Below the pieces are notes generated by a model. The model ran no database searches, was not told the origin of the DNA, and saw only the letters and a program-made list of their open reading frames with translations. The translations under genes and the position numbers were made by a program. A stretch of DNA of 46,029 nucleotides from a virus, in UHGV virus genome UHGV-0229940, one strand, 5' to 3'. The number at the start of each line of letters is the position of its first letter. Positions within the stretch are counted from its first letter, which is position 1. Below are positions 1 through 46,029 of this stretch, one piece after another.

Positions 1-149
1 ATTTTGCAAAGTACTTGTAAGGGAGCTGTTAAGGGCTACCAAGCAGATATACATCTTCTACAGATATTTTTCAGTTCCTTCAAAGACCCTAAAAAATGAC
101 TTGATAACCCTATTTTATAAAAATTTTAAAATTCTGAATAATTACCTAT

Positions 150-560
150 ACAGTCTTCTAAAAATACAGGCATAAACAGGCTTATAAGATACCTTGTTAG
201 TACCGTGTTAGACCTTGTGAGATAAGGCCTGTAAAGATATTCCTGTTAAGTTTGTTAAAACAGTCTATATAGAGGCTTAGTAATACCTAGTGAACACCTA
301 TAGAGGGTATCATAGCTTACCTAGAGATTAAGAGGTGTATAGGAGCTTCTAAGAGGATGTAGAGAGATGGTTAAGGTGATTGTATAGATTGTTAAGAAGG
401 CTTGTTAGAAGAGTGTTTAGATGGCTATTTAGAAGGGCTATACAGAGGGCTATTAAGACCACTAGATAGTTACTAAGATACTATATAGTACTATATAACT
501 ATATAGAGAGTAAGATTAAGAAGGTTGTTAAGAAGGATAGATATTTTATTCACATATGAT
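150..560. repeat. Non-coding GA-rich array of degenerate short direct repeats (TTAAGARGG, TAGAGGG, CTATATAG) with almost no C on the plus strand
   Basis: No ORF of 60 aa or more in any frame over 1-640; about 10 copies of AAGAGG-like words spaced roughly 20-30 bp apart; strong strand compositional skew. Confidence 0.7.
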
Positions 561-585
561 GGTGACCCAGAGGTTGGGACAACCG

Positions 586-628
586 ATAAAATTTTATAAA
601 AATTAAAAAGCCCCCAATTAAGGAGGCT
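586..628 (-). terminator. Rho-independent terminator candidate ending the leftward operon
   Basis: Imperfect 7 bp inverted repeat AGCCCCC/GGAGGCT (609-628) followed on the minus strand by a T-rich run (complement of 586-608), just downstream of the stop of CDS 640-1263. Confidence 0.45.
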
Positions 629-639
629 CTTAAGATATT

Positions 640-1263
640 TTAAATCAGGCTTTCTAAAACTGTCTTCAAGGATGACTTAGTTGTCTGGTAAAAATGAGTG
701 AACCCATTATTGTTATCGAATATCTGCATCATGATATCATCTCCCTTGATTGGGTACACTCGGATATCATAGTGAAACCCATTAAAGACAGCAGAACCAT
801 TACAGAACACACTAAAATCACTTGCTGAGATGTACTCTTCATGACCTGTGATTTTTATACAGACACCCTTACTTGGTCTCTTAGGGTTGATATCTTCCAT
901 CACAGACATACTCTGTCCACCAAGAGATACCATAGTGACCACTTTACGGTTCTTCTGTTTAAAGTACATCTTAACTTTCTGCAAAGTGTCTTCATAGAAT
1001 GGATAAGACCTTTCTACAAAGATTCCTTCAAGTGGCTCTTTACCATTTTCAACTTCTCGGTTATGCCGTACTGCAAAGATAATTTGTTCGAACCAGTCAA
1101 GATTTTCTTCGGAGAGTGCTTCCCGAACATCCTTCCAGTCAAGTACTAAGTAGTTACCTTCAACTTCTTTTAAGTTATCTTTTTCCATATCTATCACACC
1201 ATTATCGTAAAACTTGATATTCTGGTACTGCGAATTTATTACTATTGTTCTTGATGAGGTCAT
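640..1263 (-). CDS. hypothetical protein (start may be the internal Met at 1188, which avoids overlap with the upstream gene)
   Basis: 207 aa ORF in six-frame track; overlaps the upstream ORF by 62 nt if the first Met is used. Confidence 0.6.
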   Translation of the reverse strand: MTSSRTIVINSQYQNIKFYDNGVIDMEKDNLKEVEGNYLVLDWKDVREALSEENLDWFEQIIFAVRHNREVENGKEPLEGIFVERSYPFYEDTLQKVKMYFKQKNRKVVTMVSLGGQSMSVMEDINPKRPSKGVCIKITGHEEYISASDFSVFCNGSAVFNGFHYDIRVYPIKGDDIMMQIFDNNNGFTHFYQTTKSSLKTVLESLI

Positions 1264-1666
1264 CCTCTGAAACTAAAAATGTAATACCACATAAGTGTCT
1301 GTAACGACTATCATACTCGAATATCTTAAACAGATATTTACCATCATGATAAACCTGTTGCACTTCACCTTCTGCAACAATCTCGCCTGTAATAAAATTT
1401 TTTAGTTTATACACATTACCAACTTTAGGTACTGTTTTCATCTCAGGCTCTTTTAGTGCTACACCTATTTTTGCATCACCGAGTAAATGAGAACTCTCAA
1501 AAGCTACGTGTTTCATATAAGCTTCTGAGCATTCCCAGATAAAACAATGTACAAGAACCTTAGCAGCATGTCTTGAGCAATTCAACTTATCACAAATCTC
1601 TTTGTACATCTCATCTTTAGTTGAGTTGTCAAGCATTGCTCTTTGCACTACTTCTTTAATTTTCAT
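1202..1666 (-). CDS. hypothetical protein
   Basis: 154 aa ORF; co-oriented and tightly packed with neighbours. Confidence 0.6.
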   Translation of the reverse strand: MKIKEVVQRAMLDNSTKDEMYKEICDKLNCSRHAAKVLVHCFIWECSEAYMKHVAFESSHLLGDAKIGVALKEPEMKTVPKVGNVYKLKNFITGEIVAEGEVQQVYHDGKYLFKIFEYDSRYRHLCGITFLVSEDDLIKNNSNKFAVPEYQVLR

Positions 1667-2084
1667 AAGCTCTCCGAATAACCCTATTAAGCATCTCTAA
1701 AGTCAGCTTTCCAGATTCTAAATGTGGCATAACAAGCTTTAAAGCTTTTTCAACATCATGCACAACATCTATTATACCTTCTGCATAGGCTTCTACAAGG
1801 ATATCTTTTACATTTTGTGATTTACCTTTTTGTGGTATCACTAGACGCATATCAAACTCATTTGCTTGAGGATGGTTCTTACCACGCCAGAAACCGTCCT
1901 TATCAAAGCTTATAAAGTTATCCTCATTAAAATTAATACCACAAACCTTAAACTTATCTAAAACTATGCAGTTGAGAGGGTAATCATCACTTGCATCATT
2001 CATTCCAAGAAACTTAACAGTAGCTATATACCTCTGTGTCTTTGCATCTACAACGTCAAGCTCTTTACCTATAAGTTCTTTCAT
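1656..2084 (-). CDS. hypothetical protein
   Basis: 142 aa ORF; short overlap with the downstream gene typical of phage operons. Confidence 0.6.
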   Translation of the reverse strand: MKELIGKELDVVDAKTQRYIATVKFLGMNDASDDYPLNCIVLDKFKVCGINFNEDNFISFDKDGFWRGKNHPQANEFDMRLVIPQKGKSQNVKDILVEAYAEGIIDVVHDVEKALKLVMPHLESGKLTLEMLNRVIRRAYEN

Positions 2085-2137
2085 TTCGCTACCTTCTAAG
2101 TTTCTACAAAGGGGCTATCAAGTAACCCCTCAAGCTA

Positions 2138-2362
2138 CTACTCAGACTTTTCAGTCTTCTTATCGGATTTCTTACTAGTCTTCTTCTCAGCTTTCTGTTC
2201 AGGCTCCTTCTCAGAAGTTGCCTTAATAACCATATCAAGAAGTTCTGATAAGTCGCTCTTCAGCAAAGTAACAGGCTGCTCATTGTAGAAGTTTTTGTCA
2301 AGATAAACTTTGAACTCTTCAATAGAAGGAAATCCAAAAATTGGTACAGGTGTCTTAATCAT
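2138..2362 (-). CDS. hypothetical small protein with lysine-rich acidic C-terminus
   Basis: 74 aa ORF. Confidence 0.45.
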   Translation of the reverse strand: MIKTPVPIFGFPSIEEFKVYLDKNFYNEQPVTLLKSDLSELLDMVIKATSEKEPEQKAEKKTSKKSDKKTEKSE

Positions 2363-2438
2363 TACTTAGTTTCTCCATAGGCATCTTTTAAGATTGCCTT
2401 GTTAATCATTTCAGCGATTGCAAAACGAACACATACAG

Positions 2439-2972
2439 CTATAATTGTAGGTTGCATTCTTTACTTACCTCTTCAAGTTTAACCTCAGAGTCCTTAAGTC
2501 GTTTCTTATGAACTCTGAATCTCATTAGTGAGATGATGATACCAGCTAAAGGTACAGCATACAAGTACCAAACATCATATACCTTTGCGGTAATCTGTGT
2601 AATGGTCAAGTCTTGAGCTATGTAACTGATTGCTGATACTGCAAGTAATGTTGCTAGGAAAAATGCCAGTACCATGACAATACTTAAACAACCTCTGGCA
2701 TGGTGTTCATGCTTAATGCACTTATTCTTTTCGTCAACAACCCTGTTGTAGTCGTTTGTAAAGTCTCTGTAGAAAGCTTTCAAGTATTCTTTATTGTAGC
2801 CTTCAAAGCAACCTGTACCGTACCAATAATCACCACCAAAATGTGCTATGATACCAGTATCTCCATTTGGTTTTGTTACTCTTAGGGAAGTATGATGGCG
2901 AGTATCCTGATAATCTATCTTGTATCTTTCTTCGTAAATCATTTTCCAACCCCTCTCAATCGTTTGTTCCAC
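2439..2972 (-). CDS. hypothetical membrane protein
   Basis: 177 aa ORF with a long hydrophobic stretch (LSIVMVLAFFLATLLAVSAISYIA ... LYAVPLAGIIISLM) predicting two transmembrane helices. Confidence 0.6.
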   Translation of the reverse strand: MEQTIERGWKMIYEERYKIDYQDTRHHTSLRVTKPNGDTGIIAHFGGDYWYGTGCFEGYNKEYLKAFYRDFTNDYNRVVDEKNKCIKHEHHARGCLSIVMVLAFFLATLLAVSAISYIAQDLTITQITAKVYDVWYLYAVPLAGIIISLMRFRVHKKRLKDSEVKLEEVSKECNLQL

Positions 2973-3172
2973 TCAAGGTCAACAAGTCTTTGCAGGACTT
3001 TCCCTCTAGGTGTTACACCTTTTAAGTCTGCATCGTAGCAACGGTAAAAGTCACCTTCAGCGTGTTTACCATAGCATTTCCTGATATTCTGACTTCTACG
3101 ATATTGTTCTAATAGAGACAGTCTGTAGTAATCTTCAACTGTAGTTAGTTTTTTCATTCTTTCACCACGCAT
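2939..3172 (-). CDS. hypothetical small basic protein
   Basis: 77 aa ORF. Confidence 0.4.
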   Translation of the reverse strand: MRGERMKKLTTVEDYYRLSLLEQYRRSQNIRKCYGKHAEGDFYRCYDADLKGVTPRGKVLQRLVDLEWNKRLRGVGK

Positions 3173-3240
3173 CTTCTTAAGAAACTAAAAAGGGAACTAC
3201 CTCTCGATAGCTCCCATCATAGTTAACATTGTATACTTGG

Positions 3241-3822
3241 TCAAGAGTATTTTTTAGGCAGTAATGCGCTACGCTTGTTGCTCTCTTCACTCAATAGTGC
3301 GATAAAATCGTCACCTTTGCCTTTCCACGGGCTGAATGAAGGGATATGTTCACGAATAGCCTCAATAACCGTCTTAAGTGCTGTATTTTTCATCCACCAG
3401 TCAGAATCTGCTGATGCTACAACATAGTAGCCACCTTCATCAGTCAGAATTGGCTCTGAGATACATGGTGAAATCAGAGTGGTGACGATTGAACCATTAT
3501 TCATGTAGTATGTGCGCTTCATAACCTTTTCAAGAAGCTTGTGAAGGTCACCAAACAGTGTTACAAGCTCTTTATGGTCAATGTCTTTTTCGAGATTTGC
3601 TCGATACTTCAAAAGTGCAGCATCAACTTCTCTGTCATTAAACTTGAAGTACTGGACTTCCTCAACAAGACAAACACTGATGTTGTTGACATTCATAGTC
3701 AACTTGCAGACTTTTGCAGGAGAATTGATATTTGGTTGAAAAAGTGCAATACACCCTTCAATGTTTCCAAAATGTTGTACTAATGTCACTTGTGGAGTGA
3801 TACTCTGTTGCTCTTCGGACAT
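3241..3822 (-). CDS. hypothetical protein
   Basis: 193 aa ORF. Confidence 0.6.
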   Translation of the reverse strand: MSEEQQSITPQVTLVQHFGNIEGCIALFQPNINSPAKVCKLTMNVNNISVCLVEEVQYFKFNDREVDAALLKYRANLEKDIDHKELVTLFGDLHKLLEKVMKRTYYMNNGSIVTTLISPCISEPILTDEGGYYVVASADSDWWMKNTALKTVIEAIREHIPSFSPWKGKGDDFIALLSEESNKRSALLPKKYS

Positions 3823-4166
3823 TACAGTTTCCTCATTAAATACTTTTTAAGTTGTGTGTTAGGTTTCTCAAAAACTTCTATAGAAGATATCTTAACAGAT
3901 TCACCACGCATACCTGTGTGTTTGAATATATAGTACTCTAACATCCCTATGTACTTTGCTGGTAAGTCATGCTTGACATACACCGTTACAGAATCTTCAA
4001 ATTCAACAACCTTTGTACCATCTTTGTAGTTAAACTCTTTAGGATGGTTGTAGTTGTCGATGTCGTACATTAAAAAGAGTCTTTTCCGTTGCATATCAAG
4101 CTTATTTGTTAAAGACTCTTTGATATCTGAGAAGTTTTTGTACACTGTGACATGGAGCTTACTCAT
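3822..4166 (-). CDS. hypothetical protein
   Basis: 114 aa ORF abutting the neighbouring genes. Confidence 0.55.
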   Translation of the reverse strand: MSKLHVTVYKNFSDIKESLTNKLDMQRKRLFLMYDIDNYNHPKEFNYKDGTKVVEFEDSVTVYVKHDLPAKYIGMLEYYIFKHTGMRGESVKISSIEVFEKPNTQLKKYLMRKL

Positions 4167-4452
4167 CGTTAAACTCTCTGACGAAGAAATAGTTGACTTT
4201 GTTATTACCTACCATAAGGTCAAAGCAGGTATTCTCAAAAGGTTTGTTGTAGGCATCATATGAAACATATGGGTCAGCTACTTGCTTAGTAGTGAGCTTT
4301 TTACTTGATGGATTTAAGAGGCCACCATACAGTTTCTTGATAGCCTCTTCTACAACAGACCAGATGATTTCGTCAGTAATTTCTTCGTACAGGTCAAGTT
4401 CACGCTCTAGTGAGAAGTCACAAATAGGGAAAATAACCTGTACTTTACTCAT
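4159..4452 (-). CDS. hypothetical protein
   Basis: 97 aa ORF. Confidence 0.5.
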   Translation of the reverse strand: MSKVQVIFPICDFSLERELDLYEEITDEIIWSVVEEAIKKLYGGLLNPSSKKLTTKQVADPYVSYDAYNKPFENTCFDLMVGNNKVNYFFVREFNDE

Positions 4453-4847
4453 TAACGAATCACCTGTGAGACTTGAATTGCTTCAGTTACTGACAAGTCA
4501 CCTACTTTCTCTTCTTTGATAAAGGTGAAGGTAAGTTCAACAGGCTCTCGCTCTTCTTGCTCAACTGGAATACCATTAAGCTCATCAAAGATTGATTGGG
4601 TTGTCCAATCTTCACCACCATCTGGGTAGTGGATTGCGTAAAGTGGAAACTCTAAATTATACCAAGCAAAAACAGGGCAACCATCTGCATCATCTCGACA
4701 TCTGTGGAGATATGTGTTTGTACCTTCAAAATGCAAATGGAGATTACCATTCTTCTCAAATAGAAGAGCATCTTGCAGGTCTAGTTCCTCATTTTCGCTG
4801 TAACGGCTGACATCAACCTTAACATGGATATGACTGTTATTATTCAT
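4452..4847 (-). CDS. hypothetical protein
   Basis: 131 aa ORF. Confidence 0.55.
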   Translation of the reverse strand: MNNNSHIHVKVDVSRYSENEELDLQDALLFEKNGNLHLHFEGTNTYLHRCRDDADGCPVFAWYNLEFPLYAIHYPDGGEDWTTQSIFDELNGIPVEQEEREPVELTFTFIKEEKVGDLSVTEAIQVSQVIR

Positions 4848-5238
4848 AAAAACCTCTCTCTGCTTGTTCGATTTTTGCTCTTAAAATTTCGCAATGTTGT
4901 AAATGGTAGTTAGCTTCTTGTTCATGTGTTGCTAACTGCCTTTCCAGAACAGTTTTATAGTAACCTGCAAGTTGCTCTTTTGTCAACGGGTGTTCTGAAA
5001 TAATATCAAGTCCACTTTCGCCAAGAGGGTTGAATTGTCCATGCTCATTGACATTGTAAGTCTCAAACTTGAACAGACCATTGTTCACAGACTCAATAGG
5101 CGACAGCTCAACAAGCTCTACAGTAAACCGTGTATATACCTTGTCACCTCTTGAAACCACATTGTTTCCGACAATGCGTACAAGCGAGCCATTACGAGTG
5201 TACTTAAAAGTTCCAAAGTCACTAGCCCAAAGTTTCAT
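4840..5238 (-). CDS. hypothetical protein
   Basis: 132 aa ORF. Confidence 0.55.
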   Translation of the reverse strand: MKLWASDFGTFKYTRNGSLVRIVGNNVVSRGDKVYTRFTVELVELSPIESVNNGLFKFETYNVNEHGQFNPLGESGLDIISEHPLTKEQLAGYYKTVLERQLATHEQEANYHLQHCEILRAKIEQAERGFYE

Positions 5239-5253
5239 AGTTTTCTCCTTAGA

Positions 5254-5280
5254 AAATAAAAAAGGCTCCCGAAGGAGCCT
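5254..5280 (-). terminator. Rho-independent terminator (stem GGCTCC/GGAGCC, UUCG tetraloop on the minus strand, then T-run)
   Basis: Perfect 6 bp inverted repeat at 5264-5279 with CGAA loop on plus strand, preceded on plus strand by A-run 5256-5263; lies just downstream of the endolysin gene. Confidence 0.6.
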
Positions 5281-5289
5281 ATGAAGATA

Positions 5290-5754
5290 TTACTTTGGAT
5301 ATACACTGTCAAGATAAATGTCAGCTTCCATTCTACGTCTGTTTTTCAGGCCGTTTGAAGTGACCTTCTTACCTTTTACTGTAACCTTGTTCCACCACTG
5401 CATAGCTTCTGCGCAACCTACCTTATTACCAGCATTGTGGCGCTTGATAAATGTAGAATCCTGCATAGCTGTGATGCCGATGTTGTATGTTTCACTTACA
5501 AGTGCATCAAACTCGTTCTGAGAAGTTGGAACCTTGATAGCTTTGTTCACTGCTGTAACAAACTTTTCAACATCTGCGAGAAGATAATGTTCAGCTTGTT
5601 CAGCAGTAATTATCATACCCATCTTAACAGGTTTTCCGTCAATACGGATTGTACCATACCCGATTGTATGGATTCCGGCAGAGTCTTCGTAAGCCTCTAA
5701 CTTCAGACCTTCAAAGAACTTAATAGCTTCTAAACCTTTTCTTGAGAGTTGCAT
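5290..5754 (-). CDS. endolysin, glycoside hydrolase family 24 (phage lysozyme)
   Basis: 154 aa; N-terminal EGLKLEAYEDSAGIHTIGYG matches the T4-lysozyme-type catalytic motif (Glu ... Asp ... TIGxG). Confidence 0.85.
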   Translation of the reverse strand: MQLSRKGLEAIKFFEGLKLEAYEDSAGIHTIGYGTIRIDGKPVKMGMIITAEQAEHYLLADVEKFVTAVNKAIKVPTSQNEFDALVSETYNIGITAMQDSTFIKRHNAGNKVGCAEAMQWWNKVTVKGKKVTSNGLKNRRRMEADIYLDSVYPK

Positions 5755-6638
5755 TATGCCTCCCCTGCTGGGTTAACTGTAACTGTTGCCGCATTAGATG
5801 TTACAGAGCCACCTGCGCCAGTCACTACACAGGTGTAGCTTCCTGCATCAGCAGCGGTTGCACCTTCTTTGGTGTAAGTTGCAGCAGTTGCGTCTGGGAT
5901 GACTTCCTCACCTTTCTTCCACTGATAACCTGTCGCACCTGTTGCCACAACATTCAGTGTTAAGGTCTCACCTTCAGTGATTTCTTGATTTGCTGGCTGT
6001 TGAGTGATTACCGGAAGTGCATTCACAGTCACTGTTGCTGCATCTGAGGTAACACTTGTTCCACCCTCTCCAGATACAACACAAGTGTATGAACCAGCGT
6101 CAGAAGGTGCTACTGACTGTTTTGTGTAAGTTGCAGAATTGGCACTAGGGATGTCCTCACCATCCTTCTTCCACTGATATCCAGTGGCGTTAGTTGCTAG
6201 AATGCTTAGAGTAAGTGTGCCACCCTCATTGACTGTTTGACCTGTTGGTTGCTGAGTAATTGCTGGTGGCTTAATAGCATCCTTCAACTTAGCATTCAAC
6301 ATTGAGAACGGCTTAACTCTTGCCAGCCATTCACAATAAACTGTATCAACGTCTTTACCATTGATAATTGCATATTGTAAGTCCATGAAGAAGTCAGACG
6401 TTCTCATTTGAGCACCAACGCTGTAAAGCAACTCATCACTAAATGGAACTTTGTAGTCTGGTTTGTAGTCAAACTTCTTAACTTCTGCAATATCAGCTTC
6501 AGGCCAATACGAACTATAGGTAAGTGGTAAAATAGCCTCTTGATATGTTCTAAAATCATATCTCTTACCAGCCTTTACGTTCGCAATGAAGCCCTTCACA
6601 AACTCTTTAAAGTCTGGGTAAGTCTTTGCTTTAATCAT
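5754..6638 (-). CDS. protein with N-terminal domain of unknown function and two tandem C-terminal Ig-like domains
   Basis: 294 aa; two about 85 aa repeats each containing ITQQP ... GATGYQWKK ... AGSYTCVV, typical of Ig-like domains; N-terminal 110 aa paralogous to the next gene. Confidence 0.7.
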   Translation of the reverse strand: MIKAKTYPDFKEFVKGFIANVKAGKRYDFRTYQEAILPLTYSSYWPEADIAEVKKFDYKPDYKVPFSDELLYSVGAQMRTSDFFMDLQYAIINGKDVDTVYCEWLARVKPFSMLNAKLKDAIKPPAITQQPTGQTVNEGGTLTLSILATNATGYQWKKDGEDIPSANSATYTKQSVAPSDAGSYTCVVSGEGGTSVTSDAATVTVNALPVITQQPANQEITEGETLTLNVVATGATGYQWKKGEEVIPDATAATYTKEGATAADAGSYTCVVTGAGGSVTSNAATVTVNPAGEA

Positions 6639-7006
6639 TTCTTTTTAGCCTCTAAATGTGCGTTTAGTCTAAAATAACCTTTGTGATGCGGAGATACATC
6701 ACCAACAACAATACCTTTAACCTTATAGCCTTTACCAATTACATACTGGATATCCATAAGGAATCTTCCAAGTCCAACAATATGGAACATTGGATATAAT
6801 AGGTTCTCAGAATCTGGAATATTGATTTCAGGTTTGTAGGTACGCTGTTCGATTGTTGGTGTAATATCTTCTTCAGGCCATTTGCTGAGTCTCCATGTCA
6901 AAGGTGTTGGGATAACATCATTAAGGTTGTACCTTTCACCATTTTGCACGGAATTGATATAGGATTGTAGGAAGCAATAAAAGTCTTTTGCACTCTTAGC
7001 TTTCAT
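6635..7006 (-). CDS. hypothetical protein, paralog of the N-terminal domain of the 5754-6638 product
   Basis: 123 aa; shared KDF ... ERY ... YKP ... LLY ... MDIQY pattern with the neighbouring gene. Confidence 0.6.
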   Translation of the reverse strand: MKAKSAKDFYCFLQSYINSVQNGERYNLNDVIPTPLTWRLSKWPEEDITPTIEQRTYKPEINIPDSENLLYPMFHIVGLGRFLMDIQYVIGKGYKVKGIVVGDVSPHHKGYFRLNAHLEAKKK

Positions 7007-7053
7007 TAAGTATCCTTATAAATAGTTAAAGGGGCATCAGCCCCTATTCACAC

Positions 7054-7644
7054 TTAAGCTTTGGTCTTAAGTAGGTTCTTAAGTTTTTTAAGATTCATAC
7101 TCTCATCAAACTTAAAACCAAATCCATTGACATAATCAATGAACTCGGATTTCTTACTGAGTGACAATGCGTAACTCATATCAAAGTTCTTACTTGTTTC
7201 TGCGTCTGGACTAGAGTTCACATCAAATGAAATTTCCGTAGGCTCTTGCTTACTTTTTCTCATATTATCAACCAACAAACATGTATAGTTTGCTGGGTAG
7301 AAATTTACACTACCATCAACGTAGCTGTACTTATTATTATGGATAAGGTTGGAAAATACCTTAAGGAATGTTTCTGAGTCGTGGCAAACAAGTTTGAATT
7401 GGCTGCTCTCTCCAAGCGCAACTAATGAGTACGGACTTTCACTATCAAAGTCATAATTTTGATTCGATGCCGTTACTGTTACACGCATCAAGTTATTAGC
7501 AATAGTCTTCTGTTTAAAAGAATTTTGAACATAGTGAAGACCTCTATCACACTGATTGACTAGCTCTTTAAGCAGGTCATTTGCATATGGTGAATTAATT
7601 GATACAGAGCCATCACTATTGTAATTAAAACTTACTGTTAACAT
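7054..7644 (-). CDS. hypothetical protein
   Basis: 196 aa ORF. Confidence 0.6.
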   Translation of the reverse strand: MLTVSFNYNSDGSVSINSPYANDLLKELVNQCDRGLHYVQNSFKQKTIANNLMRVTVTASNQNYDFDSESPYSLVALGESSQFKLVCHDSETFLKVFSNLIHNNKYSYVDGSVNFYPANYTCLLVDNMRKSKQEPTEISFDVNSSPDAETSKNFDMSYALSLSKKSEFIDYVNGFGFKFDESMNLKKLKNLLKTKA

Positions 7645-7871
7645 TTTTCAGTTCTCCTGCGGTTTATAATTTTGCTGCAATAGAGAAACGAAGTAAACTC
7701 ACTGGAAGAAACCATTAAGTGTTGTTCACTAGATTGAGCCATTGCCCTGAAATACATTCCAGTCAAAGCATCATAGTGACTATTCTTTCCAATTGAGGTT
7801 ATATAGCCATGACTCTTTGCAGTTTGATATAAATCTATAATATCTGCGATTTCTAATTGGGAACTACACAT
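7638..7871 (-). CDS. hypothetical protein
   Basis: 77 aa ORF. Confidence 0.45.
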   Translation of the reverse strand: MCSSQLEIADIIDLYQTAKSHGYITSIGKNSHYDALTGMYFRAMAQSSEQHLMVSSSEFTSFLYCSKIINRRRTEKC

Positions 7872-8035
7872 AGATAATCCTCTTGTCTTCTGTAATTTTG
7901 AAAGAACAGGTACAGACCAATTTCAGAGGATGAATAGTAGATTAACTCTACCCTTTTTGATTCCTTACAGTGATTGGTATTCTTACCTTTCTTCGGTTTA
8001 TTTGATTTTCTCATTAAGTCTCCTTTGTATAACAA
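7853..8035 (-). CDS. hypothetical small basic protein, first gene of the leftward operon
   Basis: 60 aa ORF directly downstream of a leftward promoter candidate. Confidence 0.3.
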   Translation of the reverse strand: MLYKGDLMRKSNKPKKGKNTNHCKESKRVELIYYSSSEIGLYLFFQNYRRQEDYLCVVPN

Positions 8036-8059
8036 GGCAGACCTACAGCTTTAAGTAAG

Positions 8060-8088
8060 ATGGTACAGTAATCCATACAACAAGTCAA
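8060..8088 (-). promoter_or_regulatory. sigma70-like leftward promoter candidate (TTGACT, 17 nt spacer, TACCAT)
   Basis: Reverse complement of 8083-8088 is TTGACT and of 8060-8065 is TACCAT, spaced 17 nt. Confidence 0.3.
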
Positions 8089-8263
8089 GAACTATTGCAA
8101 GTTAAAAAAGTTGTTGACAAAGTACTTGACAAGGTGTAGGCTTATAAATACTTAGAAGATAACTTAAAAGGTTCCTCTAAAAAGGCTATTTAAACAGATA
8201 TCTTTCTGGATATCTATCTTTTATCTTAAAAGCCTTTTAAGAGGTCTTATAAGAGGCATACCA

Positions 8264-8635
8264 ATGAAAAACAGAACAAACAAAGGCCAGTTTAAAAAAG
8301 GCCAATCTGGAAACCCATCTGGAAGACCAAAAGGCTCTCGCAACAAAAGCTCACTTGTAAAAGCTCAACTGACCATTGACAATTCTGCTGAGTTTGCTGC
8401 AAAGTTATTTGAAGCGATTGTTACAAGGGATGCTGCTAAGCTTGCAGAGTTCGGGTTAAACACAGATGACGTAACCATCAAGAGTATGATTGAGGTCGGT
8501 AAAACTATCTTTACTCACTCAGCAGGTGAGATGAAAGCACTTGCAGCAGACACTAAGAAGACTCCTGATAATGGTGGTCAACAACAGACAGATAACAAAC
8601 CAACGTTCTCTGCTGTAGCGACTCTTAAAAAATAA
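8264..8635 (+). CDS. hypothetical protein with N-terminal GNPSGRPKG motif (as I recall, a motif family widespread in phages; not checked)
   Basis: 123 aa; strong SD AAGAGG 8 nt upstream of ATG; motif KKGQSGNPSGRPKGSRNK. Confidence 0.65.
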   Translation: MKNRTNKGQFKKGQSGNPSGRPKGSRNKSSLVKAQLTIDNSAEFAAKLFEAIVTRDAAKLAEFGLNTDDVTIKSMIEVGKTIFTHSAGEMKALAADTKKTPDNGGQQQTDNKPTFSAVATLKK

Positions 8636-8716
8636 TTTTAAAAGGTGTTGACAGACTCTATAAAGTTGCTCTAAAGTCTGTCACATCAAACAACAAATGA
8701 GAGAAGAGAGTAAAAT

Positions 8717-10132
8717 ATGAGCGAGTTATTTAAACATGCGCACCTTCATGCAGGTCGAACTGAAAATGGTGCTGTAAACCATACTTCATCAATGTCTGCT
8801 CTGGTAGACTTCTACAAAGCCGCTGGCTCAAGCCGTAGCAATGTAGAAATCTTACCAGACCTGTTCTACAAAGCTTTGCGTGAGGATGTTGATGTTGCAG
8901 TTCGTATTTTACTGCATATGCGAGATGTACGAGAAGGTATGGGTGAGCGTAAAGCTTTCCGAACTGTTTTACTTCAAGCACTTGAAGACAAGGTTTTAGA
9001 GCCTACGCAGGTTCTTCGCATTATGGATAAGATTGCAGAACTTGGTCGTTTTGATGACTTCAAAATCTTCGTAGGTACTCGTTTCGAGACAGATGCCTTC
9101 AAACACCTAGAAGCAGCATTACTAGAACCTGCAACAGCAGGTTTGGCGGCTAAGTGGTTACCACGAGTCAAACCACGTCATAAGCAGTTTGTAAAACGTT
9201 TCTGCAAGTTTGCCAACTTGAGTGAGAAAGAGTACCGCACACTGTTGTCTGCACTATCTGATACAGTTGAGCAAAAAATCTCTGCTAATGAGTTTGGTAA
9301 GATTGACTACAGTAAGATTCCTTCACTTGCTGCTGCACGTTACCAAAAACTGTTTAACCGCAAAGATGGAGAACGCTACAAAGCTTACATCGAGTCCTTA
9401 TCAAAGGGTGAGACTAAGATTAATGCTGGTGCTGTTTACCCATACGATGTAATTAAATCTGTTAAGCATGGTAATGCAGATGTTGCTAATGAGCAGTGGA
9501 AAGCACTACCAAACTGGATGGCAGATGGTGAAAACATCTTGTGTATGTCTGATGTTTCAAGCTCAATGTCTTGGGTGAATTTTGGTTCAATTACTGCTCT
9601 TGATATTGGTGTTTCACTTGCATTGTATGTAGCAGAACGCAATACAGGTTGCTTCAAGGATGAGTTAATGGTTTATTCAACAAACCCTCACTTCATCGAA
9701 CTGAGTGGTGATTTACGAAACCGTCATCGTCAGGTGATGCGACATGTTGAATATGGCTCAACTAACTTACAAGCAGCTTTTGACCGCATTCTTGAGGTAG
9801 GTAAGAGAAACAACTTGACTCAGAAAGACATGCCAAGTAAGCTTATCATCTTCTCAGATATGGAGTTCAATCAGGTTGATGGAGCTAACGGTCGTACAAA
9901 CTTTGAAGCAATTCAGAGTAAGTACAAAAAAGCTGGGTACGAAATGCCTCAACTGGTATTCTGGTACTTAGCAAACCGTAATGGTACTTGCGAAGTGTCT
10001 GTTAAGGATAACGGTGTAGCAATGGTATCTGGTTTTTCTCCAGCTACTTTAAAAGCTCTGCTTGGTGGTGAGAAGTTTGACCCAATCAGTGTAATGCTCA
10101 AAGCAGTAATGATTGACCGTTACATCTGGTAA
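8717..10132 (+). CDS. von Willebrand factor A (vWA) domain protein with MIDAS motif; Ro60/TROVE-like two-part architecture is a hypothesis
   Basis: 471 aa; DxSxS MIDAS motif in ILCMSDVSSSMSW about residue 275; about 270 aa N-terminal region upstream of the vWA fold. Confidence 0.8.
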   Translation: MSELFKHAHLHAGRTENGAVNHTSSMSALVDFYKAAGSSRSNVEILPDLFYKALREDVDVAVRILLHMRDVREGMGERKAFRTVLLQALEDKVLEPTQVLRIMDKIAELGRFDDFKIFVGTRFETDAFKHLEAALLEPATAGLAAKWLPRVKPRHKQFVKRFCKFANLSEKEYRTLLSALSDTVEQKISANEFGKIDYSKIPSLAAARYQKLFNRKDGERYKAYIESLSKGETKINAGAVYPYDVIKSVKHGNADVANEQWKALPNWMADGENILCMSDVSSSMSWVNFGSITALDIGVSLALYVAERNTGCFKDELMVYSTNPHFIELSGDLRNRHRQVMRHVEYGSTNLQAAFDRILEVGKRNNLTQKDMPSKLIIFSDMEFNQVDGANGRTNFEAIQSKYKKAGYEMPQLVFWYLANRNGTCEVSVKDNGVAMVSGFSPATLKALLGGEKFDPISVMLKAVMIDRYIW

Positions 10133-10150
10133 AAAGTTTTAAAAAGGGTA

Positions 10151-10179
10151 TTGACAATGTGTTTGATACCCTTTAATAT
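10151..10179 (+). promoter_or_regulatory. sigma70-like promoter (TTGACA, 17 nt spacer, TAATAT) overlapping inverted repeat GGGTAT/ATACCC
   Basis: Consensus -35 at 10151-10156 and -10 at 10174-10179; lies upstream of the first tRNA. Confidence 0.55.
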
Positions 10180-10241
10180 GTTCTACATAGAAACGAAATG
10201 AGAGCTTTTCTAAGATACTGAAAAATATTTTAAAAAAGTTC

Positions 10242-10270
10242 TTGACAACCACTAAAAAATAATGTTAAAG
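10242..10270 (+). promoter_or_regulatory. second promoter-like TTGACA box followed by inverted repeat AACCACT/AGTGGTT
   Basis: TTGACA at 10242-10247; weak -10 candidates; 7 bp inverted repeat spanning the -10 region. Confidence 0.3.
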
Positions 10271-10297
10271 TGGTTACATAGAGTTTGAAAAGTTTAT

Positions 10298-10374
10298 CTC
10301 TGTTTAGCTCAGCTTGGTAGAGCGTTCCGTTTGGGGCGGTAAGGCCGGAGGTTCAAGTCCTCCAACAGAGACCA
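10298..10374 (+). tRNA. tRNA-Pro (anticodon TGG)
   Basis: Manual cloverleaf: acceptor CTCTGTT/AACAGAG, T-arm GGAGG-TTCAAGT-CCTCC, anticodon loop TTTGGGG, CCA encoded. Confidence 0.7.
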
Positions 10375-10381
10375 AATTAAT

Positions 10382-10456
10382 GTTCCAGTAGACAAAATGG
10401 TAAAGTCACCACTCTTTCAAAGTGGATATCTGAGGGTTCAAATCCCTTCTGGAACG
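10382..10456 (+). tRNA. tRNA-Glu (anticodon TTC)
   Basis: Acceptor GTTCCAG/CTGGAAC, anticodon stem CCACT/AGTGG, loop CTTTCAA. Confidence 0.7.
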
Positions 10457-10466
10457 CAAGTTTTGA

Positions 10467-10540
10467 CAGAAGACCAATTACAGCAAACTTAATCTACTCA
10501 TCTGACACGAAATCGGACAAAGAAGATATTTGGTCTGGTC
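10467..10540 (+). ncRNA. inter-tRNA structured spacer element, copy 1 (5' box CAGAAGACC-NNN-TACAGCAA, 3' box GGTCTGG; AGACCAAT pairs with ATTTGGTCT)
   Basis: Conserved boxes with a complementary flank whose sequence differs between copies while pairing is kept. Confidence 0.5.
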
Positions 10541-10549
10541 ATTGAGAAT

Positions 10550-10626
10550 TGCGGGTATAGAGAAAGGGCGTCTCACATGTCTCATTAGCATGGTATCGGC
10601 AGGTTCGACTCCTGCACCCGCCTCCA
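10550..10626 (+). tRNA. tRNA-Met (anticodon CAT); position 1:72 is a T:C mismatch
   Basis: T-arm GCAGG-TTCGACT-CCTGC, acceptor 3' ACCCGCC, anticodon loop CTCATTA, CCA encoded. Confidence 0.6.
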
Positions 10627-10632
10627 ATTTTG

Positions 10633-10694
10633 CAGAAGACCGTATTCAGCAACAAAATACTTTTTGCGGATAAAAGAAAAAACACGGTCTGGCA
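10633..10694 (+). ncRNA. inter-tRNA structured spacer element, copy 2 (AGACCGT pairs with ACGGTCT)
   Basis: Same CAGAAGACC ... CAGCAA 5' box and GGTCTGG 3' box as copy 1, with compensatory change in the pairing flank. Confidence 0.5.
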
Positions 10695-10703
10695 ATGTAT
10701 TAA

Positions 10704-10780
10704 GGTTAGGAAGCACATAAGGTATGTGCGGTCGCCTGTTAAGCGAATGGCACAGGGTTCGAATCCCTGACTAACCGCCA
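10704..10780 (+). tRNA. tRNA-Asn (anticodon GTT)
   Basis: T-arm CAGGG-TTCGAAT-CCCTG, anticodon loop CTGTTAA, CCA encoded. Confidence 0.7.
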
Positions 10781-10788
10781 AATTAAAT

Positions 10789-10876
10789 GTGTCGTTATCC
10801 CGTAGATGGTAGCGGTGGGGACTGTAAATCCCTTGTCATTGAGACTCGGTAGGTTCGACTCCTACACGGCACACCA
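10789..10876 (+). tRNA. tRNA-Tyr (anticodon GTA), long variable arm
   Basis: 88 nt; anticodon stem GGGGA/TCCCT, loop CTGTAAA; T-arm GTAGG-TTCGACT-CCTAC. Confidence 0.7.
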
Positions 10877-10881
10877 ATAAA

Positions 10882-10958
10882 GGCTATGTAGTTTAACTGG
10901 AGAAAATACTCCCCTGTCACGGGAGATGATGTGAGTTCAAGTCTCATCGTAGCCGCCA
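10882..10958 (+). tRNA. tRNA-Asp (anticodon GTC)
   Basis: Anticodon stem CTCCC/GGGAG, loop CTGTCAC; acceptor GGCTATG/CGTAGCC. Confidence 0.7.
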
Positions 10959-11019
10959 ATTTTGAGAGGGCTATTTAGCCCCTCCCTTAAAGAGTTCTTA
11001 CGAGTATTCTTTAAAGGAG

Positions 11020-11095
11020 CAGAAGACCAAATACAGCAAGAATGTATGAAATTTCAAGCCAATTTAATTTTGAAAATTTAAAACTTGGTCTGGCT
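11020..11095 (+). ncRNA. inter-tRNA structured spacer element, copy 3 (AGACCAA pairs with TTGGTCT)
   Basis: Conserved 5' and 3' boxes with covarying complementary flank. Confidence 0.5.
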
Positions 11096-11106
11096 CAACA
11101 AATTTA

Positions 11107-11238
11107 CAGAAGACCGTTTACAGCAAAACTTAAACAATCTATTTCTCCGGTAAAGAAAAGGCGAAGGTTCGATTCCTTCACTCGGCAGATGTCGAGTTGG
11201 TGTAATGGTAGCACTTAAGATGATAAACAACGGTCTGG
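11107..11238 (+). ncRNA. inter-tRNA structured spacer element, copy 4 (AGACCGTT pairs with AACGGTCT), enclosing a permuted tRNA-like segment
   Basis: Same boxes as copies 1-3; internal segment 11139-11214 has tRNA anticodon-arm, T-arm and acceptor-3' features followed by acceptor-5' and D-arm features. Confidence 0.45.
11139..11214 (+). pseudogene. permuted or fragmentary tRNA-like sequence (3' two-thirds precedes a complementary 5' acceptor and D-arm)
   Basis: Anticodon-like stem TTTCT/AGAAA, T-arm GAAGG-TTCGATT-CCTTC, acceptor-3' ACTCGGC, then GTCGAGT (pairs with ACTCGGC) and D-arm GTGTAATGGTAGCAC. Confidence 0.35.
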
Positions 11239-11241
11239 TAA

Positions 11242-11257
11242 TTATCTTTGTAGATAA
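11242..11257. repeat. palindromic hairpin TTATCT-TTGT-AGATAA (left copy)
   Basis: Exact reverse complement of the copy at 11366-11381. Confidence 0.6.
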
Positions 11258-11365
11258 GTTATTAAGCTTACCTGTGAGTATGCGACCACAAAGGGTGAAA
11301 GGGTAAATTCTAGATTTAAACCCAAAAAGGCACATCGCTACAGACCTTAAGCAAGTCTGGGTAGC

Positions 11366-11381
11366 TTATCTACAAAGATAA
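11366..11381. repeat. palindromic hairpin TTATCT-ACAA-AGATAA (right copy, inverted relative to 11242-11257)
   Basis: The two copies bracket a 108 bp segment. Confidence 0.6.
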
Positions 11382-11387
11382 TTTAAT

Positions 11388-11463
11388 GGAAGTGTAGCAG
11401 AATGGTGATGCGGCAGACTTTTAATCTGACAGGCGATGGGTTCGAATCCCTCCACTTCTACCA
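11388..11463 (+). tRNA. tRNA-Lys (anticodon TTT)
   Basis: Anticodon stem CAGA/TCTG, loop CTTTTAA; acceptor GGAAGTG/CACTTCT; CCA encoded. Confidence 0.6.
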
Positions 11464-11467
11464 ATAT

Positions 11468-11544
11468 GGTTCAGTCGCAGATAAGGTAATGCAAGGGTCT
11501 CATAAGCCCTATGAATGTGGGTTCGATTCCCATCTGAACCTCCA
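11468..11544 (+). tRNA. tRNA with CAT anticodon (Met, initiator or Ile-lysidine type; GGG/CCC run in anticodon stem)
   Basis: Perfect acceptor GGTTCAG/CTGAACC, anticodon loop CTCATAA, T-arm GTGGG-TTCGATT-CCCAT. Confidence 0.7.
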
Positions 11545-11545
11545 A

Positions 11546-11621
11546 GCTGGTATAGTTAAGAAGGTTATAACACTCCCCTGATAAGGGAACATCGGTGGTT
11601 CGATTCCACCTACCAGTACCA
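11546..11621 (+). tRNA. tRNA-Ile (anticodon GAT)
   Basis: Anticodon loop CTGATAA; T-arm GGTGG-TTCGATT-CCACC. Confidence 0.65.
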
Positions 11622-11636
11622 ATTTCAATAAAGTTG

Positions 11637-11665
11637 TTGACATTGAGATGTGACTACTTTATAGT
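11637..11665 (+). promoter_or_regulatory. strong sigma70-like promoter inside the tRNA array (TTGACA, 17 nt spacer, TATAGT)
   Basis: -35 at 11637-11642, -10 at 11660-11665. Confidence 0.6.
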
Positions 11666-11868
11666 AACCTTAGTTTTCGTTGCGTAGCGTCTATTTTGCA
11701 AATTTAAAATAAATGCAAACGACAATGTTTTTCTGGCAGTAGCTTGATAGGCTAAACACCAGTGAGGTCTTCCAATCCCTCATCAAAGAATTTGGCGTAC
11801 TAGCCCACGGTATGATTAATAAGGTGGGCATCTTTAAGGGCTTTCTAAGAGAGTCTTTAAAGATTAAT
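11666..11868 (+). ncRNA. about 200 nt promoter-proximal non-tRNA spacer; candidate small stable RNA
   Basis: No ORF and no tRNA fold found; contains stem GCCCAC/GTGGGC (about 11789-11814); downstream of the promoter at 11637. Confidence 0.3.
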
Positions 11869-11945
11869 GCACCCTTAGTTCAATTGGATAGAGCAACGGT
11901 CTTCTAAATCGTTAGTTACAGGTTCGAATCCTGTAGGGTGTGCCA
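11869..11945 (+). tRNA. tRNA-Arg (anticodon TCT)
   Basis: D-arm GTTC-AATTGGATA-GAGC, anticodon stem ACGGT/ATCGT, loop CTTCTAA. Confidence 0.7.
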
Positions 11946-12087
11946 ATTAGTTAGCAGATTACTTAGACGACCTAAGCGGGTCTTCCTGTAGGGAGGTGGT
12001 CTGTATCTCATGTTTTCCAGAACATGTAAATAATCTGAGAAGGGGCTTTACAGTGTTGAGATAATACGGTAAGCTTCGAATTATAAT

Positions 12088-12170
12088 ATGGGACGATGTT
12101 AAGACTCTAAGGCATGAGCAACGGCCTCCAAAACCGTTTCAAAGGGGTTCAACTCCTCCGTCCCATGCCA
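12088..12170 (+). tRNA. tRNA-Trp-like (anticodon CCA) with about 7 extra nucleotides between acceptor and D-arm
   Basis: Perfect acceptor ATGGGAC/GTCCCAT, anticodon stem ACGG/CCGT, loop CTCCAAA; total about 80 nt without CCA. Confidence 0.5.
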
Positions 12171-12183
12171 AAGTCTTATTAGG

Positions 12184-12271
12184 GGTAGGTAGCGGCTAAT
12201 GGTAGCCAAACTGTCTTGAAAACAGTTGCCACTGTAGAGATACGGTGAGGGTTCGACTCCTTTACTTACCG
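12184..12271 (+). tRNA. tRNA-Ser (anticodon TGA), long variable arm
   Basis: Anticodon stem ACTGT/ACAGT, loop CTTGAAA; 88 nt. Confidence 0.7.
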
Positions 12272-12429
12272 CCTAATAAGGTTTAAAGCCAAGCTTCATT
12301 CGGATGTTGCTTTGGTATCCCTCGTGTATTGTCGTACAAGCACAGTAAAGCACCTAGTAGGTGTCACGGAGAAGAGATAATATCAAGCTCTCCAAAGGTT
12401 CTAGTCACCGGATTAAACAAGACTATGCA

Positions 12430-12451
12430 AAGACCTTTTTAGGTCTTTTTA
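12430..12451 (+). terminator. terminator-like hairpin inside the tRNA array (AAGACC-TTTTTA-GGTCTT then T-run)
   Basis: 6 bp perfect stem followed by TTTTT. Confidence 0.4.
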
Positions 12452-12529
12452 GAGGGCTTCTAAGGTTATTACAGCTTGTTGTGGAACCTTGTTGCTTAGG
12501 TTCTTAGAAGTTCTCTAAAAAGATTTAAT

Positions 12530-12607
12530 GGGAGATTGACGGTAATTGGTAAACCTACCATCCTTAGAAGTTGGTGTTTGAGGGTTCGAATCCCTTGTCT
12601 CCTACCA
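12530..12607 (+). tRNA. tRNA with anticodon TAG (Leu decoding) but short variable arm
   Basis: Acceptor GGGAGAT/GTCTCCT, T-arm GAGGG-TTCGAAT-CCCTT, anticodon loop CTTAGAA; 78 nt. Confidence 0.5.
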
Positions 12608-12614
12608 AATTAAT

Positions 12615-12690
12615 GCAGGTGTAGCAAAATGGTTATGCGGCTGACTCTTAATCAGTAAGACGATGGGTTCAATTCCCTCCACCTGTACCA
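12615..12690 (+). tRNA. tRNA-Lys (anticodon CTT)
   Basis: Anticodon stem GCTGA/TCAGT, loop CTCTTAA; paralogous to the Lys-TTT gene. Confidence 0.6.
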
Positions 12691-12696
12691 GACATT

Positions 12697-12772
12697 GGGG
12701 ATGTAGTTTACATGGTTAAAACATAAGTTTTGCAAACTTAAGTACAGGGTTCAATTCCCTGCTTCTCCACCA
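12697..12772 (+). tRNA. tRNA-Ala (anticodon TGC) with G3:U70 identity pair
   Basis: Anticodon stem TAAGT/ACTTA, loop TTTGCAA; G at position 3 opposite T at position 70. Confidence 0.7.
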
Positions 12773-12778
12773 ATTAGT

Positions 12779-12853
12779 GCATCCATAGTTTAAACGGGAA
12801 AATTACAGTCTTCCAAACTGAGGTTGAGGGTTCGATTCCCTCTGGATGCTCCA
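12779..12853 (+). tRNA. tRNA-Gly (anticodon TCC)
   Basis: Perfect acceptor GCATCCA/TGGATGC, anticodon loop CTTCCAA. Confidence 0.7.
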
Positions 12854-12860
12854 AATTAAT

Positions 12861-12937
12861 GCTGCTTTCGTATAATTGGCTATTACACATCCCTTGTAAG
12901 GATGGAAATGCGGGTTCGAGTCCTGTGAGCAGCACCA
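12861..12937 (+). tRNA. tRNA-Thr (anticodon TGT)
   Basis: Anticodon stem CATCC/GGATG, loop CTTGTAA. Confidence 0.7.
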
Positions 12938-13032
12938 ATTCAGAGGTCAAGTGAAAGACCGCTGGTGTCAACTGAAGACCGTAACAAATTCCACGGAGTT
13001 GAGTTAGCGGCACAACTTCAGACCTCTTTCAC

Positions 13033-13107
13033 ACTCGCTTAGTTTATATGGTAAAACATCACCCTTACAAGATGAAGAAAAAGGTTCAAGTCCTTTAGTG
13101 AGTACCA
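13033..13107 (+). tRNA. tRNA-Val (anticodon TAC)
   Basis: T-arm AAAGG-TTCAAGT-CCTTT, anticodon loop CTTACAA. Confidence 0.6.
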
Positions 13108-13108
13108 T

Positions 13109-13186
13109 GTTCCAGTATCCCAATTGGCAGAGGATGCAAGCTCAAACCTTGTATTAGTGACGGTTCGAATCCGTCTTGGAACACCA
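13109..13186 (+). tRNA. tRNA with anticodon CAA (Leu decoding) but short variable arm
   Basis: Acceptor GTTCCAG/TTGGAAC, T-arm GACGG-TTCGAAT-CCGTC, anticodon loop CTCAAAC. Confidence 0.5.
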
Positions 13187-13191
13187 ATTTT

Positions 13192-13267
13192 GCAGGATTA
13201 GTTCAAATGGATAGAGCAACAGTCTACGAAGCTGTTAATAGGGGTTCGAATCCCTTATCCTGCGCCA
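13192..13267 (+). tRNA. tRNA-Arg (anticodon ACG)
   Basis: Perfect acceptor GCAGGAT/ATCCTGC, anticodon loop CTACGAA. Confidence 0.7.
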
Positions 13268-13284
13268 GATAAAAAGGTGATACT

Positions 13285-13527
13285 ATGCAAACATTAACAG
13301 TAGTTGAACATGAAAACTGTGAGAATATTGAGTTTGTCAGGGTCATTGGTGTTGAACACCACATTTTCTTAAAAGTAGGGTACTTATGTGACCCCGCTAG
13401 AGTAGAAAGATTTATACGTGATTGTTTTGGTGGTAGACAGCTAAAGAGTGTTATTTTTGAGACAGTTTTACCAGAAGGTTTAGAAACGAATAATAACATT
13501 TATCTCCTTACAAGGATTAGACGATGA
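13285..13527 (+). CDS. hypothetical protein encoded inside the tRNA array
   Basis: 80 aa ORF with SD AAAGGTGA upstream. Confidence 0.5.
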   Translation: MQTLTVVEHENCENIEFVRVIGVEHHIFLKVGYLCDPARVERFIRDCFGGRQLKSVIFETVLPEGLETNNNIYLLTRIRR

Positions 13528-14081
13528 GATATTTAAAATATGCTTCATGGATTTTCCTAGCTTTGCTAGAACCATTAGCAGCAACCTTAGCAGTTATCTT
13601 AGCACCTTTCGTAGTTCCATTTTACAGTGAGAAGAAAGGCCACTTACCTTTCGGATTTAGATGGATGGAGACATATGACAACCCAATTGATGGTGACGAA
13701 GGTCATATCGAACGATGGGCTAAGATTAGAAAGATTGGTAAGCTGGGTGTCTACATGCAGAGAGTCGGATGGCTCTGGAGAAACAAAGCTTATAACTTCT
13801 CTTACCATGTATTAGGAAGAGATGTAAAAGATGTTACTAAGTGGAAAGGTAATATCAACGTAAGTTCTGACCCTGAAGATAATCAGACAGGTTATCTCCT
13901 AATGTGGAACAGTAATGCTTGGGGATTATTCGCTTTTATCCCATCAATTAAAGTCTTTGGTAAACAGTTTTACTGGAGAATTTATATTGGATGGAAACTA
14001 AAAAGTGTTGTCCCAGAAGAAAGAGCATTCTCAAGGGAAAGAGTTATGTTGGCATTCTTTATTCATCCACTGAGAAAGTAA
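13524..14081 (+). CDS. hypothetical membrane-anchored protein encoded inside the tRNA array
   Basis: 185 aa; N-terminal hydrophobic segment ASWIFLALLEPLAATLAVILAPFVVPF; 4 nt overlap with the upstream ORF. Confidence 0.6.
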   Translation: MRYLKYASWIFLALLEPLAATLAVILAPFVVPFYSEKKGHLPFGFRWMETYDNPIDGDEGHIERWAKIRKIGKLGVYMQRVGWLWRNKAYNFSYHVLGRDVKDVTKWKGNINVSSDPEDNQTGYLLMWNSNAWGLFAFIPSIKVFGKQFYWRIYIGWKLKSVVPEERAFSRERVMLAFFIHPLRK

Positions 14082-14089
14082 AGATTTAA

Positions 14090-14165
14090 AGGGGATTAGT
14101 TTACAAGGTTAAAACCTCGGTCTTTGAAATCGAAGAAGTTGGTTCAATTCCAACATCCCCCGCCA
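14090..14165 (+). tRNA. tRNA-Gln (anticodon TTG), weak 1:72 pair
   Basis: D-stem GTTT/AAAC, anticodon stem TCGGT/ATCGA, loop CTTTGAA. Confidence 0.65.
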
Positions 14166-14167
14166 AT

Positions 14168-14246
14168 GCTCCATTACTCCAATTGGCAGAGAGGCCAGAC
14201 TTAAAATCTGTGTTATGTATCGGTTCGAATCCGATATGGAGTACCA
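14168..14246 (+). tRNA. tRNA with anticodon TAA (Leu decoding) but short variable arm
   Basis: Acceptor GCTCCAT/ATGGAGT, T-arm ATCGG-TTCGAAT-CCGAT, anticodon loop CTTAAAA. Confidence 0.5.
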
Positions 14247-14251
14247 AATTT

Positions 14252-14327
14252 AGCGGTATAGCATAACTGGCAATGCAACAGTCTCTGAAGCTGTCCTATT
14301 AAGGTTCAAATCCTTATGCCGCTGCCA
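14252..14327 (+). tRNA. tRNA-Gln (anticodon CTG)
   Basis: Anticodon stem ACAGT/GCTGT, loop CTCTGAA. Confidence 0.6.
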
Positions 14328-14358
14328 CTTCTAAGGGTTCTTACGAGAGTCCTTAAAT

Positions 14359-14434
14359 GTGGCCTTATCATAAATGGTAATGACCCATGCTGTGAACATG
14401 GTCTATACGGGTTCAAATCCCGTAGGTCACCCCA
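14359..14434 (+). tRNA. tRNA-His (anticodon GTG)
   Basis: Anticodon stem CCATG/CATGG, loop CTGTGAA; T-arm ACGGG-TTCAAAT-CCCGT. Confidence 0.7.
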
Positions 14435-14439
14435 ATTTA

Positions 14440-14516
14440 TAGTCCAAGTAGCTTATATGGTTAAAGCGCGTGTCTGAAAAACATGAGAAGAGGGTTCAAA
14501 TCCCACTGGACTACCA
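14440..14516 (+). tRNA. tRNA-Phe (anticodon GAA)
   Basis: Perfect acceptor TAGTCCA/TGGACTA, anticodon loop CTGAAAA. Confidence 0.65.
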
Positions 14517-14532
14517 ATTTCAAAGGTGCTTA

Positions 14533-15267
14533 ATGAAAGAGATGACAGAACAAGGTAAGGAGATTTTTAATCTCTTAAAAACCGGTAAAGGGTTTTCTAA
14601 CCCACTTATTACTGGTGCAGCAGTTCTCGGTGGAACCGTAGCTGCTTCTACATCACTTGTAAGCTCTATTAGTTCTGTAACAGACCCTACAATGCAGGAG
14701 AAACTTGTTGCTGCTGGACTTACAACAGTCCTTCTAAACAGCTTTACAACAAGCCTTACAAGCACTACAGCAACTACTAAGACCCTGACAGACTACGGTC
14801 AAAAATCTATTGATGAGTTTTCATCACGTATGCAGGTAGCAAAGGGATATTCCAATGTTATGGGTGCAGCAGGAGAACAAGTTGGTTGTACACCGTTCAG
14901 TGGTATTATGGGTGTTGCTACAGAATATGGTCAAAAAGCTATTGATACGATTAACAGTACACTAGAGAGTGTTAACGATGTATTAAGTGACTTACAAGAC
15001 GCTATTGACAAGGGTCTTGATACTGTTTCTGATTTAGCTAACCAAGCTGTCAGTAAGATTAATGAAGGTATCTCAAAGATTACAGCTTATGCAGATGAAG
15101 TTGTGCAGATGATTGAAGAAGAAGCTGCCCTTATTGCAGAGTACCTTAAAACGAATATCAATGGGTTCTTAGCAGGTATCTTACCAGACTGGTTTGATGA
15201 TGCCTGTAAAACTGGTGTAATTGACACTATTGCAACACCAGAAATGAAGAACGCATTACAGAAATAA
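14533..15267 (+). CDS. hypothetical Ser/Thr-rich protein encoded inside the tRNA array
   Basis: Six-frame ORF 14470-15267 would overlap two tRNAs, so start is placed at Met 14533 (MKEMTEQ ...); 244 aa. Confidence 0.6.
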   Translation: MKEMTEQGKEIFNLLKTGKGFSNPLITGAAVLGGTVAASTSLVSSISSVTDPTMQEKLVAAGLTTVLLNSFTTSLTSTTATTKTLTDYGQKSIDEFSSRMQVAKGYSNVMGAAGEQVGCTPFSGIMGVATEYGQKAIDTINSTLESVNDVLSDLQDAIDKGLDTVSDLANQAVSKINEGISKITAYADEVVQMIEEEAALIAEYLKTNINGFLAGILPDWFDDACKTGVIDTIATPEMKNALQK

Positions 15268-15361
15268 TGGAAGATTAACCCTAAAAGGTAAGGGAGCAGT
15301 TTGCTAAACTGCCAGTAGCTGAGAAATCGGTGTACCAGTTCAAGTCTGGTATCTTCCTCCA
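15268..15361 (+). tRNA. tRNA-Ser (anticodon GCT), long variable arm
   Basis: Perfect acceptor GGAAGAT/ATCTTCC, anticodon stem GCAGT/ACTGC, loop TTGCTAA; 94 nt. Confidence 0.7.
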
Positions 15362-15365
15362 ATTT

Positions 15366-15441
15366 GAATCCGTGACAGAAATGGCTATGTGCCTGTCTGC
15401 AAAACAGGTTTATAAGGGTTCGAGTCCCTTCGGATTCTCCA
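15366..15441 (+). tRNA. tRNA-Cys (anticodon GCA)
   Basis: Perfect acceptor GAATCCG/CGGATTC, anticodon stem CCTGT/ACAGG, loop CTGCAAA. Confidence 0.7.
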
Positions 15442-15480
15442 AGTTATTTTACTCTCTCTCTCAATTAAAATAATAATAAT

Positions 15481-15542
15481 GCCCTGCTATAAGTATTCTT
15501 CCTTTCGCTACCGAAGAGTATTTTTAGACAGGGCTTTTTTAC
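15481..15542 (+). terminator. long structured rho-independent terminator closing the tRNA array
   Basis: Outer stem GCCCTG/CAGGGC enclosing an imperfect inner hairpin, followed by TTTTTT at 15535-15540. Confidence 0.55.
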
Positions 15543-15665
15543 AGAGTTATACTTTATAGGAAGACTTATACAGTATGTCTCTGACGTACATTGTGGTTTC
15601 TCCTTGACGGTCTCTGTGCCGTCTTTTTTAAGGGGAAACATGGTTAATTATTTGGAGAAAACATA

Positions 15666-15866
15666 ATGAGTGAGACCGTTTACAAAGAACTTTATGAAGC
15701 TAATAAAAAGCTAGAATTTATGCAGAACACTATCATGGCAATTGCAGATAGATTATCTGTAGCAACAGGTATTGATATTAAAGAAGCATCTATGGATGCA
15801 CTTCTTGATGCTGTTGATGCAAAGTTCGAAGTTAAGAAAGAAGAGACTGCTACAGACTCTGAATAA
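15666..15866 (+). CDS. hypothetical small acidic protein upstream of terminase
   Basis: 66 aa ORF with SD GGAGAAAACA; terminase small subunit role not supported by motifs. Confidence 0.5.
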   Translation: MSETVYKELYEANKKLEFMQNTIMAIADRLSVATGIDIKEASMDALLDAVDAKFEVKKEETATDSE

Positions 15867-15887
15867 TTCTATTTGCGGAGGCGCTTA

Positions 15888-17489
15888 ATGGACTTAAATG
15901 CTGTTAAGCAGAAGCGAGTGGAAGATGTTAGGAAAGTCCTAGCTGGAGAGTTGGGGCTTTCTGATGAAGTAAAAGAAATTATTAAATCATTCGGTAAAGA
16001 CCCCTCTAAATTCCTTCCAACTCAAATTCTGACTTTATTAAGATACACACCAGACCAAGTTCGCCTTATCTTTAAATTGATGACTGATAAGAACTATGTA
16101 GCCCCTCAGCCGGGTTCTCAAGAGGTCTTTTTAAATACTAATGCTGACTTGGTTCTCTATGGTGGTGCTGCTGGTGCTGGTAAGACTGCCGCATTGTTAA
16201 TGGACTCTTTAAGATTTATTGAAGACCCTAACTATAATGCTGTATATTTCCGTCGAAATACAACACAGTTACAAGGTGGTTTATGGCCTGCTGCAAAGAA
16301 ACTATTTGGTAAGTTTGGTGGGATTCCTCACGAGCAGAAAATGACTATCACATTCCCTTCTGGGGCAACTATCAAGTTTACCTACCTAGAACTTGAAAAG
16401 CACGCTGAAGGTCATCAGGGTATTGAATACTCAGCTATTTACTTTGACGAAGGTACACACTTCTCTGCTTCACAGATTTCATACCTACAAACCCGTCTAC
16501 GTTCTGGTGCTGAAGGCGATTCATACATGAAGATTTCCATGAACCCAGATAGAGACCACTTTATTTACGATTGGGTAGAACCATTCTTAGACGAAGAAGG
16601 TTATCCAGACCCTGAAAAGTGTGGTCGTATTCGTTGGTATGTAATGAATGATGGTGTGATGGTTTCTGATTGGGAGAGAGACAAGATTCTTGAAATGTTC
16701 CCTCTTGAGATTCCTCAAACATACACCTTCATCTCTGGTACGATTGATGATAACCCAATCCTTGACTTCTTAGAGCCTAAGTACCGTGGTAAGTTGGAAA
16801 ACAACACTCCTGTAAACGTTGCAAGACTTCGTTTCGGTAACTGGAAGGCTCGTGCAGAAGGTTCAAACTATTGGCAAAGACAATGGTGTGAAATTGTTGA
16901 TTCACTCCCAGAAGATGTATTTGATGTTAGAGCATGGGACTTAGCAGCAACTTTACCATCTGAGATTAACCCTAATCCAGACTGGACAGCAGGTGTTAAG
17001 ATGGGTAAATCTAAAAAAGACGGTTGCTATTATATCATTGATGTAGTAAGATTTAGAGATAGACCCTCTGGAGTCGAAACACAAATCAATTTGACTGCTG
17101 AAAGTGACGGTAAGCGAACTGGTATTTTTATCCCTCAAGACCCAGGCGCTGCTGGTAAATCCTACGCAACATCCCTCATCAGGAAACTTGCCGAGAAAGG
17201 TTATCGAGCAAGAGCCAAACCAACAAATAAAGATAAAGTTACCCGCTTTGCGGGATTTTCTGCTGCTTCTGAAGCTGGACTTGTAAAAGTCTTGAGAGGT
17301 AGTTGGAATGAAGCTTACTTTCAAGAACTTGAAGGCTTTTGTGGTGACGGTAAAACTAAAGATGACCAAGTGGATGCTACCAGTGATGCTTTCAACAGTC
17401 TTAACGAAGTTAAATTATTCAAGCCACCATCAATGGGTGCTCACACAGATTTAGTGAGAGGAAACCCATATGAGGGGCTTAGACGTTGA
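15888..17489 (+). CDS. terminase large subunit
   Basis: Walker A motif LYGGAAGAGKT; size and position ahead of the portal; ATG at 15888 with GGAGG SD preferred over the TTG at 15873. Confidence 0.85.
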   Translation: MDLNAVKQKRVEDVRKVLAGELGLSDEVKEIIKSFGKDPSKFLPTQILTLLRYTPDQVRLIFKLMTDKNYVAPQPGSQEVFLNTNADLVLYGGAAGAGKTAALLMDSLRFIEDPNYNAVYFRRNTTQLQGGLWPAAKKLFGKFGGIPHEQKMTITFPSGATIKFTYLELEKHAEGHQGIEYSAIYFDEGTHFSASQISYLQTRLRSGAEGDSYMKISMNPDRDHFIYDWVEPFLDEEGYPDPEKCGRIRWYVMNDGVMVSDWERDKILEMFPLEIPQTYTFISGTIDDNPILDFLEPKYRGKLENNTPVNVARLRFGNWKARAEGSNYWQRQWCEIVDSLPEDVFDVRAWDLAATLPSEINPNPDWTAGVKMGKSKKDGCYYIIDVVRFRDRPSGVETQINLTAESDGKRTGIFIPQDPGAAGKSYATSLIRKLAEKGYRARAKPTNKDKVTRFAGFSAASEAGLVKVLRGSWNEAYFQELEGFCGDGKTKDDQVDATSDAFNSLNEVKLFKPPSMGAHTDLVRGNPYEGLRR

Positions 17490-17505
17490 TAGCTAGGTGA
17501 GAAGA

Positions 17506-18972
17506 ATGGCAGATATTACAGAAACACAAGAAAGCTTACCACCATTTAGAATGGGTGAAGTAGGTTCTTTGGGTCTGAAGGTTAAGAATGGAAGAATCTA
17601 TGAAGAACCTCGTCAGGCACTAAGGTTCCCTGAAAGTATTAAAACTTTCCAATTAATGATGCGTGACCCTGCTGTAGCAGCATCTGTAAATATTATTAAG
17701 ATGTTTGTCAGAAAAGTCAACTGGAGATTCGTACCTCCAAAGGGAAAAGAGCAAGACCCTAAAATGCTTGAAAGAGCAGACTTCTTTAATTCTTTAATGG
17801 ATGACATGGAGCATGATTGGGCAGATTTTATTAATTCTGTAATGTCATTCTGCACTTATGGGTTCTGTGTTAACGAGAAAGTTTATAAGAAGCGACAGGG
17901 TAAAAAAGGAAAGTACCAGTCAAAATTTGATGATGGTCTAATTGGATGGGCTAAATTACCAATCAGAAACCAATCAACACTTGATAAGTGGTATTTTGAC
18001 GAAGACTTTAGAAAAGTTACTGGTGTTAGACAGAATCTGAGAAATGTTTCACATATTGCTGGAGCAATTAATCTCGGAGAAAGGCCACTAACAAGAAAAC
18101 TTCCACGAGCTAAATTCATGCTGTTTAAGTATGATGATGAATATGGAAACCCAGAAGGTCGTTCACCATTACTTAATGCCTATGTACCGTGGAAGTATAA
18201 AGTTCAGATTGAAGAGTACGAAGCCGTTGGTGTTTCAAGAGACTTGGTAGGTATGCCAAAGATTGGTTTACCACCAGATTATCTGGATGAAAATGCAGAA
18301 CCTGAAAAGAAAGCTTTCGTACAATACTGCAAAACTGTTGTTAACGATATGATTGCTAATGATAGAGCAGGTTTAATCTGGCCTAGATATATCGACCCAG
18401 ATACTAAAGAGGATATTTTCGAGTTCTCATTAGTTTCTAGACAGGGTGCTAAAGCATACGATACAGGTTCTATTATTGACAGATATTCCAAGCAGATTAT
18501 GATGGCATTTATGTCAGATGTTCTTGCTATGGGTCAGTCAAAATATGGTTCATTCTCTCTTGCAGATTCTAAGACAAGCTTACTAGCAATGTCGGTAGAT
18601 ATCCTGCTGAAGCAAATTAAGAACGTAATTAACCGTGATTTAGTTGCACAGACTTATGCTCTTAATATGTGGGACGATGAAGAACATGTACAAATCACAT
18701 ATGATGATATCGAAACTCCAGACCTTGAAGCAATTGGTTCTTATATCCAGAAGACTGTTGCAGTAGGTGCTTTGGAAGTTGACAAAGAGCTATCTAACAA
18801 GCTTAGAGAGCATATTGGTCTTCCTCCTGCTGATGAGTCTCAACCAGTATCTGAAAAGCTTTCTCCAAATAGTCAAAGCCGCTCAGGAGATGGTTATAAG
18901 ACCGCTGGAGAAGGTACTGCAAAGACACCTTCAGCGAAAGACCCAAGCACAGCAAATAAGGCAAATAAATAA
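17506..18972 (+). CDS. portal protein
   Basis: About 490 aa ORF immediately downstream of terminase; ATG at 17506 preferred over GTG at 17497. Confidence 0.75.
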   Translation: MADITETQESLPPFRMGEVGSLGLKVKNGRIYEEPRQALRFPESIKTFQLMMRDPAVAASVNIIKMFVRKVNWRFVPPKGKEQDPKMLERADFFNSLMDDMEHDWADFINSVMSFCTYGFCVNEKVYKKRQGKKGKYQSKFDDGLIGWAKLPIRNQSTLDKWYFDEDFRKVTGVRQNLRNVSHIAGAINLGERPLTRKLPRAKFMLFKYDDEYGNPEGRSPLLNAYVPWKYKVQIEEYEAVGVSRDLVGMPKIGLPPDYLDENAEPEKKAFVQYCKTVVNDMIANDRAGLIWPRYIDPDTKEDIFEFSLVSRQGAKAYDTGSIIDRYSKQIMMAFMSDVLAMGQSKYGSFSLADSKTSLLAMSVDILLKQIKNVINRDLVAQTYALNMWDDEEHVQITYDDIETPDLEAIGSYIQKTVAVGALEVDKELSNKLREHIGLPPADESQPVSEKLSPNSQSRSGDGYKTAGEGTAKTPSAKDPSTANKANK

Positions 18973-19472
18973 TGGCTGAAGTTATCTCTATTTCAAATGC
19001 TACACGAGTGCATTCGTATAGAGGTGTTCTTATTATCACTGACAAATTATCTGTAGGGGCTGGCTCAAGGGTCAGCCTTTCAGGTTATGTAAGTGATGGT
19101 GGAACCTCTGACGTTTTCACTATTTGCAGGTTACTTGATGCACCAATGAGTGGAAAACCGTTTATTTCAGGAAATTGTAGTGAAATTGTTAAAATTCCAT
19201 TTGACAGTTCATGCCTTTTGGGTGTAAAGTTATATAACTGCGAGAATAAACGTATCAATGTTAATAGCATTGAAGCCGCTTTCATTACCCTCGACACTGC
19301 ATTTCAATCTCCAATGACAGTTAATAAAGAAACAAACAGACTTGAATACATTTTTTCACAAAATGATTACAAAGTACTTGTCAAAGGTAAAGTATATGAT
19401 ATGATTGTAAATGTGGTAGATGAATCTGGTAACCATTCAACAGTCCTTAAACAAAAAGTAAGGTTTAATTAA
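18972..19472 (+). CDS. hypothetical head-module protein
   Basis: 166 aa ORF translationally coupled to portal. Confidence 0.6.
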   Translation: MAEVISISNATRVHSYRGVLIITDKLSVGAGSRVSLSGYVSDGGTSDVFTICRLLDAPMSGKPFISGNCSEIVKIPFDSSCLLGVKLYNCENKRINVNSIEAAFITLDTAFQSPMTVNKETNRLEYIFSQNDYKVLVKGKVYDMIVNVVDESGNHSTVLKQKVRFN

Positions 19473-19804
19473 TGGGAACATTAACTATTGATGGTAAGAA
19501 TAAAATCCTCGCCACGCTAACCCCAACGACTATTATTTTACACAATGTAGACCCAACGGCAGACCCTACAGCAAATAAGGTTACTCAGCCAGTGGCTATT
19601 TATTTTTCTGAACCGGATAATGGCTTAATTGCCTCAGAAGATACAGTTAATATTACTGTTCCAGCTTCTGCAACGGTCTCACACTATAGCTTGTGGGATG
19701 CTAACGATAAATGCGTGGCAACTGGTGCTCTTAGCAAACCTCAATTCTTTGCTGAAGAAGGTATCTATGTTATCTCTTCAGTCTCTGTAGATTTAAACAA
19801 ATAG
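19472..19804 (+). CDS. hypothetical head-module protein
   Basis: 110 aa ORF. Confidence 0.55.
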   Translation: MGTLTIDGKNKILATLTPTTIILHNVDPTADPTANKVTQPVAIYFSEPDNGLIASEDTVNITVPASATVSHYSLWDANDKCVATGALSKPQFFAEEGIYVISSVSVDLNK

Positions 19805-19815
19805 GGTGAGTAAAA

Positions 19816-21162
19816 ATGAGTTCGAATATCTTCAGACTTGCTGATAGATTATTCAACCAACCTTTACTAGCCACTGAATCATTAGCTCACTCAGCAGCAA
19901 CTTATGTGAATAACAGATTGCTGGGTGATGTCCAAGCAGCAGTAAACTTTGATAAACCCAAAGGTGAAGCAAGAAGTCTTTTAAAAGTAAAAGATGATAT
20001 TGCTATTATCCCCATTATGGGTGGTTTAACCCATCGTATGACATTCATTGATGCAATGTGCACAGGTGGTTTAAGCTCTTATGAAGGTTTGCGTAGAGGC
20101 TTTGACGAAGCTTTAGCAGATGAGTCAATCAAGACTATTGTTCTGCACATCGATTCTGGTGGTGGTGAAGCTTCAGGTTGCTTTGAATTAGCACGTCACA
20201 TTATGGCTTCAAGAGGCCAAAAGAAAATTATTGCTTATGTAGATGAGTTCGCTTGTTCCGCTGCATATGCTCTTGCATCTTCTGCTGAAGAAATTATTGC
20301 ATCACCAGATGCAGATGTTGGTTCTATTGGTGTAATTATGGTTCATCAGGAATTAACTAAGGCATTTGAAAAGAATGGCGTAACAATTAACGTCATCAAA
20401 GCTGGTGAGTTTAAAGGTATGGGTTCACCATTCCAAGCACTTTCAGAAGAAAGCAAAGAAAGACTTCAAAAGAGAATTAATGATACCTACGCAACCTTTA
20501 CAGGTTTTGTAGCTGAATCTCGTAATCTCTCTGAAGAAGCTGTAAAGAATACTGAGGCGAATGTTTATTCTGCTCAGGAAGCTCTTGAACTTGGTTTAAT
20601 TAACTCAATCATGTCTCAAGATGATTTCTTAAATTACTTACAAGGTTCTGAAGAGGCTCCTGTAAGTTTAAACGTTAACAATTCAGGTGAAGAAATGACT
20701 GAACAAGAAAAGCAAGAACTAGAAGCTTTGCGTCTTCAGGTTGCTCAAATGAAAGCTAAAGAACAGGAAGCTGCTTTGTCAGATTTGACTAATAAGATTT
20801 CTGCTTCTGCTGAAGCTTTTGGGTTTGATGCAAAAGAAGCTGCAACGACTATTTTAGGTGCTGGTCTTGATAACCCTCTGAGCGTTCTGTTTATGAATGC
20901 TATGGAAGGTGCTAACCAGAAACTTAATGAAACTATCGCGTCCCATGCTTCTGCAATGGAAGAAAAAGAATCAGAAATTACCAAGCTGAAAGAAACTGCT
21001 GGTGCTGTTCTTGAACATTCTAATGCTATGGAAGAAATGGGTAATGACGGCGAAGCTGATTTGGTTGAAGAAGAAAAAGAACCAGCTAAGAATGCTTCCG
21101 AAGACACCGCTGAACAACGCAAACTGGCTCTCCAGAATGCTCTAAAATCTCTTATCAAATAA
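19816..21162 (+). CDS. prohead protease of the S49 (ClpP/SppA-like) family fused to a C-terminal scaffold-like region
   Basis: IDSGGGEASG serine-protease motif region; C-terminal 150 aa Glu/Ala/Lys-rich predicted coiled coil. Confidence 0.8.
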   Translation: MSSNIFRLADRLFNQPLLATESLAHSAATYVNNRLLGDVQAAVNFDKPKGEARSLLKVKDDIAIIPIMGGLTHRMTFIDAMCTGGLSSYEGLRRGFDEALADESIKTIVLHIDSGGGEASGCFELARHIMASRGQKKIIAYVDEFACSAAYALASSAEEIIASPDADVGSIGVIMVHQELTKAFEKNGVTINVIKAGEFKGMGSPFQALSEESKERLQKRINDTYATFTGFVAESRNLSEEAVKNTEANVYSAQEALELGLINSIMSQDDFLNYLQGSEEAPVSLNVNNSGEEMTEQEKQELEALRLQVAQMKAKEQEAALSDLTNKISASAEAFGFDAKEAATTILGAGLDNPLSVLFMNAMEGANQKLNETIASHASAMEEKESEITKLKETAGAVLEHSNAMEEMGNDGEADLVEEEKEPAKNASEDTAEQRKLALQNALKSLIK

Positions 21163-21173
21163 GGAACACAATA

Positions 21174-21551
21174 ATGGCATATGAAGGTTTTACTCACTTA
21201 GGTAAAAGAGAACCTCTGAATGATATCATTCTTTGGGAACAGGTTACCCCAACAGGTCACTCTCGCAAAGAGTACACTCCAGTTGCTTCAACAGAATACC
21301 GTGTAGGTGAAGTCCTGAAAGCAGATGGTACTAAAGTTGCAGCAGGGGAAGAAGCTCAGGCTGATTCTGTATGTATCGTTAACTTTTACGCAGACCTACA
21401 ACTGTCTTACCACGGTCAGTTGAAAGTTGTTGGTATTTACCGTGACGCAGAACTAAAAGACCTGCTTACTCTTGAATCAGGTGTTGATGCTAATGCAGTC
21501 AAGACAGCTCTGGCTGCTAAAGGTATTGATTTCGTACCAACTGGCCTGTAA
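21174..21551 (+). CDS. head decoration protein (lambda gpD-like)
   Basis: 125 aa ORF directly upstream of the major capsid gene, in the lambda D-E arrangement. Confidence 0.6.
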   Translation: MAYEGFTHLGKREPLNDIILWEQVTPTGHSRKEYTPVASTEYRVGEVLKADGTKVAAGEEAQADSVCIVNFYADLQLSYHGQLKVVGIYRDAELKDLLTLESGVDANAVKTALAAKGIDFVPTGL

Positions 21552-21584
21552 TAACAATAATAAGACATTCTGGAGAATTTTACA

Positions 21585-22691
21585 ATGTTGACTAATTCTG
21601 AAAAAAGCAGATTTTTCCTTGCTGACCTGACTGGTGAAGTCCAGTCTATCCCAAATACTTATGGGTATATTTCCAACTTAGGTCTATTCCGTTCAGCACC
21701 AATCACCCAAACTACTTTCCTTATGGACTTGACTGATTGGGATGTTAGCTTGCTTGATGCGGTAGACCGTGATAGCCGTAAAGCAGAGACTAGCGCACCT
21801 GAGCGTGTTCGTCAAATCAGCTTCCCAATGATGTACTTCAAAGAAGTTGAAAGCATTACCCCTGATGAGATTCAGGGTGTACGTCAGCCAGGCACTGCAA
21901 ACGAACTGACTACTGAAGCTGTAGTACGTGCTAAGAAGCTGATGAAGATTCGTACCAAGTTCGATATTACTCGTGAGTTCCTGTTTATGCAAGCTCTGAA
22001 GGGTAAAGTTGTTGATGCTCGTGGTACTCTGTACGCTGACCTGTACAAGCAGTTCGACGTTGAGAAGAAGACTATTTACTTCGACCTTGACAATCCTAAT
22101 GCTGATATCGACGCTTCTATTGAAGAACTGCGTATGCACATGGAAGATGAAGCTAAGACTGGCACTGTAATCAACGGTGAAGAGATTCACGTAGTTGTTG
22201 ACCGTGTATTCTTCAGCAAACTGGTTAAGCATCCTAAGATTCGTGACGCTTATCTTGCACAGCAGACTCCACTGGCTTGGCAACAGATTACTGGTTCTCT
22301 GAGAACTGGTGGTGCTGACGGCGTTCAGGCTCATATGAATACTTTCTACTACGGTGGCGTTAAGTTTGTCCAGTATAACGGTAAGTTTAAAGACAAGCGT
22401 GGTAAGGTTCATACTCTGGTTAGCATTGATGGTGCTGGTGCAGACGTTGGTGTAGGGCACGCTTTCCCTAACGTATCTATGTTGGGTGAAGCTAACAACA
22501 TCTTTGAAGTTGCATACGGCCCATGTCCTAAGATGGGTTATGCAAATACACTTGGTCAGGAACTATATGTATTCGAATACGAAAAAGACCGTGACGAAGG
22601 TATTGACTTCGAAGCTCACTCTTACATGCTGCCATACTGTACTCGTCCTCAGTTGCTGGTAGATGTTCGTGCTGACGCTAAAGGCGAATGA
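21585..22691 (+). CDS. major capsid protein (lambda gpE-like family)
   Basis: 368 aa; position and size; end-region similarity to lambda E (assessed from memory, not aligned). Confidence 0.75.
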   Translation: MLTNSEKSRFFLADLTGEVQSIPNTYGYISNLGLFRSAPITQTTFLMDLTDWDVSLLDAVDRDSRKAETSAPERVRQISFPMMYFKEVESITPDEIQGVRQPGTANELTTEAVVRAKKLMKIRTKFDITREFLFMQALKGKVVDARGTLYADLYKQFDVEKKTIYFDLDNPNADIDASIEELRMHMEDEAKTGTVINGEEIHVVVDRVFFSKLVKHPKIRDAYLAQQTPLAWQQITGSLRTGGADGVQAHMNTFYYGGVKFVQYNGKFKDKRGKVHTLVSIDGAGADVGVGHAFPNVSMLGEANNIFEVAYGPCPKMGYANTLGQELYVFEYEKDRDEGIDFEAHSYMLPYCTRPQLLVDVRADAKGE

Positions 22692-22712
22692 TATTCTTAA
22701 GGAGGGTTATGA

Positions 22713-23162
22713 ATGTGTTATACAGGCGACCCAGCCAATAACCCTCTTGATAGAGTAAGAATCCTCTGCACAGACACCAATAATGATGAAATTCTTATTG
22801 AACAGTCTGTGCTAGAGTGGTTCTATCTAGAATCTGGAAAGGATGAAAAGAAAGCAGCCATCAAAGCTCTTAAATATTTACTCTTTCAAGTAGCCAAGAT
22901 GGGAGATGAGAAGGTTGGTGGTGTTTATTTACGTAACTCTTCCAGATTCAAGTCTCTGAAAGCTGTTTATGACGACCTTGTTAAAAGCTCTGTTTCAGGA
23001 CTACCCTATGCAGGTGGTATTAATCGGTGTGATATTGACATGCGTCGTCAAAATCCTTGCTCTGTCAAGAAATACACAGAATATGGTGATGCTGCCAGAT
23101 ACGAAGGCAGAGATTACTGCAACCGTGTTAATGGCGTATTTATTATCGAGCGAGATGAATAA
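22713..23162 (+). CDS. hypothetical head-tail joining protein
   Basis: 149 aa ORF between capsid and tail genes. Confidence 0.55.
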   Translation: MCYTGDPANNPLDRVRILCTDTNNDEILIEQSVLEWFYLESGKDEKKAAIKALKYLLFQVAKMGDEKVGGVYLRNSSRFKSLKAVYDDLVKSSVSGLPYAGGINRCDIDMRRQNPCSVKKYTEYGDAARYEGRDYCNRVNGVFIIERDE

Positions 23163-23644
23163 TGGTTAAAAGGGTTATTCACCCCGCTAGAGCAAAATTA
23201 GTCGGGGCTATGAAGAACTTGCAGACGGCTAATGCTCAAGTTGGGTATTTTCAAGAACAAGGTCAACATAGCTCTGGTTTTTCTTACCCTGCTTTAATGT
23301 ATTTACAAGAAGTTATTGGGGTTCCTTCAGCTTCTGGTAAAGTATATCGTAGGTTGTTTGAAATCACTATGATGCTAAACAAACAGACCTTGTTAGAGCA
23401 GACTAAGAAGAATCTATATAAGCAACTTAGCAGTCTCAACACAGACCCTTCAAATACCTTAGAAGCATTTGCAAAGAATGCTCAAAAGGCAATTAAAAGA
23501 GGTTTTGGTAATTCTGCTATCCTCCCTCCTAACGCACCTTCCACAGTCAAGAAAAAAGGCTTTAACGCACCTCTTGTTGAGACAGGTGACTTAAGAGATA
23601 ACCTTGCTTATAAAATTTCTACTAAGAAGGGTATTAAAAAATGA
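23162..23644 (+). CDS. hypothetical head-tail joining protein
   Basis: 160 aa ORF. Confidence 0.55.
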   Translation: MVKRVIHPARAKLVGAMKNLQTANAQVGYFQEQGQHSSGFSYPALMYLQEVIGVPSASGKVYRRLFEITMMLNKQTLLEQTKKNLYKQLSSLNTDPSNTLEAFAKNAQKAIKRGFGNSAILPPNAPSTVKKKGFNAPLVETGDLRDNLAYKISTKKGIKK

Positions 23645-24042
23645 GACTCTTAAACAGACACAGCTTTGTAGTAAAGCGTAAAGTCTCTGAAGATGGTTAT
23701 TATAATGATGATGGTGATTGGGTAGCTTCACAAGATATTGTAGAGGTTAACTGTAAAGGTAATATTCAGCCATATATCAAAGGTTCTGTAAAGAATGGTA
23801 CACAGATTGCTTTACCGGAAGGTATTAGGCTTACCGATACAAGAATCCTGTATACCACATATAAGCTTAGAACTTCAGATGATGTAGAGTGGAATGAGTC
23901 TGACATTGTTATGATTGATGGTCATGAGTATGAAGTATTTATGACTATGGATTGGTCACAGCAATTAGCCCATACGTCCCATTATGAATATATCATTATT
24001 AGAAGGGATAAAATGAATGCAGTTAGAAACAGCAGAACTTGA
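23641..24042 (+). CDS. hypothetical tail completion protein
   Basis: 133 aa ORF. Confidence 0.55.
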   Translation: MRLLNRHSFVVKRKVSEDGYYNDDGDWVASQDIVEVNCKGNIQPYIKGSVKNGTQIALPEGIRLTDTRILYTTYKLRTSDDVEWNESDIVMIDGHEYEVFMTMDWSQQLAHTSHYEYIIIRRDKMNAVRNSRT

Positions 24043-24616
24043 AAAAGGTCTAGTTAGAACCTTAGTGGATGTTATTGGTCACAGATTAGCTCGTGATAAG
24101 AATAATAGACCAAATGTAATTAGAGCTTACCCTTCTGATAACTCAAATGACAAAGGTTTAAAACCTGACCAGCCATTTATTACCGTATACTGTCAAGATG
24201 CTGCAACACCTTATGGTTGGGTTCTTGATAAGTTTGTTGAGGATGATGTAGTTTGCTACAGAATTGCTTTTCAGATTCCTGTATTAATTACGGTGAATGG
24301 TAAAGGTGCTCACAGTATTATGCTTGAGCTTAAACAACGATTAGAGATGAGTTCAGTCAGAGATTTAATCCTTGAAGAAACAGGAGCTACAGTACTGGAC
24401 ACTGGAGCTATCCCGAATGACTATACTTATCTCAATACAGATTTCGAAAATTCTGCACCTCTTGTTGTAACTCTTGTAAAAAACTCAGTCCTGAAGGATG
24501 AACGTGGAAGTATTATTGAGCGTGTCATTGTTGATGGTGAGTTGGTTTATGAAGAAGGACAAGAGCCACCAGAATATACTATCCATCTAGATGTAGACTC
24601 CAAAGGGGTAAAATAA
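24017..24616 (+). CDS. hypothetical tail completion protein
   Basis: 199 aa ORF. Confidence 0.55.
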   Translation: MQLETAELEKGLVRTLVDVIGHRLARDKNNRPNVIRAYPSDNSNDKGLKPDQPFITVYCQDAATPYGWVLDKFVEDDVVCYRIAFQIPVLITVNGKGAHSIMLELKQRLEMSSVRDLILEETGATVLDTGAIPNDYTYLNTDFENSAPLVVTLVKNSVLKDERGSIIERVIVDGELVYEEGQEPPEYTIHLDVDSKGVK

Positions 24617-25969
24617 ATGTGGAATCCAATTGTTAATGTAGATATTACATTGAACACCGCAGGAACTACAAGAGAAGGTTTTGGTTTGCCACTATTCTTA
24701 GCTTCAACAGATAATTTTGAAGAAAGAGTACGTGGTTACACTTCCTTAACTGAAGTTGCTGAAGATTTCGATGAGAATACTGCTGCATATAAGGCTGCTA
24801 AACAACTTTGGAGTCAGACTCCTAAAGTAACTCAGCTTTATATTGGTAGACGTGCTATGCAGTACACTGTCTCAATTCCTAATGCCGTTGCTGAAAGTAC
24901 AGACTACTCAATTACTGTAGCTGCTGGCGGTGGAATTTCTCAACCATATCAGTATACAGCGCAAGCTGAAGACACTGCTGAAAACGTGTTGCAACAGTTT
25001 AAAACACAGATTGAAGCTGACCCAACAATCAAAGATAAGGTTTCTGTGAACGTAACTGGTAGCAATGGCTCTGCCACAATGATTATTACCAAAGCTGGTG
25101 ATAATGACTTTGTGAAAGTAACAACTACAGCACAGACTGTGTATATTGCAAGTACAACTGCCGATACAGCATCAACTGCTCTGGCAGCTATCGAAGCTTA
25201 CTCTACTGACTGGTATTTCATTGCAGCAGAAGACAGAACTCAACAGTTTGTCTTAGCAATGGCTTCTGAGATTCAGGCTCGCAAGAAAATCTTCTTTACA
25301 GCTAACTCCGATGTAACAGCCCTGCAAGGTACAGAATTAGCCAGTGCAAATGATGTTCCAGCACAGCTTGCTAAGAATATGTACACTCGTACAGTTTGCT
25401 TGTGGCATCACGCAGCAGCAGAAGACTATCCAGAGATGGCATACATTGCTTATGGCGCTCCATATGATGCAGGTTCAATTGCTTGGGGTAATGCTCAGCT
25501 AACTGGTGTAGCAGCTTCTCTACAACCATCTAATCAGAGACCTCTGACAAGTATTCAGAAGTCTGCTTTAGATGTACGTCACTGTAACTTTATTGACCTT
25601 GATGGTGGTGTTCCAGTGGTTCGTAGAGGGATTACTTCTGGTGGGGAATGGATTGATATCGTCCGTGGCGTTGACTGGTTAGAATCAGACCTGAAAACTT
25701 CTCTGAGAGACTTGCTAATTAACCAGAAGGGTGGTAAGATTACTTATGATGATACTGGTATTACCCGTATTCGTCAAGTCATTGAAACCTCTCTACAAAG
25801 AGCAGTCAACAGAAACTTCCTGTCATCTTACACAGTTAATGTTCCTAAAGCCTCTCAAGTTGCTTTGGCAGACAAGAAAGCTCGTATCCTGAAAGATGTT
25901 ACCTTCGCAGGTATCTTAGCAGGGGCTATCTTGGATGTTGACTTGAAAGGTACAGTGGCTTACGAATAA
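24617..25969 (+). CDS. tail sheath protein (assignment by size and order)
   Basis: 450 aa ORF immediately upstream of a 148 aa tube-sized ORF. Confidence 0.6.
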   Translation: MWNPIVNVDITLNTAGTTREGFGLPLFLASTDNFEERVRGYTSLTEVAEDFDENTAAYKAAKQLWSQTPKVTQLYIGRRAMQYTVSIPNAVAESTDYSITVAAGGGISQPYQYTAQAEDTAENVLQQFKTQIEADPTIKDKVSVNVTGSNGSATMIITKAGDNDFVKVTTTAQTVYIASTTADTASTALAAIEAYSTDWYFIAAEDRTQQFVLAMASEIQARKKIFFTANSDVTALQGTELASANDVPAQLAKNMYTRTVCLWHHAAAEDYPEMAYIAYGAPYDAGSIAWGNAQLTGVAASLQPSNQRPLTSIQKSALDVRHCNFIDLDGGVPVVRRGITSGGEWIDIVRGVDWLESDLKTSLRDLLINQKGGKITYDDTGITRIRQVIETSLQRAVNRNFLSSYTVNVPKASQVALADKKARILKDVTFAGILAGAILDVDLKGTVAYE

Positions 25970-25984
25970 TAGAGGTAAATTGGA

Positions 25985-26431
25985 ATGGCTATGTATCAGC
26001 AATATTCCCCTAAAGACGTTGTATGTAGCTGGAATGGTATTGCCATTGAAGGCTTTGCCCCAGATTCATTCTTGCGTCTACAGAGAACATCACCGCTTGT
26101 GACACCAGTTGTTGGTGCAGGTGGTCAAGTTGCTCTGACAAGAAATGCAGACAAGACAGGTACTATTGAGATTGAGTTAATGCAGACTTCTCTCTCTAAC
26201 CAGATGCTTTCTGCAATTCAAGCTAAACAAGACAATATGGAACTTGAAGAAGATATCTCTTCTAACTTCGTAATCTACGACCCATCAGGCTCTGTTCTGG
26301 CAACTGGTATTAATGCTTGGTTGCAGGAATTACCGCAGATTGAACTTGGTCGTGACCAGAACTCTAAAACTTGGATTTTTGGTTGTGAGAAGCTAGACTA
26401 CACTTCTACAATTCCAGCGTCAAGTGTTTAA
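25985..26431 (+). CDS. tail tube protein (assignment by size and order)
   Basis: 148 aa ORF followed by a strong terminator. Confidence 0.6.
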   Translation: MAMYQQYSPKDVVCSWNGIAIEGFAPDSFLRLQRTSPLVTPVVGAGGQVALTRNADKTGTIEIELMQTSLSNQMLSAIQAKQDNMELEEDISSNFVIYDPSGSVLATGINAWLQELPQIELGRDQNSKTWIFGCEKLDYTSTIPASSV

Positions 26432-26443
26432 TAAATCCTATAA

Positions 26444-26475
26444 GGGGGAGACTTTAAAAGGTCTTCCCCTTTTTT
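26444..26475 (+). terminator. Rho-independent terminator after the tail tube gene
   Basis: 9 bp stem GGGGGAGAC/GTCTTCCCC with 8 nt loop, followed by TTTTTTGTTT. Confidence 0.7.
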
Positions 26476-26504
26476 GTTTCTTTTAAAAGTATTAAGGAAT
26501 CACA

Positions 26505-26903
26505 ATGAAAACAGAATCTAGAGTAATTAATGGCAAGAAAGTAAATATCGTTCTGCTTGGGGCAAGAGATGGTATTAAGATGTCTATGAAGTTGGGTAAA
26601 ATTGTTGTTCCAACTTTTGCACAGATGCTATCAAGTCTGACTGATAAAGATAAGAAAGAAGCTCCAATGGTTCCATTTAAAGAACTTGTTGAAGCTTGTT
26701 TTGACAGAATTGAAGAAATTAACCTTGAAGAAATGGCTACCCTGTTATTTCAAGGGGCAACTGTTGACGACTTCCCCCTTAATATTGATACGTACTTCCA
26801 AGCAAACTACGGTGAGTTTATTGATTACTTAGCATTTGCGCTGGAGGCAAACTTCGGAAGTTTTTTCGAAGCAAGCATTTTCAAAAGCCTAACTTCTCAG
26901 TAA
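26505..26903 (+). CDS. tail assembly chaperone (upstream frame)
   Basis: 132 aa ORF directly upstream of the tape measure gene; slippery heptamer near its 3' end. Confidence 0.65.
   Translation: MKTESRVINGKKVNIVLLGARDGIKMSMKLGKIVVPTFAQMLSSLTDKDKKEAPMVPFKELVEACFDRIEEINLEEMATLLFQGATVDDFPLNIDTYFQANYGEFIDYLAFALEANFGSFFEASIFKSLTSQ
26861..26867 (+). other. putative -1 programmed ribosomal frameshift site T_TTT_TTC
   Basis: Heptamer in XXXYYYZ form in the zero frame (AGT TTT TTC); the -1 frame is open from here into ORF 26906-27145. Confidence 0.5.
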
Positions 26904-26905
26904 AC

Positions 26906-27144
26906 ATGGGTAACACTCTACAGACACCACTAACTGATGCTGCTGTAGAGGCAACCTATGAAGAAGCAGACGAGATGAAATTTGTGCTTGCTATTTATGG
27001 TATGGAAGGGTGTAAAGAAACACTTGACCAACTCTTTGCTATGACATTCTCTGATTTATTATCATTGAGACAATTTCTTGAGATTCAGAGGTCGTATAAA
27101 GAGGAAATTGCTTACAACGAACTTAGAAGAGCAGGAAAAATGTA

Positions 27145-27145
<1 letters not shown>
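26906..27145 (+). CDS. tail assembly chaperone, downstream frame (likely expressed as a frameshift fusion with 26505-26903)
   Basis: 79 aa ORF in the -1 frame relative to the upstream chaperone. Confidence 0.55.
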
Positions 27146-35164
<8,019 letters not shown>

Positions 35165-35166
35165 TA

Positions 35167-36354
35167 ATGGCAGTAGGTGAAATTCAAATTAGTGCCTTGC
35201 CTCAAGCAGCCTTACCAATTGACCTTAGTGATATCTTCCATCTTAAGCAGGGTATTGAGGATAAGAGATGTACTCTTGAGCAATTACTTGCTCCACACTC
35301 AAGCCTAAGAAATAACCCTCATGGTGTGACTAAAACACAAATTGGTTTAGATAACGTTATTAATGCTCTTCAGTTAGTTGCTGCAAATAACTTATCAGAT
35401 ATTGTTAATGTAGCTGAGGCAAGAGCAAATCTACAGATTATGTCTTCAGAAGAGGTTAATAACCTTGTTCAACAGCATATTCAGGACAAGAGCAACCCAC
35501 ACAATACAACTAAGGCACAGGTAGGATTGAGTAATGTTCAGAACTGGACAACATCTAACCTTTATAATGAAGATGCAGATAAGTATGCTACAGCAAGAGC
35601 AGTAAATAACTTGTACAAGGCTGTTCAGGCTTCCTATCCAGTAGGTACTATCCATCTTTCCATGAACTCTGCAAACCCTTCTACATATTTAATTTGTGGA
35701 GGTACTTGGGAGTTAGTTTCAAAAGGTAGAGCGTTGGTTGGTTATGACTCTGACACAAGACCAGCAGGTTCTGTATTTGGTGCTTCAACTGTCACTTTGT
35801 CAGTTAATAACATGCCTCAACACTCTCACTCTGTGTCTCTTAGTGGTGGTGGTCATACTCATAATGCAACGGTGTCAATTTCAGCTTTTGATTATGGAAC
35901 TAAGACTACTAACTCTTTTGACTATGGAACTAAGACCACTAACACGACTGGTAACCATAACCATGTTGGTAGTGGGTCAACAAGTTCTGCTGGTGCTCAC
36001 AACCACAGATTGACATATGAAGCAGGTGGTGGCCTATCGGAAAGACCTGCAATGGTTTGGTCTACAAGAAATGACCAATCATGGTACTCAGCAGATGCTG
36101 TCTGTGAAGTAGCTGGTGCACACACTCACTCTTTCAGTGTTACTACTAACACAACTGGTGACCATTCTCACTCTGTAGGTATCGGTGCTCACAGTCATAC
36201 GGTTGGTATTGGTTCACATACGCACAATGGTACTGTGACAGTTTCTTCTTCTGAGCATACACATAGCGGGAATACTAACAGTGTTGGTGGTGGACAAGCT
36301 TTCAACATTGAGCAGCCATCCTTCGTACTGTATGTATGGCAGAGAACAGCTTAA
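35167..36354 (+). CDS. tail fiber protein with phage-fiber repeats and His-X-His-rich C-terminal tip
   Basis: 395 aa; repeats NPHGVTKTQIGLDNV and NPHNTTKAQVGLSNV; C-terminal HTHN/HNHV/HTHS/HSHS/HTHT motifs and duplicated SFDYGTKTTN. Confidence 0.8.
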   Translation: MAVGEIQISALPQAALPIDLSDIFHLKQGIEDKRCTLEQLLAPHSSLRNNPHGVTKTQIGLDNVINALQLVAANNLSDIVNVAEARANLQIMSSEEVNNLVQQHIQDKSNPHNTTKAQVGLSNVQNWTTSNLYNEDADKYATARAVNNLYKAVQASYPVGTIHLSMNSANPSTYLICGGTWELVSKGRALVGYDSDTRPAGSVFGASTVTLSVNNMPQHSHSVSLSGGGHTHNATVSISAFDYGTKTTNSFDYGTKTTNTTGNHNHVGSGSTSSAGAHNHRLTYEAGGGLSERPAMVWSTRNDQSWYSADAVCEVAGAHTHSFSVTTNTTGDHSHSVGIGAHSHTVGIGSHTHNGTVTVSSSEHTHSGNTNSVGGGQAFNIEQPSFVLYVWQRTA

Positions 36355-36400
36355 TTTCTTTACAGGGGCTTGATAGCCCCTTTTAAGAGGAAAATTTATA

Positions 36401-38794
36401 ATGGCAGATTACAAGTTGAGTGAATTAAACTCAATCGATACAATCCGTTCAGATGACCTTCTTCATGTCAGGGTTAAAAAGAGACCTGAAATGCTTGGCG
36501 ATGAAGACCGTCGAATGACCTATCAAGACTTCTTAGCATCTTTTAAACTTGAAAGATTTGTTCAGATTGCTGGTAGCACTATGGCTGGTGACTTAGGGAT
36601 TGTTAAGTTACTTTATGGTGGTAAGGCAGTCTTTGACCCAACAGGCTCTTCTGAGGTTACTATTGGGGATGTTTTAAAGACTTTTAAAATCAACGCAAAT
36701 GGCCTTAGACTAACTATTGCAGATGCTTCAAGGTCGGCAACTGTTTATCATACCCTGAATAAGCCAAGTCCTAATGAGCTTGGGATGAGAACTAATGAAG
36801 AGAATGATGCAAGATATGCAAGGTTGGCTGTGAATAATACCTTCAGGGGTGCTCAAACTATTCTATCTGACAATGAAACACTTATTGTTAAGAATATTAC
36901 ACAAGGGACGCCGCTATATATTCGTGGTCAAGATGCAGATGGGACTAACAGATGGTATCTAGGTAATGACCTTAAAGGTACAAATAACCTTGTATTGAAG
37001 AATGTAAAATCTGACGTTTCAATTGCTATTTTAGAAAATTTGGTGACAGTCAACAGAACTCTTCAAATTGCTGGTCAAGTTCAGCCTTCAAGTTTTGCTA
37101 ACTTAGATGCTAGATATTTTACTCAGACAGCAGCTAATCAGAGATTTGCACAGTTAGCTGGCGATAATACATTTAGTGGCGTTAATACATTTAACCAAAC
37201 TTTATCAATTTTAACGAATAGCGGAGCTTTAAGGTTAAAAAATACTATAGCAAATGGTGCACTGTACATTAAAGGTGAAAGTAGCGATGGCTCTGGTAAG
37301 TGGTATGTAGGTAATGGTGATAATACACCTGCTGTATTAATCCACAACTATACGTATGGCTCTAATCTTAGACTTGATAATGGTTATGTTGAAGTTAACA
37401 AGCAGCTTAGGGTTGTTGGTCAAGTTCAACCCTCTGATTGGACTAACATTGACTCTAGATATATTCCTAGTTCTCTGACAAGTGTCCTTGCAAGAACCGA
37501 TTCGGCTAATACTTTCACTAAAGGACAGACTATCCATGCTGGCACTGACAACCCTTTTAGACTACAGACAACAGTACAAGACTCTGGAATCTACATGTCT
37601 GCACATAATGCTGATGGGGGCAGGAGATGGTGGTTAGGTGTAGGTGGCTCAAACTCTAATGTGGTAACCTTAAACAATAGCTACTCTGGTACTCAAATTG
37701 CCCTTGAACCATCAGCAATTGTTGCGAATAAGAATTTAGCCATTACTGGTCAAGTGCAACCCTCTAATTGGGATAACTTAGATGCTAGGTATTTTGTTAA
37801 GACTCAGTTACTGAATCAATCATTGATGACAGTATCTGTAGATAACCTTGAAAACCCTTCAGGGTTTAATCTTGGGTACTCAGGTTTTGTCAGAAACAAT
37901 GCTGTTACTAGTGGACTGAAAGAATTGGCAATTCATGTTGCTCACTCTAATAAGACTGCTGCACATGCAAGAGGAATCTCTTTTGTGTATGGCTCAAATG
38001 GACTGGCAACATTCACCTATGCCTATGACAAAGATGGCAGATATGCTGGAGAAGCACAGATTTATACAACTGCCTTTAAACCAACCCCTTCAGATATTGG
38101 TGCATACACTAAAGCTGAAACTGACCAGAAGATTGCACAGGCAGTAAGTGACTCTACAGACCTTAACAAAATCTATCCAGTAGGTATCGTAACGTGGTTT
38201 AACAGTAATGTTGACCCTAATACAGCACTTCCTGGTCTAACTTGGACGTACCTGAACAATGGTGTTGGTAGAACTATCAGGATTGCAGCAGCAAATGGTT
38301 CAGATGTTGCTACAACAGGTGGTTCAGACTCTGTGACGTTAGCTGTTGGTAACTTACCATCACACACCCATAGTTTCTCTGCTACCACTTCATCTTTTGA
38401 TTATGGTACAAAGGGAACTAATAGTACTGGTGGTCATACTCACTCTGTAAGTGGTACAACAAGTGCTGCTGGTAACCACGCGCACCACTTAGGTCTGCTA
38501 TTAGTTAACGGTGGTGATGCTCAGTACGGTTATACAACTGTTAGCAATAACAAGACAAGAACTCTTGACTGGCTTGACAGAACTGATAACAAGTTCCCTA
38601 ACACTAACACGACTGGTAACCATACACACACATGGTCTGGTACTACAAGTAACACTGGTGCTCACACCCACTCTGTAGGTATCGGTGCTCACACTCATAC
38701 AGTTAGTGGTAACACTGGTGGCACAGGTTCTGGTTCAGCATTTAGTGTTACTAACCAGTTCTACAAGTTAATGGCTTGGGTGAGAACTGCTTAA
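36401..38794 (+). CDS. long tail fiber or tailspike protein with internal repeats and His-X-His-rich C-terminal tip
   Basis: 797 aa; three internal repeats ending in GQVQPS ... D(A/S)RY(F/I); C-terminal module shared with 35167-36354 ([14 protein letters not shown], ending VRTA). Confidence 0.8.
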
Positions 38795-38873
38795 TCCCTT
38801 GTTGACTGATTGTTAAGATGGTGTTAATATTCTTTATGGGTATTCTCACCATCTTGGCTGATGAGGTGATTAA

Positions 38874-39068
38874 ATGCCTACAATCCTAGCAATTCTTCTA
38901 AAAAATCTAGGTAGCTTCTTCTGGAAACTCATTTTATCCCTTCTAAGTGAATACATGATTGAGAAAGTGTTCTTTAAGCTTGCAAGATACCTTGCGAGTA
39001 AAACAGACACACCTATTGATGATGAGTTCGTAGATAACTTAGAAAAAGCTTTTAAGGGGGAGAAATAA
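38874..39068 (+). CDS. hypothetical small membrane protein
   Basis: 64 aa ORF with N-terminal hydrophobic segment ILAILLKNLGSFFWKLILSLL. Confidence 0.45.
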   Translation: MPTILAILLKNLGSFFWKLILSLLSEYMIEKVFFKLARYLASKTDTPIDDEFVDNLEKAFKGEK

Positions 39069-39440
39069 ATGAAGTGGCTAGAGGAAGCTTTTAAAAATAA
39101 TATTGGTGCAATTGTAGTTGGTATTTTTAGTGTTATTGGGATGTATACCACTATGCAAGTTTCAAGTGGTAAACAAGAAGTGTCTGTCACAACAAAGTTA
39201 CAGCAGCTAGATAATTATTCCAAAAGTAACTATTCAGCTATTCGTGATTTACAGTCTGACATGAGACTGATTCAGCTAGGGATGGAGAACCAGAAAGTTC
39301 AGTTAGAGAATGTTAAGGGTGAAAACGCAAAACTTACCAAAACTCTTGATAAATTCTCTGACAGTGTGAATAATCTGGCTCAATCAGTATCAGCCCTCCA
39401 AGCTATTACTGAGAAGAACACAAAGAATACTGAAAAATAA
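39069..39440 (+). CDS. hypothetical membrane-anchored coiled-coil protein
   Basis: 123 aa; N-terminal transmembrane helix IGAIVVGIFSVIGMYTTM followed by heptad-like Q/L/K-rich sequence. Confidence 0.55.
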   Translation: MKWLEEAFKNNIGAIVVGIFSVIGMYTTMQVSSGKQEVSVTTKLQQLDNYSKSNYSAIRDLQSDMRLIQLGMENQKVQLENVKGENAKLTKTLDKFSDSVNNLAQSVSALQAITEKNTKNTEK

Positions 39441-39446
39441 AATTTT

Positions 39447-39480
39447 AAGGCTCCTTTTGACGGGAGCCTTTTTTGTTTTT
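39447..39480. terminator. bidirectional rho-independent terminator between convergent operons
   Basis: Stem GGCTCC/GGAGCC (39449-39468) flanked by an A/T-rich run upstream and TTTTTTGTTTTT downstream. Confidence 0.7.
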
Positions 39481-40378
39481 ACTTACCTACTGACAAAGGC
39501 GCTTCAATCTTTCCTGCATGTTGGTAGTTGTTAATTCCACCGATAAAGTCACTTGCAGTGAGATGTTTTAGGTCACTTAAAGTGTTAAGTGGGATACCAA
39601 TCTCAAAAGTTGGTGCATGGAACTCTTCATTGTTCATCAGTTCATAAACCTGCTTCATATGGTTCTGATAAATCTGAGTATCTCCAAAGACACCTATCAA
39701 ATATCGTGGAGTGTATCCAGTCATCTTACAAAGGACTTCCAGAATAAAACCATAAGATGCAATGTTAAACGGAAGCCCTAAAAAGGTGTCTACAGAACGC
39801 TGATACCATTGTAAGTCAACTTCACCCTCGTTGGTGATATAAATCTGAAACAGAACATGACAAGGTGCTAAAGCCATTGAGTTTGCTGCAATATCTGCTG
39901 CATTCCAAGCGTTAACAAGCATGTAACGGTCTGTGATATCACCCTTCATCTTCGCTACTAAGGTCTCTAACTGGTCTACAACACAACCATCATGACCCTC
40001 AAAGTTTCTCCACTGAACCCCGTAGATTCTACCACCTGCATCCTCTAACCAGTCTTGTTCAGAGGAATAATTAGAGCTTAACCAGCGTTTAAAATCATCT
40101 GACCAGATAGTCCAGCGTTCCCCATCATTTTCACCCCAAGTACGGTAACGAAGTTCACCAAGTTTATTCTCGCCATTCAGGAACCATAAAGCTTCTCCGA
40201 TAACTTGCCGTGTAAACACCTGTTTAGATGTTAAGAGTGGGAAACCAGTTCGCATATCAAAACGGAACTGAGGTGGAGCAAAAGCAGAGATAACATCTCC
40301 AGTTCGTGTAGTACGCAGTTCACCAACTGATAAAACATGGTTCAGGATATTTTTATAACTTGTATCTGCTTGTGACAT
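39479..40378 (-). CDS. thyA: thymidylate synthase
   Basis: 299 aa; conserved motifs RTGxG-like TRTGDV, ALAPCH, LGLPFNIASY; uninterrupted ORF. Confidence 0.9.
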   Translation of the reverse strand: MSQADTSYKNILNHVLSVGELRTTRTGDVISAFAPPQFRFDMRTGFPLLTSKQVFTRQVIGEALWFLNGENKLGELRYRTWGENDGERWTIWSDDFKRWLSSNYSSEQDWLEDAGGRIYGVQWRNFEGHDGCVVDQLETLVAKMKGDITDRYMLVNAWNAADIAANSMALAPCHVLFQIYITNEGEVDLQWYQRSVDTFLGLPFNIASYGFILEVLCKMTGYTPRYLIGVFGDTQIYQNHMKQVYELMNNEEFHAPTFEIGIPLNTLSDLKHLTASDFIGGINNYQHAGKIEAPLSVGK

Positions 40379-40379
40379 A

Positions 40380-40925
40380 TCAAAAGTGTCCTTTTACTTG
40401 TGGTGTATAGATATCAAAAGTTGCTTTTCCATCTGCTGATGGTCTTGACTGAATCTTAGCAAAAATTTTACGGTCATGCAACTTATCAAAGAAGTTCTCA
40501 AAAGGTAGGTACACAGTTGCCTTTTCAGTCACTTCATGGAAAACTGTATGAAACACTACATCAGCATACGGTAAAGCACTGACAAGGATACCTGCACCAC
40601 CAATTACGAAAACATCCTCTTCAATATTACTGTCAAGATACTTTAAAAATGCTCCAAAAGAGTCTTGATGAGCTTTAGCAAACATAACATCATCTTTACT
40701 AAAGTCTATACCGTAATAAGGCACAGAGTTTGTTAAGATAAGGTTTTCACGTTCAGGTAAAGGATTACTTCCCAGAGTCTTGAAAGTCTCGTTACCCATT
40801 ATCACTAAGTTGTCTTTAGTGAGTCTCTTAAACTCTTGCATATCCTCTTTATGTCTAGGCCACGGCATACCAGTTGGAGTACCAAACTCCCCATTTTCAC
40901 CACTTGCAAAGATTAATTTAATCAT
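40380..40925 (-). CDS. folA: dihydrofolate reductase
   Basis: 181 aa; motifs GMPWP, VIMG, LPERENLIL, VIGGAG; immediately upstream of thyA. Confidence 0.85.
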   Translation of the reverse strand: MIKLIFASGENGEFGTPTGMPWPRHKEDMQEFKRLTKDNLVIMGNETFKTLGSNPLPERENLILTNSVPYYGIDFSKDDVMFAKAHQDSFGAFLKYLDSNIEEDVFVIGGAGILVSALPYADVVFHTVFHEVTEKATVYLPFENFFDKLHDRKIFAKIQSRPSADGKATFDIYTPQVKGHF

Positions 40926-41182
40926 TTTGTAAACCCTCTCTTAATGAACCAGTTGATAACAGTCTTCACAGCTTTATTGCTATGATAGATTAAGTGTGGT
41001 GTGGGCTGGTATGAACCATAAGCCCAGAAAGCAATGATTTCACTACACCCTGTACACCTTGTACTCTCTTCAGCAATATGACCGTTGACTATTTCACTCA
41101 CCTCGCCCTGTAAGTCTGTACATCCACAATGTGGACAACGGATAGGTGTTCCATCAGACTCATAGCAGTGTTCAATTTTCAT
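40922..41182 (-). CDS. small zinc-ribbon protein
   Basis: 86 aa with CPHCGC ... CTGC four-Cys pattern. Confidence 0.55.
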   Translation of the reverse strand: MKIEHCYESDGTPIRCPHCGCTDLQGEVSEIVNGHIAEESTRCTGCSEIIAFWAYGSYQPTPHLIYHSNKAVKTVINWFIKRGFTK

Positions 41183-41698
41183 CTATTTAACCTCAAAAAC
41201 TGGCTCAAGAACCAATATAAAGTCTACACAGTCATCTTCTTCATCCAGAATACCATCAAAGTTCTTAGGAACGAAGTCGAAGAGGCTCATAACAAAACAG
41301 TCAGAAGTAACCCTTATAGTGCCTCCCATATTCTCTACAGTCAACACTGTACGGCTTTCTTTTACCTCTCTCAGAAGATTACCCACAAAGTCATCTAAGA
41401 AGTACTTCATTAGTGACTTGAAACCTTTAGGGTAATCTGTACCAGAGTATGTTTCAATCTGAGGCACAAGCTTAACATTTATACTAGTCTTTGTTAAGAA
41501 TGTGTTAGAGAACATACTATCAGGTAACTTACAAACAGTCTTTCCAGTACCTTCATGCTCAATCTCAACAAAACCAGCTTCATCGCCACATGTAACTATT
41601 TTAAAAGATGCTTCATTCTCATACTGTGAAGCCATAAACTTTTTAAGCATCTCTTTAAGGAAATCTGCATGAGCATCTTGTAAGAAGATATCAATCAT
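41183..41698 (-). CDS. hypothetical protein
   Basis: 171 aa ORF. Confidence 0.6.
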   Translation of the reverse strand: MIDIFLQDAHADFLKEMLKKFMASQYENEASFKIVTCGDEAGFVEIEHEGTGKTVCKLPDSMFSNTFLTKTSINVKLVPQIETYSGTDYPKGFKSLMKYFLDDFVGNLLREVKESRTVLTVENMGGTIRVTSDCFVMSLFDFVPKNFDGILDEEDDCVDFILVLEPVFEVK

Positions 41699-41711
41699 AG
41701 TTAATCACCTA

Positions 41712-42071
41712 TTATGGGAACAAGCACTTAATGTCATCGTTTTTGAAAACGAAACTTGTGTAGTTGTGACCATCAACATCTAGCCAAACAGCCTGAACAT
41801 CTACACCATCAAGATTCTGGTAAAGCTCTTTGATGAAGTGGTCTTTCACAATCTGGCTGCTAGTTGTTTCCAGCTTAATGTTCGAGATTGCTGAACCTAC
41901 AGCCATATAACCCATGACACGTTTCTTCTCAGTATGCTTAATCTTACCATCTTTGTAAGCCATAATGAGATTGGAGAGAATCTTCACACCATAATACTTT
42001 TCAAGGTGAGTAGGTACGCCATAAAAGCCTAATGCGAAGTTTTCAGAGTGGATAATGTTTTCACGTTTCAT
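41712..42071 (-). CDS. hypothetical protein
   Basis: 119 aa ORF. Confidence 0.55.
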   Translation of the reverse strand: MKRENIIHSENFALGFYGVPTHLEKYYGVKILSNLIMAYKDGKIKHTEKKRVMGYMAVGSAISNIKLETTSSQIVKDHFIKELYQNLDGVDVQAVWLDVDGHNYTSFVFKNDDIKCLFP

Positions 42072-42072
42072 A

Positions 42073-42402
42073 TTAATCTGCCAACCTTAAATTGAAATTA
42101 ACACCAAATTTTTCACATACTTCCAACATATACTCAAGGGAGACGTTACCAGTGAGATGGATTATGTTGGATACACGAGCCTGAGAGATACCACAAATTT
42201 TAGCAACTTGCTCTTGAGAAAGACCTCTGGATTTAATCTCTCTCTTAAAACGATGTGCAACGAAGTCTCTCATTTCGTCTACATCCATTGGACAAATATA
42301 ACTCTCCATTTCAGCCTCTCTATCAGCCTCCCAATCATCTTGTGGGGCATAAGGGTCAAAAACCTCATTCATCTTTCTTCTTCCGTTTGCGTGAAGTGTC
42401 AA
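42073..42402 (-). CDS. helix-turn-helix (XRE-like) DNA-binding protein; true start probably the Met at 42372
   Basis: HTH segment LSQEQVAKICGISQARVSNI; with first Met the ORF overlaps the upstream gene by 38 nt, with the internal Met MNEVFDPY by 8 nt. Confidence 0.7.
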   Translation of the reverse strand: MTLHANGRRKMNEVFDPYAPQDDWEADREAEMESYICPMDVDEMRDFVAHRFKREIKSRGLSQEQVAKICGISQARVSNIIHLTGNVSLEYMLEVCEKFGVNFNLRLAD

Positions 42403-42577
42403 TTAATGAGTCTATGTTTGTAGCCCTAACCTTTTCACGTTCATCGTTAAGATAATCGTCAAGAGCCTTTTCAATCTGTGAATCATCTTGACAGATAACT
42501 GTAAAGACTGTAAAGCCGTCTGTATCGTCAATTATCTTACCATAACCGCTTCTGGGATGTAACTTTTTAAGAGCCAT
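42365..42577 (-). CDS. hypothetical small protein with basic C-terminal tail, translationally coupled to the HTH gene
   Basis: 70 aa ORF; C-terminus RKRKKKDE. Confidence 0.5.
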   Translation of the reverse strand: MALKKLHPRSGYGKIIDDTDGFTVFTVICQDDSQIEKALDDYLNDEREKVRATNIDSLIDTSRKRKKKDE

Positions 42578-42578
42578 A

Positions 42579-42962
42579 TCAAATACCTGTGCAGCTTCTG
42601 TTTTCTAAGAAATACTCAACACCATATATAGCTTTTTGCATCAAATCTTCTTTAAACTGGATACGGTGGTTGAGCATCGCCTGTACATCAATATCATCAT
42701 GGTGTTTCTCTTTAATGTTTGCAGATTGCAGGAAATACTCTGCAAGAACACGATATTGATAGTCAGTTACCTTATCAGTCATCTCTGTTAAAGATTCTTC
42801 AGAGATTGGTTTAAGTAGCTCACCTTTAGCTAGAGCAACACCTTTTACAATATGGCAAGTGTCTTCTGGAACACCTGATAAGTCCACATTTGGAAGTTCT
42901 GTTGCATTGACTGGTAAATTTATTGCCATAACCATTGCAGCAGCTAATAAAATCTTTTTCAT
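42579..42962 (-). CDS. hypothetical secreted protein with N-terminal signal peptide
   Basis: 127 aa; MKKILLAAAMVMAINLPVNA signal-peptide-like N-terminus. Confidence 0.65.
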   Translation of the reverse strand: MKKILLAAAMVMAINLPVNATELPNVDLSGVPEDTCHIVKGVALAKGELLKPISEESLTEMTDKVTDYQYRVLAEYFLQSANIKEKHHDDIDVQAMLNHRIQFKEDLMQKAIYGVEYFLENRSCTGI

Positions 42963-43010
42963 AATGACCTCAAAGTTATATTAAATTTTGTATTACATTT
43001 AGTATAAAAA

Positions 43011-43051
43011 TAAGCTATAACACCTGACTTGTCAACAGATTTTATAGCTTA
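43011..43051. promoter_or_regulatory. 10 bp perfect inverted repeat TAAGCTATAA/TTATAGCTTA flanking a TTGACA box (candidate promoter/operator for the leftward gene 42579-42962)
   Basis: Reverse complement of 43027-43032 is TTGACA; the inverted repeat arms are 43011-43020 and 43042-43051. Confidence 0.35.
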
Positions 43052-43070
43052 TTTGGCAGATTTTTTATAA

Positions 43071-43470
43071 GGCTACTGCCATCCTTCCATACTTTACCGA
43101 ACATCACCCTACTGAACCCGACCCTACCTCACCCGACCCAACCGAACCGTACCGAGCACAGCCTTATTAAAAGACCCTGTTTAAAGACCTTTTAAAAAGG
43201 CAAGTCTCATTTTAATGTAGCTGAGACTAACTACCCATAACTTACTTCACTAAACCAGACCTTACTTCACTAAACCAAGCATTACTTCACCAAACTATAC
43301 CTTGCATCCCACACCACACCTTACCAAACATCACTTAAAAACCCTTTTAAAAAGCTCTTAAGTAATGTAATCGGATTTTAATGTAGCTCCGATTAACTAC
43401 CCATACCAAATCAGACCTTACCGAACCCTACCTCACAACACACCACCATACCGGACAAAACCACACCTCA
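43071..43470. repeat. repeat family array A: units containing a conserved-loop hairpin, ACTACCCATA box, pyrimidine-rich pentamer repeats and CACTTAAAAACCC / TTAAAAGACCCT boxes
   Basis: Hairpins at 43203-43228 (AGTCTCA/TGAGACT) and 43369-43394 (AATCGGA/TCCGATT) share the loop TTTTAATGTAGC; units are homologous to region 44652-44945. Confidence 0.75.
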
Positions 43471-43487
43471 TTAAAAGACCCTCTTAA

Positions 43488-43520
43488 AGACCTTTTAAAA
43501 AGGAGCCTCCGAAGAGGCTG
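43488..43520 (-). terminator. Rho-independent terminator after gene 43531-43971 (stem AGCCTC/GAGGCT, UUCG loop on minus strand)
   Basis: 6 bp stem at 43504-43519 with CGAA loop on plus strand, preceded on plus strand by TTTTAAAAAGG. Confidence 0.55.
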
Positions 43521-43530
43521 CCTAGTCAAC

Positions 43531-43971
43531 TTAGAAAGGTTTTCTACGTTGCTTGTTAATGTTAGCTTTCATAGCAGCTAAGTGGTTTTGCTGTTCAATC
43601 AGTCGCGAACGTTCTTGATGGCTAAGTGCCATAGTGTTCACATTCTCAATTGCTTGAGTGGCTTGCTTTAAAGCACGACCAATTTTACCAGACATTTTGC
43701 GTTTTGCAATAGTTGCTTGATGCTTAGGTTCAACCACACGATAACCAACACCCATTGAAGCAACCAGATAAATCTTCTCTTCTTTAAGAAGCTTCTCAAT
43801 AAACTTCTCAAGTCGGTTTAGACGTGTAAGTGCATAAGCCTTCATTTCATCTTCGTACTTAACAATGTCACCTTGATAAGTTGGCTTCACAATACCTAAG
43901 AAGGTATCCATCTCAGAGTGTGATACAGTGTCACCGTAACTAAACTTTGCTGCTAATGCTTTTGTATTCAT
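43531..43971 (-). CDS. hypothetical protein
   Basis: 146 aa ORF; second gene of a two-gene unit bracketed by repeat arrays. Confidence 0.6.
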   Translation of the reverse strand: MNTKALAAKFSYGDTVSHSEMDTFLGIVKPTYQGDIVKYEDEMKAYALTRLNRLEKFIEKLLKEEKIYLVASMGVGYRVVEPKHQATIAKRKMSGKIGRALKQATQAIENVNTMALSHQERSRLIEQQNHLAAMKANINKQRRKPF

Positions 43972-43973
43972 AA

Positions 43974-44579
<606 letters not shown>

Positions 44580-44651
44580 TTAGTTGATTGTTAAGTTGTT
44601 TGTAAAGAACCCTCAACAGAAGACTCTTTAGAAACTTGGTAGATTTTTAAC

Positions 44652-44945
44652 GTGGCTACTACCATCCACCCACACTTTACCATACCTCACCGCGCCTTAC
44701 CCGACAGGGCTGCACCTTGCCTTGCCAAACATCACTTAAAAACCCTATGAGATAACCTATCGAGTATAATTTAAAGGCTCTTAAGTGATGCAATCGAATT
44801 TTAATGTAGCTCCGATTAACTACCCATACCCTACTTTACCTTGCCGTACTGTACTTTACCCGACCATACCGGACAATACTTAACCCGACCTCGCCCTACC
44901 GGACATCACTTAAAAACCCTCTTAGAAGACTCTTAAGTGATGCTG
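44652..44945. repeat. repeat family array B, homologous to array A
   Basis: Contains GCTACTACCATCC unit start, CACTTAAAAACCCT boxes, hairpin 44792-44817 with the same loop TTTTAATGTAGC, ACTACCCATACC box. Confidence 0.75.
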
Positions 44946-44972
44946 GTGAGTACCCGTTGGTTTATGCTGCTC

Positions 44973-45000
44973 AGTATACTCACCAAATTTTCTATGTCAA
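44973..45000 (-). promoter_or_regulatory. sigma70-like leftward promoter (TTGACA, 16 nt spacer, TATACT) within an inverted repeat
   Basis: Reverse complement of 44995-45000 is TTGACA and of 44973-44978 is TATACT; overlaps inverted repeat GGTGAGTA/TACTCACC. Confidence 0.55.
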
Positions 45001-45006
45001 CAACTT

Positions 45007-46002
45007 TTATTCATAATCTCGTATAACTAACCCAACAGGGAACTGTAAAGACCCCTTACGAGTCATCTTCTGGAACTGAACCGTTAAAGGTTTCCCGATA
45101 AATTCTTCAGGATGCTCAGCAAGATACTGTTTCTTCTCGTGTGTAGTTTTCCATGAAACATCTACAAAGACGTTAGGAAGAGTCTCTACAACGAACTTAC
45201 CATGACCACGTTTATCAGTCTTTACACCAGTCACTTTAAACTCTTCAGTGTGCATCTTCTTGTGCTTAATCAAGAAGTATGAACGGTGACCACACTCATA
45301 GAAAGATTCTTCAGAGATTGAACGGTACATTGCACCTTCAAACTTAGCTTCAACCCACTTATCATGAGCTTCATCAAACTCTTCCCAAGAATTTACACGG
45401 ATAGTCTGTACAGGAACAACTCTACAGGTATCCCCAAGCTCAACAATAGGTGAGTTATCAATAACTTCACGACGCTCAGGCCAAGATTTTGAATTGTCAC
45501 AGATATCATACCAGTAGAATTTAAGAAGGTGACGGTCTGGATTGTCAGCATTCTTAATCATAGATACAATATCTTCTAAGTCCCAACCATGAGCATAAAT
45601 CTCTCCGTCAAAGTCTTCAACTTGCGGATGTAGTTTAAGCAACAAAAGCAAATCTGGGATTAGTTCTGTTGGAACGTTGTAAACAGTATTCTCACGAGAA
45701 TAAGCTGTGAAACTGACTGAATCAGCATCTCTTGAAATTCTACAACGGACACCATCAAGTTTTGGTTGAGCATCAGCAGGGAACTTCAGATACTTTGCAT
45801 GACTAACCTTTGCAGCATCATGAGCAAGCTGTACACCTACCTTCTCAGTATTCTGTGCAGACTCTTTTGTGTAAGCATAACCTTTGCGGTCAACTTGCTT
45901 TTTATACTTAGCAGCAACTTCAAAGAGGGCTTGCTGTTCAGCGTTACGCTCATTCTTTTTACCGATGTTTTTAGGTTCTGCTGTATACTCTTCAAACATC
46001 AT
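45007..46002 (-). CDS. ATP-dependent DNA ligase
   Basis: 331 aa; nucleotidyltransferase motif I KLDGVR (adenylation lysine) about residue 82. Confidence 0.75.
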   Translation of the reverse strand: MMFEEYTAEPKNIGKKNERNAEQQALFEVAAKYKKQVDRKGYAYTKESAQNTEKVGVQLAHDAAKVSHAKYLKFPADAQPKLDGVRCRISRDADSVSFTAYSRENTVYNVPTELIPDLLLLLKLHPQVEDFDGEIYAHGWDLEDIVSMIKNADNPDRHLLKFYWYDICDNSKSWPERREVIDNSPIVELGDTCRVVPVQTIRVNSWEEFDEAHDKWVEAKFEGAMYRSISEESFYECGHRSYFLIKHKKMHTEEFKVTGVKTDKRGHGKFVVETLPNVFVDVSWKTTHEKKQYLAEHPEEFIGKPLTVQFQKMTRKGSLQFPVGLVIRDYE

Positions 46003-46029
46003 CTTGCCATTTTCTTTACCATAGGTTGT

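Follow-up and report, generated by a model that had tools for sequence, protein, structure and literature searches.

We find that the heptamer T_TTT_TTC at positions 26861-26867 of the window, the whole 46,029-nucleotide stretch of virus genome UHGV-0229940, is very probably a functional programmed -1 ribosomal frameshift site that fuses two tail-chaperone reading frames. The window is from a Felixounavirus (a Felix O1-like myophage): the 901 bases around the site are 99.0% identical to those of XTG1 and radambza, and a DNA search with this segment matched 300 phage records. The first-pass annotation had proposed that the site reproduces the conserved chaperone frameshift of the lambda G/GT type upstream of the tape measure gene, and this proposal is supported by the gene order, the tail assembly chaperone families, the conservation of the heptamer, the missing starts in relatives, and existing joined coding sequences. 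The reading of the site therefore stands, and the correction that we make concerns novelty: the feature is already known and is annotated in phages Mushroom and Mordin. The chaperone frameshift upstream of the tape measure gene has been textbook material since 2004 and has been reported for Felix O1-like phages since 2015; the tail-chaperone frameshift of these phages is an ordinary example of the lambda G/GT type.

The site lies in a series of tail genes (sheath, tube, tail assembly chaperone ORF, -1 ORF, and tape measure) whose order is the same in distant loci. The tail sheath gene (24617-25969) is followed on the plus strand by the tail tube gene (25985..26431; Pfam KPP10_Orf10; phrog_280), which is the immediate 5′ neighbor of the zero-frame chaperone ORF (26505..26903, plus strand, 132 aa). 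The 132-aa ORF matches PF21822 Phage_TAC_15 over residues 9-124 with 71.5 bits (gathering cutoff 22; E 1.2e-19) and phrog_1613 "tail assembly chaperone" (7.9e-49), and its start at 26505 has a normal Shine–Dalgarno sequence (-6.1 kcal/mol). The -1 frame segment that would be read after the shift (26867..27145, plus strand) consists of 13 trans-frame codons (RSKHFQKPNFSVN) and the 79-codon ORF 26906-27145, an analogue of the lambda T domain that matches phrog_4963 "tail assembly chaperone" (2.8e-55) and for which gene callers use the plus-strand ATG at 26906..26908. The tape measure protein gene (27145..29373, plus strand; phrog_4036, E 0; Pfam TMP_3) begins with an ATG that overlaps the stop codon of the -1 ORF (ATGTAATGG), base 27145 being shared as the A of the ATG. 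A PDB sequence search with the 213-aa fusion returned nothing meaningful (best E 0.62), prophage copies sought in GTDB representative genomes yielded no relatives, and an Rfam scan of the whole window found tRNAs only and no frameshift element family. A strong intrinsic terminator at 26442-26471 (T-run to 26481), with a 13-bp stem containing 6 GC pairs followed by TTTTGTTTCT, separates the tail tube gene from the chaperone gene; the XTG1 and Mordin records carry a terminator feature for it, and it probably lowers transcription of the chaperone and tape measure genes relative to the sheath and tube genes. Elsewhere in the window, 26 tRNA genes are arrayed at 10298-15441, and the array includes tRNA-Phe(GAA) (14441-14516), tRNA-Glu(UUC) (10382-10457), and tRNA-Arg(ACG) (13192-13267), which read both codons of the slip site and the codon that follows it in either frame, zero or -1.

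In the zero frame, the sequence TTTTTTC at 26861-26867 is read within GGA AGT TTT TTC GAA (G S F F E), which sets the phasing T_TTT_TTC. Eleven zero-frame codons lie 3′ of the heptamer, followed by the TAA stop at 26901-26903, and the distance from the end of the heptamer to the last base of this stop is 36 nt; both the sequence and the phasing are as the first-pass annotation had described them. Its further claim, that the -1 frame is open from the heptamer into ORF 26906-27145 and ends at the tape measure start, also holds: this frame is open from 26825 onward, takes in ATG 26906, and closes with the TAA at 27143-27145. A shift at the heptamer is predicted to give join(26505..26867, 26867..27145), a product of 213 aa with the junction ...EANFGSFF/RSKHFQKPNFSVNMGNTLQ.... 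Among the long plus-strand ORFs of the window, X_XXY_YYZ heptamers occur in frame at 40 per 8653 codon positions (0.46% per codon), and T_TTT_TTC occurs in frame a single time, at 26861-26867. The chance expectation for an X_XXY_YYZ heptamer in the 26-codon overlap is about 0.12, and for this reason the heptamer alone is not significant; the site rises above chance because the heptamer is conserved in relatives.

Relatives were gathered by DNA and protein searches of GenBank phages, from IMG/VR, and by retrieval of annotated regions, giving a sample of 60 loci: 58 tabulated loci, which have 23 distinct sequences around the site, and the Vequintavirinae phages CR8 and Av-05. The arrangement xxT TTT TTC is found in phase in 58 of the 58 tabulated loci (23 of 23 distinct sequences) and in CR8 and Av-05. 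The tabulated taxa comprise Felixounavirus, Mooglevirus, SUSP1/2, Kolesnikvirus (Erwinia), Yersinia phage P778, Pectobacterium phage Wc4-1, LPML1, and IMG/VR groups, and the metagenomic groups that keep the heptamer include sequences of 46% GC and sequences of 57-65% GC at 26-31% protein identity. The Phe pair at the site is fixed as TTT then TTC, with no synonymous change in the 23 distinct sequences, and the Ser codon before it is AGT in 22 of 22 cases, where six Ser codons are possible; the sole non-Ser residue, Asp, is encoded by GAT, likewise with a final T. Synonymous variation does occur at invariant residues nearby (Phe -9 is TTT in 14 and TTC in 9 sequences, Asn -4 is AAC in 15 and AAT in 8, and Ala -8 uses four codons). 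By these alignments, the need to encode the protein does not account for how well the heptamer and the frame arrangement are kept in diverged homologues, down to about 27% identity.

Most loci were recovered via peptide motifs beside the site, so the sample is biased toward relatives that keep the region; this bias is partly offset because the Vequintavirinae matches were found independently of the motif. CR8 and Av-05 were recovered by whole-domain tblastn at about 28% identity without use of the motif adjacent to the slip site, and they contain TGT TTT TTC in phase within a different local motif (VNYGCFF), followed by a -1 ORF that extends to just before the tape measure gene. GenBank lists the chaperone region of these two phages as two unjoined hypothetical proteins. 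In the most distant Erwinia phage records (H98-H100), only window positions 26850-26890, which correspond to the slip site and its dual-coding flank, still match at the nucleotide level (92.7% identity). The combination of T_TTT_TTC and the -1 architecture was also observed in IMG/VR loci L048-L057 (57-65% GC) and in the Vequintavirinae loci L058 (position 1548) and L059 (position 1473). For the GC-rich loci, codon usage gives a probability of about 0.02-0.13 per lineage, a rough estimate only because it is built on crude stop-to-stop ORFs. One heptamer unchanged over 39% to 65% GC, 26-31% protein identity, and two phage subfamilies is a modest addition to what is known, as is a possible Shine–Dalgarno-like stimulator 5′ of the site, and a chaperone family with a constant heptamer provides a clean natural test set for selection on slippery sites.

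Selection acts on the -1 frame from the heptamer on, as the codons after it show. The first -1 codon after the heptamer is CGN (Arg) in 23 of 23 distinct tabulated sequences; read in the zero frame, this place encodes E, D, A, or G, and the zero-frame tails 3′ of the heptamer differ widely in length and sequence among relatives. With a 92-aa trans-frame query that starts at this Arg, tblastn gave at least 80% query coverage in 295 of 295 matching records. These observations bear directly on the possibility that the two ORFs are separate genes, in which case the 79-aa ORF would be made only from ATG 26906, for example by termination–reinitiation, and the T-run would be an accident of Ser-Phe-Phe coding. 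The position of ATG 26906, 2 nt past the zero-frame stop at 26901-26903, would suit such coupling, most GenBank records annotate two CDSs, and about 0.12 heptamers are expected in the overlap by chance; against this stand the conservation of the heptamer-to-ATG codons in the -1 frame, including the invariant Arg, and the lack of synonymous variation in the heptamer codons, whose neighbors vary. Moreover, ATG 26906 has no Shine–Dalgarno sequence, its anti-Shine–Dalgarno duplex (+0.7 kcal/mol) being the weakest of 31 ORF starts (median -6.0), and it is probably not a main initiation site. The homologous domains of Kolesnikvirus, Wc4-1, LPML1, and P778 have no start codon equivalent to ATG 26906. 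In Kolesnikvirus the first start codon of the -1 ORF lies 41 to 57 codons 3′ of the heptamer (the first ATG at 59), inside the conserved domain; the starts that precede any ATG in the -1 ORF are TTG only in P778 and GTG only in Wc4-1 and LPML1. The site of the shift is pinned by P778, where only 3 nt of open -1 frame precede the heptamer and the zero frame ends 30 nt past it. We regard two independently translated genes as very improbable, although some termination–reinitiation at ATG 26906 may occur in Felixounavirus; the downstream domain probably depends on the shift and is without an independent start in several relatives.

The homopolymeric T6 run could instead act during transcription, with RNA polymerase adding one U on the run and a subset of mRNAs thereby carrying the two ORFs in frame, and a weak hairpin at 26841-26857 directly 5′ of the run forms a terminator-like match with it. 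In bacteria, efficient transcriptional slippage needs runs of about 8-9 or more, but the run here is exactly six T in 25 of 25 distinct sequences (the 23 together with CR8 and Av-05) and never longer; in each of these sequences the base before the run is G or A, the base after it is C, and the phasing is X_XXY_YYZ. The terminator-like match was rejected as an element of the site, as it is not conserved in relatives and about 0.9 such matches are expected by chance, and we consider transcriptional slippage, too, highly unlikely. Least credible of all is a shift elsewhere in the overlap, such as single-tRNA slippage on the U_UUC tetramer at 26879-26882: ATT TTC at 26877-26882 does give Z_ZZN 12 nt after the heptamer, a weaker second slip candidate, and the surrounding stretch GCATTTTCAAAA is likewise conserved in Felixounavirus, Mooglevirus, Kolesnikvirus, and LPML1. 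The tetramer, however, is conserved in that group only; Wc4-1, IMG/VR groups L042-L057, and Vequintavirinae have the heptamer but no tetramer. Moreover, the -1 frame Arg that is conserved precedes 26879-26882, and heptamers are generally far more efficient than tetramers according to PMC4066793.

The search for a downstream stimulatory structure, which the first-pass annotation had suggested, found no conserved one: the consensus fold of a nine-lineage alignment 3′ of the site has an energy of -0.88 kcal/mol and lacks covariation. A single stable hairpin forms locally, at 26905-26960, with an 8-bp core (CUCUACAG/CUGUAGAG), and the segment 26868-26960 folds at -23.9 kcal/mol (z -2.7). Because this hairpin begins some 45 nt beyond the site, on the 3′ side, and its conservation is limited to close relatives, we rejected it as a stimulator; its outer stem pairs with ATG 26906. 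A hairpin that includes the heptamer itself (CUUCGGAA/UUUCGAAG) was likewise rejected, as it is not conserved in relatives.

On the 5′ side, an internal Shine–Dalgarno-like GGAGG (26843..26847, plus strand) lies 13 nt from the heptamer, and its pairing with the 16S 3′ end (-9.3 kcal/mol) is in the top 0.7% of positions, the median for gene-start Shine–Dalgarno sequences in the window being -6.0. In dnaX-type systems, the Shine–Dalgarno-like stimulator is spaced about 10-14 nt 5′ of the slip site and the hairpin or pseudoknot 5-9 nt 3′ of it. PMC4066793 describes a search for 5′ Shine–Dalgarno-like stimulators over a range of 6-17 nt, and the GGAGG at 13 nt falls within that range. Of 14 lineages, 11 have GAGG or GGAGG 5′ of the heptamer, GC-rich lineages among them; the three without it are Kolesnikvirus, LPML1, and P778. 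The GGAGG also has a coding role, in the conserved residues L-E-A, and GAG accounts for only 28% of the Glu codons in the window. We can only speculate that the GGAGG is a dnaX-like frameshift stimulator, because the L-E-A coding overlaps it and three lineages are without the element. A cassette of xxT TTT TTC followed by CGN (Arg) is common to the sampled Ounavirinae, Vequintavirinae, and GC-rich metagenomic phages, whose chaperones are all of the Phage_TAC_15 type, and most lineages of the Ounavirinae type also have the strong internal GGAGG 13 nt 5′ of the heptamer. It is rather doubtful, in our estimation, that this cassette is an ancient frameshift signal stimulated by Shine–Dalgarno pairing as in dnaX, and not a bare slippery site; if true, no earlier tail-chaperone frameshift would have had a defined 5′ stimulator.

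For the programmed frameshift at T_TTT_TTC, we infer ribosomal slippage, its efficiency, and the protein–protein roles of the products as follows. Most ribosomes would translate 26505-26903 and release the 132-aa chaperone, and a minority would pause with tRNA-Phe on UUU in the P site and tRNA-Phe on UUC in the A site of U_UUU_UUC. A tandem slip of one base back to UUU_UUU would place CGA as the next codon, to be read as Arg, and reading would go on in the shifted (-1) frame as far as the stop at 27143-27145, yielding the 213-aa fusion. PMC4066793 names UUY codons and all-pyrimidine heptamers among the frameshift-prone classes in E. coli. By analogy with lambda, for which the functional model of the G and GT roles is reviewed in PMC5009743, the shared N-terminal domain may serve as a coat on the tape measure protein, recruitment of the tail tube protein may fall to the C-terminal domain that only frameshifting produces, and a low shift rate would fix the proportion of the 132-aa to the 213-aa product.

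The predicted fusion agrees with deposited records. RefSeq NC_041923 (Salmonella phage Mushroom, Felixounavirus) has a joined CDS (339..979 in locus L010) whose coordinates equal those of the join that we derived, and YP_009600435.1 is exactly the derived Mushroom fusion, which is one residue (S5F) from the 213-aa fusion of the window. Citrobacter phage Mordin has the same join (CDS 845..1482 in locus L009), and its derived fusion equals the deposited protein; the frameshift is also stated for Citrobacter phages Moogle, Michonne, and Mijalis (PMC4319497, PMC4591319, PMC5543628). The existing joined-CDS annotations in Felix O1-like phages are predictions, and our literature searches found no report of fusion detection or shift measurement in these phages. 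A literature search for "TTTTTTC" with tail assembly chaperone returned no papers, and the PhageMaP paper on a non-model phage, reached through a Felixounavirus search, contained nothing on chaperone genes. XTG1, radambza, Felix O1, and most other records carry two separate CDSs without a join. The records of Kolesnikvirus, Wc4-1, and LPML1 have about 236 nt unannotated before the tape measure gene, or a 37-aa fragment only, and the frameshift-only domain sits in that gap (loci L002, L004, L005, and L008, at about 1570-1805 in L002; locus L006, 1372-1485). For annotation, this means that Felixounavirus and Kolesnikvirus records should carry a ribosomal-slippage join and that the relevant product is the 213-aa (or similar) fusion. 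Two further irregularities in the databases came to our attention. Ounavirinae-type sequences are deposited under unlikely hosts in OK283618 (Listeria phage LPML1), MG065664 (Campylobacter phage A132), and WP_252560994 (Staphylococcus hyicus), probably through contamination or host misassignment; the A132 T domain is 100% identical to the Felixounavirus T domain. In addition, OQ871556/OQ871557 (SUT_S820/S920) and LR597658 (VpaE1_ev108) give the name "head closure protein" to the chaperone ORFs, probably through an annotation offset error.

Three known systems offer comparisons. The E. coli dnaX site may resemble the present one in having a strong anti-Shine–Dalgarno element 5′ of the slip site (here GGAGG at 13 nt, -9.3 kcal/mol, missing in three lineages and confounded with the L-E-A codons), but dnaX also has a strong 3′ hairpin, uses A_AAA_AAG, and yields a product truncated by the shift, whereas no conserved 3′ structure was found here. 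The resemblance to lambda G/GT is one of architecture: the two ORFs sit between the tube (major tail) gene and the tape measure gene, and the second, in the -1 frame, shares the 3′ end of the first and runs past its stop, with the heptamer inside the overlap. Lambda, however, is a siphovirus that slips on G_GGA_AAG, and there is no detectable sequence similarity. The lambda G/GT -1 frameshift was reportedly described by Levin et al. in 1993, and Xu, Hendrix, and Duda are said to have recognized the conserved tail-chaperone frameshift in tailed phages in 2004. The 132-aa zero-frame chaperone is the analogue of lambda gpG and of P2 gpE. In P2 E/E+E′ (Christie et al. 2002; described in PMC3091744), the shift occurs on TTTTTTG without a downstream structure. 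The P2 heptamer differs from the TTTTTTC of the window in its A-site tRNA (Leu in P2, Phe here), the P2 products are of 91 and 142 aa against 132 and 213 aa here, and the proteins belong to another family; the two systems are likened by mechanism and heptamer. The likeness to P2 takes in a contractile tail, a chaperone pair 5′ of the tape measure gene, a T-rich heptamer with no downstream RNA structure, and two products, predicted in the window, that share their N-terminus.

Follow-up and report, generated by a model that had tools for sequence, protein, structure and literature searches.

Two adjacent tail fibre genes of the virus genome UHGV-0229940, a stretch of 46,029 nucleotides referred to here as the window, encode proteins that, judged by their homology, both end in a T4 gp37-type tip made of a collar, a needle and a head. 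The full reading is that these proteins are the short tail fibre (STF) and the long tail fibre (LTF) of a Felixounavirus, that each is a homotrimer whose tip combines a collar, a needle stiffened by a metal column and a head touching the host, and that host range evolves through exchange of the head cassette. This reading is given a probability of about 0.9. A preliminary description of the region had proposed T4-type receptor-binding tips on two different fibres, a proposal borne out by the match of both proteins to the crystal structure of the T4 tip, with their His-x-His (HxH) motifs in register.

Fibre genes and their genomic setting

The genome can be assigned by its sequence to Felixounavirus, as a Felix O1-like myophage and coliphage. 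In a megablast search, region 34800-39500 was 91–97% identical at the DNA level to many Felixounavirus genomes from Escherichia, Shigella and Salmonella. The gene order matches that of gp23-gp27 of phage Bas63 in the MZ501086 annotation: wedge 2 (489 aa, a Baseplate_J-type protein), wedge 1 (285 aa), the platform protein (100 aa), STF and LTF, with identical lengths for the three baseplate genes. The likeness continues on the 3' side of the LTF gene, where two small ORFs are followed by thyA/DHFR (thymidylate synthase, DHFR) on the opposite strand, an order also found in Bas63.

All fibre-related features described below lie on the + strand. The 100-aa baseplate protein (34862..35164) is equivalent to Bas63 gp25 by its length and position, which are those of bas63_0025, and matches PHROG 4141 (E 5e-62); its role as the LTF platform, a gp9-like attachment point for the LTF, is taken from the Bas63 study (PMC12609058). 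Two ORFs then occupy the region of interest. The first (35167..36354, 395 aa) encodes the STF, equivalent to Bas63 gp26, with which it shares 75% identity across residues 1-395 in BLASTP. It matches the tail fibre family PHROG 2097 along its entire length (E 4e-137), and tail fibre proteins annotated in 32 phage records share 97–99% identity with it. The second (36401..38794, 797 aa) encodes the LTF, equivalent to Bas63 gp27 (60% identity across residues 1-797), and matches the tail fibre family PHROG 4277 over its full length with 1214 bits. Between the two genes lies a 46-nt spacer (36355..36400) containing a hairpin followed by UUUU. The hairpin has a minimum free energy of -16.8 kcal/mol (z -3.3), its fold is conserved in Bas63, and the Shine-Dalgarno sequence of the LTF gene, AAGAGG (36385-36390), is base-paired with its outer stem.

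Collar, needle and head in the two tips

In the STF, the tip begins with a collar of the gp10/gp12/gp37-D10 type (aa 141-215, 35587..35811), which scores 68 bits against Pfam Gp10_C, where the cut-off is 27. The C-terminal domains of T4 gp10, gp11 and gp12 (PF21939 Gp10_C; PDB 2FKK, 1EL6) have the same collar fold as that preceding the needles of the window. T4 gp12 has a metal site. The match to T4 gp10 (E 2e-5) reaches only as far as STF aa 220, a little short of the needle. The ascending needle strand (aa 216-280, 35812..36006) aligns with the T4 tip structure and carries four HxH motifs, at aa 219, 230, 264 and 278, together with a tandem duplication of FDYGTKTTN (aa 241 and 251). It leads into a hypervariable head at the distal tip (aa 281-318, 36007..36120), recognized by column entropy and by cassette replacement in relatives, which is presumably the part that contacts the receptor. 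The descending strand (aa 319-370, 36121..36276) contains five further HxH motifs, at aa 319, 333, 342, 351 and 364. The protein closes with a C-terminal return strand (36277..36351), ending in FVLYVWQRTA, a segment that the family conserves, W391 and R393 without exception, and that presumably packs into the collar again.

The LTF places the same arrangement on a longer protein. Its shaft (aa 141-575, 36821..38125), for which the domain description follows the Bas63 study (PMC12609058), is built of recurring beta-helix units with conserved QVQPS..N.D.RY linkers between them and gives three Pfam gp37_trimer matches (E 3.9e-58). The shaft also contains the DNA repeat family D1, at 37067, 37412 and 37742, and shows a weak match to T7 gp17 (PDB 4A0T). 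The collar that follows (aa 576-652, 38126..38356) aligns with the STF collar in a single BLASTP HSP; its Pfam Gp10_C score of 22.5 bits falls under the cut-off of 27, and many close homologues carry PF21939. The ascending strand (aa 653-695, 38357..38485) holds three HxH motifs (aa 655, 679 and 693, the third in the form HAHH) and a single FDYGTKGTN (aa 666). The head (aa 696-740, 38486..38620) shows no sequence relationship to that of the STF. The descending strand (aa 741-770, 38621..38710) again holds three HxH motifs (aa 741, 755 and 764) and a Pfam Phage_fiber repeat at aa 760-772. The return strand (38711..38791), ending in LMAWVRTA, is invariant among 119 homologues and aligns with the STF C-terminus. 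In both fibres the collar stands directly upstream of the needle and is presumably closed by the C-terminal strand, in which W.R is invariant.

The density of HxH motifs in both proteins is far above chance. The STF has nine (four on the way up and five on the way back), and 5000 shuffled versions of the protein reached a mean of just 1.4 (maximum 7); for the six of the LTF (three and three), the corresponding mean was 0.53 and the maximum 4. These counts agree with the preliminary description, which had noted His-x-His-dense C-termini on both fibres. The individual motifs it quoted, HTHS, HSHS, HTHT and HNHV, are all present, as are its SFDYGTK(T/G)TN segments, in the form of the STF and LTF copies located above. 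The boundaries it had drawn correspond to sequence landmarks: its start at 35800 lies just before the first HxH of the STF (nt 35821), and its end is the LTF stop codon. The similar final beta-strand it had described is also found, with a trivial correction to the motif, which reads W(Q/V)RTA in the alignment rather than (V/W)(Q/V)RTA.

The relationship to T4 is apparent from direct structure-linked searches. With phmmer against the PDB, STF aa 146-367 match 2XGF, the crystal structure of the T4 gp37 tip, at E 1.4e-27, and LTF aa 650-776 match the same entry at E 1.1e-20; a profile built from 59 family sequences matches it at E 1.2e-30. The motifs are spaced in a closely comparable manner. In T4 gp37, successive HxH motifs are separated by 32 and 14 residues on the ascending strand, by a head gap of 37, and by 14, 9 and 9 residues on the descending strand. 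The STF follows the order 11, 34 and 14, a head gap of 41, and 14, 9, 9 and 13, and the LTF the order 24 and 14, a head gap of 48, and 14 and 9. A spacing of 14 before the head, and of 14 and 9 after it, is therefore common to all three proteins, with a further 9 shared by T4 and the STF. Compared with T4, the STF has one additional collar-proximal HxH on each strand, giving nine predicted sites, whereas the LTF has one HxH fewer on the returning strand, giving six. The tip of T4 gp37 (2XGF; domains D10 and D11) has the collar, the six-stranded HxH needle and the chain-reversing head that are predicted here for the window tips, and contains FDYGTKGTN almost verbatim.

The His-rich stretches could alternatively be compositional or repeat-driven, that is, flexible low-complexity linkers or a YmaF-like repeat without ordered metal sites. 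The sequence is indeed rich in G, S, T and H, there is a weak Pfam YmaF match (E 0.016), and the available monomer model has moderate confidence only. Such an origin is nevertheless extremely improbable, given the homology, at high significance, to a tip whose crystal structure shows the same motifs binding iron, and a motif spacing conserved exactly across T4, STF and LTF. In addition, 59 diverse homologues show no variation, or almost none, at the STF histidines at aa 219/221, 278/280, 319/321 and 351/353. The AlphaFold2 (AF2) monomer of the STF places long strands at 222-242 and 350-369, and at 267-273 and 320-326, on either side of a low-confidence head (283-315, pLDDT below 50), with a C-terminal strand at 389-393. 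At the level of a monomer model, this layout is as expected for a chain-reversing hairpin. For the ordered needle favoured here, metal binding by the STF and LTF tips would follow by homology with T4 gp37, in which seven iron atoms lie on the axis, held by HxH motifs with six His in octahedral coordination at each site, and the iron-binding histidines and the tip residues are essential (PMC6957217).

Old paralogous tips and exchangeable heads

The two tips of the window are related to each other over more than their His-rich parts. BLASTP aligns STF aa 136-346 with LTF aa 565-768 at 35% identity (E 7e-22), and the span of this alignment indicates that the shared module takes in the collar, beginning about 80 aa ahead of the His-rich part. 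Such sharing might reflect a recent event within this genome, either a duplication or a gene conversion involving its two fibre genes, and this would account for the identical domain order of the tips and for a 25-nt exact DNA match, CACTCTGTAGGTATCGGTGCTCACA, located in the HSVGIGAH box. The repeats that contain this match (36113-36207 and 38613-38707, 90–95 nt) are the best between the two genes and are just 71–74% identical, and at the protein level the tips share 34.5% identity, no more than the STF and LTF tips share with T4 gp37 (37% and 39%, respectively). The heads also show no cross matches: neither head type was found in homologues of the other fibre. Since the same distinction between STF and LTF already exists in Bas63 as well, a recent event within this genome is very unlikely. 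The level of identity, no higher between the two tips than to T4 gp37, argues instead that they are old paralogues of one fold and not the product of a recent swap.

Exchange between phages is a different matter, and is evident in the head. Column entropy across 48 STF relatives peaks in this segment. In relatives P0014-P0017, the N-terminus and collar are 95–100% identical to those of the window STF, but the head shares only 8–11% identity; judged by these values, the head of these proteins is a replaced cassette. Relative P0019 represents the reverse combination, with an N-terminus 67% and a head 82% identical to the window STF. The LTF behaves similarly, as the head is replaced (11–20% identity) in relatives P0202, P0207, P0231 and P0233, which retain a collar 96–99% identical to that of the window. 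Three of them, P0202, P0207 and P0233, have a new distal needle and head closely resembling those of T4 gp37 on a Felixounavirus collar, with approximately 90% identity to T4 gp37 in P0207 and P0233. T4-like heads on Felixounavirus LTF collars provide direct comparative evidence of cross-family swapping bounded by conserved His boxes. Recombination at the 'His boxes' of T-even distal fibres was reportedly described by Tetart, Krisch and colleagues in the 1990s. The module exchange suggested in the preliminary description is thus upheld as head replacement between phages, but not as exchange between these two genes, whose tips are too divergent and whose heads are unrelated.

The needle varies among relatives as well. 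Nine HxH motifs occur in 53 of 75 STF relatives and six in 13, while counts of seven and of ten are each found in 3 and a count of eight in 2; the remaining sequence, P0052, is a 281-aa fragment without HxH. The named relatives with six motifs include Erwinia and Hafnia phages.

The variability of the STF head bears on another possible role of this protein, namely that of a structural or regulatory strut, gp10-like or docking to the sheath, which would leave host recognition to the LTF only. The Pfam match of the STF is indeed to the C-terminal domain of the baseplate protein gp10, and in the extended Bas63 tail the head of this fibre rests on the sheath, between domains D2 and D3 of ring 10 (PMC12609058). 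Yet the head is the most variable segment of the STF, replaced as a cassette while the remainder stays 95–100% identical, which is expected of a host-facing surface and not of a contact with a conserved sheath. The needle region, moreover, matches the receptor-binding gp37 tip far better than it does gp10 (E 1.4e-27 vs 2e-5). A purely structural STF is therefore improbable, and a host-binding STF is preferred.

Proposed function and relation to known fibres

The two-fibre tip architecture, including two baseplate attachment sites, is already known from Bas63 (Escherichia phage JohannRWettstein; Sci Adv 2025), a phage that shares its genus, gene order and two-fibre system with the window. Both Bas63 fibres have a T4-gp37-like collar, an HxH needle and a head; the STF contains seven HxH motifs and the LTF six plus an extra His, variability maps to the tips, and gp52 and gp53 of phage Sf14 are organized identically (PMC12609058). 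In that phage, the STF is attached to the wedge-2 protein through domain 2 of the latter and the LTF to a small gp9-like platform trimer; until infection begins, the two fibres are aligned along the sheath (PMC12609058). The preliminary description had also raised the possibility of different attachment geometries for the two fibres, and the Bas63 cryo-EM structure supports it by placing the same two fibres at two baseplate sites (PMC12609058). The window differs from Bas63 in several details. Its STF has 395 aa and nine HxH motifs (4+5), whereas that of Bas63 has 382 aa and seven (2+5), lacking two distal ascending motifs. The extra His of the LTF occurs as HxHH in the window and as HHxH in Bas63, and the head segments differ in both fibres.

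By the mechanism proposed here, STF and LTF would each form a homotrimer anchored by its N-terminus, with the Baseplate_J-type wedge protein carrying the STF and the 100-aa platform carrying the LTF. In each tip, the needle chain would run out to the tip and double back, giving six strands per trimer, and the HxH motifs of the three chains would point towards the threefold axis, where they would bind metal ions arranged in a column, with nine sites predicted in the STF and six in the LTF. This column may stiffen the thin needle, while the final W(Q/V)RTA strand would go back to the collar. The small distal head is expected to touch the host surface, most likely LPS-core structures in Felixounavirus; we infer both this receptor identity and the trimer geometry for the two tips. 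Felixounaviruses have been described as dependent on LPS rather than on protein receptors (PMC8594841; bioRxiv 10.64898/2026.04.02.716166). Because the STF and LTF heads are unrelated, the two fibres likely differ in the surface features that they recognize or in the step of adsorption at which they act. Host range would change through recombination of the head cassette within the flanking conserved His-box DNA and protein.

The comparison with T4 also defines what is particular to these fibres. T4 gp37 has seven HxH motifs (3+4), compared with nine and six in the window STF and LTF, and its head is unrelated in sequence to both window heads. Its collar domain D10 includes residues 1010-1026 (PMC6957217), and among Tequatrovirus gp37 proteins the number of HxH repeats ranges from seven to nine (PMC6563267). 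The T4 tip is carried on a four-protein distal fibre of the 1026-aa class, whereas the window tips sit directly on short single-protein fibres. T4 gp37 further requires gp38 and gp57A (PMC6957217). No gp38-like chaperone gene was found next to the window fibres, where the downstream ORFs 38874..39068 and 39069..39440 match only PHROGs of unknown function. Tentatively, Felixounavirus tips could represent a minimal, self-assembling and length-tunable form of the T4 needle that dispenses with a gp38-type chaperone, with heads that read two LPS-core epitopes. The needle would deserve to be called minimal and tunable if the tips fold without such a chaperone and if needle length differs among relatives by entire metal sites (HxH counts of six, seven, nine and ten); this extension of the main reading is possible but rather doubtful.

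Relative to what was established for Bas63, the window represents another allele combination, one in which the STF needle has nine motifs and the heads of both fibres are of particular types. New here are the recognition that the nine-motif STF, as opposed to the seven-motif form of Bas63, is the majority state among relatives, the domain boundaries in window coordinates, and the T4-like head on some related LTFs. Felix O1-like phages are widely used in Salmonella and E. coli typing, biocontrol and therapy, and the head cassettes are likely determinants of their host range. The boundaries between collar, needle and head, together with the His boxes flanking the swappable head, may therefore offer cut points for host-range engineering in these phages.

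Fibre shafts

Residues 46-125 of the short tail fibre (window 35300-35540) carry two copies of an NPHxxTKxQ(I/V)GLxNV repeat, at residues 50-64 and 110-124, a shaft motif common to other phage fibres. The family profile of this protein also matched PDB entry 9zd7, annotated as 'short tail fiber gp92', over residues 68-150 (E 1e-10). In the long tail fibre, the beta-helix repeats of the shaft (residues 141-465; window 36821-37795) show a mean identity of only 65% among the 119 best homologues of the protein, against 90-99% conservation in the tip. The repeats are joined by short QVQPS..N.D.RY linkers, which are conserved and correspond to a DNA repeat family with members at 37067, 37412 and 37742. 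Independently of its tip, the shaft of the long fibre is a mosaic; unexpected shaft variability was also noted in the study of the related phage Bas63 (PMC12609058).

Fibre gene spacer and flanking regions

The two fibre genes are separated by a 46-nt spacer (36355-36400), predicted to fold into a conserved hairpin followed by UUUU (MFE -16.8 kcal/mol, z -3.3), the outer stem of which pairs with the Shine-Dalgarno sequence of the long-fibre gene, AAGAGG. Bas63 has the same hairpin with a single change in the loop. The ratio of short to long fibres may be set by this element, working either as an attenuator or as a damper of translation.

Directly 3' of the long-fibre gene lie two small ORFs of 64 and 123 aa (38874-39440), both beginning with a hydrophobic segment and matching solely PHROG families of unknown function. 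One of them gave a faint Rz-like spanin match (E 0.009), some related records annotate a holin at this position, and neither ORF resembles a tail-fibre chaperone. A bidirectional terminator-like hairpin follows at 39447-39470 (AAGGCTCC...GGAGCCTT, flanked by a T-run on each strand), at the junction between the late genes of the plus strand and the thymidylate synthase/DHFR block of the minus strand.

Upstream of the structural genes lies a plus-strand cluster of 26 tRNA genes (10298-15441), including tRNA-His(GTG) at 14359-14434; Felix O1-like phages typically encode many tRNAs.

T4-like heads on related long fibres

Outside the window, three Felixounavirus homologues of the long fibre (P0202, P0207 and P0233; 784-785 aa) have a distal needle and head that closely resemble those of T4 gp37, with about 90% identity in P0207 and P0233. 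This segment includes the sequence YIEAWNGTG.GG..MSSYA.SYR.GG, and the collar beneath it is of the Felixounavirus type. Judged from these sequences, the arrangement looks like a head cassette swapped across families, with the His boxes, the conserved HxH-bearing segments flanking the head, as its boundaries. Such heads suggest that receptor specificity may be T4-like (OmpC/LPS) in some Felix O1-like phages.

Follow-up and report, generated by a model that had tools for sequence, protein, structure and literature searches.

The 570-bp gap at positions 42963-43530 of the window, the 46,029-nucleotide stretch of viral DNA analysed here, is read as the downstream three-guide vrRNA array of a type II VIPR (Viral Interference Programmable Repeat) locus, with a probability of about 0.93. 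It is a real and functional feature, and strongly non-random. The system, an RNA-guided DNA silencer that phages turn against rival mobile elements, was described in 2026, so the element itself is not novel; what interest remains lies in the head hairpins, the orphan or guide-only cases, and the guide-target pairs specific to the window phage. Neither of the two VIPR preprints covers the head hairpins between guides, the Vipr-less orphan guide of Felix O1 or the guide repertoire of this phage.

The phage to which the window belongs is a Felix O1-like myovirus (Felixounavirus), and 231 phage records match the region 42500-44000 at 80-99% identity. The gap is bounded by the ORFs 43531-43971 and 42579-42962, the surrounding genes lie on the minus strand throughout, and the three tandem units inside the gap are likewise in minus-strand sense. 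A second array, of two units, occupies 44577-45006. Along the minus strand the locus runs from a promoter through two vrRNAs, vipr and vap1 to three vrRNAs, with all guides flanking the vipr-vap genes on one strand, two upstream and three downstream (Table 1). Period-5 GGT tracts, always on the gene strand, are confined to both gaps flanking 43531-44561 in the window and in the whole genome of SME50, its closest relative, and no further array is found in either. The GC skew reaches down to -0.85 on the plus strand, i.e. the sense strand is G-rich.

Table 1 Features of the VIPR locus in the window, listed in the direction of the minus strand.
Feature	Position	Strand	Description
Sigma-70-type promoter (TTGACA-16-TATACT), upstream of the upstream vrRNA array	44973-45000	-	11/12 consensus positions
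Head, beta type, before B1	44904-44942	-	18 bp, -17.5 kcal/mol, z -6.3; antisense -8.6
vrRNA B1	44792-44903	-	16 NNGGY repeats + tail 44792-44825
Head, beta type with 22-nt insert, before B2	44730-44791	-	-21.9 kcal/mol, z -6.0
vrRNA B2	44637-44729	-	12 repeats + terminal tail 44637-44671
vipr, 195-aa RAMP protein	43974-44561	-	191/195 identical to SUSP1 Vipr
vap1, accessory gene, 146 aa	43531-43971	-	145/146 identical to the SUSP1 ORF directly downstream of vipr
Intrinsic-terminator-like hairpin + T-run after vap1	43496-43519	-	from sequence; overlaps the first head
Head, alpha type, before A1	43466-43505	-	-11.2 kcal/mol, z -1.45; weakest of the five
vrRNA A1	43369-43467	-	13 repeats + tail 43369-43402, which includes the hairpin 43369-43394
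Head, beta type, before A2	43329-43368	-	-16.6 kcal/mol, z -8.1; antisense -3.1
vrRNA A2	43203-43328	-	~19 repeats + tail 43203-43236, which includes the hairpin 43203-43228
Head, alpha type, before A3	43161-43201	-	-14.0 kcal/mol, z -3.7
vrRNA A3	43054-43163	-	15 repeats + terminal tail 43054-43088
19-bp A/T-rich hairpin carrying the sigma-70 promoter (TTGACA-17-TATTTT) of gene 42579-42962	43007-43054	-	

Felix O1, Moogle, SUSP1, Michonne and ESh22 all have the upstream promoter, conserved behind their ligase gene. At the opposite end of the locus, the A/T-rich hairpin at 43007-43054 holds the -35 element in its loop and the -10 element in its 3' arm, and is conserved in Felix O1, Moogle and SUSP1. 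Since it directly follows the last guide, this hairpin could, as RNA, double as the terminator of the array. Motifs resembling those of the vrRNA tail and head, TGGCAGTAGC and AGGGCTTTCTAAGAGAGTCTTTAAAG, also occur at 11720-11862 on the plus strand, just upstream of a tRNA-Arg gene, where a pentamer tract is absent. Also on the plus strand, a 471-aa ORF with DUF2828 and DUF7788 (8717-10132) lies directly upstream of the 26-gene tRNA cluster (10298-15441); its Felix O1 homologue carries the RefSeq annotation 'RNA-binding protein'.

The identification was reached through the protein encoded between the arrays. Searched for (GGTNN)6GGT, IMG/VR yields more than 120 contigs. Simple microsatellites aside, variable-NN arrays with tandem units and lineage-specific linkers are present in many unrelated viral contigs, and the G-rich strand of these arrays coincides with that of the adjacent genes. 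In an all-against-all BLASTP of ORFs from 51 loci and the window, a Vipr homologue stands beside the NNGGT array in 34 of the 51 loci of unrelated viral contigs. This family, ~180-210 aa in length and without a Pfam domain, numbers over 500 members in public data. The window ORF 43974-44576 belongs to it, and the profile of the family matches one solved structure, 36pp, 'SUSP1 Vipr protein', with an E value of 3e-81. Several of the IMG/VR contigs (L037, L041, L042, L049, L052, L058, L062, L068, L086, L127 and L128) carry NNGGT arrays with other linkers, such as AAGGCTAATG, AAGGAATGGTTTAATGAATTTAATT or only GGCA, which displaces the register by one, and some arrays lie directly upstream of start codons. 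The arrays with other linkers are probably other VIPR types and the 'staggered' arrays of the VIPR paper.

In the SUSP1 locus, non-coding regions lie on either side of vipr, the gene of a minimal RAMP protein, and vap, and infection by SUSP1 yields four vrRNAs of ~100 nt, one from upstream and three from downstream (10.64898/2026.04.26.720920, 10.64898/2026.04.26.720927). These RNAs contain 9-16 YNNGG repeats with conserved GGY and hypervariable NN, end in an invariable pseudoknot tail and co-purify with Vipr; the experiments comprise sRNA-seq, co-purification, GFP repression and cryo-EM (10.64898/2026.04.26.720920, 10.64898/2026.04.26.720927). In the cryo-EM structure one Vipr protomer sits on each repeat, H17, D177, R138, W178, R179 and their neighbours hold the GGY bases, the NN bases are offered for pairing, and the 3' end is capped by the pseudoknot (10.64898/2026.04.26.720920, 10.64898/2026.04.26.720927).

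The Vipr of the window starts at the ATG giving MKLLNIK, 15 nt inside the mechanical ORF call, which begins at the GTG at 44576. It aligns with PDB 36pp_D, 'SUSP1 Vipr protein', at 98% identity (E 6e-128), and its AF2 model (pLDDT 92.1) finds Csm3/Cas7 subunits as the best PDB folds, with Foldseek E values of 8e-6 and weaker. The residues that contact GGY or the target are kept: H17, K33, E71, M72, R138, C173, D177, W178 and R179. The T175 of the structure paper reads V175 in both the SUSP1 and the window sequences. The name vap1 for the SUSP1 ORF follows how the paper describes the locus; no labelled sequence underlies it. Among the neighbouring proteins, Pfam, PHROGs and PADLOC gave no informative match for the two cassette genes, and no cas1 or cas2 is present among the neighbouring genes. 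Rfam finds no family in the window at the gathering threshold and nothing relevant in 42900-45100 at E values up to 10, preQ1-I included. The element is unmentioned in the Felix O1 genome paper, and general literature searches returned nothing.

On the minus strand each unit is built as a head hairpin, then a pentamer body, then a tail. The predicted guides are about 93-126 nt long, with 12-19 pentamers of fixed GGY and free NN. The body statistics draw on 74 unique units, taken from the window and from Felix-like loci. Each unit has 8-19 pentamers, whose profile is N N G(0.76) G(0.95) T(0.88); a single 5-nt phase accounts for 86% of the GT dinucleotides, compared with 39% after shuffling, and the head-to-tail length is constant modulo 5 within a head/tail type. 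Because the NN positions vary freely among phages, the array DNA is only 60-80% identical, compared with ~90% for the flanking genes. The conserved module is the tail plus the head, ~75 nt, and the variable parts are the pentamer tracts. Fourier analysis of the whole gap gives no clear period of 5, since the units are mutually out of phase; analysed per unit, the period is apparent. The pentamer register is unbroken at 5 nt in the units other than A2. In A2 it is broken by 1 nt, AGT often stands where GGT would be expected, and a 20-nt unit occurs three times (43242-43308). Judged from this pattern, A2 is possibly decayed, and it resembles a guide that is expanding by slippage or decaying.

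An earlier note on this DNA, made from the letters alone, had described the gap as a repeat family with at least two full units. It drew no connection between the array and the two adjacent genes, in which the explanation is found. The modular family is borne out, and the count is amended to three, the third unit carrying a variant tail at 43054-43088. The (T/C)ACCN pentamers that it listed are true repeats read from the wrong strand, being the complement of the functional minus-strand NNGGY. Its two hairpins, AGTCTCA/TGAGACT at 43203-43228 and AATCGGA/TCCGATT at 43369-43394, are found exactly there, both with the identical 12-nt loop TTTTAATGTAGC followed by AACTACCCATA, and a third copy lies at 44792-44817 in the next intergenic gap; the exact loop with its flanking motif occurs at only these three places in the 46-kb window. 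In the sense of the guides, the internal tail is GGGTAGTT, a 7-bp hairpin with the loop GCTACATTAAAA, and the last unit of each array ends in a variant of the same build. The GUAG just upstream of the hairpin pairs with the CUAC in the loop to form a pseudoknot, and this participation of the loop accounts for its identity in differing stems.

The terminal tails are formed by the helices AAGG/CCUU and UGGCAG/CUGCCA, or GUGG/CCAC and UGGUAG/CUACCA; that of A3 (43054-43088, minus strand) reads G AAGG A TGGCAG TAG CCTT ATAAAAAAT CTGCCA. Pairing occupies 96.3% of cells in the terminal tails, with four pairs showing compensatory change across both helices, and 98.9% in the internal tails, with three compensatory pairs in the hairpin and a nearly invariant pseudoknot stem; these counts come from a handful of sequence classes and few independent events, and the slid controls are 24-51% paired. 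Between the two stem classes three of the seven pairs change on both sides, again in few events, and one stem pair on the minus strand appears as G-C, G.U and A-U. The stem covariation is real, few as the events are, and the proposal in the earlier note that the hairpin is under selection as a structure is supported; it makes up the 3' tail hairpin and pseudoknot of each guide RNA. The pseudoknot of a near-identical SUSP1 vrRNA has been resolved by cryo-EM (10.64898/2026.04.26.720927).

The heads that precede the guides are hairpins of 17-18 bp in two types, alpha and beta, whose stems differ and whose loops are alike. Several G.U pairs in their stems make them stable only in the sense RNA. 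The A/T-rich boxes, which the earlier note had placed correctly (five matches to the AAAGACCTTTTAAAAAGG box against 0.15 expected), belong to these structures: the CACTTAAAAACCC and TTAAAAGACCCT boxes are the arms of the 17-18 bp hairpins, formed in sense RNA alone. The head hairpins between guides would separate or mature the individual vrRNAs. Processing of vrRNAs goes unmentioned in both VIPR preprints (10.64898/2026.04.26.720920, 10.64898/2026.04.26.720927). A tentative extension, more doubtful than probable, is that the heads are dedicated maturation or termination signals (e.g. RNase III sites) that set the 5' ends of vrRNAs, and that guide-only elements use Vipr in trans from a co-infecting phage; the two kinds of guide-only element observed are the Felix O1 orphan vrRNA and the vrRNAs of E. 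coli satellites.

The action of the locus is modelled on SUSP1, given the protein identity of 98-99% and the identical RNA architecture. One Vipr protomer per repeat would sequester the GGY bases, and the resulting filament would present the NN dinucleotides. These would pair with dsDNA targets of the form NNxNNx, with one base skipped per repeat, and the resulting R-loop triplex would block transcription. For VIPR in general, the targets are dsDNA read as NNxNNx (the '1-nt skip rule'), transcription is repressed and a PAM is unnecessary; 18 of 20 SUSP1-clade guides with identifiable targets aim at a phage satellite in E. coli genomes (10.64898/2026.04.26.720920, 10.64898/2026.04.26.720927).

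The same prey emerges for the window phage. BLAST of the locus against complete E. coli genomes matched a single 67-nt tail-like segment, in 66 chromosomes, within a ~12-kb island (L151:13608-25405, with further copies in L152-L157) whose genes encode a serine recombinase, tape-measure and baseplate proteins and an HNH endonuclease. It is the satellite of the VIPR paper; KTa008 and DEC5B are examples of E. coli that bear it. The five guides were scored by the 1-nt-skip rule against seven satellite variants, with the papers' threshold of at least 80% NN match. A3 matches the satellite recombinase gene at 28/30 NN positions (93%), and its first 13 of 13 consecutive NN are perfect (26 specified bases; target site TGGTCTACATCTTGACGTGACAGACGGTCAAGAGATTCT). 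B1 matches a conserved hypothetical gene at 28/32 (87.5%; site L154:9041-9087), at the same position in all seven variants (25-28/32), and A1 matches a recombinase-family gene in one satellite variant at 21/26 (81%), just above the threshold. None of 200 shuffled-order controls reaches these scores, the maxima being 22 (A3), 25 (B1) and 20 (A1). For all three guides the skipped base coincides with codon position 3 (wobble), as the paper reports for natural targets. A2 and B2 give nothing above background in the seven satellite loci, and within the window the guides have no self-target, the best self-match being 59-71%.

Of 5426 E. coli genomes, 297 contain the A3 target region, in 32 of them as the perfectly matching variant, and 284 contain the B1 target gene; an idealised B1 target used as a BLAST query brought up no satellite variant that surpasses the seven fetched. 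The central 10 NN of B2 are exact in four metagenomic viral contigs of one family in IMG/VR (L158-L161), where the whole guide matches at 20-21/24 and the codon phase is not wobble; ~0.1-0.2 chance matches are expected, and this one may be due to chance. Taken as sequence matches, these results indicate that the guides of the window phage likely aim at an E. coli-resident phage satellite, with the role of repressing a parasite of the phage, and A3, A1 and B1 would repress satellite genes during infection. Some satellite copies carry a vrRNA of their own with a compensatory tail variant, a GUCG/CGAC stem, and no vipr homologue occurs near these vrRNAs within the fetched loci, which extend 9-15 kb on either side.

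Among relatives, the full locus is present in Moogle and SUSP1. Michonne and ESh22, which are more distant, have the same promoter without the array and without the cassette. Felix O1 has no vipr or vap anywhere in its genome by tblastn and keeps one unit (NC_005282 57632-57913), in which 11 partly degenerate repeats separate a beta head from a terminal tail; it lies between the same promoter and downstream gene. This unit could be the leftover of a deletion between two arrays, or a guide that uses Vipr in trans. Against E. coli satellites the orphan guide has no match, the best being 16/22.

The minus-strand reading of the earlier note holds, and its interpretation of the units as GGT-rich micro-ORFs with an SD-like TTAAGAG does not, the ATG being often absent and no peptide conserved. 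According to that interpretation the units would be cis-acting leaders or small peptides, ORFs of 12-14 codons with their own ribosome-binding sites, and an ATG does follow AAGAG-like motifs in places, e.g. at 43471-43469 and 43331-43329. The ATG of alpha units is, however, often ATA in relatives, with TAATAAGG replacing TAATGAGG, and the motifs concerned are the arms of RNA hairpins. The NN positions are hypervariable and lengths change in multiples of 5 nt, not 3, so neither a peptide nor a frame is conserved, and coding of this kind is barely credible. A strong promoter with a G-rich non-template strand might instead mark an element that acts as DNA, either a replication origin prone to R-loops or G-quadruplexes or a hotspot of recombination, in agreement with the GC skew and with the position of the arrays around a two-gene cassette missing in Felix O1, as expected from inter-array recombination. 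Such an element leaves unexplained why GGY is fixed and NN free, why the G.U hairpins form in the sense strand only, why arrays accompany RAMP genes in unrelated phages and why the satellite matches are codon-phased; it is very improbable as the explanation, and inter-array recombination may occur as a side effect.

It is also very improbable, if a little less remote, that the locus is VIPR by descent alone, with a downstream array that is decaying and non-functional in the window phage. The degenerate, targetless A2 fits this picture, as do the orphan unit that Felix O1 retains after losing vipr and vap and the terminator-like hairpin (43504-43519), which stands between vap1 and the downstream array and also counts against the VIPR-array explanation itself. 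So do the irregularity of A2, the want of a convincing target for A2 and B2, and the narrow, single-variant match of A1. Decay is opposed by the intact Vipr and Vap1, nearly identical to the experimentally active SUSP1 proteins, by the 26-nt perfect gapped match that A3 keeps to a satellite gene found in E. coli genomes, and by SUSP1, which expresses all three guides of its downstream array of the same layout. The type II VIPR array is the preferred reading. Several other candidates were discarded. Sigma-70 or phage-specific promoters in the A/T-rich boxes were rejected on the confinement of the motif to the arrays, and a Shine-Dalgarno-like sponge on the presence of AGGT or GGGT in only about half of the pentamers. 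A search for a CRISPR array finds no near-identical direct repeats of 23-47 nt with spacers, and no cas1/cas2 among the neighbouring genes. Also dropped were boxA/nut-like antitermination sites, an RfaH ops-like GGTAG element, antisense Rut sites, tRNA CCA-end pairing, TRAP-like rings and ToxI mimicry.

VIPR is a newly described way for RNA to read DNA, with a non-contiguous guide, a single effector of ~20 kDa and no PAM, and has been proposed as the ancestor of CRISPR effectors. Its recognition here makes interpretable an unannotated 570-bp repeat region of many Felix O1-like phages, which are used in typing and biocontrol. It also yields a concrete list of the prey of the phage, the recombinase and a conserved gene of a satellite in ~5% of complete E. 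coli genomes, and supplies natural guide-target pairs that are directly testable. No principle is added beyond the 2026 reports.

Compared with the VIPR locus of SUSP1, the locus of the window has the same position, flanked by the ligase gene and the ORF87 homologue, with Vipr 98% and Vap1 99% identical, YNNGG repeats with a pseudoknot tail, upstream guides together with three downstream, and an E. coli phage satellite as the predicted prey. It differs in having two upstream guides (B1 and B2) where SUSP1 has one, in its NN repertoire, with array DNA only about 72% identical, and in the irregular A2, whose ~19 repeats and frame break lie beyond the range of 9-16 given in the paper. Class 1 CRISPR effectors (Csm3, Cas7) share with VIPR a RAMP protein (RRM core, G-loop, thumb) that polymerises on the guide RNA with bases flipped out periodically, and a variable guide portion capped by a conserved structured handle. 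VIPR, in contrast, is phage-encoded and has no Cas1/Cas2, spacer acquisition or repeat-spacer array; its guide is non-contiguous, 2 of every 5 nt pairing with a 1-nt target skip, and its target is dsDNA, which is silenced rather than cut.

Two other RNA-based systems resemble the array in part. Like the TRAP target, with its 11 (G/U)AG triplets separated by spacers of 2-3 nt, the vrRNA offers a fixed triplet about every 5 nt of single-stranded RNA, bound by one subunit per repeat; no TRAP homologue is present. The triplet of VIPR is GGY, the protein forms a helical RAMP filament rather than the 11-mer ring of TRAP, and the spacers, irrelevant in TRAP, are informative. ToxI and pseudo-ToxI of type III toxin-antitoxin systems are, like the vrRNA units, tandem small pseudoknotted RNAs, phage-encoded or mimicked, that are used in conflict between genetic elements. 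The ToxI units are 36 nt long, identical to one another and bound by the ToxN RNase, whereas the vrRNA units measure ~100-165 nt, contain hypervariable guide positions and have a RAMP protein as their partner.
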